NCBI RefSeq assembly: GCF_000009045.1 | Contig: NC_000964.3 | Span: 1,302,001 to 1,366,000 of the forward strand | DNA length: 64,000 bases | Reading direction: 5' to 3' | Source: Bacillus subtilis subsp. subtilis str. 168 | GTDB lineage: Bacteria; Bacillota; Bacilli; Bacillales; Bacillaceae | Shown here: piece after piece, positions 1-64,000 of the stretch | Layout of the letters: each line of letters starts with the position of its first letter | How positions within the stretch are numbered: position 1 is the stretch's first letter | Translations under genes and position numbers: made by a program | Notes under the pieces: model-generated | What the model was told of the DNA's origin: nothing | The model's input: only the letters and a program-made list of their open reading frames with translations | Database searches by the model: none

Positions 1-7
1 AGAGAAA

Positions 8-1318
8 ATGTCCTATGGCTTTGGTGATTTTGGCAACGGTTTTATGTTTGATCTCGGCCAGATTTATTTATTGAAGTATTTCACTGATGTAGCGGGAATC
101 CCCGCTGCGATGGCCGGCGGCATTTTTTTAGTCAGTAAGCTGTTTGCAGCGATAACAGATCCAATTGTCGGCTCATCAATCGATTATCGCAAAAACATCG
201 GCAAACGGGGGAAATTCAGGCCTTATCTATTAATCGGCAGCATCGTGCTTGCGGTGCTTACTGTTCTTATTTTTCTGTCTCCCAATGTATCAACGACCGG
301 AAAACTGATATATGCATATGCATCCTATATGATTTGGGGCATCGGCTATTCGTTTGTGAATATTCCGTACGGCTCATTAGGGGCAGCGATGACTCAAAAT
401 TCTGAGGACCGGACCTCCATTTCGACGTTCCGCCAAATCGGATCACTTGGCGCCTTGTTTATCACAAGTGTGGCCGTGATGCCGCTGCTCGTCAAGTTTG
501 ATAATCCGAAGGTCGGCTACCCGGTGGTCATGGGCTTGTTCGCCGCGCTCGGTGTGTTTTGGTTTTATATTTGCTACCGCAACTGCAAAGAGCGCATTAT
601 CATATCGGAAGCACCCAAAGAAAAATTAACACTCTCATCTGTCGTCAAAACATTTATTACAAATAAACCGCTGTTAACCCTTGTCCTGATGACGATTTTT
701 TCAATTTCCGCATACAACATTAAATCCGCCATGCTCGTCTATTTCGCACAATATAACTTGGGCAATGTTGAATTAATGGCTTATATGAACTTCATCATTA
801 TTGGTTCTTCCTTTTTGGGCGTCGTATTCCTTCCAAAGCTCGTCAAGATGTTTGGAAAGAAACGAACGGCAATGATCGGCTTTGGCATCAGTGTGGCCGC
901 GGATCTGATCAACTTTATGCTTCCATCTAACGTTTATGTGTTTACAATTCTCGCCAGTATCGCCTTTATCGGAATCAGTATCCCAAATGGCATCACGTGG
1001 GCTCTTGTCTCCGATATTATCGACTATGGCGAATGGAAATCCGGTGAACGGAAGGAAGCAACGACATATTCACTTTTCAATTTCTCAAGAAAGCTTGCTC
1101 AATCTTTGTCTGGCTTTCTCTCGGGGATCGGTTTGGGGATTATCGGCTATGTGCCGAATGCAGTCCAGACAGCACAGGCGCTGATTGGCATCAAAGCGCT
1201 GCTTCTTCTGTATCCGGCCATTGCTTTGGCATTAGCGATGTTCATTATCGGCTTTCTTTATAAACTCACAGACCAGCAGCATGCTCAGATCGTTCAGGAT
1301 CTTCATCAAAAGAGCTGA
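8..1318 (+). CDS. yjmB: GPH-family (MelB-like) sugar:cation symporter; 5' end probably lies before the window
   Basis: About 12 hydrophobic segments with GPH motifs (DPIVG..ID, GKFRPYL, NIPYGSL); frame is open to base 1; first gene of a hexuronate cluster. Confidence 0.85.
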   Translation: MSYGFGDFGNGFMFDLGQIYLLKYFTDVAGIPAAMAGGIFLVSKLFAAITDPIVGSSIDYRKNIGKRGKFRPYLLIGSIVLAVLTVLIFLSPNVSTTGKLIYAYASYMIWGIGYSFVNIPYGSLGAAMTQNSEDRTSISTFRQIGSLGALFITSVAVMPLLVKFDNPKVGYPVVMGLFAALGVFWFYICYRNCKERIIISEAPKEKLTLSSVVKTFITNKPLLTLVLMTIFSISAYNIKSAMLVYFAQYNLGNVELMAYMNFIIIGSSFLGVVFLPKLVKMFGKKRTAMIGFGISVAADLINFMLPSNVYVFTILASIAFIGISIPNGITWALVSDIIDYGEWKSGERKEATTYSLFNFSRKLAQSLSGFLSGIGLGIIGYVPNAVQTAQALIGIKALLLLYPAIALALAMFIIGFLYKLTDQQHAQIVQDLHQKS

Positions 1319-1422
1319 CAATATAATATAAAGAATATTTAAAATAATTTGTAAATAAAATGTGTTTGTAGGGGTTTCGCTTGGAGAGTGCCCAAAAAAC
1401 TGAAAAGGAAGGAGGCACTTGC

Positions 1423-1437
1423 TTGAAAACGATAACA
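1423..1437 (+). promoter_or_regulatory. cre site (CcpA box) overlapping the yjmC start codon
   Basis: TTGAAAACGATAACA fits WTGNAANCGNWWNCA; located in a sugar-acid catabolic operon. Confidence 0.6.
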
Positions 1438-2436
1438 ATTGCAGCTGAAGAAGCAAAGGAACTCGTTTGGCAAAAGCTGGACGGTGCCGGTTTGAATGAA
1501 CGAGATGCTGAAAAAGTGGCAGATGTTCTCGTGCACGCTGATTTGCGCAATGTACATTCGCATGGCGTGCTGCACACAGAACACTATGTGAACAGGCTTT
1601 TAGCGGGAGGGATCAATCCTGGGGCACAGCCTGTTTTTAAAGAGACGGGGCCTGTGACCGGGGTGCTTGACGGAGACGATGGTTTCGGTCATGTGAATTG
1701 CGACATGGCGATGGACCATGCAATTGACATGGCGAAGAAAAAAGGAGTCGGCATGGTCACGGCCGTAAACAGCAGCCATTGCGGAGCGCTAAGCTATTTT
1801 GTGCAAAAAGCGGCTGACGAAAAGCTGATCGGAATGGCAATGACGCATACAGACAGTATCGTTGTCCCATTTGGGGGGAGGACTCCTATTTTAGGGACAA
1901 ATCCGATTGCTTACGGAGTTCCGGCTAAGCATAAAAAACCGTTTATCCTAGATATGGCGACATCCAAAGTGGCTTTTGGGAAGATTCTGCAGGCCCGTGA
2001 AGAGGGCAAAGAAATTCCTGAAGGATGGGGAGTCGATGAAAACGGAGAAGCAGTAACTGATCCTGACAAGGTCGTCTCACTTTCAACATTCGGGGGCCCG
2101 AAAGGCTATGGACTATCGATTGTAGTGGATGTGTTTTCCGGATTGCTGGCGGGCGCGGCTTTTGGCCCTCATATTGCCAAAATGTACAACGGCCTTGATC
2201 AAAAAAGAAAGCTGGGGCATTACGTTTGCGCGATCAATCCATCCTTTTTTACTGACTGGGATACGTTTTTAGAGCAGATGGATGCCATGATTGATGAACT
2301 GCAGCAATCACCGCCGGCTGTTGGATTCGAAAGAGTGTATGTGCCCGGCGAGATCGAGCAGCTGCATGAAGAAAGAAATAAGAAAAACGGAATTTCTATC
2401 GCCCGGAGCGTGTATGAATTCTTAAAAAGCAGGTGA
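1423..2436 (+). CDS. yjmC: Ldh_2-family (malate/L-lactate/ureidoglycolate-type) NAD(P)-dependent oxidoreductase, 337 aa
   Basis: SHG, H.G.L..., D.ATS and G.KG.GL motifs; GGAGG upstream of the TTG at 1423. Confidence 0.85.
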
Positions 2437-2441
2437 GTAAA

Positions 2442-3461
2442 ATGAAAGCGGTTCAAGTGCGAAAAGCGTATGATCTGGTGACAGCGGAGGTGAAGAAGCC
2501 AGTTCTTTCAAAGGATGATGAAGTGCTCGTGAAAGTCAAGCGAGTCGGCATTTGCGGTTCAGACATGCACATTTATCATGGAACGAATCCGCTCGCTACC
2601 CTCCCGAGAGTCATCGGACACGAGGTAACGGGACAAGTGGAGGCAGTTGGTGCGAATGTACAGAGCCTAAAACCCGGTGATCATGTGGTGATTGAGCCGA
2701 TTTCTTATTGCGGATCGTGCTATGCCTGCCGCAAAGGGCGGCCGAATGTTTGCGCCAAGCTTTCTGTATTTGGCGTACATGAGGACGGAGGCATGCGGGA
2801 ATATATTGTGCTTCCGGAAAGACAGCTTCACGCGGTCTCAAAGGACTTGCCTTGGGAGGAAGCAGTCATGGCCGAGCCTTATACGATAGGCGCCCAGGCA
2901 GTGTGGAGAGGCCAGGTGGAAAAAGGTGATACCGTCCTGATCCAGGGAGCGGGGCCCATCGGGATCTGTGTGTTAAAAATGGCAAAACTGGCGGGCGCTG
3001 CTGTCATGATGACTGACTTGAACAACGAGCGGCTGGCATTTGCGAAAGAAAACGGCGCCGATGCTGTTGTAAATGTCCAAGCAGAACATGTTGCCGAGCG
3101 GGTCCTTGAATGGACTGGGAATGAAGGAGCAAACGTGGTCATTGATGCTGTTTGCCTGCCGGAGACTTTTGCACTTTCAATTGAGGCTGTGTCACCGGCG
3201 GGACATGTGGTTGTGCTTGGATTTGATGAAAGAGCGGCTCAGATTTCTCAGCTGCCAATTACAAAAAAAGAAGTCACGATAACCGGATCCCGATTGCAGA
3301 CCAATCAGTTTCCAAAAGTGGTAGAGCTTTTGAATGGAGGCCGGTTAATGCATAACGGGCTGGTGACCCATACATTTTCAGTTGATGACGTTCATCATGC
3401 ATTTCAGTTTATTAAGGAGCATCCAGATCAGGTGCGGAAAGCCGTCATCACGTTTGATTAA
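2442..3461 (+). CDS. yjmD: Zn-dependent medium-chain (sugar-acid/polyol) dehydrogenase, 339 aa
   Basis: GICGSD, GHE, structural-Zn CxxCxxC..C and GAGPIG motifs. Confidence 0.88.
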
Positions 3462-3485
3462 ATGACTGAATCCGGAGGTGCGAGC

Positions 3486-4565
3486 ATGAATATGACATTC
3501 CGATGGTATGGACGAGGCAACGATACAGTCACACTTGAATACGTGAAGCAAATTCCCGGTGTCAAAGGCATCGTTTGGGCTCTCCATCAAAAGCCCGTCG
3601 GCGACGTGTGGGAAAAAGAAGAAATCAGAGCCGAAACTGAATATATTCAATCCTATGGTTTTCATGCTGAAGTTGTAGAAAGCGTGAATGTTCACGAAGC
3701 GATTAAACTTGGGAACGAAGAACGCGGCCGGTATATTGAAAACTACAAGCAAACGATCCGCAACCTTGCCGGATTTGGCGTGAAAGTGATCTGCTATAAT
3801 TTTATGCCGGTTTTTGATTGGACACGCACGGACATGTTCCGGCCGCTAGAAGATGGATCGACCGCTCTGTTTTTTGAAAAGGCCAAGGTGGAAAGCCTTG
3901 ATCCTCAAGAGCTGATTCGGACGGTGGAGGAAGCATCCGACATGACACTGCCGGGGTGGGAGCCCGAAAAATTGGCTCGGATCAAAGAGCTTTTTGCTGC
4001 CTACAGAACGGTCGATGAAGAAAAGCTATGGGACAATTTATCATTCTTTTTGCAGGAAATTCTTCCTGTTGCTGAGGCCTATGGTGTTCAAATGGCCATT
4101 CATCCGGATGACCCGCCGTGGCCGATTTTCGGACTGCCGCGCATTATCACAGGAGAGGCAAGCTATAAGAAACTGCGGGCGATATCAGATTCACCGTCTA
4201 ATTGTATCACCCTTTGTACAGGTTCAATGGGAGCCAATCCCGCTAACGACATGGTGGAGATCGCTAAAACGTATGCCGGCATCGCTCCATTTTCACATAT
4301 TCGCAATGTGAAAATTTATGAGAATGGCGATTTTATTGAAACATCTCATTTAACAAAGGATGGTTCGATCAACATTCAAGGCGTGATGGAAGAACTGCAT
4401 AAGCAGGATTACGAAGGATATGTCAGACCGGATCATGGGCGCCATCTTTGGGGCGAGCAATGCCGCCCGGGATATGGCTTATACGATCGGGCACTTGGCA
4501 TCATGTATTTGAACGGGCTGTGGGACGCTTATGAAGCAATGGCAAAAAAAGAGGTGGGCATATGA
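3486..4565 (+). CDS. uxuA: Mannonate dehydratase
   Basis: Family motifs FRWYG, CYNFMP, HPDDPPW, RPDHG, PGY.LYDR. Confidence 0.95.
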   Translation: MNMTFRWYGRGNDTVTLEYVKQIPGVKGIVWALHQKPVGDVWEKEEIRAETEYIQSYGFHAEVVESVNVHEAIKLGNEERGRYIENYKQTIRNLAGFGVKVICYNFMPVFDWTRTDMFRPLEDGSTALFFEKAKVESLDPQELIRTVEEASDMTLPGWEPEKLARIKELFAAYRTVDEEKLWDNLSFFLQEILPVAEAYGVQMAIHPDDPPWPIFGLPRIITGEASYKKLRAISDSPSNCITLCTGSMGANPANDMVEIAKTYAGIAPFSHIRNVKIYENGDFIETSHLTKDGSINIQGVMEELHKQDYEGYVRPDHGRHLWGEQCRPGYGLYDRALGIMYLNGLWDAYEAMAKKEVGI

Positions 4566-5398
4566 TCCCGCTGCATGAGAACCTGGCTGGTAAAACGGCT
4601 GTCATCACTGGCGGCAGCGGCGTGCTTTGCTCTGCGATGGCCCGGGAGCTAGCCCGTCATGGCATGAAGGTGGCGATTTTGAATCGGACGGCTGAAAAAG
4701 GCCAAGCGGTCGTGAAGGAGATAACGGCGGCTGGCGGCACAGCGTGCGCTGTTGCTGCGGATGTGCTGGACAGGATGTCACTGGAGCGGGCAAAGGAAGA
4801 CATCCTTGGCCAATTTGGCGCTGTTGATCTGTTAATTAACGGGGCTGGCGGCAATCATCCTGACGCGATAACCGATGTGGAGACATATGAAGAAGCGGGA
4901 GAAGGCCAATCCTTTTTTGATATGGATGAGAGGGGCTTTCTAACTGTATTCTCCACCAACTTCACCGGTGCGTTTCTGGCCTCGCAAGTGTTTGGTAAAG
5001 AACTGCTGAAGGCGGATTCACCCGCGATCATCAACCTTTCTTCCATGAGTGCTTATTCACCTATGACGAAGGTTCCGGCATACAGTGCTGCGAAAGCATC
5101 CATCAATAATTTTACGATGTGGATGGCTGTTCATTTTGCCGAAACCGGGCTGCGGGTCAATGCGATTGCCCCAGGCTTCTTTCTGACAAAACAAAATCAT
5201 GATCTGCTGATCAACCAAGACGGAACGTTCACCAGCCGATCTCACAAAATTATTGCGGGAACACCGATGAAGCGCTTCGGAAAACCGGAGGATTTGCTCG
5301 GTACGCTCCTTTGGCTGGCGGATGAATCCTATTCCGGTTTTGTCACTGGGATCACCGTTCCTGTCGATGGAGGATTTATGGCTTATTCAGGTGTGTAA
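4562..5398 (+). CDS. uxuB: SDR-family D-mannonate oxidoreductase (fructuronate reductase)
   Basis: TGGSGVL, NGAGGN, Y..AK, NAIAPG motifs; ATGA overlap with uxuA; also called yjmF. Confidence 0.88.
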   Translation: MIPLHENLAGKTAVITGGSGVLCSAMARELARHGMKVAILNRTAEKGQAVVKEITAAGGTACAVAADVLDRMSLERAKEDILGQFGAVDLLINGAGGNHPDAITDVETYEEAGEGQSFFDMDERGFLTVFSTNFTGAFLASQVFGKELLKADSPAIINLSSMSAYSPMTKVPAYSAAKASINNFTMWMAVHFAETGLRVNAIAPGFFLTKQNHDLLINQDGTFTSRSHKIIAGTPMKRFGKPEDLLGTLLWLADESYSGFVTGITVPVDGGFMAYSGV

Positions 5399-5445
5399 CG
5401 AAAGCGGTGCAACAGAAACTGAACCAACATAGGGGTGAGGTTGAG

Positions 5446-6714
5446 ATGTTTTCAAAAGATAAGCTTCCCGTTATCCTTTTTTTGTTCCTGGCAGGGGTGA
5501 TTAATTACCTGGATCGCTCGGCGCTTTCCATTGCAGCTCCTTTTATTCAGGATGATCTCACATTGTCTGCCACACAAATGGGCTTGATTTTCAGCAGTTT
5601 TTCGATAGGTTATGCCATTTTTAATTTTCTTGGGGGCGTGGCATCCGACCGCTATGGGGCAAAGCTGACCTTGTTTGTCGCGATGGTTGTTTGGTCGCTG
5701 TTTAGCGGAGCAGTCGCCCTCGCTTTTGGCTTTGTCAGCCTGCTGATTATACGCATTCTCTTCGGAATGGGAGAAGGCCCGCTTTCGGCGACCATCAACA
5801 AGATGGTGAACAACTGGTTCCCGCCGACCCAGCGGGCGTCCGTTATCGGTGTAACCAACAGCGGCACGCCCCTCGGGGGAGCCATTTCCGGCCCGATAGT
5901 CGGCATGATCGCAGTGGCGTTCAGCTGGAAGGTATCCTTCGTTCTCATTATGATTATTGGATTGATATGGGCAGTGCTCTGGTTCAAGTTTGTCAAAGAA
6001 AAGCCGCAAGAGACGATCAAGGAAGCACCGGCAATAAAAGCAGAAACGTCTCCCGGAGAAAAAATTCCGCTCACCTTTTACCTGAAGCAAAAAACAGTCC
6101 TGTTCACGGCGTTCGCTTTTTTCGCTTACAACTACATCCTCTTCTTCTTTTTGACATGGTTTCCGAGCTATCTTGTCGACGAGCGGGGATTAAGTGTTGA
6201 ATCGATGAGTGTCATCACGGTCATACCGTGGATTTTAGGATTTATCGGGCTGGCTGCGGGGGGATTTGTTTCTGACTATGTGTACAAAAAAACGGCCCGA
6301 AAAGGTGTGCTGTTCTCGCGCAAGGTTGTGCTTGTCACGTGTTTGTTTTCATCAGCTGTCCTGATTGGTTTTGCCGGGCTTGTGGCAACGACTGCGGGGG
6401 CTGTCACTCTTGTCGCTCTGTCAGTGTTCTTTCTTTATTTGACCGGTGCTATCTATTGGGCTGTCATTCAAGATGTGGTTGATCAAAACAATGTCGGTTC
6501 TGTTGGCGGCTTCATGCATTTCCTCGCCAACACGGCAGGAATTATCGGCCCGGCTTTAACCGGATTTATTGTTGACCAAACAGGCACGTTTTCTGGAGCA
6601 TTTTTGCTTGCCGGTGGGCTGGCTGTCTTCGCTTCACTTGCTGTGATTCGTTTTGTCCGTCCAATCATTGGTAAGCCAGCGGGAACAGAAGCTGAGAATC
6701 CTGTGTCTTATTAA
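5446..6714 (+). CDS. exuT: Hexuronate MFS transporter
   Basis: ACS-family motifs NYLDR, G..SDRYG, GEG; 422 aa from the ATG at 5446. Confidence 0.9.
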   Translation: MFSKDKLPVILFLFLAGVINYLDRSALSIAAPFIQDDLTLSATQMGLIFSSFSIGYAIFNFLGGVASDRYGAKLTLFVAMVVWSLFSGAVALAFGFVSLLIIRILFGMGEGPLSATINKMVNNWFPPTQRASVIGVTNSGTPLGGAISGPIVGMIAVAFSWKVSFVLIMIIGLIWAVLWFKFVKEKPQETIKEAPAIKAETSPGEKIPLTFYLKQKTVLFTAFAFFAYNYILFFFLTWFPSYLVDERGLSVESMSVITVIPWILGFIGLAAGGFVSDYVYKKTARKGVLFSRKVVLVTCLFSSAVLIGFAGLVATTAGAVTLVALSVFFLYLTGAIYWAVIQDVVDQNNVGSVGGFMHFLANTAGIIGPALTGFIVDQTGTFSGAFLLAGGLAVFASLAVIRFVRPIIGKPAGTEAENPVSY

Positions 6715-6801
6715 TCTGGAAATATAGTGGGAGAGGCGGTATGTTTGATGATACAATATACAGTAAATAATCGCAGCCGGTATGATAAGGAAGGGAATTA
6801 G

Positions 6802-7803
6802 ATGGTAACCATAAAAGATATCGCAAAACTCGCAAACGTATCCCACACTACTGTTTCCAGAGCACTCAACAACAGCCCTTACATCAAAGAACATACGAAG
6901 AAAAAAATATTAGAGCTAGCAGAGCAGCTCAACTATACACCAAATGTAAATGCGAAAAGTCTGGCGATGCAAAAGTCGCATACGATCGGGCTATTCTTTA
7001 CAAGCATTACAAACGGAACCTCACACAGCTTCTTTGCAGACACTATCAAAGGCGTCAATCAAGCCATAAGTGAGGATTACAATCTGTATGTGCGCGGCAT
7101 TGATGATCTGAAAAACTATGACTCCGTTACACCGATGAGATATGACGGCATCATTTTAATGAGCCAAAGTGACATTGATAATTCTTTTATTTACCATATT
7201 CGCGAAAAAAACATTCCGCTTGTCGTGCTGAATCGTGATATTGATGATCGTACCATCACGAATATTTTGTCCAATGACAAGGAAGGCTCTCAAGAAGCTG
7301 TAGAATACTTCATTCAGTCCGGACATCAAGACATCGCCATCATCGAGGGGATCGAAGGCTTTAAATCCTCCCAGCAGCGAAAGGAAGGGTACTTATCCGC
7401 ACTGATTCAACATCATATTCCGATCAAGCATGAATACAGTGTCAAAGGACAGTACGATATGGAAAGCGGCTTTCAAGCGATGGAGCGGCTGCTGGCACTG
7501 CCGAATCCTCCAACCGCTGTTTTTTGTTCGAATGATGACATGGCAATCGGAGCGATGAATGCGATATTCGCAAAGGGCCTGCGCGTTCCTGATGATATTT
7601 CGGTGATCGGGTTTGATGATATTGGGTTTTCACAGTACATCACGCCAAGGCTTTCAACAGTAAAGCGCCCAGTGGAGAAAATAAGCGTGCTCGGTGCGCA
7701 AAAACTCTTGTCGCTGATCAGCGAGCCCGAAACAAAAGCAGAAAAAATCTTGGAAAACACAGAATTTATGGTGCGTGATTCAGTCAGACGATTGACGACG
7801 TGA
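6802..7803 (+). CDS. exuR: LacI-family repressor of hexuronate utilisation
   Basis: N-terminal LacI HTH (TIKDIAKLANVSHTTVSRALN) plus periplasmic-binding-protein-like domain. Confidence 0.92.
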   Translation: MVTIKDIAKLANVSHTTVSRALNNSPYIKEHTKKKILELAEQLNYTPNVNAKSLAMQKSHTIGLFFTSITNGTSHSFFADTIKGVNQAISEDYNLYVRGIDDLKNYDSVTPMRYDGIILMSQSDIDNSFIYHIREKNIPLVVLNRDIDDRTITNILSNDKEGSQEAVEYFIQSGHQDIAIIEGIEGFKSSQQRKEGYLSALIQHHIPIKHEYSVKGQYDMESGFQAMERLLALPNPPTAVFCSNDDMAIGAMNAIFAKGLRVPDDISVIGFDDIGFSQYITPRLSTVKRPVEKISVLGAQKLLSLISEPETKAEKILENTEFMVRDSVRRLTT

Positions 7804-7850
7804 TGTCCCGTTTTTCAGCGGGCATTCTTTATACAGAAAAATGTTAACGT
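7803..7850 (+). promoter_or_regulatory. Hairpin after exuR followed by a possible LacI-type operator half-site upstream of uxaB
   Basis: ATGTCCCG/CGGGCAT hairpin then TCTTT; AAAATGTTAACGT at 7838-7850. Assignment to ExuR is inference. Confidence 0.3.
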
Positions 7851-7879
7851 GTGCATAAAGTGAGAGGGAGGCAATAAGG

Positions 7880-9322
7880 GTGCAGAAGCTGAATAAAAAT
7901 GTGTACGATCACTATACTCAGTATCCAGAAAAAATTCTCCAATTCGGAGAAGGAAACTTTCTTCGGGGATTTATCGATTGGCAGATTGATCAATTGAATC
8001 AACACACTGATTTTAATGGGAGCGTGGCAGTTGTCCAGCCAAGAGGCTCAGAAAAAATCAAACGATTAAATGAGCAAGATGGATTATATACACTTTTTTT
8101 ACAAGGAATGAAAGACGGAGAAGCGGTAAACGAGCATATGATTATCAACTCAATCAGCCGGGGAATTGACCTGTTTTCTGATTATGAAGCATACAAAGAA
8201 TTGGCATCAAGCGAAAGGCTTCGGTTTATTATCTCCAACACCACTGAGGCTGGGATTGTATGTGATGAAAAAGATCGTTTAGAGGATAGGCCGCAAAAAA
8301 CATTCCCTGGGAAATTAACTGCATTTCTTTACTTTCGCTATCAGGCTTTTAAAGGAGATCAGACAAAAGGGTGTGTCCTGATCCCATGTGAACTGATCGA
8401 GAATAACGGTGAAAAGCTGAGGGAAACGGTTCTTCATTATGCACATCTGTGGAAGCTGGAGGAAGGATTTACACAGTGGATTCATGAGGCCAATACATTT
8501 TGTAATAGTTTAGTAGACCGGATTGTTCCGGGTTTTCCCGTCGACAGCATTGATGAGATCACGGCAGATCTTGGCTATCAGGATGATTTGATAGTTGTGG
8601 GAGAGCAATATTATTTGTGGGTTATCGAGGGGCCTGATTGGATTGGAAAAGAACTTCCCTTTGCGGCTGCAGGGCTGCATACAAAGATCGTCAGCGACCT
8701 CACCCCATACCGGACTAAAAAAGTAAGAATTTTAAATGGCGCTCATACAGCAATGACGCCAGTGGCTTTATTATACGGCTTGAAGACTGTTAGGGATGCA
8801 GTCGAGCATCCGGAAGTGGGGCGATTTATAAGAGAGCTGATTGATGACGAAATTCTTCCTGTTTTAAAAATGGAAGGTCTTTCTCAGTATGCTGACGATG
8901 TGCTGAACCGTTTTAAAAACCCGTATATTAAGCATTACCTGGAAAGCATTGCATTGAACGCCATTTCCAAATTCAAAACGAGAAACCTGCCGACTCTTAA
9001 GGAATATGCTGAACAAAAGGGACAGCTTCCTGAACGCTTGGTGTTTTCTTTCAGCGCTCTTCTGTATTTTTATCATGATAACGAGACATTGCAGGATGAT
9101 CCGGCAGTTCTTCAATTTTTCAAAGAGGTTTGGTGTCAGGAGGATGGCGACATGCTTCGGATTGCATCAAGAGTGTTAGGCGAACAGCGGCTGTGGGGGG
9201 CAGATCTCAATGAGATACCGAAGCTGACTGATAGAGTCGCTGTTTACTTGAATCATATTCATGAGCTGGGCATGCAGAGGGCTCTTGAACAATACTGCAT
9301 ACAAGGGGGAGAGGTACGTTGA
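7880..9322 (+). CDS. uxaB: Tagaturonate reductase (altronate oxidoreductase)
   Basis: QFGEGNFLRGF, SNTTEAGI, PCELI..NG, VDRIV, LNG.HT motifs. Confidence 0.95.
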   Translation: MQKLNKNVYDHYTQYPEKILQFGEGNFLRGFIDWQIDQLNQHTDFNGSVAVVQPRGSEKIKRLNEQDGLYTLFLQGMKDGEAVNEHMIINSISRGIDLFSDYEAYKELASSERLRFIISNTTEAGIVCDEKDRLEDRPQKTFPGKLTAFLYFRYQAFKGDQTKGCVLIPCELIENNGEKLRETVLHYAHLWKLEEGFTQWIHEANTFCNSLVDRIVPGFPVDSIDEITADLGYQDDLIVVGEQYYLWVIEGPDWIGKELPFAAAGLHTKIVSDLTPYRTKKVRILNGAHTAMTPVALLYGLKTVRDAVEHPEVGRFIRELIDDEILPVLKMEGLSQYADDVLNRFKNPYIKHYLESIALNAISKFKTRNLPTLKEYAEQKGQLPERLVFSFSALLYFYHDNETLQDDPAVLQFFKEVWCQEDGDMLRIASRVLGEQRLWGADLNEIPKLTDRVAVYLNHIHELGMQRALEQYCIQGGEVR

Positions 9323-10812
9323 AGTCGTTTATAAAGATTCATAAGCAAGATAATGTCCTTCTTGCTCTGCGGGATATTCAAAAGGGAGAGAGGCTGCATG
9401 CTTACGGCGTGTCGATTGAAGTAAAGGATGATATAAAAAGAGGCCATAAGATTGCATTGCAGTCTATCAAAGAAAACGACAGCATCGTCAAGTACGGGTT
9501 TCCAATCGGTCATGCATCACAAGATATCTCGATCGGAGAGCATATTCATGTCCATAATACGAAAACAAACCTGTCTGATATCCAATTATACAGCTATACA
9601 CCGAGATTTGATGAAAATCCGTATTCTAATGAGAACCGGACGTTTAAAGGTTTTAGAAGAGAAAACGGAGATGCGGGTGTACGGAATGAATTGTGGATTG
9701 TCCCAACTGTCGGCTGTGTCAATGGAATAGCAGAAAAAATGCTGCAGCGTTTTGTCAGAGAAACAGGGGATATCGCTCCATTTGATAACGTACTGGTGTT
9801 AAAGCATCAATACGGATGCTCGCAGCTTGGCGACGATCATGAAAATACGAAGCAGATCCTGCTGAATGCCATTCGCCATCCAAATGCCGGCGGCGTCTTG
9901 GTGTTAGGGCTTGGCTGTGAAAACAATGAGCTGGCAAGAATGAAGGAAGCACTGCAAGATGTGAACTTGAAGCGGGTGAAGTTTCTGGAATCCCAGTCGG
10001 TGACCGACGAAATGGAGGCAGGCGTTGCTTTGCTGAAGGAAATTCATGAAGCGGCCAAAGGAGATAAGAGAGAAGACATTCCGCTGTCTGAACTGAAGAT
10101 CGGGCTGAAATGCGGAGGTTCGGACGGTTTTTCCGGCATAACCGCAAACCCGCTGCTTGGACGTTTTTCAGATTATCTCATTGCACAGGGAGGGAGTACT
10201 GTGCTGACGGAAGTACCGGAAATGTTCGGCGCAGAAACCATCCTGATGCAGCGGGCTGCCAATGAAGAAGTGTTTCATAAGATAGTCGATTTAATCAATG
10301 ATTTCAAACAATACTTTATTAAACATGATCAGCCGGTGTACGAAAATCCTTCACCGGGCAACAAAGCGGGCGGCATTTCTACACTTGAGGATAAATCGCT
10401 GGGCTGTACGCAAAAAGCGGGGATTTCTCCTGTCACGGATGTCTTGAAATACGGTGAAGTACTCAAGACAAAAGGGCTGACTCTTTTGAGCGCACCGGGC
10501 AATGATTTGATCGCCTCCTCCGCATTGGCGGCTGCCGGCTGCCAAATTGTCCTCTTTACAACGGGAAGAGGCACGCCGTTTGGCACCTTTGTCCCGACGG
10601 TGAAAGTAGCGACAAACACCGAGCTGTATGAGGCGAAGCCGCATTGGATTGATTTTAACGCAGGCCTTTTAGCAGAGGATGATGTTCATGAGGAATATGT
10701 GCTGCGTGAGTTTATCCACTATATGATTGAGGTGGCAAGCGGCCAGCTTGTGAACCATGAAAAAAATGATTTCAAAGAACTCGCCATTTTTAAATCGGGT
10801 GTGACGTTATAA
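9319..10812 (+). CDS. uxaA: Altronate dehydratase
   Basis: N-terminal SAF domain, GLKCGGSD, NPSPGNKAGG, FTTGRGTP motifs. Confidence 0.95.
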   Translation: MKSFIKIHKQDNVLLALRDIQKGERLHAYGVSIEVKDDIKRGHKIALQSIKENDSIVKYGFPIGHASQDISIGEHIHVHNTKTNLSDIQLYSYTPRFDENPYSNENRTFKGFRRENGDAGVRNELWIVPTVGCVNGIAEKMLQRFVRETGDIAPFDNVLVLKHQYGCSQLGDDHENTKQILLNAIRHPNAGGVLVLGLGCENNELARMKEALQDVNLKRVKFLESQSVTDEMEAGVALLKEIHEAAKGDKREDIPLSELKIGLKCGGSDGFSGITANPLLGRFSDYLIAQGGSTVLTEVPEMFGAETILMQRAANEEVFHKIVDLINDFKQYFIKHDQPVYENPSPGNKAGGISTLEDKSLGCTQKAGISPVTDVLKYGEVLKTKGLTLLSAPGNDLIASSALAAAGCQIVLFTTGRGTPFGTFVPTVKVATNTELYEAKPHWIDFNAGLLAEDDVHEEYVLREFIHYMIEVASGQLVNHEKNDFKELAIFKSGVTL

Positions 10813-10813
10813 T

Positions 10814-10848
10814 AAGAAAAGGCTATCCTTCAAGCGGATAGCCTTCTT
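10814..10848. terminator. Bidirectional terminator between uxaA and yjnA
   Basis: GGCTATCC-loop-GGATAGCC flanked by A-rich and T-rich tracts, between convergent genes. Confidence 0.75.
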
Positions 10849-10850
10849 CA

Positions 10851-11615
10851 TTAAATCAATTTTAAACCGCTGACTAAAATAATGGAAGCCATAATAAATT
10901 GCAGTGGACGCGGGGAGAATCGAGGCGAAAGATGGCTCCCGATCAGTACGCCGGGAATTGAACCGAGGAGCAGATTAGCTGCCAGCATGTAATCCACGCT
11001 TCCGAAGCTTGCGTTCAAAATGCCTGCTGCCGTAACAAGAAGAAAAGCATGCGCGATATCGGTTCCGACAATCTGTGACGCTTTCATGTTAAATAAGTAA
11101 ATCATGGCGATTGCAAATAATGAGCCGGACCCGATTGATGTTAATCCGACGATAAACCCAAACACAACACCAATAAGAATTGTCAGCGCCCTCTTATTTT
11201 CAAGCGGCATCAGCTGCCAGCGGTTGGGGCGAAGTTTTCTATCCAAAAACAAACGAACGATGATTGAAATGGCAACCAGCGTTAACACATATCCTAGAGC
11301 GTGCTTAATAATTTCTTCCTGATGCTGGTGAAAGGCGGGGAACAAATGCAATATGCCAATGGCTAGCGAAGCACTCGGAATACTGCCGATGGCTAAGTAT
11401 TTTACCAATTTAAAGTTAATCGTTTTCTGCCGCCAATGGGAGGCAACGCCAAACAGCTTTGTGATCGAGTTATATACAAGATCCGTACCGACCGCGATGG
11501 AAGGATTAATTCCAAGCACAATTAAAAGGGGAGTTAATAAGGCCGCTCCACCCACTCCCGTCAATCCGACTAAGGCTCCGACAAACAAACCCATCAATAT
11601 GATGCTTACACTCAT
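10851..11615 (-). CDS. yjnA: TSUP (TauE/SafE) family membrane protein
   Basis: Two GxxGxGGG/GSG repeats, AVGT motif, very hydrophobic. Confidence 0.85.
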   Translation of the reverse strand: MSVSIILMGLFVGALVGLTGVGGAALLTPLLIVLGINPSIAVGTDLVYNSITKLFGVASHWRQKTINFKLVKYLAIGSIPSASLAIGILHLFPAFHQHQEEIIKHALGYVLTLVAISIIVRLFLDRKLRPNRWQLMPLENKRALTILIGVVFGFIVGLTSIGSGSLFAIAMIYLFNMKASQIVGTDIAHAFLLVTAAGILNASFGSVDYMLAANLLLGSIPGVLIGSHLSPRFSPRPLQFIMASIILVSGLKLI

Positions 11616-11795
11616 GATAAAGGCCTCCTGAAAACCCGACTATTTTTATCAGATTATATATGATTAGGACGCGTTAATCAATTAAATTTTTTGAATTTTT
11701 GCACGTTAGTTGCTTGAAATTTTGGTATGCTCAATATCTCTATTCATTTGCCCTATAATGAGTGTCTGGACGAAATCGAGAAGTACTAAAGGCGC

Positions 11796-11829
11796 AAAAA
11801 AAAGATACCTCTTAACAGGTATCTTTTTT
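11796..11829. terminator. Intrinsic terminator downstream of yjoA
   Basis: AAAAAAAGATACCT-loop-AGGTATCTTTTTT. Confidence 0.7.
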
Positions 11830-11839
11830 CTTGTTTACG

Positions 11840-12304
11840 CTACATGCGCTGCTGATAGAAAGGAAGCTCAGTGTGGCCCATTTCCCGCACATACACGAAC
11901 AGGTTGCCTTTATGGTGAATTTCATGCTCCATTGCAAGCTGAAGCAGCGCGCGGCCTGTGACTTTTCTGCCGAAAGCGGATGTCAGATCAATTTCTCTGT
12001 CCAGCTGCTCTTCAGTCAGCTGTTCAAGGATAGCGACCGTTTTTTCTGTATATGTTTTTGCCAGAACATTGAGATCTGTTTCTGTTTCTTCCTGCTTGTT
12101 TTGAAATGGTGAGGCATTGCCTTCCTTAATGACATTTGCGAACAAGTGGAAAGACGTAAGAATGTGTTTGACCAGCTCTTCTGCTGACATTGATGTTTCT
12201 GCCGGTTTGTAGCTGTAATGGTCTTTGCTGATTTTTTCGGCAAGCTCATTGGTCACGTTTCGATGGGATAAAAAATGGCTGACAATTTGATTGGATTGGC
12301 ACAT
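11840..12304 (-). CDS. yjoA: DinB/YfiT-like four-helix metal-binding protein, 154 aa
   Basis: Conserved His (LVKHI, HEIHHKG.L); GGAG upstream of the ATG at 12304. Confidence 0.85.
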   Translation of the reverse strand: MCQSNQIVSHFLSHRNVTNELAEKISKDHYSYKPAETSMSAEELVKHILTSFHLFANVIKEGNASPFQNKQEETETDLNVLAKTYTEKTVAILEQLTEEQLDREIDLTSAFGRKVTGRALLQLAMEHEIHHKGNLFVYVREMGHTELPFYQQRM

Positions 12305-12389
12305 TATGATCTCCTCCATATGTAAAAATAAATGGTGCAATGAAATCCTATATCAACGGTTATGAATTCACAAGTAATATGCTGTGGGA

Positions 12390-12417
12390 TGAAACAAAAT
12401 GCTATGTCAATCGTATA
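12390..12417 (+). promoter_or_regulatory. ECF sigma (SigW-type) promoter of yjoB
   Basis: TGAAAC-N16-CGTATA matches the SigW consensus TGAAAC-N16-CGTA exactly. Confidence 0.85.
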
Positions 12418-12452
12418 TATAACGTTCACAAAACATGAAATGGAGTATAAAC

Positions 12453-13724
12453 ATGACTAACATACCTTTCATTTATCAGTACGAAGAAAAAGAGAATGAA
12501 AGAGCTGCGGCGGGCTACGGCACTTTCGGTTACCTTATCACACGGATTGAAGAAACGCTTTATGATCAATACGGTGTATTCTATGAGCTCTATGCCAGTG
12601 ATGATCCAAATACGGAATACTGGGAGCTTCTTGTAGAAGATGTCCGCAGCGGTTCATTGGAGCCTGAGCATGTGGCATATATATTTGAAAAGCTTGAAAA
12701 GAAAACCTTTGCTTACGATGAAGATGAGAAAGAACCGGATTATACCGTCCATAAGTCTATAAGAAACAGTGTATACGCGTATCCTGAAAAGGGAGTTGCT
12801 TTTGCCAGAATTCCATATTTTCAAGATGGGAGCATTATGAGTTTTGATTGTCTGTTTGCGGTTAACGATGAAAAGATGCGTGCATTTCTGGAGGGAGTCA
12901 GACCGCGTCTTTGGGAAAAAAGCAAGCGGAAAGTGACCGTGTTTACGGATGGAGATGGAGGGACTTCAAGAGAGCAGGAAGCCATTGTCAGAGAGGTTCA
13001 GCGGAGTCAAGTCATCATGAATCCGCTATTGAAAAAAGAGATATACAGATCAATTGATCAGTTTTTTCATAGTGATAAATCGTTTTATCAAACATATGAC
13101 ATCCCTTACAAGCGCGGCATTCTGTTATATGGACCTCCTGGAAACGGAAAGACGACGTTAGTGAAGTCGATCGCAGGCAGTATCGATGCACCTGTTGCTT
13201 ATTGGCAAATTACTGAATTTACGTCGAGCGAGACAATAGAAGAAGTCTTTCAGGCAGCGAGACGCCTCGCTCCTGCAGTTCTGGTCATCGAGGATATAGA
13301 TTCGATGCCGGAAGATGTGCGGTCCTTTTTTCTCAATACGCTGGACGGCGCGACATCAAAAGAGGGGCTATTTCTCATCGGTACGACAAACTATCCCGAA
13401 GAGATCGATCCAGGTTTGATGAATCGTGCAGGACGATTTGACCGTGCCTATGAAATCGGGCTTCCGGATGAAGAGCTGCGGCTGGAATATATGAAAATGA
13501 GAGGCTTTGGCATCTTTTTGAGTGAAGGAGAAATAAAAAACGCCGCAAAACTTACAGAAGGCTTTTCCTTTGCACAGCTGGGAGAATTATATGTATCTTC
13601 AGCCCTTCAATGGCACCAAGAAGGGAATCACCATATTGAAACCATGGTGAAAGACATGACAGGAGAGCAAAGAAAAAGCCAGCGGGGAAGCTGGATGGAA
13701 AGAAACAAAGTCGGTTTTCACTAA
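12453..13724 (+). CDS. yjoB: AAA+ ATPase, 423 aa
   Basis: Walker A GPPGNGKT, Walker B VIEDID, SRH TTNYPE.ID..L.NRAGRFD. Confidence 0.9.
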
Positions 13725-13726
13725 AA

Positions 13727-13761
13727 GAAAGCACGGGTGTTTGAAAAACCCGTGCTTTTTT
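13727..13761 (+). terminator. Intrinsic terminator of yjoB
   Basis: AAAGCACGGG-loop-CCCGTGCTTTTTT. Confidence 0.8.
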
Positions 13762-13762
13762 G

Positions 13763-13792
13763 TTGCGGTTAGCCGAAATTCGACAATTGCGG
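13763..13792 (+). promoter_or_regulatory. ComA binding site (RE1-RE2-RE3) upstream of rapA
   Basis: TTGCGG-N4-CCGAAA plus a third TTGCGG at 13787-13792; rapA is an established ComA target. Confidence 0.75.
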
Positions 13793-13868
13793 TTATTTTG
13801 CGTTCTTCTTTTTCTTGTAAATATGATAAAATATGACATATCTCGGGTAATTCAAAAGGGGGGATTAA

Positions 13869-15005
13869 TTGAGGATGAAGCAGACGATTCCGTCCTCTTA
13901 TGTCGGGCTTAAAATTAATGAATGGTATACTCATATCCGGCAGTTCCACGTCGCTGAAGCCGAACGGGTCAAGCTCGAAGTAGAAAGAGAAATTGAGGAT
14001 ATGGAAGAAGACCAAGATTTGCTGCTGTATTATTCTTTAATGGAGTTCAGGCACCGTGTCATGCTGGATTACATTAAGCCTTTTGGAGAGGACACGTCGC
14101 AGCTAGAGTTTTCAGAATTGTTAGAAGACATCGAAGGGAATCAGTACAAGCTGACAGGGCTTCTCGAATATTACTTTAATTTTTTTCGAGGAATGTATGA
14201 ATTTAAGCAGAAGATGTTTGTCAGTGCCATGATGTATTATAAACGGGCAGAAAAGAATCTTGCCCTCGTCTCGGATGATATTGAGAAAGCAGAGTTTGCT
14301 TTTAAAATGGCTGAGATTTTTTACAATTTAAAACAAACCTATGTTTCGATGAGCTACGCCGTTCAGGCATTAGAAACATACCAAATGTATGAAACGTACA
14401 CCGTCCGCAGAATCCAATGTGAATTCGTTATTGCAGGTAATTATGATGATATGCAGTATCCAGAAAGAGCATTGCCCCACTTAGAACTGGCTTTAGATCT
14501 TGCAAAGAAAGAAGGCAATCCCCGCCTGATCAGTTCTGCCCTATATAATCTCGGAAACTGCTATGAGAAAATGGGTGAACTGCAAAAGGCAGCCGAATAC
14601 TTTGGGAAATCTGTTTCTATTTGCAAGTCGGAAAAGTTCGATAATCTTCCGCATTCTATCTACTCTTTAACACAAGTTCTGTATAAACAAAAAAATGACG
14701 CCGAAGCGCAAAAAAAGTATCGTGAAGGATTGGAAATCGCCCGTCAATACAGTGATGAATTATTTGTGGAGCTTTTTCAATTTTTACATGCGTTATACGG
14801 AAAAAACATTGACACAGAATCAGTCTCACACACCTTTCAATTTCTTGAAGAACATATGCTGTATCCTTATATTGAAGAGCTGGCGCATGATGCTGCCCAA
14901 TTCTATATAGAAAACGGACAGCCCGAAAAAGCACTTTCATTTTATGAGAAAATGGTGCACGCACAAAAACAAATCCAGAGAGGAGATTGTTTATATGAAA
15001 TCTAA
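13869..15005 (+). CDS. rapA: Rap-family TPR response-regulator aspartate phosphatase
   Basis: 378 aa Rap sequence (VGLKINEWY, MEEDQDLLLYYSLMEFRH) followed by an overlapping phr gene. Confidence 0.97.
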   Translation: MRMKQTIPSSYVGLKINEWYTHIRQFHVAEAERVKLEVEREIEDMEEDQDLLLYYSLMEFRHRVMLDYIKPFGEDTSQLEFSELLEDIEGNQYKLTGLLEYYFNFFRGMYEFKQKMFVSAMMYYKRAEKNLALVSDDIEKAEFAFKMAEIFYNLKQTYVSMSYAVQALETYQMYETYTVRRIQCEFVIAGNYDDMQYPERALPHLELALDLAKKEGNPRLISSALYNLGNCYEKMGELQKAAEYFGKSVSICKSEKFDNLPHSIYSLTQVLYKQKNDAEAQKKYREGLEIARQYSDELFVELFQFLHALYGKNIDTESVSHTFQFLEEHMLYPYIEELAHDAAQFYIENGQPEKALSFYEKMVHAQKQIQRGDCLYEI

Positions 15006-15129
15006 ATGGATGTCAGGTTTGTTGCTCGTTGCGGTCGGGTTCAGCTTTACTCAGGTGATGGTTCATGCAGGTGAAACAGCAAACACAGAAGGGAAAACAT
15101 TTCATATTGCGGCACGCAATCAAACATGA
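14995..15129 (+). CDS. phrA: PhrA signalling pro-peptide, 44 aa, mature pentapeptide ARNQT
   Basis: Signal-peptide-like N-terminus, C-terminal ARNQT; overlaps the rapA 3' end. Confidence 0.97.
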   Translation: MKSKWMSGLLLVAVGFSFTQVMVHAGETANTEGKTFHIAARNQT

Positions 15130-15156
15130 TGCATAAAAAAAGACCCTTAGGGCTTT

Positions 15157-15414
15157 TTATTTCTTCAGCTTCCATTCTTTTATCGTCAGCTCAGAAGATC
15201 CACTTGCCACCAGCGGATCCGCATGGCCGATTTCCGCTGCCTCTTCCAGTGAATCTGCTTCGATGACATACGCTCCGCCTGTGGCGTCGCTGAATGGCCC
15301 AAACATTTTTAAACGTTTTTCTGCCTGTAAACGATCCAGAAATTCATAGTGCCCAGCCACATGCTCCTGATTAAATTTCTCCGTTCTCATTGTCAGCATT
15401 AAATATGTATACAT
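15157..15414 (-). CDS. yjpA: YciI-like protein, 85 aa
   Basis: H..F, GPF.D..GG and DP motifs of the YciI family. Confidence 0.8.
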   Translation of the reverse strand: MYTYLMLTMRTEKFNQEHVAGHYEFLDRLQAEKRLKMFGPFSDATGGAYVIEADSLEEAAEIGHADPLVASGSSELTIKEWKLKK

Positions 15415-15489
15415 ATTCAGACCCTCCGTGAACTTCAGTTTAACACATTTATCCATATTACGGTGATAGATGATATGAGCTTTTCGTCC

Positions 15490-15512
15490 TACGAATGCCA
15501 CCTATTTATGAA
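15490..15512 (+). promoter_or_regulatory. Copy of the PBSX late-promoter motif upstream of xlyB
   Basis: TACGAATGCCACCTATTTATGAA matches 22991-23013 at 18 of 23 positions. Confidence 0.65.
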
Positions 15513-15534
15513 AAAAGAAAAGGAGAGATGATAG

Positions 15535-16488
15535 GTGAGCATTCCAGTAAAGAAAAATTTGGTTTCTGAGGCGAAATACGCGTTGAAGTGTCCTAATGCA
15601 ATGTCCGCTGAATACATTACCATTCACAACACGGCAAACGATGCATCAGCGGCCAATGAAATCAGCTATATGATCGGGAACACAAGCTCGACAAGCTTTC
15701 ATTTTGCGGTCGATGATCAAGAGGTGATTCAAGGTCTGCCGCTTAACCGAAACGCTTGGCACACTGGTGACGGCACAAACGGTCCGGGAAACCGCAAATC
15801 AATCGGTGTTGAGATTTGCTACAGCAAATCGGGAGGCCCGAAGTATGAGGCAGCTGAAGCCTTGGCGATTTCATTTGTTGCACAGCTGTTGAAGGAGCGC
15901 GGCTGGGGCATCGATCGGGTGAGAAAGCATCAGGACTGGAGCGGAAAGTATTGCCCGCACCGCATTTTATCAGAGGGGCGCTGGGATCAAGTGAAGGCGG
16001 CGATTGAAAAGGAATTAAACGGGGGCGTATCAGCGAAAAAAGCTGCAGTCTCTTCTTCGGCGTCTGAATATCATGTAAAAAAAGGTGACACACTGTCAGG
16101 GATTGCCGCATCACACGGGGCCAGTGTGAAAACGCTGCAAAGCATAAATCATATCACTGACCCGAACCACATCAAAATCGGACAGGTGATCAAACTGCCT
16201 CAGACGGCATCTGCTTCTAAAAGCCATGCCGCATCCTCATATCCGCTCCCATCCGGCGTGATCAAAGTGACAAGCCCGCTGACGCAAGGGACAAAAGTAA
16301 AGCAGGTGCAGACTGCTTTAGCCGCTCTTTATTTTTATCCTGATAAAGGAGCGAAAAATCACGGCGTTGACGGCGTTTATGGCCCGAAAACAGCTAATGC
16401 AGTGAAACGTTTTCAGTCTGTCAGCGGTTTAACGGCTGATGGGATTTACGGTCCGAAAACGAAAGCGAAGATGGAGGAAAAGCTGTAA
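15535..16488 (+). CDS. xlyB: N-acetylmuramoyl-L-alanine amidase (Amidase_2 + LysM + PG-binding domain)
   Basis: IHNTAN, HF.VDD, H.DW.GK.CP motifs; LysM (YHVKKGDTLSGIA); C-terminal PG_binding_1. Confidence 0.93.
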   Translation: MSIPVKKNLVSEAKYALKCPNAMSAEYITIHNTANDASAANEISYMIGNTSSTSFHFAVDDQEVIQGLPLNRNAWHTGDGTNGPGNRKSIGVEICYSKSGGPKYEAAEALAISFVAQLLKERGWGIDRVRKHQDWSGKYCPHRILSEGRWDQVKAAIEKELNGGVSAKKAAVSSSASEYHVKKGDTLSGIAASHGASVKTLQSINHITDPNHIKIGQVIKLPQTASASKSHAASSYPLPSGVIKVTSPLTQGTKVKQVQTALAALYFYPDKGAKNHGVDGVYGPKTANAVKRFQSVSGLTADGIYGPKTKAKMEEKL

Positions 16489-16490
16489 AT

Positions 16491-16523
16491 GAAAAGACGG
16501 AAGCTGTGAAGCTTCCGTCTTTT
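16491..16523. terminator. Bidirectional terminator between xlyB and yjqA
   Basis: AAAAGACGGAAGC-loop-GCTTCCGTCTTTT. Confidence 0.8.
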
Positions 16524-16527
16524 CGCC

Positions 16528-16905
16528 TTACATACAAACTGCGGCAAGCACCTTTTGAATATCATAAATGCTTTCATCTTTTTTAAACTGCTTTGAGACA
16601 GCGGGAAGTTCCGCGCCGGAGATCCAAATTTTCAGCTCTGAATCAAGGTCAAAGCGGCCGGCAGTTTCCACGCTGAATCTGGAAATGCTTTTGTACGGAA
16701 TCGATTGAAATTCCGTTTTCTTGCCTGTAATTCCCTGTTTATCTACAAGGATAAGCCGCTTGTCAGTAAAGACAATCAAATCGCGAACCAGCTTAAACGC
16801 GGCTTCAACCTTCTCACCCTCAAGTAAAATATGGGCAAGCTCTTCTTGCACAGCTGCCGTTGACAGTGTTGATGCATTGCCGAGTAATCCATCAATAAAC
16901 CCCAT
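16528..16905 (-). CDS. yjqA: Bacterial PH-domain protein
   Basis: RDL.VFTDKRLI.VD.QG.TGKK and S.ETAG.FDLD motifs. Confidence 0.85.
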   Translation of the reverse strand: MGFIDGLLGNASTLSTAAVQEELAHILLEGEKVEAAFKLVRDLIVFTDKRLILVDKQGITGKKTEFQSIPYKSISRFSVETAGRFDLDSELKIWISGAELPAVSKQFKKDESIYDIQKVLAAVCM

Positions 16906-17010
16906 CATATACCTCCTCTGCGTATTCTATCAAATCATACTATAAAAAAGGTTTTCATTCATAGATGAGTAGAGTAAACTGGTGCTGACTGGTAAAGGGG
17001 GGCGTTCAAG

Positions 17011-17613
17011 ATGGAAGATATGTATGACAGCTTTGCGGCCCTTTCTGCTTCTGAGTCGGAGTACCGGATTATTTATGAGGAGAAAAACGGAAGTGAGCTT
17101 ATCGTCCTCGGTCCTCACGGCGGCAGAATTGAGCCTGGCGTCAGTGAACTGGTGCGGGCATTTTCGGATCGATGTTCCATCTATTTGTTTGAGGGTCTAA
17201 AGCAGCGAAACAACCGTTCCTTGCATCTCACTAGCATTCGTTTTGATGAGCCGCTGGCTTTAGAAAAAGTGAATGACCACCATTACGCATTAGCGTTTCA
17301 CGGGTATTATGATCCGAAAATCCCGCATACATTGGTCGGCGGGGCGGATCGTAAAAAAGCCAAGCTCATTTGTGAGCGTCTGAATGAAGCGGGTTTTAGC
17401 GCCGAGCTCACTAATGAGAAAGACCGCCTGGCAGGTGTACACCCAAACAATATTGTCAATCGGACGAAAAGAGAAATGGGACTGCAATTGGAGGTAAGCA
17501 CGGCACAGCGAAATGCGCTATTCCGCAATTTTGGGTGCCGTGATAAAAGCTACATACAAAACGATTTGTTTGATCGATATGTGGAAGCCGTCAAGCTTGG
17601 CTTTTATACATAA
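17011..17613 (+). CDS. yjqB: Phage-type poly-gamma-glutamate hydrolase
   Basis: PHGG.IE.G, H.TS..FDEP, HG and G..PNNI.N motifs of the PghP family; also called pghB. Confidence 0.8.
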
Positions 17614-17628
17614 AACTAGACGGGACCT

Positions 17629-17656
17629 GCACGGTTGGCCTATTCCTTCATACGCT
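17629..17656 (+). promoter_or_regulatory. Possible SigK-type promoter of yjqC
   Basis: GCAC-N16-CATACGCT fits AC-N16-CATAnnnT. Confidence 0.5.
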
Positions 17657-17689
17657 GGGGTTGTGCGAAAGTGTGGGGAGGAATGATTC

Positions 17690-18526
17690 ATGTTTTATCA
17701 TATAAAAGAGCTTCAATATCAAGCAAAGCCAGCTCATCCCGATCCGGTTTATGCGAAAAAACTTCAAGAGGTGCTCGGCGGCCAATTCGGTGAAATTAGC
17801 GTCATGATGCAGTATTTGTTTCAAGGGTTTAACTGCAGGGCGGATGCTAAGTATAAAGATTTGTTATATGATGTGGGGACCGAAGAGATTGGGCACGTAG
17901 AAATGCTGGCAACGATGATTTCCAGGCTTCTGGACAATGCACCCGCGGATGTACAGGAGGATGCTTATAAAAGCAATCCCGCTATTGCAGCAGTCATGTC
18001 AGGGATGAACCCTCAGCACGCGATTGTGTCCGGATTGGGGGCGATGGCATCAGATAGTGAGGGCTATCCGTGGAATGCAAAATACATTATCTCAAGCGGA
18101 AACCTGCTGGCCGATTTTCGCGCTAACTTAAATGCGGAGGCCCAAGGACGCCTTCAGGTGACACGGCTTTATGCCATGACCGATGATCCAGGGGTAAGAG
18201 ATATGCTGTCATTTTTGATTGCAAGGGATACCTATCATCAAAATATGTGGTACGCGGCCATTAAAGAGCTGGAGGAAAGAGAACGGGATATTGTCGTCCC
18301 GACGACGTTTCCGCGTGAGCTCGAAAAGCAGGAAGTCTCCTATGACCTGTTTAACTTTTCCAGGGGAGATGAAAGCTCACAAGGAAGATGGGCACATGGG
18401 GAAGCCTTTGACGGCCGGGGTGAATTCAGGTATATCCCGGCTCCGATTGCGTTCGCATCTGCGCCTCATCTTAAACCGGCGCCCATGTGGCTGCATAATA
18501 CAGTTCCCCCAATGTCGAAATGTTAG
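17690..18526 (+). CDS. yjqC: Manganese catalase family protein (spore-associated)
   Basis: E..GG..GE, EE.GH.E, NL.AE and R...HQ motifs. Confidence 0.88.
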   Translation: MFYHIKELQYQAKPAHPDPVYAKKLQEVLGGQFGEISVMMQYLFQGFNCRADAKYKDLLYDVGTEEIGHVEMLATMISRLLDNAPADVQEDAYKSNPAIAAVMSGMNPQHAIVSGLGAMASDSEGYPWNAKYIISSGNLLADFRANLNAEAQGRLQVTRLYAMTDDPGVRDMLSFLIARDTYHQNMWYAAIKELEERERDIVVPTTFPRELEKQEVSYDLFNFSRGDESSQGRWAHGEAFDGRGEFRYIPAPIAFASAPHLKPAPMWLHNTVPPMSKC

Positions 18527-18569
18527 GTTCTCTTCTGGGCTGAGGAATATATCCTCAGCCCGTATTTGA

Positions 18570-19166
18570 TCAGATGTTTTTACCAATATGATATAACGCT
18601 TTTTCCTCAGCGACCTGCAAGTGCTGCTGATCGCCTTCCTCGTACGCATTTGGCCGCTTGTGAGATAATAAATAAGCGAGCCGCTTCTGAAATTGAATAC
18701 CTGCTTTACGCCGTTCAAACATGTCAAGCCTTTTATCAGCAAATTCCTTTGTTACCCGGAATACCGCCGCAATTGTGGCGAGTGCCTGGCTTCTCCATTG
18801 CGGCAGTTCCATCTGCAACAGCATAAAGGTTGGCACACAGAAGTGGTACATAAATTGATTTGCCTGGAATTCCTGAAGCTCTCTGAAGAGCTTGTTCATC
18901 TGAAAATGATTGCCTGCATGCTTTAACACGTGGCACAGCTCATGGCCAAAATCCTCCCATTGCTCTTCCCGTGACTTTTTTTGGTTCAATACGATACTGT
19001 ACATGCCGTCGTATTTCACCATCATGCTCCCCATATCCTCAAAATGCACCCAAATATCCAGATCCTTTGCGATTTTCAGCATGTCAATGTGATGAGGGGA
19101 TGTGATGCCCAGCCGGCCGTATAAATTTTTAACGTATTCCTCCAGATGTGATAAGTAATCGCCCAA
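18570..19166 (-). CDS. xkdA: ImmA/IrrE-family Zn metallopeptidase, probable anti-repressor
   Basis: HELCH (HExxH) plus E.QAN.F; adjacent to the repressor gene. Confidence 0.9.
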   Translation of the reverse strand: MGDYLSHLEEYVKNLYGRLGITSPHHIDMLKIAKDLDIWVHFEDMGSMMVKYDGMYSIVLNQKKSREEQWEDFGHELCHVLKHAGNHFQMNKLFRELQEFQANQFMYHFCVPTFMLLQMELPQWRSQALATIAAVFRVTKEFADKRLDMFERRKAGIQFQKRLAYLLSHKRPNAYEEGDQQHLQVAEEKALYHIGKNI

Positions 19167-19181
19167 TTGAATACTCCCTTT

Positions 19182-19195
19182 CGAACGTTTGTTCT
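19182..19195. promoter_or_regulatory. LexA (SOS/Cheo) box upstream of xkdA
   Basis: CGAACGTTTGTTCT fits CGAAC-N4-GTTCY, about 15 bp upstream of the xkdA start. Confidence 0.8.
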
Positions 19196-19328
19196 GTTTT
19201 TAGCGAGAAAGAAAAGCCCGTATAGGACTGGAAGGTAGTGTAGAAATCTTTCCCTTTTCTTTAAAAAATAAACACTTTTTTCTTTATATCGGTCTACTTT
19301 TTATATGTTTTAGAGAACAGAGAACGAT

Positions 19329-19670
19329 TTATTTATTTTTCGGTTTGCGGTTTTTCTCTTTTTCTTTTAAATAGTTGATAAATTCGATGGCCTGCTGTTT
19401 GCTTTCTGGGGAAAAATCCTGCATATCGCGGTATGCAAGCTGCAGGTCCGGATCTGAGAACATATCGTCATCGGATTTTTTGTCTTTCCCCGTTAATAAG
19501 TAATCAGTCGTTACTTGAAAGTAATCAGCCAGCTTTTGGAGTGTGTCGTAATCGGGTTCGCTTCGCCCGTTTTCATAGTGGGAATATCGTGCCCGTGACA
19601 CACCGATGTGTGATGCGATTTCTTCCTGTGTCCTTTTCCCTCTGAGACTCTTCAATCTGCCGCCTATCAT
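19329..19670 (-). CDS. xre: PBSX repressor (HTH_3), 113 aa
   Basis: [25 protein letters not shown]; GAGGT upstream of the ATG at 19670. Confidence 0.95.
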
Positions 19671-19716
19671 ACTATGACCTCTCTTTTTTAAACTCCCTAC
19701 GTTACTTATGATTATA

Positions 19717-19823
19717 GATACAAAATGTATCAAAATAAAGTTATGATAAAAAAAGTATCAAAAATAACTTGATGATACAGAATGTATCGTTTATACTTGG
19801 TAACATCCGATACAAAATGTATC
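19717..19823. promoter_or_regulatory. Four 15-bp palindromic Xre operators
   Basis: GATACAAAATGTATC 19717-19731, GATAAAAAAAGTATC 19745-19759, GATACAGAATGTATC 19774-19788, GATACAAAATGTATC 19809-19823, between divergent genes. Confidence 0.92.
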
Positions 19824-19847
19824 AAAAAAGATCAGGAGAGTGATCAC

Positions 19848-20027
19848 ATGTATCCGATCCAAATCGTTTTTAGTGAAAATCCCATAGATCAGCGCCATCT
19901 CGGACAATCCGGCGGCACCATTTCGTTTACCGCATGCGGCCTTCCGGTGTTTCACTTTGAAACGCAGGAACAGTTTCAAGCATACATGATGTTAAAAGGA
20001 GAAGCGGCGTACAATGAAAAACGATAA
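19848..20027 (+). CDS. yjzJ: Small PBSX early protein, 59 aa
   Basis: AGGAG SD, ATG at 19848, overlaps the xkdB start. Confidence 0.7.
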   Translation: MYPIQIVFSENPIDQRHLGQSGGTISFTACGLPVFHFETQEQFQAYMMLKGEAAYNEKR

Positions 20028-20850
20028 AAGCTATCCTTTTCCGACGTATTCAGGGTTGTTGAATTCAGAACATTATGACAAAATTGGCCCGGCGTTATGG
20101 CTGTTTCTCTGGTTTATCAGCTCAACAACAAAAGAAATCGAAAAAGACGGCGTAAGCTGGGGCATCGTACTCGGCCATAAGCCGTTAAAAGCGAGAGAAA
20201 TGGCGGCAGTCTTCGGCGTAAGTGAAAAAACCGTCAGAAGATGGCTGGAGCTTCTCGAAAACCATGATTACATAAAGGCCGTCCGTGCGCCATACGGACT
20301 GATGATTTCGGTCAAGCATTCAAAAAAATTCAGCTTCAGATCGGACAATACTGTACACGGGAGTCTAAAAGAACGGCCATTTTCGCCGCAGACACCGGAC
20401 ACAAACGACCGTACAGATATAGATAAAACAAACAAATATACTGCTGCTGATGATGCAGTGGATCACATTGCGAAGCGGTTTACACAATTACGGTCGGCTC
20501 AAGAAGGACGCACCGTGTATCCTTCCTCAAGAGATTATCAAGCCATCGCCCGCATTGTTGCCATCGGCGTTCCTGTCACGCAAACAATCAAATGGCTTGA
20601 AGAATGCTTTCAGGCTTTTGAAAACCGGCGGACCGCCGCTTCTGAAACAATCAAGGCTTTTCGCTACTGCTCGAAATTCATTGAAGATCGATTTTTCGCG
20701 CAGCAAGCCAAAAAGAATGCCGCAATTCAGCATGAGAGGATGAAAAAACATGACAAAACGAACAATCGAACAGATTTTGGACGAGCTGAGAAGAGGGAGA
20801 CGTCCATTACTGGCGGACAAACCGGCCGAATCAGACGCAAGCAGGTATGA
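20014..20850 (+). CDS. xkdB: Phage replication-initiator-like winged-HTH protein
   Basis: N-terminal HTH (MAAVFGVSEKTVRRWLELLE); precedes a DnaC-like ATPase. Confidence 0.8.
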   Translation: MKNDKSYPFPTYSGLLNSEHYDKIGPALWLFLWFISSTTKEIEKDGVSWGIVLGHKPLKAREMAAVFGVSEKTVRRWLELLENHDYIKAVRAPYGLMISVKHSKKFSFRSDNTVHGSLKERPFSPQTPDTNDRTDIDKTNKYTAADDAVDHIAKRFTQLRSAQEGRTVYPSSRDYQAIARIVAIGVPVTQTIKWLEECFQAFENRRTAASETIKAFRYCSKFIEDRFFAQQAKKNAAIQHERMKKHDKTNNRTDFGRAEKRETSITGGQTGRIRRKQV

Positions 20851-21550
20851 TTGCCTGCGCTGCAAGGATCAGGGAGGTTATCTCGTCAGGCAGAATGGCC
20901 TGGAAGTCTGGACGATGTGCAGCTGCATGGCAGAACGAAAAGTGAAGCGGCTGCTGGGTGCAAGTGAGATTACCCACGCTTTCAGACAGCTCGGCTTCAA
21001 GGAATTCCGCACGGAGGGAAAGCCGCAGGCCATAAAAGACGCATTTGAGTGTACAAAAGAGTATGTTGCCGATTATGAACAAATCAAGGATTGCCGAAAA
21101 AACAGCATTGCCCTTTTAGGACAGCCCGGATCAGGGAAAACACACCTTTTGACCGCCGCAGCCAACGAATTAATGAGAACATGCTATGTGCCTGTCATTT
21201 ATTTTCCGTTCGTGGAAGGCTTTACTGATCTGAAAAATGATTTTGCCCTATTAGAAGCGAAGCTGAACCGGATGAAGCAGGCGGATGTGCTGTTCATTGA
21301 TGATCTGTTTAAACCGGTTAACGGCAAACCCCGCGCTACAGATTGGCAATTAGAGCAAATGTATTCGGTACTCAACTATCGCTACTTAAATCATAAACCG
21401 ATTTTGCTTTCGAGCGAGCTGACAATTGAAGGACTTGTACGGGTCGATGAAGCGCTCGGCACGAGAATCTATGAGATGTGCAGTGACTATTTAGTGATTA
21501 TCAAAGGAGCAGCCTACGAGCTTAACCATAGATTGGAGGGCGTCAGATAA
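20750..21550 (+). CDS. xkdC: DnaC/IstB-like ATPase (helicase-loader type)
   Basis: CxxC...CxC, Walker A GQPGSGKT, Walker B LFIDDL. Confidence 0.88.
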   Translation: MTKRTIEQILDELRRGRRPLLADKPAESDASRYDCLRCKDQGGYLVRQNGLEVWTMCSCMAERKVKRLLGASEITHAFRQLGFKEFRTEGKPQAIKDAFECTKEYVADYEQIKDCRKNSIALLGQPGSGKTHLLTAAANELMRTCYVPVIYFPFVEGFTDLKNDFALLEAKLNRMKQADVLFIDDLFKPVNGKPRATDWQLEQMYSVLNYRYLNHKPILLSSELTIEGLVRVDEALGTRIYEMCSDYLVIIKGAAYELNHRLEGVR

Positions 21551-21717
21551 TGTGTAAGCTTTGTCAAACAAAGAAAGTCATTGTGGAACATACCGGTATT
21601 GGAGTTGTTTTTCATCCATGTCCGAACTGCCGGTCCGGCACTGACTTAACGCCTGTCATTCAAAAGCTGGAGCAAATGCTGACAGCGGGAAAAGCGAGGC
21701 TGAATATCTATGATTAA
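21550..21717 (+). CDS. ykzK: 55-aa zinc-ribbon-like protein (not in ORF track)
   Basis: MCKLC...HPCPNC, two CxxC; start overlaps the xkdC stop, GGAGG upstream. Confidence 0.7.
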   Translation: MCKLCQTKKVIVEHTGIGVVFHPCPNCRSGTDLTPVIQKLEQMLTAGKARLNIYD

Positions 21718-21805
21718 ACAGCTGACTGCTCTAATCGCTTTGCTGTTTCGGGCAAAGCGAACAGAAAAAAACATTGAACAATGGTATAAGGACGACGGGA
21801 AGTGA
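21710..21805 (+). CDS. 31-aa small ORF MIKQLTALIALLFRAKRTEKNIEQWYKDDGK (not in ORF track)
   Basis: Start overlaps the end of ykzK, stop overlaps the xkdD GTG, GAGG upstream. Confidence 0.5.
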   Translation: MIKQLTALIALLFRAKRTEKNIEQWYKDDGK

Positions 21806-22152
21806 AAGTGTTGGCAAAGACAAAACAGGCAGAGAAAAGCCCTGCGCCGTGGCGTGCTGTCCCGTGCGGGGATACGAAACCGATCTATATTTATTCAGCT
21901 TACAGTGAAGAAGAAAAAGAAAGATTTCCGTACTCAAACGGGCGGCTGATTGCAGCTGTATTTGACCTCAGCTCTTATTCGCAAAAAAGCAATGCCTCTT
22001 TGATGGCCGCTGCGCCTGAATTGCTGGAAGCGTCTAAAGCAGCACTTGATTTTCTGAAAGGGAATTCTATTCATTCAAAGGAGCGTATCATTCAGCTATT
22101 AGAAAAAGCTGAAGCAAGCGCTGCACCGAAAAGGGGAGGAAATAAAACATGA
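21802..22152 (+). CDS. xkdD: PBSX early protein of unknown function
   Basis: 116 aa, NA.L.AAAPELLEA motif common in phage proteins. Confidence 0.8.
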   Translation: MKVLAKTKQAEKSPAPWRAVPCGDTKPIYIYSAYSEEEKERFPYSNGRLIAAVFDLSSYSQKSNASLMAAAPELLEASKAALDFLKGNSIHSKERIIQLLEKAEASAAPKRGGNKT

Positions 22153-22355
22153 TTCATCCGAAAAAACTGCTGCATATCGATTCCGTCACGCTTAAGAGCC
22201 AGCTGGAGGACGGGAAAATCCGTGTCATTATTGTGGACGGCATCAAGCAAGAAGCATGGATCACAGAAGCGCCAGAGCATGGAAAAACGCTCGTCGAAAC
22301 AAGAAAGGGCGATCTTGCTCGTGTGGAATTTGAAATCGGCTACAAATTAAATTAA
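22149..22355 (+). CDS. xtrA: XtrA/YqaO-family small phage protein
   Basis: 68 aa, ATGA-coupled to xkdD, GGGAGG SD. Confidence 0.82.
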   Translation: MIHPKKLLHIDSVTLKSQLEDGKIRVIIVDGIKQEAWITEAPEHGKTLVETRKGDLARVEFEIGYKLN

Positions 22356-22390
22356 AGCGAAAACAGAATACGTCCAAGACGGAAAGCCTG

Positions 22391-22446
22391 CGGACACTGA
22401 TCAACTGCACAGCATTTGTGCGTTGATTGGTGTCCGTTTTTTATTT
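22391..22446 (+). terminator. Long terminator-like hairpin between xtrA and xpf
   Basis: 15-bp outer stem (two G-U pairs) plus 5-bp inner stem, then TTTTTTATTT. Confidence 0.7.
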
Positions 22447-22470
22447 GCCAAAAATGAGGAGGATCATAGA

Positions 22471-22980
22471 ATGCAAGACTTACTATTTGAATATAAACGC
22501 ACGCTCAAACAAACAAGAATACAATATAAACCGCTCGCTGAGGCAGATGAATCCGTGCTCTCAGCTGAAGAGCTGAAGGATAAAAAAATCATCAGAAATA
22601 TGATTACTGATCTTGAATATGTAACAGAATGGCTTGAAAAAGGAAGGCAGCCCGGCATCAGACGGGCGATTGACCGGCGTGATGTTTACCAGCGGCTGAT
22701 GATCAAGGACCCGAGAATCATCGAATCATTTTCCAGCGCTATGATGTTTGAGCCGGACGGACAGGTATCAGAAGAAGACAGAGATAGAATTCGAGAAGCA
22801 TTAGCCCTGTTAACGGACAGAGAAAAGGAAATGTTTTTGCTGCATAAGGTAGAATGTTTTTCTTATGAACGGATCGCCGATCTTCTCGGCGTAAAAAAAT
22901 CGACAGTGCAAACGACGATTAAACGGGCGAGTTTAAAGATGCAAAGACAGCAGGAAGAAATGAATCGATCACTTGCCTGA
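22471..22980 (+). CDS. xpf: Sigma-70-like late transcription factor, 169 aa
   Basis: C-terminal sigma region 4 HTH (LTDREKEMF...SYERIADLLGVKKSTVQ); GAGGAGG SD. Confidence 0.9.
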   Translation: MQDLLFEYKRTLKQTRIQYKPLAEADESVLSAEELKDKKIIRNMITDLEYVTEWLEKGRQPGIRRAIDRRDVYQRLMIKDPRIIESFSSAMMFEPDGQVSEEDRDRIREALALLTDREKEMFLLHKVECFSYERIADLLGVKKSTVQTTIKRASLKMQRQQEEMNRSLA

Positions 22981-22990
22981 AAGCTTGTCA

Positions 22991-23013
22991 TACGTTTGCC
23001 ACCTATAAGTGAA
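22991..23013 (+). promoter_or_regulatory. Probable Xpf-dependent late promoter
   Basis: Directly after xpf and before the terminase genes; motif duplicated upstream of xlyB. Confidence 0.6.
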
Positions 23014-23027
23014 TAGAGCATGACACT

Positions 23028-23055
23028 AAGCGGCTGGCTGATCAGCCGCTTTTAT
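23028..23055 (+). terminator. Hairpin in the late-operon leader
   Basis: AAGCGGCTG-GCTGAT-CAGCCGCTT then TTAT; short U tract. Confidence 0.45.
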
Positions 23056-23095
23056 GAATAAACAACCATGCTGGAGGTGGCGGTGATGCAGTAGC

Positions 23096-23893
23096 ATGAA
23101 AACACAACAGCGCGAACAAGCATTAGCAATCTATCAACAACATCAAGGAAAGATCACAAATCGGGCGATTGCGGACACAATCGGTGTTTCCGCGAAAACA
23201 ATCGGCATCTGGAAAAAACAAGACAAATGGAAAGAGGCGCTGTTTTCTGCGTCCAAAAACGAACAAAAACAGCGCCCTATAAACAACGATGAATTAAATG
23301 AACGCCAGCGGCTGTTTTGCCTGTATTACGTCAAAAGCTTCAATGCCACACAGTCAGCAATCAAAGCGGGCTATTCTCCGGACAGCGCTCATGTGACGGG
23401 CAGCCGACTCTTAAAAAACGAAAAGGTCGCTGCTGAAATTAGACGCATTAAAAAAGAAATGGTCAATGAAATGTTTATTGAAGCGATGGATGTGCTGCAG
23501 GTTTATATCAAGATCGCGTTTGCGGATATTACGGACTATGTGACCTTTGGAAAAAAAGAGGTCCAGGCTGTCGGGAAATCGGGTCCGCTGTTTGATGAAG
23601 ATGATAATCCGATTATGAAGGAAATCAGCTTTGTCGATGTCAAAGACTCCGGGCTCGTTGATGGCACCATTGTAACGGAAGCAAAGCTTGGGAAAGAAGG
23701 CATTGCCATCAAGCTTGCAGATAAAATGAAGGCGCTTGAGAAGCTATCCTTATATTTTGATTTGTTTCCAGATCAATTTAAACAAAAAATTGAAAATGAG
23801 AAATTGAAGCTTGCCAAACAAAAAGCGGAGAAAACAGATGACAGCCAGGAGCCGATTGAAATTATGATCAAACGAAAAGAGCGCAAGTCATGA
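23096..23893 (+). CDS. xtmA: Terminase small subunit
   Basis: N-terminal [13 protein letters not shown]...[13 protein letters not shown] terminase-small motif. Confidence 0.93.
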
Positions 23894-25191
23894 TTGTAAA
23901 AGAAATCAACCCTCATTTCGAAGATTACGTGTTCAATTGGGAGCAGACGTACCAGTTTCTTGTCGGCGGCTACGGCTCATCCAAAAGCTATCATACCGCA
24001 TTGAAAATCGTGCTAAAGCTGCTGAAGGAAAAACGGACGGCCCTTGTGATCCGGGAGGTGTTCGATACCCATCGGGATTCGACCTTCGCCTTGTTTCAAG
24101 AGGTGATCGAAGAGCTCGGTCTCACAAAGGCCGTGGCATCTCTTTCTTCCCCGCTGCAGCTGCGATTTCACAATGGCAGCCGGATCATGTTCAAAGGAAT
24201 GGACAATCCGGCAAAATTAAAATCGGTTCATAACATTTCATTAATATGGATTGAAGAGTGCTCAGAGGTGAAGTATGAGGGGTTCAAGGAGTTAATCGGA
24301 CGTCTTCGCCATCCTGAGCTAAAGCTTCATATGATCTGTACCACCAATCCCGTCGGCACCTCCAATTGGACGTATAGGCATTTTTTTCGGGATGAACGCA
24401 AGAAACGGTTTGTGCTGGATGACAGCGAACTTTACGAAAAGCGGACGATTGTAAAGGGAGATACGTATTACCATCATTCCACCGCTAACGACAATCTTTT
24501 TCTCCCGGAAAGCTATGTGAAACAGCTTGACGGACTCAAAGAGTATGATCCCGACCTGTACCGGATTGCCCGAAAAGGACGATTCGGCGTCAACGGGATC
24601 AGGGTGCTGCCGCAGTTCGAGGTACTCCCGCATGATCAAGTGAAAAAATGTATCGCAGCCATCAGCAAACCAATCTTTCGTACAGGTATGGATTTTGGAT
24701 TCGAGGAATCCTATAATGCCGTCGTCCGGCTTGCTGTAGATCCTGAAAAAAAATACCTCTACATTTATTGGGAGTATTATCAAAATAAAATGACAGATGA
24801 TAGGACGGCTGAGGAGCTGCGTGAGTTTATTGAGACACAGGAATTGATCAAAGCCGACTCGGCTGAGCCGAAAAGCATTCAATATTTCCGCCAGCAGGGC
24901 TTTCGGATGGTTGGAGCCAGAAAGTTTCCCGGCTCCAGGCTTCAATATACCAAAAAGGTAAAACGGTTCAAAAAAATCTTCTGTTCGGACCGCTGTGAAA
25001 ATGTCATCTATGAGCTCGAGACACTTACGTATGCCAAAGATAAAAACGGAGCTCTGATTGAGGATGAATTCACGATTGACCCGCATACGCTTTCTGCCAT
25101 TTGGTATGCGCTTGATGATTATGAGGTTGCTGATATGAAAGAGACAGCACACAAACGAATGCGGCCGAACCGAGAAAGGAGGAGGTCATAA
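23890..25191 (+). CDS. xtmB: Terminase large subunit (PBSX/SPP1 type)
   Basis: GGYGSSKS Walker A, WIEE Walker B, TTNP, nuclease GMDFG and C-terminal H.LSA.WYA. Confidence 0.95.
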
Positions 25192-25194
25192 ATC

Positions 25195-26682
25195 ATGCAC
25201 AACCAAACAGTCAGAGCAACTGTATTTAAAGCCAATGCCGCGGCTCCTCAGACAAAGCAAATCTATGAAGATGACTTTTCTGAGCTGTACGGAGAGGACA
25301 TTATTGCTCCGCCCTATAATATCATCGAGCTCAAAACCATTGCCGAATACTCGACCATTCTTCAGCAATGCATTGATGCGTACAGAGTGAATATTACAGG
25401 CTTTGGATTCGATGTTGAGTACACATTTGATGTCAACGCAAGTGATGTCGATCAGGCAAAAAAGAAAAGAGCGGAAAAAGACTGGGCCAGACTCGAAGCC
25501 TTTTATAAATGTCTTCACTTTGATGAATCAGCTGAAATGATTTTAGGCTATGCCATCGAAGACAGAGAAAAAACAGGCAACGGATTTATGGAAGTGCTTC
25601 GCGACGGGGCGGGAAAACCTGCCGGCATCGAATATTTAGATGTGAAATATATGCGTGTATGCGGAGCAGGCGAGCCTGTAGAGGTTTCATTTGTATATGA
25701 AGAAAACGGGAAAATGAAAAGGATCAAAAGGCAAAAACGCTTCCGAAAATATGTGCAGATGATCAATGGAAAGAAAGTATTTTTTAAAGAATACGGCGAT
25801 CCGCGAAAAATGGATATTCGCACAGGTGAATATGTAAACACATTGGCAGAGAAGTATCAAGCAAATGAAGCCATTCACCTCAAAATCGGAAGCGGCGTAT
25901 ACGGTGTACCCCGCTGGATCGGCAATATTGTCAATTTATACGGGGCCCGAAAAGCAGAAGAGCTCAATTTTATGTATTTTAAGCAGGGGCGTCACGTCCC
26001 CGCTGCGATTACAGTGGAAAACGGGATGCTGTCTGAAGCTTCTTACCGGGAGCTGCAGGAATACATGAATGATCTTGAAGGCGTGGAGAACGCCCATAAA
26101 TTTCTCCTGATCGAAGCGGAAGGAATCGCAAAAGAAAAGGATCTCCACGGAGGCGAGGATATTACGCCGGTTTCCGTGGAAATCAAATCTTTGGCTGAAA
26201 TTCTCCAAAACGACGCCTTGTTTCTTGAATACGATGAAAAAAGCAGAAATAAGCTGCGTTCCGCGTTCCGTCTCCCCCCGCTGTATACAGGCGAGGCCCA
26301 GGAATACAACCGGGCGACAGCGGATACTGCTAGAAAAATTACGGAGGAGCAGGTTTTTCAGCCGGAGCGAAAAACTCTCGTGAATAAACTGAACACGCTG
26401 CTTTTGCCGGAGCTGAATATCCATGACGTCAGGCTGACATTAAAAGGACCGGACTTTCGTGATCCGCTTGAGATTGCGAAGGTGCTCGGTCCTTTTATTA
26501 CAGCCGGAGCAGTCTCGCCGAATGATTTACGCGACCTTGCCGGACGGGTGCTTGGCAAAACACTTGAGGAGTGGCCGGAGGACATTTATAAACGGCCTGC
26601 AGGACAGGATGCGGAAAAGACAAACCTGGCTGCGCTCATGCAGGAGCTGAAAGAAAGCATCGAAGATATCAAAACGTCCTGA
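25195..26682 (+). CDS. xkdE: Portal protein
   Basis: 495 aa directly after the terminase; PBSX-type portal. Confidence 0.88.
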   Translation: MHNQTVRATVFKANAAAPQTKQIYEDDFSELYGEDIIAPPYNIIELKTIAEYSTILQQCIDAYRVNITGFGFDVEYTFDVNASDVDQAKKKRAEKDWARLEAFYKCLHFDESAEMILGYAIEDREKTGNGFMEVLRDGAGKPAGIEYLDVKYMRVCGAGEPVEVSFVYEENGKMKRIKRQKRFRKYVQMINGKKVFFKEYGDPRKMDIRTGEYVNTLAEKYQANEAIHLKIGSGVYGVPRWIGNIVNLYGARKAEELNFMYFKQGRHVPAAITVENGMLSEASYRELQEYMNDLEGVENAHKFLLIEAEGIAKEKDLHGGEDITPVSVEIKSLAEILQNDALFLEYDEKSRNKLRSAFRLPPLYTGEAQEYNRATADTARKITEEQVFQPERKTLVNKLNTLLLPELNIHDVRLTLKGPDFRDPLEIAKVLGPFITAGAVSPNDLRDLAGRVLGKTLEEWPEDIYKRPAGQDAEKTNLAALMQELKESIEDIKTS

Positions 26683-26701
26683 AGGGAGGTGAATCAAGCA
26701 G

Positions 26702-27529
26702 GTGGCGCGAGAATTAAGAAATGCCAAAATCAGCTTTGTCAGTTATGTGGACAAGGCGGCTAACCAGACAGAATTTTTCTTTACGAAGTCAGCCGAACCT
26801 CCGTCATTTGAAAAAAAGGTTCGGCTGTTTACAAAAAGTGAGCAGGATGAACAAAAGCTCGTGTACGGAATCGTGTATGAGCCTGATGTTCCTGATGCCC
26901 ACGGCGATTTTATGACCGCCGAGGAAATTGAAAAAGCGGCGCACGGTTTTCTCGCGGAGGCACGGGAGATTGATATCAATCACAGCTTTGAGGGCGGAAC
27001 CGGCGTCGTGGTCGAGTCCTATGTGGCGCCCGATGATTTTATGATCGGATCAAAGCGGATTACAAAGGGCTCATGGGTACTCGTGACAAGAGCGTCTGAC
27101 GAGGTGTGGGAACAGATTAAGGCTGGAATTATCACCGGCTACAGCATGGCTGGCACTGCAGATGTGTATGAAGAAGAACCGGTCGAAAAAGCAGGGTTCT
27201 TTAGTGTATTCAAGCAAATGCTTGCTGACAAAACAGGGAAGGAGACTGAAGAAATGAGAAAAGAAGACATGAAAGAATCATTCGAGCATGCGCTTTACCC
27301 TCTGCTCAAACGGCTTGAGCGGATTGAAAAAAACACAGACACGGAGGAAAAGCCGGAGCAGACGGGTGATGACGAGCGTCTGAAAAAGCTCGTTGAAGAC
27401 ATGCTTGCCCCGCTGATCGAACGCATCGAGGCTTTGGAAAAAGCGCGAGGCGCGTCTAAGCAGACAGCGGACGATACGGGCGGCAATACAGAGCAAGTCA
27501 AAAAATCAATCTGGAGCGGACTGCTGTAA
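26702..27529 (+). CDS. xkdF: Prohead protease/scaffold-like protein
   Basis: VYG.VY.P...DAHGD, H, and GYSMAG motif; charged C-terminal scaffold-like region. Confidence 0.8.
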
Positions 27530-27554
27530 AACCAGTCAAGGAGGAGGAAATCAA

Positions 27555-28490
27555 TTGAGAAATCAAGAGATCATTCGGAAAGCGGAAATGTCGCTTTCTG
27601 CTTTAAAAAGCGGCGGGCTTATGAACCCTGCGCAAGCATCGGCTTTTATCCGCATGGTGCAAAACACGCCGACCATTTTCAGTGAATCCCGCGTGATTCA
27701 AATGGAAAACGATTCGCAAAAATTTGAAAAAATCGGCTTCGGCCAGCGTATTCTGCGGGCTGCGCAAGAAGGAAAAGCACTGTCAAACGACGAGCTGACA
27801 GTTCCAACGACAAGCACTGTCCAGCTGAACACGAAGGAAGTCATTGCGGAAATCAACATTACGTATGACACACTTGAAAACAATATTGAAAAAGACGGCC
27901 TGCAGCAGACAATCATGCAAATTTTAGCAGAGCGCGCAGCAGTTGATATTGAAGAGCTGATCGTTAACGGCGATACAGCATCAGCTGATCCGTATCTGGC
28001 ACAGCTGGACGGCATCCGTAAACAGGCGGTTTCCCATATCGTTGACATGAACGGTGAAGAACTGTCCAGAGCGACATTCAAGAAGGGCTTAAAGGCAGTT
28101 CCGCCGAAATATTTGCGCATCCCTCAGGAATTCAGATTCTATACGTCTCACGGCTTAGAAGTTGAATGGAAGGACCGCGTGGCAGACCGCCAGACAAACC
28201 TTGGGGACCAAGCTGTTCAGGGCGGCTTGTCAACAGCATTCGGCGTACCGGTCAAAGGGGTATCCAATATTCAGCCGTACACAGTCGGTGAGGGAGACGC
28301 GCAATATGACGCTTCTGATATCATTCTCACACATCCGAAAAATATCATTCTCGGCTTCTCCCGCAATATCCGAATTGAAGTCGACAAAGACATCCGCTCC
28401 CGTAAATTCATTATTGTCTTAACGGCCAAGCTGGACAGCAAGTTCGAGGAAGAGGATGCCTGCGCGAAATTAATTAACGTAAAAGAATAA
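27555..28490 (+). CDS. xkdG: Major capsid protein
   Basis: 311 aa, GG.MNP, E.....NGD motif of HK97-fold capsids. Confidence 0.88.
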
Positions 28491-28511
28491 TAGAAACGAG
28501 GTGGTCAGCTC

Positions 28512-28895
28512 ATGCTCATTGAACCGACTGACGTAGCTTCCTATTCGGTCTATGATCGGGTGAAAAACAGGCCGGAAGAGCTGCTGGCGCAGGATATCAT
28601 CGAGGCGGAAGCAGAAGCGGCTCTCATCACGGGCCACCGCTTTGAAGACAGCTTGTATGATCCGCTGCCCGGCAAGGTGAAGTTGGCTTTAGTAAAGCTT
28701 GCCCAGTATTTTGCGCTTGTCAACAGCGATGAATCTGCCTCATCAAGCTATCAGTATGAGAAAATGGGGGATTATTCCTACACGGTTTCCGGAGAAGGCA
28801 GGATTCAGCGGCCTGAGGTGTATCATTTGCTCGAAGAGTTTATTAAGCCGGGCTACGTCCCTGAATCCTCCAGACTGAAGGTGAGATCTTTATGA
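28512..28895 (+). CDS. ykzL: Head-tail connector (gp15/gp6-like)
   Basis: 127 aa after capsid, E..GDYSYT motif. Confidence 0.7.
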   Translation: MLIEPTDVASYSVYDRVKNRPEELLAQDIIEAEAEAALITGHRFEDSLYDPLPGKVKLALVKLAQYFALVNSDESASSSYQYEKMGDYSYTVSGEGRIQRPEVYHLLEEFIKPGYVPESSRLKVRSL

Positions 28896-29248
28896 GCTAC
28901 AGGCAGATGCTCATTCACCGCTGCGATATTTATCATGAAGCAGCGCAAGCGCCGTCTGCAGGCCGATTTGGGATTCCGGCAGACAGGCTGCAGCCGGTGA
29001 TTTCATATCCGGATACACCCGATGAACAAGATGTCCCTTGTTATTTTACCGAAAAAACACAGCAGCTGATTCAGGAGGAGCCGGATCAAACTGTATATCA
29101 TAGCTTTCTCGTCCATTTTCCGTTGTCAGCGGACATCCGCGTGAACGATAAAATCATTTGGGAGAATCATAAATATATACTAAAGCTGCCGAAAAGGATC
29201 AGACATCATCATTGGGAGGTCGTCGCAGTCAGGGATGAAAGCCTATGA
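28892..29248 (+). CDS. xkdH: Head-tail adaptor/closure protein
   Basis: 118 aa, neck-module position. Confidence 0.75.
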   Translation: MSYRQMLIHRCDIYHEAAQAPSAGRFGIPADRLQPVISYPDTPDEQDVPCYFTEKTQQLIQEEPDQTVYHSFLVHFPLSADIRVNDKIIWENHKYILKLPKRIRHHHWEVVAVRDESL

Positions 29249-29730
29249 AAATAGCGGGATTGAAACAGCTGAACACGGCATTAAAAGAAGCGGCTTCAGG
29301 CGGTTTTTCCAGACAGGCGTCCCGGTGGCTTGAGGAGTGCGGGCAAGATTTTCTAGAGATCGTCCAATCTGAACTCATCAGCACACAAACGATTGATACA
29401 GAAAAACTGCTCAGTTCCTTTGAGAAAGGCGCAGAGGACAATCTCTGGATTGTGCAAAGCGGCGGGCTTTCGCTTGAGGTGGGGACACAGCTTGATTACG
29501 CCTCATTTCTTAATGACGGCCATTGGACGTCAAAACAAGATGTGAGATGGGTGCCGGGGCGTTTTCAAGGCTCACGGTTTATTTATGATCCAGCGGCTTC
29601 AACGGGAATGGCGCTCAAGAGAAAATGGATACCGGGCACGGGCTACTGGGATCATGCACTGCTTTTATATGAACAGCTGTTTGAAAAATCGCTGGAAAGC
29701 AAACTGCGCCAGTGGCTGAAGAAGCTGTAA
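29245..29730 (+). CDS. xkdI: HK97 gp10-like neck protein
   Basis: DTEKLLSS, YA...NDGH motifs. Confidence 0.78.
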   Translation: MKIAGLKQLNTALKEAASGGFSRQASRWLEECGQDFLEIVQSELISTQTIDTEKLLSSFEKGAEDNLWIVQSGGLSLEVGTQLDYASFLNDGHWTSKQDVRWVPGRFQGSRFIYDPAASTGMALKRKWIPGTGYWDHALLLYEQLFEKSLESKLRQWLKKL

Positions 29731-29742
29731 AGGAGGAGCAGG

Positions 29743-30183
29743 ATGAACAGTGAAACAGGATCGATCATGGCGTTTTTGTACAGCCGGTGGTCTGTTCCCA
29801 TTTATGAACGCGAGCTTCCTGATCACTTTCAGGTGCCGTCGTTATATGTCCCGCCACCATCTGTTTTCGAGGAAACAGATACGGTCTCCACATTTAAAAA
29901 AACCTACAGTCTCAATGTGAAACTGTTTCATCTGGACTCCGTTCAGGCGCTGGATGAAGCGGACAGGCTCGCGGATGCCATCAGAGAAGCGAGAAATATG
30001 ATTCCGCTGCTGAGTGAATCCGGCGAGAAGACGGGGGATATGGTTCGCATCTCCCAAATCGAGACAAGGGTAGGGGACAGGGGCGAGGCGGCCATGGTGA
30101 TCAGGTGGAGCAGCAGATATTATTATCACAAAACAGAACAGCCTGTCTTACAGGATATCGACATGAACAGCGGGGTGAAATAA
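29743..30183 (+). CDS. xkdJ: Tail terminator-like protein
   Basis: 146 aa, immediately before the sheath module. Confidence 0.7.
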   Translation: MNSETGSIMAFLYSRWSVPIYERELPDHFQVPSLYVPPPSVFEETDTVSTFKKTYSLNVKLFHLDSVQALDEADRLADAIREARNMIPLLSESGEKTGDMVRISQIETRVGDRGEAAMVIRWSSRYYYHKTEQPVLQDIDMNSGVK

Positions 30184-30186
30184 ACG

Positions 30187-30405
30187 GTGTCAAAGGACAA
30201 ACAACAGAAGAAGGCTGTACATACAAAGAGCCGGGAAGCTCTATTTGATACAGCGGATTTGATTAAGCACGCGAAGGAACTGTTCGGCGTTAAGCCGGAT
30301 ATTCTTCAGGGGGCTTTATTTGGCGTGGATCAACCACGTATGACGAAATCAGAAGCCAACCAATTGATTCAAACATTTCTAACCAAGGAGGTCATGTCAT
30401 CATGA
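30187..30405 (+). CDS. ykzM: Small tail-associated protein, 72 aa
   Basis: GTG start, stop overlaps the xkdK start. Confidence 0.6.
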   Translation: MSKDKQQKKAVHTKSREALFDTADLIKHAKELFGVKPDILQGALFGVDQPRMTKSEANQLIQTFLTKEVMSS

Positions 30406-31802
30406 ATGGCGGAACATTTACAACAGGCAAAGAAAAAGAACGTGCAGGCATTTATTTTAACTTTAAAACGACGGCACAGGAGCGGGTATCACTCAGTGAA
30501 CGGGGAACAGTCGCACTTCCGGTCGCCTCAAGCTGGGGCGAAGCGAAAACGTTCGTCTCCATTTCCAGCGTTGAAGACCTAAACAAAAAAGTGGGCCTCA
30601 GCATTGATGACCCGTCTTTATTGCTGCTGCGTGAAGCGAAGAAAAATGCGAAAACGGTATTGATGTACCGTCTAACCGAAGGTGTCCGAGCGTCTGCTGA
30701 TATTGCTGAAGGCGTCAAAGCAACTGCAGTATATGGCGGAACAAAAGGAAATGACATTATCATCCGCATCAATCAAAATGTGCTGGATGCTAATTCTTTC
30801 GATGTGACAACATATATGGACGAATCAGAGGTTGATAAACAGACTGTCAAAAAGGCTGAAGAATTAACAGCTAACGGCTATGTCACTTTTACCGGAACAG
30901 GCGATCTTTCTTCAACGATTCCTCTCACTGGATCAGAAGGAGACACTGCAGCTGAGACGCTGAATGCATCCGCGGGCATCCGTTTATCCGGCGGTACGGA
31001 TAAAGCCCCTGTCAACTCCGACTATACAGATTTCTTAGCCGCGGCTGAAACGGAGAGCTTTGATGTGATTGCGCTGCCTGTTGCAGAAGGTGACCAGTTG
31101 AAAGCGACGTTTGCTGCTTTCATTAAACGCCTGCGCGACGGCCAAGGACAAAAAGTGCAAGGCGTCACAGCCAATTATGCCGGTGATTATGAAGGCATCA
31201 TCAACGTAACCGAGGGTGTGCTGCTTGAAGATGGCACGGAAGTTACACCGGACAAAGCAACAGCTTGGGTAGCTGGAGCGAGTGCAGGAGCAACCTTTAA
31301 CCAATCACTTACATTTGTAGAGTACGAAGGCGCAGTTGATGTGTTACACCGCCTTGACCACGATACGATTGTTGAACGTCTGGGTAAAGGTGAATTTTTA
31401 TTCACATTCGACGCCCGTGATAAATCCGTCAGCGTAGAAAAGGATATTAACTCACTCGTGACGTTCACAGCTGAGAAAAACAAGAAATTTGCGAAGAACA
31501 AAATCGTTCGTGTCCTGGATGCTGTGAATAATGATTTAACACGCGAGCTGAAAGCCTTAATTAAATCAAGAAAAGGCAGCGGAAGCGATATCCCGGCATC
31601 TGAAGACGGACTGCAGTATGTAAAAACGATGATCACACAATACATGACAACGCTTCAGGACGCAGGCGGCATCACTGGCTTTGATTCCGATGAAGATATC
31701 ACAATTTCAATGAATGAAGATCGTGACGGCTTCTTGATTGACCTGGCTGTACAGCCTGTCGACGCAGCAGAAAAATTCTACTTTAATGTGGAGGTAAACT
31801 AA
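30402..31802 (+). CDS. xkdK: Contractile tail sheath protein
   Basis: 466 aa, GG....GK.K.RAG.Y N-terminus; QP.D.AEKFY C-terminus. Confidence 0.92.
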   Translation: MNGGTFTTGKEKERAGIYFNFKTTAQERVSLSERGTVALPVASSWGEAKTFVSISSVEDLNKKVGLSIDDPSLLLLREAKKNAKTVLMYRLTEGVRASADIAEGVKATAVYGGTKGNDIIIRINQNVLDANSFDVTTYMDESEVDKQTVKKAEELTANGYVTFTGTGDLSSTIPLTGSEGDTAAETLNASAGIRLSGGTDKAPVNSDYTDFLAAAETESFDVIALPVAEGDQLKATFAAFIKRLRDGQGQKVQGVTANYAGDYEGIINVTEGVLLEDGTEVTPDKATAWVAGASAGATFNQSLTFVEYEGAVDVLHRLDHDTIVERLGKGEFLFTFDARDKSVSVEKDINSLVTFTAEKNKKFAKNKIVRVLDAVNNDLTRELKALIKSRKGSGSDIPASEDGLQYVKTMITQYMTTLQDAGGITGFDSDEDITISMNEDRDGFLIDLAVQPVDAAEKFYFNVEVN

Positions 31803-31803
31803 T

Positions 31804-32247
31804 ATGGCATTAAAAGCACAAAACACAATCTCAGGAAAAGAAGGCCGTTTATTCCTCGATGGTGAGGAAATGGCACACATCAAAACTTTTGAAGCAAACG
31901 TCGAGAAAAACAAGTCTGAAGTCAACATTATGGGCCGCCGCATGACAGGCCATAAAACAACAGGGGCAAATGGAACAGGGACCGCGACGTTCTACAAAGT
32001 CACATCAAAATTCGTGCTATTGATGATGGACTATGTCAAAAAAGGCAGCGACCCTTATTTCACGCTCCAAGCTGTGCTGGATGATCAATCCTCCGGCCGG
32101 GGCACAGAGCGAGTCACGCTGTACGACGTCAACTTTGACTCTGCCAAAATCGCAAGCCTTGATGTCGATTCAGAAGCGTTAGAGGAAGAAGTTCCATTTA
32201 CATTCGAAGACTTCGACGTCCCTGAAAAGCTATCTGACACGTTTTAA
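31804..32247 (+). CDS. xkdM: Tail tube protein
   Basis: 147 aa after the sheath, EEEVPFTFED C-terminus. Confidence 0.9.
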   Translation: MALKAQNTISGKEGRLFLDGEEMAHIKTFEANVEKNKSEVNIMGRRMTGHKTTGANGTGTATFYKVTSKFVLLMMDYVKKGSDPYFTLQAVLDDQSSGRGTERVTLYDVNFDSAKIASLDVDSEALEEEVPFTFEDFDVPEKLSDTF

Positions 32248-32270
32248 TCAAAGCTGAATCAGCCCATACG

Positions 32271-32299
32271 CAGACCTTTCTCAGAAAGGTCTGTTTTTT
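32271..32299 (+). terminator. Intrinsic terminator inside the late operon, after xkdM
   Basis: Perfect 10-bp stem CAGACCTTTC/GAAAGGTCTG plus T6. Confidence 0.8.
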
Positions 32300-32338
32300 A
32301 AAGATGAAACCAAACAATAGACAAGGGAGTTTTTTTAC

Positions 32339-32785
32339 ATGAGCGAGAAGAACGAAAACGTATATGATCTTTCCTTTTTTATGCCGGGAAAAACAATTGA
32401 AGCTGAGGAAATCAAAGTGCCGATCTCAAAGCGTTTTGTTGATAAAAAAGGGAATGTCATTCCGTTTATTTTAAAACCAATTACTACTGAACGGATTGAT
32501 GAATTAGAGAAAGAAAACACCACATTTAAAAATGTGAAAGGCCGCGGCCGTGTCAAAGATTTAGACTCCCAGCGCTTTTATGCGAGAATTGCCATCGAAT
32601 CTACTATTTATCCTGATTTTCGTTCAAAAGATTTAAGGGAAGCATACAAAACTGCGGATCCGGTAGAAGTTGCCAAACGTGTATTATCTGTTGGGGGAGA
32701 GTATGCGAACTGGCTGAATAAAGCAATTGAAATCAATGGTTTTGAAGATGATCTTGAAGATCTAGAAGAAGAAGCAAAAAACTAG
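32339..32785 (+). CDS. xkdN: Tail assembly chaperone (G-like)
   Basis: 148 aa between tube and tape measure; ends in a slippery sequence. Confidence 0.88.
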   Translation: MSEKNENVYDLSFFMPGKTIEAEEIKVPISKRFVDKKGNVIPFILKPITTERIDELEKENTTFKNVKGRGRVKDLDSQRFYARIAIESTIYPDFRSKDLREAYKTADPVEVAKRVLSVGGEYANWLNKAIEINGFEDDLEDLEEEAKN

Positions 32786-32964
32786 TAAAGGATGGCGATA
32801 AGGAAGCTGTGTATTTGTACTATGCAATGCATGAGCTTCATTACTCGCCATCCCAACTTCTTGAATTATATGAAGCACCAAAACATTTTAAAGCTCTTTT
32901 ATTTGGGTTGATAGGTTATAAGCTAGATCTATTAGAAAAAGAATCAAGGAGAGGAGGGAACTAA
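32776..32964 (+). CDS. -1 frameshift extension of the tail assembly chaperone (GT-like)
   Basis: A AAA AAC at 32776-32782; the -1 frame reads [21 protein letters not shown]...ESRRGGN and stays open to the TAA at 32962-32964. Confidence 0.78.
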
Positions 32965-32965
32965 T

Positions 32966-35900
32966 ATCGCAAAATTAACAGCCCGTTTTGATCTCGAAGA
33001 CAAGGTATCTAAAAAACTAAAACGGATACATAAAGGATTCCAAGAGGTCGAAAAAAAAGTCAAAACCATTAATCGGCAAATCAAAATCAGTATCAGAGCG
33101 GAAGATCAGGCATTTTACCGGCTGAGAAAAATAAACGACTATATCATTTTGAAATTCGCGAAATCGCTTGAAATTAAAGTTGTACTTGATGACCAAGTCA
33201 CTTCAAAGCTTGATGCAATTGAAAGAAAACTTAAACGGCTGCCGAAAGAAACGAAGCTGACTGTCTCTTTGGTAGATCGGACAGCAGCTGCGTATAAAAA
33301 AATAAAGAAGATGCTTTCTAATCAAAAGCTATCATTCCTTTTGATTCCAGATGACAAGGTTACTTCTACAGTTAAAAGGATTATCGGTTATATTAAGAAA
33401 AATTTGAAAAACGGATACACAGTAAAACTAAAGGTCATCGATGAAATCACCAAAACAGTTAATCGATTAACAGCCCTTCTAAGGAAATTTGAAAAAACCT
33501 ATTATGTAAAAGTGGTTGTTAAGACAAAAATATCAGACAAAATCAATAAAAAAGAAAGCCTGATTAACAAAGAAACTTCTAAGAAAGAATCAGACAAATC
33601 CTCAGATAAAGGCTCTGATAAAAACTCAGATCAAAAACCTGGATGGGTCGGAAAAATAAAAGGCTGGCTGAAGGATTGGTGGACAAAATCAGCTTGGCCT
33701 TGGATCAAAGATACGCTCAATGAAATAGGCAAAGCTTTTTTGGATCGTTTCAAAGAGAGATTGATAGAAAAGCTGAAAAATGATGTGTTTGATAAGATCA
33801 TTGATAAAATTCTAGGACCACAAAAAAAGGACGATTCTGGTGAAAATTCTGACACAGATAAAAAAGTCCTTAACCGTAATACAGGAGGAAATTGTTGCTG
33901 TGACTGCTGTGAAGGCGGTATCAGCCCGGGCACTAAAAATAAAAAAACCTATAGAAAAAAGAAAAGTCCCACAAAGGCTCCAAACAGAACACTCAAGGTT
34001 CCTGGAGAGGTGATAAGAAGACGCCAGAGCGGCACACCTGCTGAAAGTGCACCTAGGACCTCGGGTTCCAAGTTAAAGAACTGGCTTGGAGGCTTAAAAT
34101 CGCTAGGGAAGGATTCATCTAAACTAGGTAAAGCGTTCAGAGGAATGGGAAAGGCTGTTCCATACGTAGGATCTGCTTTAGCAGTGTTTGATTTAGCTGG
34201 AATCAATAAAGATAATGCTGGCGAAAAGGTTGGTTCAATTGGAGGACGTATTGCCGGAGCGGAAGCTGGTGCAACAGCCGGAGCGGAAGCTGGTGCAACG
34301 ATTGGATCTTTCGTTGGTCCGGAAGGTACAGCAATCGGCGGCGCAATCGGCGGAATTGGCGGCGGGTTAGTAGGCGGAATCGGCGGCGAAGAAGCAGGTA
34401 AGAACATTGGTAAGATGTTTGATACTTCTAAGTTAAAGGAGAGCATAAGCAATTCACTATTTAACAAAGAGTGGTGGAGTGGAAAATGGAACTCCATTTC
34501 TGATACTGCCAATGGGGCTATTACTTGGATTGAAGATACATGGAGTAAAGTTTCAACTTGGTTTGACCAGTATGTGTTTACACCTATATATAATGTTGCT
34601 GTACCTGTAATTAATTTTATAGTAGGATTGTTTGCCTATGCCTGGGATGGCATATTGGCAGTATGGAACATTGTCTACCCGTGGTTTAAGGATAACGTGT
34701 GGGATCCAATAAGCGGAGCAGTTACTAATGTTGCTACAACGATATGGACTGGATTGTGCAACGCCTGGACGGTTATTTCAGGCATATGGTCTACTGTTTC
34801 AACATGGTTTATGGACAATGTGTGGAATCCTGTAAGTGAAGCCGTAACCACTGCGGCAACATGGATTTGGAGTAAGATCAATGATGCATGGACAATAATT
34901 TCCAATATTTGGACAGGAGTATCGAATTGGTTTTATGATAATGTATGGAACCCGATCGTCAAAAAAGTAGAAGATATTAAAACTTCAATAAAAGAAAAAT
35001 TCGATGATGCAAGGAAATTTTTTGAGGATGCATGGGATGGAATTGAAACTTGGTTTAATGAACATGTGAAAGATCCATTGGTTAAAGTATCAGAGAAAAT
35101 TGCTGAGAAATTTCAATGGCTATTCGATTTAAAAGATTCAGTTGGTGGTTTCGTTGCAAAAGTAATACACAGGGGGGAAGAAGTTACTCACCTCAAGAAA
35201 AAACCAATCAAAAAGGATTCGAAAGAGAAAAAAACTAGTTCCAAACCAACTACTAATAACATTTTTGCTCAATCTCCATCAAATAATAATATGACTGTTT
35301 TTCAACAAGCACTAGATCAGAACGCCACAGGCGGCTACATCACCAAACCAACCATCTCGTGGATCGGTGAAGCCGGCAAGGAATTCGTTATCCCGGTTGA
35401 TAACAACCGAGGCCGGGGGAAGATGCTTCTTTCACAAGCGGCGTCTAAGCTGGGTATGCAAGTTGTAGACGACATGGGCGCAGCTTCGTCTTCTGGCGGA
35501 AGTCCAGCATCTGTTTCAGGAGGAGCAGCTGTCAGTCCTCTATCAGGCACAGCCTCCCCAGTAATGAACACTGCAAATCTTACAGGCCAAGCGTCCACAC
35601 TCGGACAGCAATTTTCAGAAGGCTTTGGTAAAGGCATCAGCGATCAGCCGGTCAAAATGGAAGACTGGAAAAAGAAAAACATCAATACACCATTTACACA
35701 AATGATTTCTGCTTCACCAAATTACGGTAAACAAATGGTAAGTGGGTATGCCAAGGGCCAAAGCGGCACTGCAACCGGAACAGACGGCTTTTTGCAATCA
35801 AAAGTTAAAACGCCGTTCCAAGCCACTGTGAGCAAATCGTCTTCATGGGGCACAGGAACGGTCAAAGGCTTTGCGCAAGGACAAAATTCAACCCAAACAG

Positions 35901-36964
35901 GGACTGCACAGTATGTGAGTACACATGTTGACAAACCGTTCCTGCGTTCAAAAGACACATCGAACAGCTGGGGCTCCGGTTTGATTGGAAACTTTGTGAC
36001 AGGCATGAATTCTAAATCCAGTGAAGTAAAACAAGCAGCAAAGGATATGGCCAAGAGAGTGGAGCAGGCTTTCCGTGAAGAATTAGATATCCATTCACCT
36101 TCTCGAGTCATGATGAGCTTGGGGCGTTTTGCCTCTGTCGGTGTTGTAAAAGGACTGGATTCTGTCGATGTGAAAAAATACGCAGAAAAACAAGCCGGTT
36201 CATTGGCAGCTGCTTATTCCGGAATGGGTGCAGTAGGGGGAAATGTGAAACAGTGGCTTATGGCAGCAATAATGGCCACAAAGACACCATTGAGCTGGCT
36301 CTCGGGATTAATGACGATTGCACAGTATGAATCAGGGGGCAACCCGAACTCTATTAACCTGTGGGATAGCAACGCGAAGGCGGGAAATCCATCACAAGGA
36401 CTCATGCAGACAGTTCCAACCACATTTAATGCTCATAAAGCACCGGGCATGGGTAACATTAGAAATCCGATTCACAACGCTGCTGCCGCGATCGGCTATA
36501 TCAAAAGCAGATACGGCTCAATTGATAATGTACCTGGCATTAAAAGCCTGAAACGTGGCGGTCCTTATGTCGGTTATGCAAACGGCGGGCTGATCACGAA
36601 AGAACAAATTGCCCGTGTCGGTGAAGGAAACAAGCGGGAATGGATCATCCCAGAGGAACGGGGCATCCGCGGTCGCTACCTTCTTCAGAGAGCGGCACAG
36701 GCTCTTGGTATGGAAGTGACAGATCCGTCTCAATCCCAGCAGTCTGAGCTTTCTTCAGGACAAGTTTCAGCTGTTACCTCGGCTAGCCGGCCGACTGCAG
36801 CGGTTTCTGGATCAAAAGAGATTTATATTCAATTTAACGGTGACCAGCACTTCCATAATGGACAAGACGCCGAAAGCCTAGCGGCGAAGATCAAGCAGGC
36901 GCTTATAGATGAACTGCAAAAGGATATCAATATTGGAACGAAGGGAGTCGTTGCATTTGACTAA
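32966..36964 (+). CDS. xkdO: Tape measure protein with C-terminal lytic transglycosylase domain; probable ATC start (1332 aa)
   Basis: Frame open from the ATC at 32966 (GGAGG 8 nt upstream) into the tracked ORF at 33149; Trp-periodic repeats; ESGGNP...GLMQ SLT motif. Confidence 0.88.
34559..35077 (+). repeat. Five WFxxxV(W/F/K)xP motifs at exact 123-bp (41-aa) spacing in the tape measure
   Basis: TGG codons at 34559, 34682, 34805, 34928 and 35051. Confidence 0.85.
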
Positions 36965-37616
36965 ATCCGTATATGAATTTTGGATTTCACAAGGGAAGGA
37001 CAAGCTGCGGCTCCCCGTTCTTCCCGACCAGCTGAGTATTTCAAATACAGTTCAGAATGAGACGGTTAAAGTAGCCAAGTTCGGTGACCTTACATTTATT
37101 GACGAGCAGGGAGCGAAAGAAATTTCGTTCTCTTCTTTTTTTCCGAAGAAATACAGTCCGATAGCAGAATATCAAAACTTCCCGTCGCCGGAAAATGCGA
37201 TAACAAAAATTGAAAAATGGATGAAGGCCAAAAAACCGGTTCAGTTTTTGATTACGGGAACTAAAGTGAATTTAACATGCAGTATTGAAGGTTTTTCCTA
37301 TAGCGAAGGCCAGCAGGATATAGGTGATCGTTCCTTTGATATTCAATTAAAAGAATACAAAACCGCTTCCCCGCGGAAAATCAAGCAGAAGAAAAAAACA
37401 AAGGCAAAACGTCCGTCGAAGGCTGCGCCGAAGACGTACACAGTGAAAAAGGGAGACACGCTATGGGACATTGCAGGCAGATTTTACGGGAACAGCACCC
37501 AATGGCGCAAAATTTGGAATGCCAATAAAACAGCAATGATCAAACGAAGCAAACGGAACATCAGGCAGCCGGGCCACTGGATTTTTCCCGGCCAAAAATT
37601 AAAGATACCGCAATGA
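36957..37616 (+). CDS. xkdP: LysM-containing tail tube initiator/baseplate protein, 219 aa
   Basis: TTG start overlapping the xkdO end; Lys[14 protein letters not shown]. Confidence 0.85.
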
Positions 37617-37631
37617 AACAGGTGATGTATG

Positions 37632-38609
37632 ATGATAGAACTGTTCGTCATTAAAGACACAGAGTGGCTTGAGCTGGTTGCAGAAAGCGTATCGCTTGAA
37701 GGCCATCGTTATCAGGCGCCGCGTTCCATTGAAGCAACCATCGTCACCAAGCAGGGCGACCAGACGTATTACAGTGTCTCAGAAGGAGATACGGTCTTGT
37801 TTAAATGGAAGGGAAAAGAGCTGTTTCGGGGCATTGTTTTTGCAAGAACCCCGGACGAGCATACGCTTGCCTTCAGCGCTTATGACATGCTGCAGTACCT
37901 GGTCAAAAACCAGGATATGTACGTGTTTTCCAATCAGCGGGCCGACCAGATCATCAGAAGGATTGCGAGTGACTTCCAGATACCGACAACCTCGATCGCA
38001 AACACAGGCCATACGATCAAAAGTCTTGTCATTAAAAATGATACGACATTGTATGACATCATATTAAAAGCGCTGAAACAGACGAAAAGCCAGACAGGAC
38101 GACATTACCAGCTGTATTCGGAAAAAGGAAAGCTCGGCCTGCGCGCTTGGCCAGATCCGTCAGAGGTATGGGTGCTTGAAACGGGCGTCAATATCACGGG
38201 CTACCAATACAGCACTTCTATAAACGACACTGCTACTCGGGTGGTGCTTCGCCGGCAGAAGGACAATAAGACATATAAAGCCTCTGCCAAGGACAGTTCA
38301 GGCTTAAATAAATACGGTGTGCTTCAATATACGGAAACGGTCACAGATGACATCAACCAGGCACAGCTTCAGCAGCGGGCAGATGTACGCCTTGCTGAAA
38401 AAAAGGGCGTGAAAAAAGAACTGAAAAATATTCAGGCAGTGGGCATCCCAGAAGTGCAGAGCGGCTTGCCTGTCTATATTTCGATTCCGGAGGCCGGCAT
38501 CAAGAAAACCTATTGGGTAGATACGGACCGGCATGAATTTAAAGGAACGAAACATACGATGACGATCGATGTTGTCGAAAAGAATACGATGCCGGAAGGA
38601 GTTTCCTGA
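37632..38609 (+). CDS. xkdQ: Baseplate hub protein
   Basis: 325 aa, position in baseplate module. Confidence 0.8.
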   Translation: MIELFVIKDTEWLELVAESVSLEGHRYQAPRSIEATIVTKQGDQTYYSVSEGDTVLFKWKGKELFRGIVFARTPDEHTLAFSAYDMLQYLVKNQDMYVFSNQRADQIIRRIASDFQIPTTSIANTGHTIKSLVIKNDTTLYDIILKALKQTKSQTGRHYQLYSEKGKLGLRAWPDPSEVWVLETGVNITGYQYSTSINDTATRVVLRRQKDNKTYKASAKDSSGLNKYGVLQYTETVTDDINQAQLQQRADVRLAEKKGVKKELKNIQAVGIPEVQSGLPVYISIPEAGIKKTYWVDTDRHEFKGTKHTMTIDVVEKNTMPEGVS

Positions 38610-38875
38610 TGAGATTAAGTGAGGCTATAAAACATTTGGCAGTCGGCGCAGTTGACGCTGAGTCTCCGGTAGAACTGCTCCCGGCTGAAGTCGTTTCGGT
38701 TTCTCCTGTGGAAATCAAATTAAAAGAAAACAGCAAACTGATCATACCGGAAGACGCCATCATTATCCCAAAACGAATGCAGTCCGGAGGAGACGATGCA
38801 CTCGAGCCGGGGGATCGCCTCATGACCGCGGCTCTGACTGGCGGGCAATCGTTTTTTATTTTAGATAAGGTATAG
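38609..38875 (+). CDS. xkdR: Small baseplate (spike-like) protein
   Basis: 88 aa, V.SVSP.EIK..L.PGDR..GGQ.F motif. Confidence 0.75.
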   Translation: MRLSEAIKHLAVGAVDAESPVELLPAEVVSVSPVEIKLKENSKLIIPEDAIIIPKRMQSGGDDALEPGDRLMTAALTGGQSFFILDKV

Positions 38876-38877
38876 AC

Positions 38878-38907
38878 AAACCGCTTCAGTACGAAGGGGT
38901 TTTTATT
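38878..38907 (+). terminator. Terminator-like hairpin between xkdR and xkdS
   Basis: AAACCGCTTC/GAAGGGGTTT (one mismatch) plus TTATTT. Confidence 0.55.
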
Positions 38908-38931
38908 TAGCATGTAAAAGGAGTGGGCAAC

Positions 38932-39357
38932 ATGGCCCTGACACCAGAAGTGGAGTTTGAAGATATTGAAGTTGAGAGCGAAGTCATTGAAACCTCGCAA
39001 ACGTACAAAATAGATTTTGAAAACGGAAGAATTACGAATGAGCTGATTACCGGGCTTGAAGCGATCAGGCAGTTCGTGTATATCGCCTTACAGACAGAAC
39101 GCTATGCATATTCCATATACAGCCATAATGTCGGAAACGAGCTTCAGGACGTGCTGACAGATCATGAGACGACTGATGCGTATAAAAAGATGGAGATTCC
39201 GAGACTGATAGAAGAGGCGCTGGTTTATGATGACCGGATATCTGCTGTAACAGATTTTGAGATTGAAAAACAAGGCGACGCGTTTCATGTGTCCTTCGTG
39301 GTGGAGACGGATGAAGGAACGCTTGAGATTGAGGAGGTGATTGGCGAAGATGTTTGA
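38932..39357 (+). CDS. xkdS: Baseplate wedge (gp25/46-like) protein
   Basis: 141 aa, L.T.RY...IYS...G.EL and L..DDRI motifs. Confidence 0.8.
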
Positions 39358-40396
39358 AGATCAGACTTTTGAAGCGATTATGGAGCGTATGCTGAACAGC
39401 ATTTCCGCAGATATTGACACAAGAGAAGGCAGCGTCATTTATAATGCGTTAGCCCCGGCGGCGGCCGAGCTTGCGAAGTCTTATATATGGCTGGATACTG
39501 TGCTTGAGCTAGTTTTTTCTGATACCGCACAAGGCGAATTTTTAGACAGGCGTGCAGCGGAAGCGGGAATTGAACGGACAGCCGCGACAAAGGCGGTCAG
39601 AGCGGGAGAGTTTACATCTGGAGTTACTATTCCTGTCGGCTCCCGCTTTTACGTGGATAATCTTTATTTTCAATATACGGCAGACGGGACGCTCATCTGT
39701 GAAACACCTGGTGAAGCGGGAAACGCCAATCTGACCGGACGCAATTTACTGTCATTGGATACCATTCCCGGTTTAGAAACGGCCATTGTCAAAGAAATCC
39801 TGATTCCGGGGCGCGAGGAAGAGGGAGATGACAGCTTGCGAGAACGGTATTTTACAAGGGTTCGGCGTGAGGCCGTCAGTGCCAATAAAATGCATTATAA
39901 AGAGTGGGCTGAGGAAGTGGACGGTGTGGGAAAGGCAAAGATCTTCCCGCTTTGGAACGGTGAAGGCACGGTCAAAATTGTCGTCACCAATGCGAATCTT
40001 GAGCCCGCTTCTCCTATTTTAATTCAAAAAGTGAAAGATTATATCGACCCTGAACCAGGACAGGGAGAGGGACAGGCGCCAATCGGAGCCGTTGTCACGG
40101 TGGAAAGCGCGGTCTGGAAGGAAGTTGAGATTTCTGCCGAAGTGCTGCCTGAGATCAATCACTCAATTGATGAAGTGAAGTCGGAAATTGAGGAAGGCGT
40201 TTTAAACTTCTTTAAAAAAATGGCGTTTGAAGACAACGTTATCCGCCTTTCTCAAATTAACAATATCGTCTATAATTCACCATCAGTCAGTGACTACTCC
40301 AATATTCAAATCAACGGCACGTCTGAAAATCTGGTGCTGAGCGACGTGGAAATTCCTAAGCTTGGGCAGGTGAAGATCATTGAGCAAACAAGATGA
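39350..40396 (+). CDS. xkdT: Baseplate J-like protein
   Basis: 348 aa, D.REGS, A.G..LD..A, G..EE.D.SLR.R motifs. Confidence 0.88.
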
Positions 40397-40958
40397 CATG
40401 CGAGCTTATCTGCCGCCGTTTCTCACCAGCCTTAAAGAAATGGCCGAGCTGCTGAAAGCGGAAGCGCCTGAGTTTGATAAACAAAATGACAGCATATTTG
40501 ATCTGACGGATCAGTTATTCGTACCGACGGCGACTTGGGGGCTCAGCCGCTGGGAAAAAATTTTAAACGTCCCGCGGGAATCAGGCGACACTGATGAGAT
40601 CAGACGATTGCGGCTCATTTCCAAAATGTCGAACATCCCGCCAATCACATACAGGGCCATTGAGCAGGCGGTAAACCGTTTCTTGAAAAACCCGTCTGCA
40701 CAGGTCCGCCTGCTTCCCGGCGAATACCGATTTAACGTCGATATCAATGTTGATGACCTCCAGCACATGAATGAGCTGATCGAAGCGATAGAAAACATGA
40801 AACCCGCTCATTTGGCGTATACGCTCAGAGGCGGATTGAATGAGACGCTGCGAATCAAAGATACAGTCATCCTGAATCACCGCAGATACCGAACAGCCAG
40901 TGAGCTCAAGGTCGGTTATTCTGTCACTCTTAACAACAATGAGGTGGTTTTAACTTGA
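40380..40958 (+). CDS. xkdU: Baseplate wedge (YmfQ/gpI-like) protein
   Basis: TATWGL.RWE and KPAHL motifs. Confidence 0.83.
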
Positions 40959-41227
40959 TTTCAACCATATACAGAGAACGCACAGCGGCTGATCTAAAAA
41001 GCAGAATCGATCACGTGCTGCTCAACGGCCAAAAAACAGAAATAGTAGAGCTCGCCATTGACGGTGCGACAGTCACCGTTCTGACAAAACGTGAGGAAGA
41101 CATCAAGCATATTGAAACGGTACAAATTTTTGACGAGCTGGGCAATGTGATCACAGAGAGAAAGACTGACCTGGACGTCAGCGAAAACAGAACACTCGAT
41201 TTCAGATTTACTTTTGAGGTGGTGTAA
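40955..41227 (+). CDS. xkzA: Small baseplate/fibre-associated protein, 90 aa
   Basis: TTG start overlapping the xkdU stop; abuts xkdV. Confidence 0.6.
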
Positions 41228-41229
41228 AC

Positions 41230-43293
41230 ATGGCATACGAAGAAAAAACAGACTGGCTTCCGGACGACCCAATCAACGAAGATGACGTCAACCGCTGGGA
41301 AAAAGGAATAAAAGACGCCCACACCGACCTGGCTGCCCACAAAAACGACATGAACAACCCCCACAACACAACAAAGGCGCAAATCGGGCTGGGGAATGTG
41401 GATAATGTGCAGCAGGCTTCAAAGACGGAATTTAATGAACATAATCATGATTCAACCCGGCATATTACATCAGTAGAACGTGATGAATGGAATGCGAAGG
41501 AAACACCTGCCGGAGCCCAGTATAAGGCAGATCAAGCTGAAGCAAACGCCAAAGCATATACAGACAATTTTGCTGCACGAAGAGATAATCCTAACCAAGT
41601 AACAAAAGCACAGGTTGGACTTGGGAATGTCGAAAATGTGAAACAAGCCTCACTAGCAGATTTTGATGCTCATTTAAGCAATTCTAAAGTTCATGTATCT
41701 GAAGGGGAAAGAAACAAATGGAATGCTGCCCAACTAATTAAACTTACTGGAGACGACGGTAAAAGAATACAACTCCAAGACGGTACAGATATTCTTACAT
41801 TATCTTCTGGATTTTATTGTGCAGTTGGTCAGTCAGTTGTAAACAACCCGGTGGAAGGCGATGCAGCTTGGTATAACTACGATATTGTAGAAGGCGGTTC
41901 AGGAAGGAAAACAATAGTAGCTTACCAAAGTTGGGGAAGTATGATGTGGATTGGAATGGTTCACACTGATGGAGAATTTAGAGGATGGAAACAAATTGCA
42001 ACAACAGATTTTATAGATAGAGTTCAAACAGAATTAGATCTTCATGAAAATGATAAAACTAATCCTCATTCAGTTACTAAACAACAAGTGGGTCTCGGAA
42101 ATGTTGAGAATGTTAAGCAGGAGACACCTGATGGTGCGCAAAAAAAAGCTGATACTGCTTTAAACCAATCAAAAGATTATACTAACAGCACGGCCTTTAT
42201 TACTAGACCATTAAATTCAATAACCGATGCAAATGATTTAAATCTTCCGCCTGGCACTTATCGTTTAGACACTAATTACATGAATGCAAATCCAGTTTTG
42301 CAAAATCAATTTCCATTAAATGATAACAGAACAGGTTTATTAATTATCTACCCCTCTGCAAATAAATGGGCTACACGTCAAGATTGGTTTAGCATCTCTA
42401 CGAAAACACTTTATACAAGGGTAGCAGTTAATGGTACTGATTATTCAGGGTGGTATATATTAGAGAATTCGGAAGGTTCACAAAATAAAGCGGATAAAGC
42501 TTTAGCTGATGCTAAAAACTATGTTGAAACAAATTATACAAATCAAAAGTTAACTGTTCTAACAGGATCAAATGCAATCCAAGATGCGAGAATAAGCGGA
42601 AATGATTACAAATACGGAATCACTTTTATGGACATAGGGGCCAATAACACTACAGGATACCCGCTCACTTATGGATTTGTAAAAAATGAAAAGCATAGTA
42701 ATTATCGCTTTACTCAGTATTTCTATGGAAATGCAGACACAACTAGTGGAAGTTATGATCATGTAGGGACTTGGATCCGCCATTGGTGGGCAGATTCAGG
42801 CTGGACTGCGTGGCAAAAGATATCAGGGTTTGCTCACGCTAATATTGGGACTACTGGGCGTCAAGCCCTTATTAAAGGAGAAAATAACAAAATTAAATAT
42901 AACCGTATTATAAAAGATAGCCATAAATTGTTTGATACAAAAAACAATAGGTTTGTAGCCAGTCATGCAGGAATGCATTTAGTCAGTGCTAGTTTATATA
43001 TAGAAAATACTGAGCGATACTCCAATTTTGAATTATATGTTTATGTAAACGGCACAAAGTATAAATTAATGAATCAATTTAGAATGCCTACCCCTTCCAA
43101 TAACAGTGATAATGAGTTTAATGCAACTGTTACTGGATCTGTTACAGTTCCGCTTGATGCAGGAGATTATGTTGAAATTTATGTTTATGTTGGTTATTCC
43201 GGGGATGTAACACGATATGTTACAGATTCGAATGGAGCTCTCAATTATTTTGATGTTCTGGAGCTTGGCGGAAGAAATTACCCGAGAGTTTAG
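41230..43293 (+). CDS. xkdV: Tail fibre / receptor-binding protein
   Basis: 687 aa with repeated NPH.VTK.QVGLGNV modules alternating with knob-like domains. Confidence 0.82.
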   Translation: MAYEEKTDWLPDDPINEDDVNRWEKGIKDAHTDLAAHKNDMNNPHNTTKAQIGLGNVDNVQQASKTEFNEHNHDSTRHITSVERDEWNAKETPAGAQYKADQAEANAKAYTDNFAARRDNPNQVTKAQVGLGNVENVKQASLADFDAHLSNSKVHVSEGERNKWNAAQLIKLTGDDGKRIQLQDGTDILTLSSGFYCAVGQSVVNNPVEGDAAWYNYDIVEGGSGRKTIVAYQSWGSMMWIGMVHTDGEFRGWKQIATTDFIDRVQTELDLHENDKTNPHSVTKQQVGLGNVENVKQETPDGAQKKADTALNQSKDYTNSTAFITRPLNSITDANDLNLPPGTYRLDTNYMNANPVLQNQFPLNDNRTGLLIIYPSANKWATRQDWFSISTKTLYTRVAVNGTDYSGWYILENSEGSQNKADKALADAKNYVETNYTNQKLTVLTGSNAIQDARISGNDYKYGITFMDIGANNTTGYPLTYGFVKNEKHSNYRFTQYFYGNADTTSGSYDHVGTWIRHWWADSGWTAWQKISGFAHANIGTTGRQALIKGENNKIKYNRIIKDSHKLFDTKNNRFVASHAGMHLVSASLYIENTERYSNFELYVYVNGTKYKLMNQFRMPTPSNNSDNEFNATVTGSVTVPLDAGDYVEIYVYVGYSGDVTRYVTDSNGALNYFDVLELGGRNYPRV

Positions 43294-43304
43294 GAGGTAC
43301 CTTT

Positions 43305-43634
43305 ATGATCTTATATGATGCCATTATGTACAAGTATCCAAACGCAGTATCGAGAAAGGATTTTGAATTGCGTAATGACGGGAACGGTTCATACATTGAG
43401 AAATGGAATCTCCGGGCGCCGTTGCCGACTCAGGCAGAACTCGAAACCTGGTGGGAAGAGCTGCAAAAAAATCCGCCGTACGAGCCGCCTGATCAGGTGG
43501 AGCTTCTCGCTCAAGAATTGTCACAGGAAAAGCTGGCACGCAAGCAGCTTGAAGAGCTGAACAAAACATTAGGGAACGAGTTGTCAGATATAAAGCTATC
43601 ATTACTTTCCTTGAAAGGAGATTATGCTGAATGA
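43305..43634 (+). CDS. xkdW: XkdW-family protein (probable fibre chaperone)
   Basis: 109 aa directly after the fibre gene; C-terminal coiled coil. Confidence 0.78.
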   Translation: MILYDAIMYKYPNAVSRKDFELRNDGNGSYIEKWNLRAPLPTQAELETWWEELQKNPPYEPPDQVELLAQELSQEKLARKQLEELNKTLGNELSDIKLSLLSLKGDYAE

Positions 43635-43795
43635 ATTATTGGGTGCTTGCCCTCTATTATGAGTGGGCGACAACGGATATGGTGAAACAGGCTTTAGCAT
43701 ATGAAGACTGTTCAATTCAGGATCTGGCAGAGGGTGTGAACAAAAAGCTGATCACAGCTGACCAGTATAAAGAAATTACCGGTAAAGCCATGTAA
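43631..43795 (+). CDS. xkdX: XkdX-family small protein, 54 aa (not in ORF track)
   Basis: MNYWVLALYYEW...ITADQYKEITGKAM; ATGA overlap with xkdW. Confidence 0.85.
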   Translation: MNYWVLALYYEWATTDMVKQALAYEDCSIQDLAEGVNKKLITADQYKEITGKAM

Positions 43796-43838
43796 GGCTT
43801 TTTTATTTTGCCTGTTTTTAGATCAAAGGAGGATGAAG

Positions 43839-44678
43839 ATGGTGAAGTATCAATATGAATTTCCTCTCGATAAGGCTGGAAAAGCCGGCGCTGTAAAGCC
43901 CTATCGAGGAGGAAAAAATGATTTTGTGACACCTGTTTCGAATTTGTCAGGCGTAGCGGAGATTTTAACAAATGCTGCTTTAAAGGCGACTGAGGCATAC
44001 AGTCAGCTCGGGCAGGACAGGCTTGGCGCAGTTCTGATTTCGAAAGTGAAGGGCTGGGCGTATGCAGATCGTGAAGGTACGCTCTTTATAGAAGAAAGCG
44101 ACAACAACAATGTTTGGACAACGACAGCAGCAGTTAATGTCGCAGCAGGCGTCCTGACAGCGACGGACTGGGTATATCTTTCTAAACGCTATTACCGTTT
44201 CCGCTATGTGAACGGGAATCTTCAGCAATCTGAGTTTGTATTATACCAATCAGTCGGTGCGGGTGAGATGGATGTGCGTGTCAATGAAAAAACGCCTTTA
44301 CAGATTGACTTTGCGGAGAATCAAACACACGATGGACGGCTGAAAGTCGAGGCTCGCAAAACATTTGACTTTGTCTTTCATGAAAATGCAGAGTCCGCCA
44401 GCGAGGGGGCTGCTTTACCTGTTGACGGTGCCGCGCATTTACTCGTTGAAGTCTACGGCACAGCAGAAATGAGCGAAGTCAAATTTTGGGGCAAATCGGT
44501 GTCAGGACAGAAACTGCCGATCAGAGGCGTGAAAACTGATGATGCTACCACTGCCTCCAGTACATTAGGAAAAGCTGAGGCATGGGCCTTTGATATTAAA
44601 GGGTTTAAGGAGATCATCATGGAGATTATCAGTATCACCGGCGGTACTCTTTCGGTAAAAGGGACCGCGGTTTCATAA
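43839..44678 (+). CDS. xepA: Lysis-associated exoprotein XepA, 279 aa
   Basis: Recognised sequence; precedes the holins. Confidence 0.85.
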   Translation: MVKYQYEFPLDKAGKAGAVKPYRGGKNDFVTPVSNLSGVAEILTNAALKATEAYSQLGQDRLGAVLISKVKGWAYADREGTLFIEESDNNNVWTTTAAVNVAAGVLTATDWVYLSKRYYRFRYVNGNLQQSEFVLYQSVGAGEMDVRVNEKTPLQIDFAENQTHDGRLKVEARKTFDFVFHENAESASEGAALPVDGAAHLLVEVYGTAEMSEVKFWGKSVSGQKLPIRGVKTDDATTASSTLGKAEAWAFDIKGFKEIIMEIISITGGTLSVKGTAVS

Positions 44679-44730
44679 TAGTCTCGGCCCTCGGAAGGGA
44701 GGTGATCTGCATGTGAAGGAGGAGTGAGAG

Positions 44731-45000
44731 ATGCAGCAAGAGGCAGACGTGAATGTGTTTCAGCAGGATTTAGCAGACATGAAAGGCGAGCACAAAGCAC
44801 TTGAGCAGAGGGTTTCCGCATTAGAACGCGTGTCTGACCGGCAAGACCAGCAAATCATGACGCTGAACGAAAAATTAAACAAAATTGAAGAAAACACCAC
44901 GTGGATTAAACGCACCATCACAGGTGCCATCATTACAGCAGTGTCTACAGGCATCATTGGCGGAGCCATCGCCATTATGTACAGCCTGCTGCAGCATTAA
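44731..45000 (+). CDS. xhlA: Holin-like protein (coiled coil plus one TM helix)
   Basis: 89 aa, C-terminal hydrophobic helix. Confidence 0.88.
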   Translation: MQQEADVNVFQQDLADMKGEHKALEQRVSALERVSDRQDQQIMTLNEKLNKIEENTTWIKRTITGAIITAVSTGIIGGAIAIMYSLLQH

Positions 45001-45012
45001 AGGGGGATTTTT

Positions 45013-45276
45013 ATGAACACGTTTGACAAGGGCACGGTCATCAGGACGGTGCTTCTTTTAATTGCTTTAATCAACCAGACCATGCTGATGCTCGGCAAAT
45101 CACCATTGGACATTCAGGAGGAGCAGGTCAATCAGCTCGCTGACGCTCTTTATTCAGCCGGTTCCATCGCATTTACAATTGGAACGACACTTGCCGCTTG
45201 GTTTAAAAACAACTATGTAACAGAAAAAGGGAAAAAACAGCGCGACTTGTTAAGGGACAATAATCTGACGAAATAA
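45013..45276 (+). CDS. xhlB: Holin (SPP1 type)
   Basis: RTVLL..ALINQ.L...GKSPL, WFKNNY.T.KGKKQ motifs. Confidence 0.92.
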
Positions 45277-45288
45277 GGAGAGATGAAA

Positions 45289-46182
45289 ATGGTTAACATT
45301 ATTCAAGACTTTATTCCGGTTGGCGCAAATAACCGTCCAGGCTACGCAATGACGCCGCTTTACATTACGGTGCACAACACAGCGAATACCGCAGTAGGAG
45401 CAGATGCTGCAGCGCATGCCCGCTATTTGAAAAATCCTGATACGACGACAAGCTGGCATTTTACAGTTGATGATACAGAAATTTATCAGCATCTGCCTTT
45501 AAATGAAAACGGCTGGCATGCGGGAGACGGAAATGGCAGCGGCAACCGGGCTTCTATTGGAATTGAAATTTGCGAAAATGCCGATGGCGATTTTGCAAAA
45601 GCAACAGCAAATGCCCAGTGGCTCATCAAAACATTAATGGCTGAACATAATATCAGTCTCGCCAATGTCGTCCCTCATAAGTATTGGTCAGGGAAGGAAT
45701 GTCCGCGAAAATTGTTAGATACGTGGGATTCGTTCAAAGCAGGAATTGGGGGAGGCGGCAGCCAAACTTACGTCGTGAAACAGGGCGACACACTTACATC
45801 TATAGCGAGAGCATTTGGTGTTACGGTTGCTCAGCTGCAAGAGTGGAACAATATCGAAGACCCGAATCTTATTCGCGTTGGTCAAGTATTAATTGTAAGT
45901 GCTCCATCGGCTGCTGAAAAACCCGAGCTCTATCCGCTCCCTGATGGTATCATTCAATTGACAACACCTTATACATCAGGAGAACACGTCTTTCAGGTGC
46001 AACGAGCACTTGCGGCTCTGTATTTTTACCCTGATAAAGGCGCTGTTAACAACGGAATTGACGGCGTTTACGGACCGAAAACAGCTGACGCAGTTGCCCG
46101 TTTTCAGTCTGTTAACGGTCTAACTGCTGACGGTATCTACGGGCCTGCGACGAAAGAGAAGATCGCAGCGCAATTAAGCTGA
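45289..46182 (+). CDS. xlyA: Endolysin, N-acetylmuramoyl-L-alanine amidase (Amidase_2 + LysM + PG-binding)
   Basis: VHNTAN, WHFTVDD, H..W.GK.CP motifs; 297 aa. Confidence 0.95.
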   Translation: MVNIIQDFIPVGANNRPGYAMTPLYITVHNTANTAVGADAAAHARYLKNPDTTTSWHFTVDDTEIYQHLPLNENGWHAGDGNGSGNRASIGIEICENADGDFAKATANAQWLIKTLMAEHNISLANVVPHKYWSGKECPRKLLDTWDSFKAGIGGGGSQTYVVKQGDTLTSIARAFGVTVAQLQEWNNIEDPNLIRVGQVLIVSAPSAAEKPELYPLPDGIIQLTTPYTSGEHVFQVQRALAALYFYPDKGAVNNGIDGVYGPKTADAVARFQSVNGLTADGIYGPATKEKIAAQLS

Positions 46183-46195
46183 TCAAAGACCATAA

Positions 46196-46226
46196 AAATC
46201 CCGGAGCCGCTCCGGGATTTATTTTT
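46196..46226. terminator. Bidirectional terminator between xlyA and spoIISC
   Basis: AAATCCCGGA-GCCGC-TCCGGGATTT with flanking A and T tracts. Confidence 0.85.
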
Positions 46227-46356
46227 TCTTCTTCAACTTTTTTATAATTCCAGCACTGCGCTCCCTCACCCGAAGCGAGTACCCGGAAAGCCCAAACCTT
46301 CCGTAATCAACAAACTTCACACGCCTCACCAATTTTTTCACTGTATCACCTGACAT
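46219..46356 (-). CDS. spoIISC: Second small antitoxin, about 45 aa, very basic (not in ORF track)
   Basis: MSGDTVKKLVRRVKFVDYGRFGLSGYSLRVRERSAGIIKKLKKKK; an alternative GTG start at 46341 follows AGGTGA. Confidence 0.75.
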   Translation of the reverse strand: MSGDTVKKLVRRVKFVDYGRFGLSGYSLRVRERSAGIIKKLKKKK

Positions 46357-46441
46357 TATCCTCTGTTTGTATTTATTATATGTCACCCTTTAAGAAAAGG
46401 AATAAGGACAAGAGCTGTTTTCCCTTGTCCTTTTAGTGTGA

Positions 46442-46612
46442 TCATGCTTTTTTTCGTTTATACTCGTCAATCAGCCGTTCGTTTTCTTTGAAGATTCTTG
46501 CTGTATGCGGACTGACTTGATAGCTTGCGACACTGGTGGTTGAACGTTTTTTCAGGATTTTAAACGGCTTCGCCGCTCTGGGCTCGCATCTGTTTTGAAA
46601 CGCACGTTCCAT
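46442..46612 (-). CDS. spoIISB: Antitoxin, 56 aa (not in ORF track)
   Basis: MERAFQNRCEPRAAKPFKILKK...EYKRKKA; start overlaps the spoIISA stop. Confidence 0.92.
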   Translation of the reverse strand: MERAFQNRCEPRAAKPFKILKKRSTTSVASYQVSPHTARIFKENERLIDEYKRKKA

Positions 46613-47358
46613 TATCCTTCACCTTCCTCCTCAATTGGCAGCACCAAATCATATATGCTCGTTAATGACGTAAATAGCAAATAATCAAATTCCGTGACAA
46701 TGCTGTCAGACGTCAGCTTGATGACATAGTTCTGTGTCTCGATGGTAAAAGGGATGAGAACCACTTTTCCGTATTGGTCGTAATAAACATCCTTTCGATC
46801 GAGCCGTGTTTGTACATCTGCCGGATCATCCATATGCTCGGTTAACCGGTCTTTATCAGCCTGTGTCGAATAGTGGCAAAGAGAAGCCGTTAAGTTCATT
46901 TTATCAGCATAGGTTTTCAGCAGCTTATCAATACCTTCAGCATAAGCATCTATACTTCCATAATAAACATGGATCGGTTCGTTTTTCAATAGGTATTGGT
47001 ATGTTTTCAGCCGATTGAGATACATGTGGAGCATTTCGTTGTTTTCTTCAAGAATTTCTCTTGTGTCTGTTTCAAGCTCGCTGCCGGCCAGTTTTTTGAC
47101 ATATGCACTTAAGAAGATAAAAGCATCAATCAAAGCAAAACTGACTGCGACAATGAGATACCGTTCCCAGTGGGTAAATAGGGAAGTGGGCTCATATGTC
47201 CAGTATACCATAGCGCCCAGAACAAACAGCAAATACCAAGTTTTCCGAATGGCGGACATTTTTTCTTTGACCTTCGCTTCGAAACGCCACGTGGCATACA
47301 CGTATAACCCCAGTCCGGCCACGATGCACCAGACCATGATCTGAAAGAATAAAACCAT
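46612..47358 (-). CDS. spoIISA: Membrane-anchored toxin, 248 aa
   Basis: Three N-terminal TM segments plus a cytoplasmic domain; recognised sequence. Confidence 0.92.
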   Translation of the reverse strand: MVLFFQIMVWCIVAGLGLYVYATWRFEAKVKEKMSAIRKTWYLLFVLGAMVYWTYEPTSLFTHWERYLIVAVSFALIDAFIFLSAYVKKLAGSELETDTREILEENNEMLHMYLNRLKTYQYLLKNEPIHVYYGSIDAYAEGIDKLLKTYADKMNLTASLCHYSTQADKDRLTEHMDDPADVQTRLDRKDVYYDQYGKVVLIPFTIETQNYVIKLTSDSIVTEFDYLLFTSLTSIYDLVLPIEEEGEG

Positions 47359-47432
47359 ATTCGAATCCCTCACATCTGAAATAGGTTCTGCTTATTGTAT
47401 TCGAGAGATCCGGATGGTTTTCCTGTTCCATC

Positions 47433-47461
47433 AAAAAAACCGCTCCTTTGACAGAAGCGGT
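47433..47461 (-). terminator. Terminator of ykaA-pit
   Basis: ACCGCTTC/GGAGCGGT stem plus T7 on the minus strand. Confidence 0.7.
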
Positions 47462-47467
47462 GTGACA

Positions 47468-48469
47468 TTAAAATATCATATTTAAAATAAAGTAGGCGAT
47501 GGCACCAAGTGTCGCTGAAATCGGAAGCGTGATGACCCATGTAATGAGCATTCGCTTGGCCGTACCCCAGTTTACGCCTTTTACGCGGTGGGACGCACCG
47601 ACGCCAAGAATTGATGAAGAAATGACGTGGGTTGTACTGACCGGCAAATGAATAAACGTGGCGCCGAAAATAATGGCTGCTCCGGTTAAGTCAGCGGAAA
47701 CACCGTTTACCGGACGGATTTTCATGATCTTTCCGCCAACGGTTTTGATGATTTTCCAGCCGCCGATTGATGTTCCGAGACCCATGGCTGTCGCGCAGGC
47801 GAATTGCACCCAGGTAGGAATATCATTAGCAGAAGTATGTAAATTCGCTGTGATGAGAGCCATTGTGATAATTCCCATTGCTTTTTGCGCATCGTTTGTT
47901 CCGTGTGTATACGATTGCAGGGCAGCTGTTACAATCTGCACTCTGCGGAATTGCTTATTCGTTTTCGCCAAGTTGCTGTCTTTGAAAATCAGCTTAACGA
48001 TGCTATAAAGAATAAAACCAAGGACAAAGGCAATAATTGGTGATAGAATCAGTGCTTCAATGATTTTAATGAAGCCCTTATAGTTTAACGCTGCAAATCC
48101 GGCTGCCGCAATGGCTGCACCGGCAATAGCGCCGATGATGGCATGGGATGAGCTGCTTGGGATACCGTAGTACCATGTGATAAGGTTCCAGGCAATTGCA
48201 GCGAGTAGCGCAGCCAAAATGACAACAGAGCCATTTTCCAGCGTATAAGGATCTACGATGTCTTTCGTAATGGTTTTGGCAACACCTGTAAACGTCATTG
48301 CTCCGACAAAGTTCATCACAGCAGCCAATATAATGGCATGGCGCGGTTTTAACGCTTTTGTTGATACCGAAGTCGCAATTGCGTTTGCCGTATCATGAAA
48401 CCCGTTGATGAAATCAAACGCCAGAGCACAAATGACTATTAGTATCGTTAATATTAATAGAATATCCAT
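47468..48469 (-). CDS. pit: Low-affinity inorganic phosphate transporter
   Basis: Two PiT signatures, GFHD.AN and HGTNDAQK. Confidence 0.93.
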   Translation of the reverse strand: MDILLILTILIVICALAFDFINGFHDTANAIATSVSTKALKPRHAIILAAVMNFVGAMTFTGVAKTITKDIVDPYTLENGSVVILAALLAAIAWNLITWYYGIPSSSSHAIIGAIAGAAIAAAGFAALNYKGFIKIIEALILSPIIAFVLGFILYSIVKLIFKDSNLAKTNKQFRRVQIVTAALQSYTHGTNDAQKAMGIITMALITANLHTSANDIPTWVQFACATAMGLGTSIGGWKIIKTVGGKIMKIRPVNGVSADLTGAAIIFGATFIHLPVSTTHVISSSILGVGASHRVKGVNWGTAKRMLITWVITLPISATLGAIAYFILNMIF

Positions 48470-48481
48470 TTTTACCCCTCG

Positions 48482-49099
48482 TTACGCGTTTTTCATAATG
48501 ATGGTTTCAAGATTATTGGCAACACTTTGACAAGAGTCGGCGATTTCTTCAAGCGTTTCGTATATTTCACGATATTGAATGACTTTGATTGGATCTGTTT
48601 CATTTCCGAAAAGATTCTTTAATGATTTTCTGTGCAAGTTGTCACAACTGTGCTCATACTCTTTAATTTTGATTGCGTGAGGCTGAATATCCTTTAAGCG
48701 ATTTTCTGCCAGCAGCTCGATCGTAATCAAAATCTCTTTCGCACATTCTCTGATATATCCGCTGAATTTATCAATATGCTCGTCTGATGAAGTAATTGAG
48801 AAAATCTCCATCATGGCAGAGAAATGTTCGATTCCGTCAAGCACATCATCCAAGCTGTTTGTCAGCTGAAGGATATCTTCGCGCTCAATAGGAGTGATGA
48901 ACGCTTTGTTAAGCTCTTTAATCATGACATGAACATGATTGTCACCTTTTGTTTCATATTCCTTTAACGTATCTGCAAATTCTTTAAGAGTCGTTTGGTT
49001 AGTGACCTTAAAATTCACAAAATATTCTGCAGTTTCGTCTATGTTCTTTGCAATTTCTGTTAAAAGGAGTGAGAACTTATCTTTTTTTCTTCTTATCAT
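48482..49099 (-). CDS. ykaA: PhoU-like/DUF47 Pit accessory protein, 205 aa
   Basis: E..GD...H, FITPIEREDI..L...LDD..D motif. Confidence 0.88.
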   Translation of the reverse strand: MIRRKKDKFSLLLTEIAKNIDETAEYFVNFKVTNQTTLKEFADTLKEYETKGDNHVHVMIKELNKAFITPIEREDILQLTNSLDDVLDGIEHFSAMMEIFSITSSDEHIDKFSGYIRECAKEILITIELLAENRLKDIQPHAIKIKEYEHSCDNLHRKSLKNLFGNETDPIKVIQYREIYETLEEIADSCQSVANNLETIIMKNA

Positions 49100-49340
49100 T
49101 AAAAACCCTCCATAGTTTGAATGAACAATGCACACATCAAATTATTATATAGCCTTTTGTCGAAAAAAAACAGGTAAAGTCGAAAAAAACGTATCTTGAC
49201 TTTTTTGATAAATCGTGTCTCCTTATTTTGACCTACTTCGCTTTAAAAAAACGACCCAAGTTTGCAAAAACTTTCTGCTTAACGTAAAAAGTATATCAAA
49301 AGTTGTGTTTTTCCTGTCAACTTTTATCTTCTGTTTCACC

Positions 49341-49373
49341 AAAAAACGGTTCCCTAAACAAGGGAACCGTTTT
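49341..49373 (-). terminator. Terminator of steT
   Basis: AAAACGGTTCCC/GGGAACCGTTTT. Confidence 0.8.
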
Positions 49374-49374
49374 A

Positions 49375-50691
49375 TCAGCTTGCTTTTCGTTTTTTCATCC
49401 CGTAATAAACAGGCAGTCCGGCAAGGCCGATGAGGATGGATAATCCGCAGCTCATTGTATCTGTAATGAGTGTGCTGCCTAACACAAAGAAGGAGCCCGC
49501 GATTGCCAGAATTGGCATAAATGGATAAAGCGGAACACTGTAGGCGCGCTTTTCTCCCTTTGCTCGCTTGCGGAGAATAAACACTGCAAAAAAGGCCATC
49601 ACATAAAAAATGTAGATCATGAAAATGGAGATTTCTGAGAGCTTATCAGGGTTGCTGATCAGCATCATAATCAAAGCCAAAGCAATTTGAAAAGAAATCG
49701 CAATCCATGGTGTGCGGAACGACGGGTGTACATGTGACAGTTTTTCAGCAAATGGAAGCTGTTTGCGTTCCGCCATTGCAAATGAAACACGCGGGAAAGA
49801 AAGCACCTTTCCATTTAAGCACCCAAAGATGCTGACGATAATCCCTACACTGATCAGCTTTCCGCCAATTGAACCGAACAGCATGGTTGCAGCGGTGCTT
49901 GTCGCATTTTCACCAAGCGTGACAATTTCGTTCGCTGACAGGATGTGAAGCAATGCAAAATTAATGAAAATATAGATCGCCGTTACAATTAATAATCCGC
50001 CCGTCATAGCGCGTGGCAGCAGCTTTTCGGGATTTTTCATTTCTCCGCCGAGAGCGGCAAGGAGAATCCATCCGTCATAAGCAAACAACGTAGCTAAAAT
50101 AGCCGCCCCGAAGTTCATATCAGAAATGCTTTCGTTTACTGCTGTGAAGATGTGCTGATCGCCTTTCCAAAGGCCAAAGACGATGATGCAGGCAATCGGA
50201 ATCAGTTTTCCGATCGTTGTCAGCGTTTGGACAAAACCGCCGTATTTTGTACCGATAATATTAATGACGCATAAAAAGAGAACTGCTATAATTCCAATGA
50301 CTTTTGATAGTCCAGATCCCCAGCCGAAAAGATTCGCCATTAAAGATCCAAAATATAAACCCAGCGCGCCAATAATCGCCGGGCCGTAAATGATAATCTG
50401 CACCCAGCCGCACAAAAATCCCCAAAACTCGCCGTACACTTCTTCAAGGTACGTATAAAGCCCGCCGGTTTTTGGAATCTGCGTTCCGATTTCCGCGATT
50501 GTCAAACCGCCCGCCAGTGTTAAAATACCGCCTAACAGCCAGGCGAAAAGCGCCATTTTTGAATCACCTGAATAAGCAAGCACAGCGCCGGGCTTCATAA
50601 AAACACCAGAACCGATAATGGTTCCGATGACAAGAGTAAGGGCAAACAAGAGGCCTATCTCTTTTTTCAAACCGTTGTCTTCAGTATGCAT
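49375..50691 (-). CDS. steT: APC/LAT-family serine/threonine exchanger
   Basis: GTIIGSG.F, E.GT.IP.TGG.Y.Y, FAYDGW, E.KNP motifs; also called ykbA. Confidence 0.9.
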   Translation of the reverse strand: MHTEDNGLKKEIGLLFALTLVIGTIIGSGVFMKPGAVLAYSGDSKMALFAWLLGGILTLAGGLTIAEIGTQIPKTGGLYTYLEEVYGEFWGFLCGWVQIIIYGPAIIGALGLYFGSLMANLFGWGSGLSKVIGIIAVLFLCVINIIGTKYGGFVQTLTTIGKLIPIACIIVFGLWKGDQHIFTAVNESISDMNFGAAILATLFAYDGWILLAALGGEMKNPEKLLPRAMTGGLLIVTAIYIFINFALLHILSANEIVTLGENATSTAATMLFGSIGGKLISVGIIVSIFGCLNGKVLSFPRVSFAMAERKQLPFAEKLSHVHPSFRTPWIAISFQIALALIMMLISNPDKLSEISIFMIYIFYVMAFFAVFILRKRAKGEKRAYSVPLYPFMPILAIAGSFFVLGSTLITDTMSCGLSILIGLAGLPVYYGMKKRKAS

Positions 50692-51039
50692 GTCCTTAAC
50701 CTCCTATGATGTTGAAGCTTCATGTTGAAGAATCTATTTTTTCATATTGTAAACCCTATTTTAGAAAAGTGAAATAAAATAAATTTTCTGATTTTCGAAA
50801 TTTGCTTTGTGTACAGCAGATAAAACTGTAGAAATACCTGTTTTAATGGTCTATAAACGAATAAAATTCATAATTTTTATTTACAAAGTTCGTGTTTTAT
50901 GTATTAGGATTTTAGCCGGTACAGAGGGGAGATGAGAATTCAGAAAATGAACGAACCTTCGGTGAAGCTGATATGTTGACTTTCTCATGCGAATAAAATA
51001 CTTTGTTATTAGAACAATAAATATACAATTATGATATGA

Positions 51040-51057
51040 TATCTCGAAATCGAGATA
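51040..51057. promoter_or_regulatory. MhqR (MarR-type) operator palindrome
   Basis: TATCTCGAAATCGAGATA palindrome 22 bp upstream of mhqA. Confidence 0.8.
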
Positions 51058-51079
51058 AAATAACCTGGAGGGACAGCAT

Positions 51080-52030
51080 ATGAAAGTTAACGGCATTCAC
51101 CACGTATCGGCATTAACGGCCGACGCACAAAAAAACTTGGATTTCTATAAGAAAGTATTAGGATTAAAGCTCGTCAAAAAATCCGTCAATCAGGATGAAC
51201 CGACAATGTACCATCTGTTCTACGGAGATGAAGTGGCAAACCCGGGAACTGAGCTGACGTTTTTCGAGATTCCCCGCATTGCACCGTTTCATGCGGGAAC
51301 AAACAGTATTTCTTCTATTGGATTGCGCGTTCCAGGCACAGAAGCCCTGCATTACTGGAAAGAACGTTTTGAAGAGCAGCAAGTAACGCACAGCGGCATC
51401 TCCAAAAGAGCCGGACGTGACATATTGGCATTTCAAGATCATGAGGGGCAGCGACTTGTGCTGACTGCTGATGAGGAAGGAAAAGGATATGGCCTGCCTG
51501 TTAAACAGAGCGGCATTCCGGAAGAATTTTCGTTTCGCGGGTTAGGGCCGGTTGAACTGACTGTGCCATATGCTGAACCAACTTTACACGTATTGACGAA
51601 TATTCTTGGATTTACAGAAATCAGCCGTGAACCAGTCGAAGGGCAAGGAACCGCCGTTATTCTGGAATCAGGAGAAGGCGGTGCTGCAACGGAAATCCAT
51701 TTAATAGAAAGAAACGATCTTCCGCGAGAGCGTCAAGGCAAAGGGAGTGTTCACCACGTCGCATTTCGGGTAAGAGATGAAGAAGAACTTGCCGGGTGGC
51801 ACCGGATCATCAGCCGCGAAGGCTTTAGCAATTCAGGCATAGTTGAGCGCTACTATTTCAAGGCGCTGTATTTCAGAGAACCGAACGGCATTTTGTTCGA
51901 GTTATCAACAGACGGACCGGGCTTTATGGTAGATGAAAATCTTGATGAGCTTGGCCAAACGATTGCTCTTCCGCCATATCTAGAGCATCGAAGAGCAGAA
52001 ATTGAAGCAAAATTGAAACCGATCCAATAA
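51080..52030 (+). CDS. mhqA: Ring-cleaving (hydroquinone) dioxygenase, VOC family
   Basis: GIHHVSA, YHLFYG, VHHVAFRV, R.YF.ALYFREP.GILFE motifs. Confidence 0.9.
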   Translation: MKVNGIHHVSALTADAQKNLDFYKKVLGLKLVKKSVNQDEPTMYHLFYGDEVANPGTELTFFEIPRIAPFHAGTNSISSIGLRVPGTEALHYWKERFEEQQVTHSGISKRAGRDILAFQDHEGQRLVLTADEEGKGYGLPVKQSGIPEEFSFRGLGPVELTVPYAEPTLHVLTNILGFTEISREPVEGQGTAVILESGEGGAATEIHLIERNDLPRERQGKGSVHHVAFRVRDEEELAGWHRIISREGFSNSGIVERYYFKALYFREPNGILFELSTDGPGFMVDENLDELGQTIALPPYLEHRRAEIEAKLKPIQ

Positions 52031-52044
52031 ATTGTGATTCTTTT

Positions 52045-52074
52045 GCCTTCCGGCGCCGCCGGAGGGCTTTTTTT
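52045..52074 (+). terminator. Terminator of mhqA
   Basis: GCCTTCCGG/CCGGAGGGC plus T7. Confidence 0.8.
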
Positions 52075-52213
52075 ATTACCATAATTAATTTTGACCTAAA
52101 CAGCATGCCTTATTAGGGAGGAAATATCAGATGCTGATTGGGAGAAATGGCTTAAAACCCTTTGCAAATATGGGTGATTGGTATGGAATGGCCTCGGCAA
52201 AAATATTGTCTTT

Positions 52214-52250
52214 GTTTATTAATAGTTTATTCATATTTGCTTGTTACACT
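52214..52250 (+). promoter_or_regulatory. 11-bp direct repeat (OmpR/PhoB-type box) and -10 element upstream of ykcB
   Basis: GTTTATTAATA and GTTTATTCATA in tandem, TACACT at 52245-52250. Confidence 0.5.
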
Positions 52251-52284
52251 ATTTCAAAGTTAGACAAAAAGGAGTGAAAAATAA

Positions 52285-54435
52285 GTGGAAAAGAAAAAAC
52301 GCGAGCTGGATATCGTCCTCCTCCTCATTTTGCTCGCATCTGCATTCTTAAATATCTATAACATTTGGAAGGACGACACGGTGAATCCTTATTACACCGC
52401 GGCAGTTACAAGTATGATGCAAAGCTTTCATAATTTCTTTTATGCTTCGTTCGATGCTGCCGGCTTTATAACAGTAGATAAACCGCCTGTTACATACCAA
52501 ATCCAAACGATCAGCGCACTGATATTCGGTATGCACGGCTGGAGCGTCATCCTGCCTCAGGCACTTGCTGGTGTAGGTTCTGTCCTTCTTATGTACTTGC
52601 TGATAAAGCCGACATTTGGAAAAACGGCGGCGCGTATTGCCTCATTTGTTATGGCATGTACGCCGATAGCTGTAGCTGTAGCACGTACAAACAATGTTGA
52701 TGCATTACTGGTATTTTTCTTATTGCTTGCTACATGGCTTCTCTTTAAAGCGATCAGAAAAGGAAAGCTGATCTGGCTGTTAGCAGCATTTTTCGTTGTT
52801 GGAGTAGGTTTTAATACAAAAATGCTGCAGGCTTACATGATTTTACCGGCTTTCTTATTGTTCTATCTGATTGCGGCAAACGCCACAATCAAGAAAAAAA
52901 TCGTTTCATTGGTAAGTGCGTTAGCCGTATTAGCAGCCGTTTCGTTATCGTGGCCGCTCATTGTTGACAATATCCCTGCAAGCAAGCGGCCTTATATCGG
53001 AAGCAGCCAAACCAACTCTGTTTTGGAATTGGCTTTCGGCTATAACGGAATCCAGCGGCTGACAGGCCAAAATTCAGGCGGCGGCCAGGGTGCGCCAAAC
53101 AAAGACGCTTCAAAAGAAATGTCTTCTTCTGATAACACTCAAGCACCGCCTAATCAGTCATCAAGCAACAGCTCATCAAGCGATGGTAAATCCTCAAATG
53201 GCAATATGGCGGCGCCTCCATCCAATGGCCAAATGCCAAGCGGCGGTCAAGGAGGCCCTCCAAGCGGCGGAGATGGCGGCCAAGGCGGACCCGGCGGAGA
53301 CGGAGGGAAAGGCGGTACAGGAACCGGTTCGAAAATGCAATCAGGTTCAGGGATGTTTGGAACGGGAACACCTGGTCCACTGCGGCTTTTCCAACAAGAG
53401 TTATCTGATCAAATCAGCTGGCTTCTGCCATTTGCGATATTTGGAATCGCAGGCTTACTGATCGCTGGCGCAAGAGAAAGAAGAAGATTATCTGTAGAGC
53501 AGAAGGAAACGGTGTTCTGGGTTGCGTGGCTTGTACCGATTGCCGGATTCTTCAGTGTCGCAGAATTTTTCCATCATTATTATCTCATCATGCTGGCACC
53601 GCCGATTGCGGCTCTTGTCGGTGCGGGGTGGGTCGCTCTTGTTCATCTGTACCGCAATCAGACAGGCTGGAAAGCATGGCTTTTGCCGGGAGCAATTATT
53701 GCGACAACTGGATTTGAATTGTTTATTCTCAGAAACTACAACGATCAAATCGGTGTTGGATGGAGTATCGGGGTAGGTGTTATCGGCGTGTTGTCAGCGA
53801 TTGCTTTGCTGCTGTTTAAACAGCGCCAAAAACCGTTCAGTTATTATGTTTCACTTGCAGCTCTCCTCGCATTGCTGGTGATGCCGATGTATTGGGCAAG
53901 TACACCGCTTCTGTACGGAGGCAACAGCTCACTGCCTGAAACAGGCCCTCAACTCGCATCAATGAGCGGAAAAGGCATGGGAATGTCTGATGCGACTGTA
54001 AATGAAAAACTGATCAAATATCTAGAGGAGAATAACTCCGGAGCTGAATACCTATTCGCCACAACCGATTCGAACACAGCGGCACCATATATCATTAAAA
54101 CGAAAAAAGCTGTCATGGCTATTGGTGGATACAGCGGTTCTGACCCGGCAATCACACTGACTCAATTCAAAAAACTTGTAAAAGAAGGAAAAGTGAAATA
54201 CTTCTTGGCTTCTGGAATGGGAAGAGGCGGAAACAATGACATTGTTGAATGGGTTGAGAAAAATGGAAAAGAAGTAGCATCAGAAAAATGGCAATCAAGT
54301 TCTGATCAAAAAACAGAAAATACTGATTCAGCTGATACATCAAGCAGCAAGGCTTCAGGTGAAAACGGCAAAATGGGCGGACCTGGCGGAATGAATCAGT
54401 CAGCAACATTATACGAACTACATGCTGATGAATAG
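52285..54435 (+). CDS. ykcB: GT-C (ArnT/PMT-like) membrane glycosyltransferase
   Basis: N.YY.AAV, D.....VDKPP, RTNNVD motifs; many TM segments; Gly/Ser-rich inserts. Confidence 0.85.
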   Translation: MEKKKRELDIVLLLILLASAFLNIYNIWKDDTVNPYYTAAVTSMMQSFHNFFYASFDAAGFITVDKPPVTYQIQTISALIFGMHGWSVILPQALAGVGSVLLMYLLIKPTFGKTAARIASFVMACTPIAVAVARTNNVDALLVFFLLLATWLLFKAIRKGKLIWLLAAFFVVGVGFNTKMLQAYMILPAFLLFYLIAANATIKKKIVSLVSALAVLAAVSLSWPLIVDNIPASKRPYIGSSQTNSVLELAFGYNGIQRLTGQNSGGGQGAPNKDASKEMSSSDNTQAPPNQSSSNSSSSDGKSSNGNMAAPPSNGQMPSGGQGGPPSGGDGGQGGPGGDGGKGGTGTGSKMQSGSGMFGTGTPGPLRLFQQELSDQISWLLPFAIFGIAGLLIAGARERRRLSVEQKETVFWVAWLVPIAGFFSVAEFFHHYYLIMLAPPIAALVGAGWVALVHLYRNQTGWKAWLLPGAIIATTGFELFILRNYNDQIGVGWSIGVGVIGVLSAIALLLFKQRQKPFSYYVSLAALLALLVMPMYWASTPLLYGGNSSLPETGPQLASMSGKGMGMSDATVNEKLIKYLEENNSGAEYLFATTDSNTAAPYIIKTKKAVMAIGGYSGSDPAITLTQFKKLVKEGKVKYFLASGMGRGGNNDIVEWVEKNGKEVASEKWQSSSDQKTENTDSADTSSSKASGENGKMGGPGGMNQSATLYELHADE

Positions 54436-54446
54436 GAGGCAAAAAC

Positions 54447-55418
54447 ATGAGCAGACATATTCAATATTCAATTGTTGTACCTGTGTATAATGAAGAGCTT
54501 GTCATTCATGAAACCTATCAGCGCTTAAAAGAGGTCATGGATCAAACGAAGGAAAACTACGAGCTGCTTTTTGTCAACGATGGCAGCAAAGACCGCAGTA
54601 TTGAGATTTTAAGAGAGCACAGCCTGATCGATCCGAGAGTGAAAATTATTGATTTTTCAAGGAATTTTGGACATCAGATCGCCATTACGGCAGGTATGGA
54701 TTATGCACAGGGGAATGCAATCGTCGTCATTGACGCCGATTTGCAGGACCCTCCTGAACTGATTTTAGAAATGATTGAAAAGTGGAAGGAAGGCTATGAA
54801 GTCGTGTACGCCGTACGGACTAAACGAAAAGGGGAAACCTTTTTCAAAAAACAAACCGCGGCTATGTTTTACCGGCTTCTCAGCGGTATGACAGATATTG
54901 ATATCCCGATTGATACGGGGGATTTTCGCCTCATGGACAGAAAAGTCTGTGATGAAATGAAGAGATTAAAAGAAAAAAATCCATTTGTAAGAGGGCTAGT
55001 CAGCTGGGTGGGTTTCAAACAGACAGCGGTCGAGTATGTACGTGATGAAAGGCTCGCCGGAGAAACAAAGTACCCGCTCAAGAAAATGCTGAAGCTGTCA
55101 ATGGACGGCATCACGACATTTTCACATAAACCGCTGAAGCTGGCAAGCTATGCGGGGATTTTAATGTCAGGTACTGGATTTCTGTATATGTTTATCGTGC
55201 TGTATCTGAAGCTATTCACAGACAGCACGATTACCGGCTGGTCATCACTTATTGTGATCCAGCTCCTGTTCAGCGGCATTGTCCTTCTGATTTTGGGCGT
55301 GATTGGCGAATATATCGGCAGAATCTACGATGAAGCCAAAGACAGGCCGCTTTACATCGTCCAAAAATCGTATGGAATTGAAAATAAAAGACTCTATAGA
55401 GACCAGCATATGTCATAA
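54447..55418 (+). CDS. ykcC: GT2 GtrB-like bactoprenol glycosyltransferase
   Basis: PVYNEE, NDGS.D, SRNFG.Q.A, DADLQDPP motifs; two C-terminal TM helices. Confidence 0.9.
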   Translation: MSRHIQYSIVVPVYNEELVIHETYQRLKEVMDQTKENYELLFVNDGSKDRSIEILREHSLIDPRVKIIDFSRNFGHQIAITAGMDYAQGNAIVVIDADLQDPPELILEMIEKWKEGYEVVYAVRTKRKGETFFKKQTAAMFYRLLSGMTDIDIPIDTGDFRLMDRKVCDEMKRLKEKNPFVRGLVSWVGFKQTAVEYVRDERLAGETKYPLKKMLKLSMDGITTFSHKPLKLASYAGILMSGTGFLYMFIVLYLKLFTDSTITGWSSLIVIQLLFSGIVLLILGVIGEYIGRIYDEAKDRPLYIVQKSYGIENKRLYRDQHMS

Positions 55419-55422
55419 CCTC

Positions 55423-55455
55423 AAACCCCCTGTCCGTAATGGACAGGGGGTTTTT
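55423..55455. terminator. Terminator after ykcC
   Basis: AAACCCCCTGTCC/GGACAGGGGGTTTTT. Confidence 0.85.
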
Positions 55456-55601
55456 ATGCTCTGAGCACGATCTAAAGCAAAAGATGCTGATAGATATATG
55501 GAAATTGGGTAAAGAAGAGATTGTGAGCTTGTACTGCGGTTCAGTCATGCTGAAATAAAAACAGCAAAACTTAAAGATTTCGTCCTCGGCTTTGCTGCAT
55601 G

Positions 55602-55778
55602 TCAGCTGTTATATTGGGGGGCTTTTAAGAAACGCATGATTAGAGCCGTACCAGTTATGTTTAATAGAATACTCGTACCCAATACAATTCCCCACGTCAA
55701 CGTCGATTCAGAGAGAAGAAAGCTCAGCAAAAGAAAAGCCAATCCTGCGCAGATCATACCCAGTCCCACGGTTTTCAT
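55602..55778 (-). CDS. Small two-TM membrane protein, 58 aa
   Basis: GGAGG 7 nt before the ATG at 55778; two hydrophobic helices; ECF promoter upstream. Confidence 0.6.
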   Translation of the reverse strand: MKTVGLGMICAGLAFLLLSFLLSESTLTWGIVLGTSILLNITGTALIMRFLKAPQYNS

Positions 55779-55840
55779 GTTCATGCCTCCTAGCAAACGA
55801 TGTTTCTAGCATCTGATGTGAATGATGTCAATCTGTATGA

Positions 55841-55868
55841 TATACGGATATCTCGTCAGAAAGTTTCA
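55841..55868 (-). promoter_or_regulatory. SigW-type promoter driving the small membrane-protein ORF
   Basis: Minus strand TGAAAC-N16-CGTATA. Confidence 0.75.
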
Positions 55869-55893
55869 TAGAACAATTAGGTCTTTTATCTAA

Positions 55894-55928
55894 TAAAAAG
55901 CCTCAGACCGCTTTTACGGCCTGAGGCA
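55894..55928 (-). terminator. Terminator of htrA
   Basis: Minus strand GCCTCAGGCCG-loop-CGGTCTGAGGC plus T5. Confidence 0.8.
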
Positions 55929-55935
55929 TTATGTC

Positions 55936-57285
55936 TTACGAAGTTTTCTCTTCTTTTTGATCCAGTTTAATTTTTTTCGTCATTTCTTTGCCGTTTCGGA
56001 GAATTTTCACTTCAACGGTATCACCGATCTTTGCGTCTTTATATAAGATATTGCGCAATTCACTGCCTGTATCAATTTCTTTACCTTTTAGGCCGATGAT
56101 AATATCCTCCGCTTTTAATCCGGCCTTTTCAGCAGGAGAGCCTGAAGCGACCTCACGGATGTAAACGCCTTTATTCAGCTGGCTGCCGAACAGGCCGAGT
56201 GTGCCTTCTTGGTAATTTTGCGGCACTTGCTCTAGATCAAGCATGCTGACACCGATATATGGACGTTCAATTTGTCCTTTAGACAGCAATTCTTCAGCAA
56301 TCGGTTTTACGTCATTGCTTGGAATGGCGAATCCGATACCCTCAACATCATCCTCACTGATTTTCATACTGTTAATGCCGACAATTTTGCCGTCTGTATT
56401 TAACAAAGGACCGCCGCTGTTACCTGGATTAATTGCTGCGTCTGTCTGAATGACGTTAATGCTCGTTTCGCCGGCTGATGTAGACATTGAAACCGTTCTG
56501 TCCACGCCGCTTACAATTCCTTGTGTTACTGTGCGGGACAGGTCTTTTCCAAGCGGATCCCCAATCGCAATAACGGTCTCGCCTGTTCTAAGATCAGATG
56601 AATCACCGAAGTTTGCCACTTTTGTGACGTGGTCATCACTGATTTGGAGGACGGCTAAATCAGTTAACGAGTCACTGCCTACCAGCTTTGCAGTAACCTC
56701 AGTGCCGTCATATAAAGATACCTTCAGTGATGATGCCCCTTCTACGACGTGGTTATTTGTAATGATATAAGCCTTGCCATTCTCTTTTTTGAAAATGACA
56801 CCTGACCCTGAACCGCTTTCTGTATCTTCGCTGGAATCAGAAGAACTAGAGCCGAACAAAGAGCTGTTTGATTGTGCCTGAAGATTTGTAATACCGACAA
56901 TCGCTGGTGAAAGGTCTTCTACCATATCTGAGATTTTAGAAGAGTCCTCGCTCTTGAATGCAGATGAGCTGCTTGAGCTTTTTTTAGATTCAGAGGAGGT
57001 GCTTGTTGCTGTAACAGATTGCGTTTGCTGCTGGCTGGATGATTGTTTTGCAGTGTCCTGAGAATCATGGTCACCAAGCGGTGTAAACGTGTAAATGCCA
57101 AGAGCAAGACTGCCGCCGATCACTCCGCCAAGCAACGGTCTGAACCATCCGAATCCTCGTTTTTTCTTCTCCTGATCATGAATGACATTGCGGGCCGAGT
57201 AGGAGGCGCTCTGATCGTTCTCTTTCGTTAAAAAGACCTCATTCTCATTACCTTTCGTTCTGTTTTCATCACGATAGTTATCCAT
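55936..57285 (-). CDS. htrA: Membrane-anchored HtrA serine protease, 449 aa
   Basis: TNNHVV, DLAV, IQTDAAINPGNSGGPL, C-terminal PDZ domain. Confidence 0.96.
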   Translation of the reverse strand: MDNYRDENRTKGNENEVFLTKENDQSASYSARNVIHDQEKKKRGFGWFRPLLGGVIGGSLALGIYTFTPLGDHDSQDTAKQSSSQQQTQSVTATSTSSESKKSSSSSSAFKSEDSSKISDMVEDLSPAIVGITNLQAQSNSSLFGSSSSDSSEDTESGSGSGVIFKKENGKAYIITNNHVVEGASSLKVSLYDGTEVTAKLVGSDSLTDLAVLQISDDHVTKVANFGDSSDLRTGETVIAIGDPLGKDLSRTVTQGIVSGVDRTVSMSTSAGETSINVIQTDAAINPGNSGGPLLNTDGKIVGINSMKISEDDVEGIGFAIPSNDVKPIAEELLSKGQIERPYIGVSMLDLEQVPQNYQEGTLGLFGSQLNKGVYIREVASGSPAEKAGLKAEDIIIGLKGKEIDTGSELRNILYKDAKIGDTVEVKILRNGKEMTKKIKLDQKEEKTS

Positions 57286-57453
57286 CATGTTCACTCCGTT
57301 TCTCTATTTTCACATGTCTATTTATATTGATAGGTTTATGACTTGAGTTTATCATAAACAAAAACTGTGGGATAAAAATGAAAAGATTATGGGAAATTGT
57401 GAAAAAGTGCGGAAAACGGTACACTTCATATTGTATATGAAAGGACTGAGTCG

Positions 57454-58272
57454 ATGGAACAGATTGGATTGATTGGATATGGCAGCATGGCGGATATGAT
57501 CGCTAGACAGCTGTTGAAACATGAACAAATAAAAGAGAATGAGCTATTTATTGAGACGAGAACGAAGGGGGAGCGGCTGCGGGCACTCATGTCAGATTAT
57601 CCAAACGTATCGGCTGATCCGTTGGAGAATTGGGCAAATACGTGCCAATTGATTTTGATATGCGTCCCGCCACTCCATGTCATCGAAACAATGCGCCGTC
57701 TGTACCCGTATGTGAACAGAAATACTCACATCGTATCCATAGCTGCCGGTGTGCCGCTGCGTCTTTTGGAGGCAGAAACAGAAGCCGGTATCTCACGTGT
57801 TATTCCTGCCATTACGTCCGAAGCAGAAGCCGGCATCTCACTTGTCGTTCACAGTGAAGCACTGGCTGCAGAGAAAAAAGAACGTCTGAATGAATTGTTA
57901 TCGGTTTTCAGCCGTGTACGGGAAATCAAAGAATCGAATTTAGATGTGGCCAGCAATTTAACGAGCTCGGCACCGGGATTCATAGCTGCAATCTTTGAAG
58001 AACTGGCACTGTCTGCCGTCAGAAACAGCAGCCTGTCCAAAGAAGAAGCCTTTGATTTTCTGATTCATTCGCTATACGGAACTGGCAAGATGCTGATCGA
58101 AAAAAATATGTCTTTCGAGGAGACGCTGGAACGTGTTGCAACCAAAGGCGGAATAACGGGAGAGGGAGCTGAGGTGATACACGCCTCTGTGCCGGACGTT
58201 TTTGATGAGGTATTTGAAAGAACCCTGAGAAAATATGAACTGCTTACAGAACAGGTTGGTAAACAAACATGA
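57454..58272 (+). CDS. proG: Pyrroline-5-carboxylate reductase family
   Basis: IG.G.M, SIAAGV, VATKGGIT motifs. Confidence 0.88.
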   Translation: MEQIGLIGYGSMADMIARQLLKHEQIKENELFIETRTKGERLRALMSDYPNVSADPLENWANTCQLILICVPPLHVIETMRRLYPYVNRNTHIVSIAAGVPLRLLEAETEAGISRVIPAITSEAEAGISLVVHSEALAAEKKERLNELLSVFSRVREIKESNLDVASNLTSSAPGFIAAIFEELALSAVRNSSLSKEEAFDFLIHSLYGTGKMLIEKNMSFEETLERVATKGGITGEGAEVIHASVPDVFDEVFERTLRKYELLTEQVGKQT

Positions 58273-58297
58273 ATCCTTGAAAGAGGATTCTTTTTTT
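58271..58297 (+). terminator. Terminator of proG
   Basis: AATCCT/AGGATT plus T7. Confidence 0.65.
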
Positions 58298-58357
58298 ATC
58301 ACTGAATGATTGAGATTTTTCCCAGTTATATTGCATTTTTCCTCTTTTTTTAATATA

Positions 58358-58372
58358 ATTTGTTAGAATATT
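58358..58372 (+). promoter_or_regulatory. CodY box at the dpp promoter
   Basis: ATTTGTTAGAATATT resembles AATTTTCWGAAAATT; dpp is an established CodY target. Confidence 0.65.
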
Positions 58373-58400
58373 CATAATTTAGTAAAAAAGGAGGAGCGTT

Positions 58401-59225
58401 ATGAAATTGTACATGTCAGTAGATATGGAAGGTATTTCGGGTCTTCCGGACGATACCTTTGTGGATTCCGGCAAGCGGAATTATGAACGCGGACGGCTTA
58501 TCATGACTGAAGAAGCAAACTACTGTATTGCTGAAGCGTTTAACAGCGGGTGTACCGAGGTGCTGGTCAATGACAGTCATTCGAAGATGAATAATCTGAT
58601 GGTTGAAAAGCTTCACCCTGAAGCAGACTTGATTTCTGGTGACGTCAAACCATTTTCAATGGTGGAGGGACTGGATGATACGTTTAGAGGCGCTTTGTTT
58701 CTCGGTTATCATGCGAGAGCCTCGACTCCTGGTGTCATGTCACACAGCATGATTTTCGGCGTCCGTCATTTTTACATAAACGATCGGCCTGTCGGTGAGC
58801 TTGGATTAAATGCATACGTTGCCGGTTATTATGATGTCCCGGTATTAATGGTAGCCGGGGATGACCGGGCGGCGAAGGAAGCAGAAGAGCTTATCCCGAA
58901 CGTGACGACAGCCGCAGTCAAACAAACCATTTCAAGATCCGCAGTGAAGTGCTTGTCGCCTGCGAAAGCCGGACGGCTGTTGACAGAAAAAACCGCATTT
59001 GCCCTGCAAAACAAGGACAAAGTCAAGCCGCTCACACCGCCTGACAGGCCAGTTCTGAGCATTGAATTCGCCAATTATGGCCAAGCAGAATGGGCGAATC
59101 TGATGCCGGGAACGGAAATCAAGACGGGAACTACAACCGTTCAATTTCAGGCGAAGGACATGCTTGAAGCCTATCAGGCGATGCTTGTCATGACTGAGCT
59201 TGCGATGCGGACATCATTCTGCTAA
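58401..59225 (+). CDS. dppA: D-aminopeptidase (M55 family)
   Basis: SVDMEG, DSH, GYHA and H motifs. Confidence 0.95.
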   Translation: MKLYMSVDMEGISGLPDDTFVDSGKRNYERGRLIMTEEANYCIAEAFNSGCTEVLVNDSHSKMNNLMVEKLHPEADLISGDVKPFSMVEGLDDTFRGALFLGYHARASTPGVMSHSMIFGVRHFYINDRPVGELGLNAYVAGYYDVPVLMVAGDDRAAKEAEELIPNVTTAAVKQTISRSAVKCLSPAKAGRLLTEKTAFALQNKDKVKPLTPPDRPVLSIEFANYGQAEWANLMPGTEIKTGTTTVQFQAKDMLEAYQAMLVMTELAMRTSFC

Positions 59226-59241
59226 AGGGGTGTTTTAGGCT

Positions 59242-60168
59242 TTGGCGCGATACATGATAAAGCGTTTTTGGGCAATGGCAGCTACGATTTTGGTGATTAC
59301 CACCCTGACTTTTGTTCTCATGAAGGTCATTCCCGGATCTCCTTTTAACGAGGAGAGAGGCACAAATGAAGCCGTTCAAAAAAATCTCGAAGCCTACTAT
59401 CACTTAGACGATCCTCTCATTTTCCAATACATTTTCTACTTAAAATCCATCATTACATTCGATTTCGGACCTTCAATTAAAAAACCGTCGGACAGCGTAA
59501 ATGATATGCTGGAACGCGGATTTCCCGTTTCCTTTGAGCTTGGGATGACAGCGATTGTCATTGCTGTGATTTCTGGGCTGGTGCTGGGCGTAATCGCTGC
59601 ACTCCGCCGCAATGGCTTTTTGGACTACGCCGCGATGAGTCTTGCAGTACTCGGCATCTCCATCCCGAATTTTATTCTGGCAACATTGCTCATTCAGCAA
59701 TTTGCTGTCAATCTCAAACTATTTCCCGCTGCGACATGGACGAGCCCGATTCATATGGTGCTTCCGACCGCAGCGCTTGCTGTAGGGCCAATGGCGATCA
59801 TTGCCAGGCTGACACGGTCGAGCATGGTCGAAGTTCTGACACAGGATTATATCCGCACAGCAAAAGCAAAAGGGCTTTCTCCGTTCAAAATTATCGTAAA
59901 ACACGCACTCAGAAATGCACTCATGCCCGTCATTACCGTCCTGGGCACACTCGTCGCCAGCATCTTAACAGGAAGCTTTGTCATTGAAAAAATCTTTGCC
60001 ATTCCGGGAATGGGAAAATATTTTGTTGAAAGCATTAATCAGCGGGACTACCCCGTGATTATGGGAACGACCGTTTTTTACAGCGTCATTCTGATTATCA
60101 TGCTGTTTTTGGTCGATTTGGCCTACGGTCTCTTAGACCCGCGCATTAAACTGCATAAGAAAGGGTGA
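59242..60168 (+). CDS. dppB: Dipeptide ABC transporter permease
   Basis: PGSPF, EAA-like TA.AKGL, RDYPVI motifs. Confidence 0.93.
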   Translation: MARYMIKRFWAMAATILVITTLTFVLMKVIPGSPFNEERGTNEAVQKNLEAYYHLDDPLIFQYIFYLKSIITFDFGPSIKKPSDSVNDMLERGFPVSFELGMTAIVIAVISGLVLGVIAALRRNGFLDYAAMSLAVLGISIPNFILATLLIQQFAVNLKLFPAATWTSPIHMVLPTAALAVGPMAIIARLTRSSMVEVLTQDYIRTAKAKGLSPFKIIVKHALRNALMPVITVLGTLVASILTGSFVIEKIFAIPGMGKYFVESINQRDYPVIMGTTVFYSVILIIMLFLVDLAYGLLDPRIKLHKKG

Positions 60169-60173
60169 AGCGT

Positions 60174-61136
60174 GTGAATCTCCCTGTACAAACGGATGAA
60201 CGCCAGCCAGAACAGCACAATCAGGTGCCTGATGAGTGGTTTGTCTTGAATCAGGAAAAAAATCGGGAAGCCGATTCGGTCAAGCGGCCGAGTTTGTCAT
60301 ACACGCAGGATGCCTGGAGGAGGCTGAAAAAAAATAAATTAGCGATGGCCGGACTCTTTATTCTTTTATTTCTTTTTGTCATGGCAGTTATCGGGCCCTT
60401 TTTATCGCCCCATAGTGTCGTACGCCAATCGCTGACAGAACAAAATCTTCCGCCCTCAGCCGATCATTGGTTCGGCACCGATGAACTCGGCCGGGATGTG
60501 TTTACCCGAACATGGTATGGCGCGAGAATCTCGTTGTTTGTCGGCGTGATGGCAGCACTGATTGATTTTTTGATCGGTGTCATTTACGGAGGCGTTGCCG
60601 GCTATAAAGGCGGCAGGATTGACAGCATTATGATGCGGATTATCGAAGTGCTGTACGGACTGCCGTATCTGCTTGTTGTCATTTTGCTGATGGTGCTCAT
60701 GGGACCGGGACTGGGCACGATTATTGTGGCGCTGACTGTGACCGGGTGGGTCGGCATGGCGAGAATTGTAAGAGGCCAGGTGCTTCAGATTAAAAATTAT
60801 GAATATGTACTCGCCTCGAAAACCTTTGGCGCGAAAACCTTTCGCATCATCCGGAAGAATTTGCTGCCGAATACTATGGGAGCGATCATCGTACAAATGA
60901 CATTAACCGTACCTGCCGCCATATTCGCAGAATCATTTTTAAGCTTTCTCGGCCTGGGCATACAGGCTCCGTTTGCAAGTTGGGGCGTGATGGCGAATGA
61001 CGGCCTGCCTACGATTTTATCTGGGCATTGGTGGCGCCTGTTTTTTCCGGCCTTTTTCATATCTCTGACGATGTACGCGTTTAATGTGCTGGGGGACGGA
61101 TTGCAGGATGCGCTTGACCCTAAGCTGAGGAGGTAG
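60174..61136 (+). CDS. dppC: Dipeptide ABC transporter permease
   Basis: HWFGTD.LGRD, EAA-like region, LGDGL.DALDP motifs. Confidence 0.93.
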   Translation: MNLPVQTDERQPEQHNQVPDEWFVLNQEKNREADSVKRPSLSYTQDAWRRLKKNKLAMAGLFILLFLFVMAVIGPFLSPHSVVRQSLTEQNLPPSADHWFGTDELGRDVFTRTWYGARISLFVGVMAALIDFLIGVIYGGVAGYKGGRIDSIMMRIIEVLYGLPYLLVVILLMVLMGPGLGTIIVALTVTGWVGMARIVRGQVLQIKNYEYVLASKTFGAKTFRIIRKNLLPNTMGAIIVQMTLTVPAAIFAESFLSFLGLGIQAPFASWGVMANDGLPTILSGHWWRLFFPAFFISLTMYAFNVLGDGLQDALDPKLRR

Positions 61137-61140
61137 CTGT

Positions 61141-62148
61141 ATGGAAAAAGTTCTGTCAGTCCAAAATCTGCACGTGTCTTTTACGACTTACGGCGGGACG
61201 GTTCAGGCGGTCAGAGGGGTGAGCTTTGATTTGTATAAAGGAGAAACCTTTGCGATCGTCGGCGAATCCGGCTGCGGCAAAAGCGTTACCTCCCAAAGCA
61301 TCATGGGCCTGCTTCCGCCTTATTCGGCGAAGGTGACAGACGGCAGGATTCTATTTAAAAACAAAGACCTTTGCCGTCTCTCTGACAAAGAAATGAGAGG
61401 TATAAGGGGAGCCGACATTTCTATGATTTTTCAAGACCCGATGACGGCGTTAAACCCTACGCTGACTGTCGGCGACCAGCTGGGGGAAGCGCTATTGCGC
61501 CACAAAAAAATGAGCAAAAAAGCGGCACGGAAAGAGGTGCTTTCCATGCTGTCATTGGTTGGTATTCCAGATCCCGGAGAGCGCCTAAAGCAATATCCCC
61601 ACCAATTCAGCGGCGGTATGAGACAGCGGATTGTCATTGCGATGGCGCTGATTTGCGAGCCTGATATCTTAATTGCGGATGAACCGACCACCGCCCTGGA
61701 TGTAACCATTCAGGCACAGATTTTAGAGCTGTTTAAAGAGATTCAGAGAAAAACGGATGTGTCTGTCATTCTGATTACGCACGATTTAGGGGTTGTTGCC
61801 CAGGTAGCTGACAGAGTCGCAGTCATGTATGCCGGGAAAATGGCGGAAATCGGCACAAGAAAAGATATTTTTTATCAGCCGCAGCACCCATATACAAAAG
61901 GCCTGCTGGGCTCTGTCCCGCGGCTGGATTTAAATGGCGCTGAGCTGACCCCGATTGACGGAACGCCGCCGGATTTATTTTCGCCTCCGCCGGGCTGCCC
62001 GTTTGCCGCCCGCTGTCCGAACAGGATGGTTGTGTGTGACAGGGTGTACCCGGGCCAGACGATCAGATCTGACTCGCACACCGTCAACTGCTGGCTGCAG
62101 GATCAACGAGCAGAGCATGCGGTGCTGTCAGGAGATGCGAAGGATTGA
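61141..62148 (+). CDS. dppD: Dipeptide ABC transporter ATPase
   Basis: GESGCGKS, FSGGMRQR, DEPTTALD motifs. Confidence 0.95.
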   Translation: MEKVLSVQNLHVSFTTYGGTVQAVRGVSFDLYKGETFAIVGESGCGKSVTSQSIMGLLPPYSAKVTDGRILFKNKDLCRLSDKEMRGIRGADISMIFQDPMTALNPTLTVGDQLGEALLRHKKMSKKAARKEVLSMLSLVGIPDPGERLKQYPHQFSGGMRQRIVIAMALICEPDILIADEPTTALDVTIQAQILELFKEIQRKTDVSVILITHDLGVVAQVADRVAVMYAGKMAEIGTRKDIFYQPQHPYTKGLLGSVPRLDLNGAELTPIDGTPPDLFSPPPGCPFAARCPNRMVVCDRVYPGQTIRSDSHTVNCWLQDQRAEHAVLSGDAKD

Positions 62149-62168
62149 ACATGAAAAGGGGGAAGAGG

Positions 62169-63800
62169 ATGAAACGAGTGAAAAAGCTATGGGGCATGGG
62201 TCTTGCATTAGGACTTTCGTTTGCGCTGATGGGGTGCACAGCAAATGAACAGGCCGGAAAAGAAGGCAGTCATGATAAGGCAAAAACCAGCGGAGAAAAG
62301 GTGCTGTATGTAAATAATGAAAATGAACCGACTTCATTCGATCCGCCGATCGGCTTTAATAATGTGTCATGGCAGCCGTTAAATAACATCATGGAGGGGC
62401 TGACGCGTCTTGGCAAAGATCATGAGCCCGAGCCGGCAATGGCGGAGAAATGGTCTGTTTCGAAAGATAATAAAACTTACACATTTACGATTCGGGAAAA
62501 TGCGAAATGGACAAACGGAGATCCTGTAACAGCCGGAGACTTCGAATACGCGTGGAAGCGGATGCTTGATCCGAAAAAAGGCGCTTCATCGGCATTCCTA
62601 GGTTATTTTATTGAAGGCGGCGAAGCATATAACAGCGGGAAAGGGAAAAAAGACGATGTGAAGGTGACGGCAAAGGATGATCGAACCCTTGAAGTTACAC
62701 TGGAAGCACCGCAAAAATATTTCCTGAGCGTTGTGTCCAATCCCGCGTATTTCCCGGTAAATGAAAAGGTCGATAAAGACAATCCAAAGTGGTTTGCTGA
62801 GTCGGATACATTTGTCGGAAACGGCCCGTTTAAGCTGACGGAATGGAAGCATGATGACAGCATCACAATGGAGAAAAGCGACACGTATTGGGATAAGGAT
62901 ACAGTGAAGCTTGATAAGGTGAAATGGGCGATGGTCAGTGACAGAAATACAGATTACCAGATGTTTCAATCAGGGGAACTTGATACCGCTTATGTCCCTG
63001 CTGAGCTGAGTGATCAGCTGCTTGATCAGGATAACGTCAATATTGTTGACCAGGCGGGTCTCTATTTCTATCGATTTAATGTCAACATGGAGCCGTTCCA
63101 AAATGAAAACATCAGAAAAGCCTTTGCGATGGCTGTGGATCAAGAGGAAATTGTAAAGTACGTCACGAAAAATAATGAAAAACCGGCGCACGCCTTTGTA
63201 TCGCCTGGGTTTACGCAGCCTGACGGCAAAGATTTCCGTGAAGCAGGCGGAGACCTGATCAAGCCTAACGAAAGCAAAGCGAAGCAGCTGCTCGAAAAGG
63301 GCATGAAGGAAGAAAACTATAATAAGCTTCCTGCGATCACGCTTACTTACAGCACAAAGCCGGAGCATAAAAAGATTGCCGAAGCTATTCAGCAAAAATT
63401 GAAAAATAGCCTTGGAGTCGATGTGAAGCTGGCCAATATGGAATGGAACGTATTTTTAGAGGATCAAAAAGCGCTGAAATTCCAATTCTCTCAAAGCTCA
63501 TTTTTGCCTGATTATGCAGACCCTATCAGTTTTCTGGAAGCCTTTCAAACGGGAAATTCGATGAACCGCACAGGCTGGGCCAATAAAGAATACGATCAGC
63601 TGATCAAACAGGCGAAAAACGAAGCCGATGAAAAAACACGGTTCTCTCTTATGCATCAAGCTGAAGAGCTGCTCATCAATGAAGCGCCGATCATTCCGGT
63701 TTATTTTTATAATCAGGTTCACCTGCAAAATGAACAAGTAAAAGGAATTGTCCGTCACCCTGTCGGCTATATCGATTTAAAATGGGCAGATAAAAACTGA
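62169..63800 (+). CDS. dppE: Dipeptide-binding lipoprotein
   Basis: Lipobox LMGC; family 5 SBP motifs; upstream alternative starts are possible. Confidence 0.93.
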   Translation: MKRVKKLWGMGLALGLSFALMGCTANEQAGKEGSHDKAKTSGEKVLYVNNENEPTSFDPPIGFNNVSWQPLNNIMEGLTRLGKDHEPEPAMAEKWSVSKDNKTYTFTIRENAKWTNGDPVTAGDFEYAWKRMLDPKKGASSAFLGYFIEGGEAYNSGKGKKDDVKVTAKDDRTLEVTLEAPQKYFLSVVSNPAYFPVNEKVDKDNPKWFAESDTFVGNGPFKLTEWKHDDSITMEKSDTYWDKDTVKLDKVKWAMVSDRNTDYQMFQSGELDTAYVPAELSDQLLDQDNVNIVDQAGLYFYRFNVNMEPFQNENIRKAFAMAVDQEEIVKYVTKNNEKPAHAFVSPGFTQPDGKDFREAGGDLIKPNESKAKQLLEKGMKEENYNKLPAITLTYSTKPEHKKIAEAIQQKLKNSLGVDVKLANMEWNVFLEDQKALKFQFSQSSFLPDYADPISFLEAFQTGNSMNRTGWANKEYDQLIKQAKNEADEKTRFSLMHQAEELLINEAPIIPVYFYNQVHLQNEQVKGIVRHPVGYIDLKWADKN

Positions 63801-63816
63801 TGGAGGCGATTGAGGA

Positions 63817-63852
63817 AATACTGCTTCTTTATGCGAAGGAGCGGTATTTTTT
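63817..63852 (+). terminator. Terminator-like hairpin after dppE
   Basis: AATACTGCTTCTT/AAGGAGCGGTATT plus T tract. Confidence 0.65.
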
Positions 63853-63887
63853 CTCTTTCTTGCACGTATACGTAGGGTGCAGAGCAA

Positions 63888-64000
63888 ATGAAAGGAGTGT
63901 TTTCGTTGAATTACAAGCCGAAAGCGTTGAACAAGGGTGATACAGTCGGAGTGATCGCGCCCGCAAGTCCGCCGGATCCAAAAAAGCTTGACACCGCGCT
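63888..64000 (+). CDS. ykfA: LD-carboxypeptidase (S66 family), 5' part only
   Basis: KPKALNKGDTVGVIAPAS N-terminus; runs off the window. Confidence 0.85.
   Translation, partial: MKGVFSLNYKPKALNKGDTVGVIAPASPPDPKKLDTA

Follow-up and report, generated by a model that had tools for sequence, protein, structure and literature searches.

The xtrA-xpf hairpin

The window, by which we mean the whole stretch of 64,000 nucleotides that was analysed (Bacillus subtilis subsp. subtilis str. 168, contig NC_000964.3, positions 1,302,001 to 1,366,000 of the forward strand), is the PBSX region, with the genes xre, xkdB, xkdC, ykzK, xkdD, xtrA, xpf and xtmA. Among defective prophages PBSX is the textbook case, and its host is the main model organism of the Gram-positive bacteria; it is known neither to replicate nor to package its own DNA. 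A DnaD-like xkdB and a DnaC-like xkdC are nevertheless retained (window 20014-21550). In the literature that we searched, we found no explanation of how the early operon hands over to the late sigma factor. The features that lie at this handover are collected in Table 1.

Table 1. Features between xtrA and xpf, in window coordinates
Feature	Position	Strand	Description
xtrA	22149..22355	+	ORF, 68 aa; Pfam PF17356; final gene of early operon
A/U-rich 5' flank AAUAC	22367..22371	+	abuts helix P1; family consensus AAUAA or AAUAU
Leader hairpin (putative antiterminator)	22372..22395	+	weak, 24 nt; folding alone -4.5 kcal/mol
P1	22372-22375 (GTCC) pairs with 22392-22395 (GGAC)	+	leader hairpin
P2	22381-22382 pairs with 22387-22388 (GG/CC)	+	inside P1
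Leader loops	5' internal 22376-22380; apical 22383-22386; 3' internal 22389-22391	+	from the fold
Intrinsic terminator stem-loop	22390..22437	+	about 21 bp, one bulge; RNAfold -31.6 kcal/mol for the hairpin alone
Terminator U tract TTTTTTATTT	22437..22446	+	from the sequence; kept in all family members
xpf RBS GAGGAGG	22456-22462	+	from the sequence
xpf	22471-22980	+	ATG at 22471; sigma-70 region 4 type late activator, LtrA class

A reading of the sequence alone had described, ahead of xpf, a hairpin of about 20 bp with a U tract that ends 24 nt before the start codon, and on this sequence and fold agree. The stem is rich in G+C and is followed directly on its 3' side by UUUUUUAUUU (22437-22446), as in an intrinsic terminator; the tract is made up of a T run at 22437-22442, then an A, then TTT up to 22446, and the 24-nt gap between it and the ATG includes the ribosome-binding site. 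The 126-nt region folds with z = -4.0 relative to dinucleotide shuffles, and 0 of the 200 shuffles equal it. The same reading held that an upstream GTCC could compete with the terminator's own GTCC for GGAC. Both the upstream GTCC and the GGAC were located where it had placed them; the GUCC in the 3' arm of the terminator occupies 22432-22435, and the first four core pairs of the terminator use 22392-22395, that is, the 3' strand of P1.

Its further statement, that no obvious separate promoter is seen there, stands as well: between the T tract and the ATG there is no room for one. The sole sigma-A-like match consists of TTGCCA at 22445 and, after 16 nt, a TAGAAT ending at 22472. It overlaps both the ribosome-binding site and the start codon, initiation from it would fall inside xpf, and it is missing from the B. 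pumilus homologue. A promoter within or past the hairpin was rejected, and none downstream of it can serve xpf.

Distribution of the element

The 26-mer that begins at 22372 has, by exact matching, exactly three perfect copies in this genome: one in PBSX, one in skin, directly upstream of yqaQ, and one in a prophage remnant near yjcN. If up to 3 mismatches are allowed, 140 copies are found, spread over 50 of the 91 genomes that represent the family and over 47 of the 48 that belong to the genus; a reversed-pattern control gave 0 occurrences, so that chance is far from accounting for the element. When phage records are searched by BLAST, phi105 matches over only the 81 nt of the element (88% identity), and PBP180, a PBSX-like element of B. 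pumilus, matches the element and the beginning of xpf; the flanks around the element are otherwise unrelated in both.

The copies have a common layout, in which variable upstream DNA gives way to an A/T-rich pentamer, an invariant leader of about 20 nt, the terminator, the T tract and a ribosome-binding site. Among 67 copies, the weights of the pentamer at positions -5 to -1 are A.66, A.75, T.73, A.76 and A.58. In the terminator, the lower stem is conserved, whereas the apical stem is wholly different in sequence between copies and yet paired. A covariance model (R1) was built from 53 copies and comprises the terminator and two tiny local hairpins, without P1; with this model, relatives turn up in 47 of the 151 genomes that represent the order, belonging to 34 of its 84 genera, and also in other orders of Bacilli. 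The hairpin ahead of xpf is thus one copy of a widespread phage RNA family.

Several other copies and neighbours were seen along the way. A fourth, decayed copy in this genome, at 2752018-2752100 of its own coordinates (minus strand), consists only of the terminator half and a truncated yqaQ-like start; it adjoins host-like genes and looks like the scar of a prophage. In a second class of copies, conservation extends about 30 nt further into the flank on either side, and the 3' arm is GUGGCCGC, which yields either an A-G mismatch or a compensated GGCCGC. These copies (for example L073 1305-1592, L043 6021-6106 and L014 2700-2787, with similar loci in other Bacillus genomes) lie 2.5-4.7 kb downstream of a normal copy, and several of them are decaying. 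They occur in islands that hold an LXG toxin/immunity pair, a Rap- or AimR-like TPR protein, and ParB-like and methylase genes. The copies of this class are spanned by an open frame, but single-base indels separate their flanks from copy to copy, and we therefore reject a coding role and take them to be non-coding. One distant prophage has a RAGATH-18 RNA (L103 1284-1361; Rfam RF03064, 74 bits) about 140 nt ahead of the element.

The alternative fold

Because the 3' strand of P1 is at the same time the base of the terminator, P1 and the terminator are mutually exclusive. Enforcing P1 in folding costs about 12 kcal/mol relative to the full terminator and leaves an upper stem that is detached from the U tract. 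Given this cost, the terminator should win unaided, in agreement with the Term-seq values of the paralogues (see below), and any factor that favours P1 would need to act during transcription.

Within Bacillus the leader is nearly invariant, and covariation must therefore come from distant relatives: the Bacillus-only alignment is 98.4% paired, with 1 pair that shows double changes, which is too little variation for pair counts. In an alignment of the element, the terminator shows double-sided changes at 7 of 18 consensus pairs. As MAFFT misregisters the length-variable leaders of distant relatives, P1 and P2 were assessed by unconstrained folding and by listing their variants. Each leader, up to and including the four nucleotides that are shared with the terminator, was folded without constraint and compared with shuffled leaders. 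All four shared nucleotides pair upstream in 84% of the 87 members, versus 6% of the shuffles; the P1 helix is absent from the search model by which the relatives were found.

P1 occurs as GUCC/GGAC, GUUC/GGAC, GUCU/GGAC, GUUC/GGGC, GUCU/GGGC and GCCU/GGGC, the last at three loci, in one of which the 3' arm of the terminator is altered too. P2, which encloses an A-rich loop of 4-5 nt, occurs in at least 12 Watson-Crick versions among the relatives: GG/CC, CG/CG, CCAG/CUGG, CAAG/CUUG, CCGG/CCGG, CACG/CGUG, CGG/CCG, CCG/CGG, GCA/UGC, GCG/CGC, CUAG/CUAG and CCGA/UCGG, although these relatives share ancestry and the counts are not counts of independent events. The GUCC:GGAC fold with a GGAAA-type loop that had been proposed from the sequence is thus retained in distant relatives by compensatory changes, and a covariation check, which had been suggested for leaders from Bacillus prophages, turns up compensatory variants of P1 and of P2 alike when leaders from many genera are compared. 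As in an attenuator, some nucleotides of the terminator stem also take part in an alternative helix, and this helix is kept by covariation. A different pairing, of AAGACGGA with UCCGUUUU of the terminator, was rejected: its G is missing in many copies, and position 9 varies without compensation.

A leader hairpin of this kind might in principle be stabilised by a small molecule or by temperature, without any protein. Its layout is that of a classical expression platform, and a computational riboswitch screen names the skin copy among hundreds of candidates (PMC4448311). The hairpin, however, is only about 24 nt long and matches no family in Rfam, and the internal loops and P2 are wholly different between subtypes (AAGAC/UGC, UA/A, GA/A), so that there is no conserved pocket for a ligand. 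We find a direct sensor hardly credible.

Termination and transcription in vivo

In the Term-seq supplement of Mandell et al. 2021 (PMC8060035), the copy in the prophage remnant terminates at 95.6% and the skin copy at 75% in the wild type. Both of these paralogues, whose leader and lower stem are identical to those of the PBSX copy, thus terminate within the U tract in uninduced cells. The 3' end in the prophage remnant, at 1265473 (+) of the genome's own coordinates, is very strong, with a coverage of 786 (PMC8060035). The coordinates of the PBSX copy have no entry in these tables, which we attribute to the repression of its operon. In one mutant-strain column of the same study, which concerns NusA and NusG, the termination value of the prophage-remnant copy is 44.9% instead of 95.6%, despite the strong stem and perfect U tract of that copy; at the skin copy there is no such fall in that column (75% to 92%).

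In uninduced cultures, the xpf reads per kb amount to about 40% of the xtrA reads. After replication arrest, transposon insertions show an enrichment of about 2 to 2.7-fold in each of the genes from yjzJ to xpf, but none in xtmA (Tn-seq, PMC9836290). Polarity on xpf would produce this pattern if transcripts reached the gene through the hairpin from the early promoter, and the pattern is thus indirect evidence; xpf probably shares a transcript with the early operon. Among these insertions, those in xkdB and xkdC protect cells after replication arrest, which polarity may explain.

These measurements bring us to another account of the hairpin, namely a plain insulating terminator with a constant leak, which would do no more than close the early operon or upstream cargo genes, whose fixed read-through of 5-25% supplies Xpf and whose leader has been kept by descent, or by recombination between mosaic phages, with no switch involved. 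Some leak does exist, since the paralogues terminate at 75-96% in uninduced cells, and a constant 5-25% could suffice; the proportion of xpf to xtrA reads is compatible with it, as is the position of the element at a module boundary of mosaic phages, between unrelated flanks. What such an account does not provide for is the leader. P1 exists only when the base of the terminator is not formed, and so has no role in a simple terminator, and yet it is retained together with P2 by compensatory changes across many genera. Moreover, 26 unpaired or weakly paired nucleotides are invariant in Bacillus, while the apical stem of the terminator varies freely. We therefore consider a constantly leaking terminator unlikely.

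The strong 3' end in the prophage remnant would also suit a small regulatory RNA, either derived from a 3' UTR or independently transcribed, of which the invariant 5' stretch would be the seed and the terminator the 3' end. An invariant 5' segment followed by a terminator does resemble seed-bearing small RNAs, and the A/T-rich box ahead of the motif has a weak resemblance to a -10 element. There is, however, no conserved -35 or extended -10 upstream of the motif, and a start 7 nt past the box would remove the 5' strand of P1, which covaries. Sites in the genome that are complementary to the invariant leader occur at the level of chance (12-13-mers; the best is a 13-mer, of which about 1 is expected), and a survey of small RNAs reports none in PBSX (PMC2965217). 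A small RNA is, in our judgement, very improbable.

Genes upstream of the element

The sequence-only reading had singled out XtrA, encoded immediately upstream, as the obvious candidate for a protein that acts on the hairpin. XtrA belongs to Pfam PF17356, the XtrA/YqaO family, with 93.3 bits (cut-off 29.7; E 8e-27), and across our sets of loci it does lie upstream of the element, on the same strand, nearly everywhere. For 95 of the 140 Bacillus copies, a member of the family is found within 8 kb upstream on the same strand, and in 49 of these cases the gene directly adjoins the element. XtrA or its relative DUF3954 occupies such a position at 24 of 27 order-level loci, and one or the other is upstream on 113 of the 116 IMG/VR contigs that have at least 6 kb of upstream DNA. 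Neither in the order-level upstream regions nor on the viral contigs was a member of the XtrA family found on the opposite strand or downstream of the element. Among 14 XtrA loci without the 26-mer, an R1 match follows within 2.5 kb downstream in 8. The distance between XtrA and the element has a median of about 0.7 kb and is often below 30 nt, and XtrA is the nearest conserved gene; in phi105, the XtrA-family gene lies 5 kb upstream of the element, with unrelated genes in between.

The subtype of the RNA, moreover, mostly tracks the subfamily of XtrA. XtrA proteins of the PEHGKT type occur with GUCC-AAGAC-GG leaders, those of the AVEHGxT type with the CG/CG or AGG/CCU leader variants, those of the LPxHGETK-THQGKVKR type with GUUC-UA-CCAG-CCAA-CUGG leaders, and DUF3954 proteins with leaders of the CGG/CCG type. 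The exceptions are a few viral contigs that pair a B-like XtrA with an A-type leader. It should be borne in mind that XtrA and the element are genetically linked, so that co-inheritance alone would yield much of this association. Different XtrA-leader pairs do, however, coexist within one host genus (labels g14, g49, g51 and g1), which argues against a host factor as the source of specificity.

As to its structure, XtrA is predicted to form a four-stranded beta meander (pLDDT 82 with a broader alignment; 66 in the first model). Comparison of the model with solved structures by Foldseek and by a wide VIA search gave no convincing match (best Z 3.1), and when PDB sequences were searched with a profile, no hit fell below E 0.08. 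A protein atlas links XtrA only to DUF3954 and DUF2292. Lacking a convincing match, the fold neither supports nor contradicts RNA binding.

XtrA has to be weighed against other factors that might operate a real switch: another early phage protein, such as the DnaD-like XkdB family, XkdD, YkzK or the small basic protein encoded just after the element in phages of the phi105 type, or a host RNA-binding protein or elongation factor. When same-strand ORFs in the 8 kb upstream of 54 loci are clustered, only two families are nearly universal, XtrA (45 loci) and the DnaD-like XkdB family (46), so that XkdB is on a par with XtrA, which itself has no recognisable RNA-binding fold. The reduced termination at the prophage-remnant copy in one mutant strain of the NusA/NusG study would suit a host factor, and the very basic ORF with its conserved C-terminal motif 3' of the element in phi105-like loci would suit a different phage protein. 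On the other side, the RNA subtype varies among phages of one host genus, following the XtrA subfamily, which speaks against a host factor; in PBSX the stretch from the element to xpf holds no small basic ORF; and it is XtrA that is the nearest conserved gene. A switch that is worked by a factor other than XtrA seems to us rather unlikely.

The basic ORFs deserve a short description of their own. They encode 42-70 aa with a conserved C-terminal motif ELMG..R..Y.R..GA.RQK and have no Pfam match. Phi105-like phages of many genera carry them after the element and ahead of the late activator (examples are L001 3097-3273, L003 1628-1759, L097 1298-1483 and L112 1609-1782).

Late activators downstream of the element

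Xpf matches Pfam Sigma70_r4_2 (E 7e-15) and phrog_1190 (E 1e-54). It is a small helix-turn-helix protein of the sigma-70 region 4 kind, encoded just upstream of terS (xpf is followed by xtmA), like the LtrA class of the Ltr superfamily of late activators, which comprises RinA, ArpU, LtrA, LtrB and LtrC (Quiles-Puchalt et al. 2013, PMC3753634). At about 27 of 33 diverse loci, the element is followed, as the first sizeable gene, by a phage transcription regulator, whether an Xpf-like sigma factor (phrog_1190), a DUF1492/ArpU-like protein (phrog_36, phrog_248) or a YqaQ-like protein (phrog_1058). The regulators that follow the element belong to the Ltr late activators of PMC3753634.

Beyond xpf, a late-promoter box at 22987-23018 recurs ahead of xlyB at 15486-15517. 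A terminator-like hairpin with a U tract (approximately 23031-23055) lies between this box and xtmA, and late transcripts would carry it or need to pass it. This hairpin may be the xpf terminator, of the kind described for ltr genes in PMC3753634, but in PBSX it comes after the promoter box.

Proposed mechanism

We think it quite likely that the element is a real antiterminator/terminator switch that depends on a trans-acting factor, and, given such a switch, XtrA has a good chance of being that factor. As a whole, we lean towards a switch between the early operon and the late-activator gene in which the terminator acts by default unless a phage protein, most plausibly XtrA, overrides it, although the switch does not require this protein to be XtrA. 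Taken by itself, the identification of XtrA as the antiterminator is tentative. The terminator, termination in vivo at the identical paralogues, the covarying alternative hairpin and the conserved order of xtrA, element and late activator are observed; regulated read-through, a protein that brings it about and XtrA as that protein are the parts of this model that we infer.

According to the model, a polymerase leaving xtrA would make the weak 24-nt hairpin, with P1 around P2 and its A-rich loop. Without help the terminator would prevail, and most early transcripts would stop 24 nt ahead of xpf; in a lysogen, termination by default would shield the cell from leaky expression of suicidal late genes. 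After induction, an early phage protein would grip the small hairpin, possibly together with the conserved GGACAC-UGAU 3' of it. With the hairpin held, the terminator stem would be shorter and parted from its U tract, so that polymerase would read through into xpf, and Xpf would then activate the late promoter. If the protein is, as is most likely, XtrA, then synthesis of the late activator would wait until XtrA has accumulated. Such an element probably times the early-to-late switch of many phages of the Bacillus type.

Extended to all relatives, the model has XtrA and DUF3954 as a new family of small phage RNA-binding antiterminators, each subfamily with its own 24-nt hairpin overlapping a terminator, and the pair as the timer between early and late expression in a large share of the temperate phages and phage-derived elements of Bacilli; this broader proposal we put forward as a possibility, with some reserve. 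As the RNA is identical in PBSX, skin and the prophage remnant, the induction of one element could open the late-activator genes of the others.

The comparison provides a model for whose test a single gene and a single RNA suffice, defines an RNA family across many genera and suggests a function for PF17356 and PF13128. If the model is true, it adds a third temporal cascade of phages by antitermination, beside those of lambda N and Q, explains how the suicidal late genes are silenced in lysogens, and offers compact, orthogonal protein-RNA switch pairs for engineering.

Comparison with known systems

The sequence-only reading had suggested that this could be an undescribed system, and had proposed a search of Rfam. 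In Rfam 15, nothing matches the element in the window at E up to 10, nor in 20 diverse loci at E up to 1. Full-text searches of the literature, by the letters of the motif and by xtrA, yqaO, yqaQ, DUF3954 and PBSX together with antitermination, found no description of it. The suggestion thus holds over the Rfam families and text searches that we covered, and the RNA family is apparently undescribed.

With respect to the late activators, the Ltr paper (PMC3753634) describes the regulators that would be gated here, in the same position upstream of terS. The terminator that it describes, however, is downstream of the ltr gene, and it describes neither an upstream switch nor XtrA.

Functionally, the closest parallels are lambda N with nut and lambda Q with qut, in that there, as is proposed here, an early product permits read-through of a terminator for the next temporal class and the terminator shields the lysogen. 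With lambda N and Q, though, loading takes place at nut or qut sites, at a distance from the terminators that are overcome, and the polymerase is processively resistant from then on. Here it is one specific terminator that the conserved RNA overlaps, and this suggests a local mechanism in which structures compete, unlike that of N and Q. Nor is there a module of the Q/qut type, which has a conserved promoter, a promoter-proximal pause and a Q-binding element just ahead of the terminator, as near the motif we find no conserved -35 and only a weak A/T-rich box, and the covariation of P1 means that transcripts must start upstream of the motif.

In architecture, the element most resembles the RAT sequences that are bound by proteins of the BglG kind (LicT, SacY, SacT and GlcT in B. 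subtilis). There too, a short, weak and imperfect hairpin, interrupted by internal loops, has a few nucleotides in common with the 5' arm of a strong intrinsic terminator; and there, as is proposed here, termination is the default and a protein must hold the hairpin in order for read-through to occur. The sequence and the loop geometry of the present RNA are nevertheless unrelated to RAT, and the candidate protein is phage-encoded, about 65 aa long, and would gate a late activator rather than genes of sugar catabolism. No CAT_RBD or PRD domain was found by Pfam in the PBSX early genes that were scanned, and XtrA matches PF17356 only.

The element may finally be set beside TRAP, PyrR, HutP and GlpP of B. 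subtilis, which are small RNA-binding proteins that select between leader structures at a terminator, but whose RNA targets, folds and signals are different, and none of which is encoded by a phage. The kind of mechanism is thus a known one, represented by RAT and LicT and, functionally, by lambda N and Q, while the RNA and its candidate protein are unrelated to those of the known systems.
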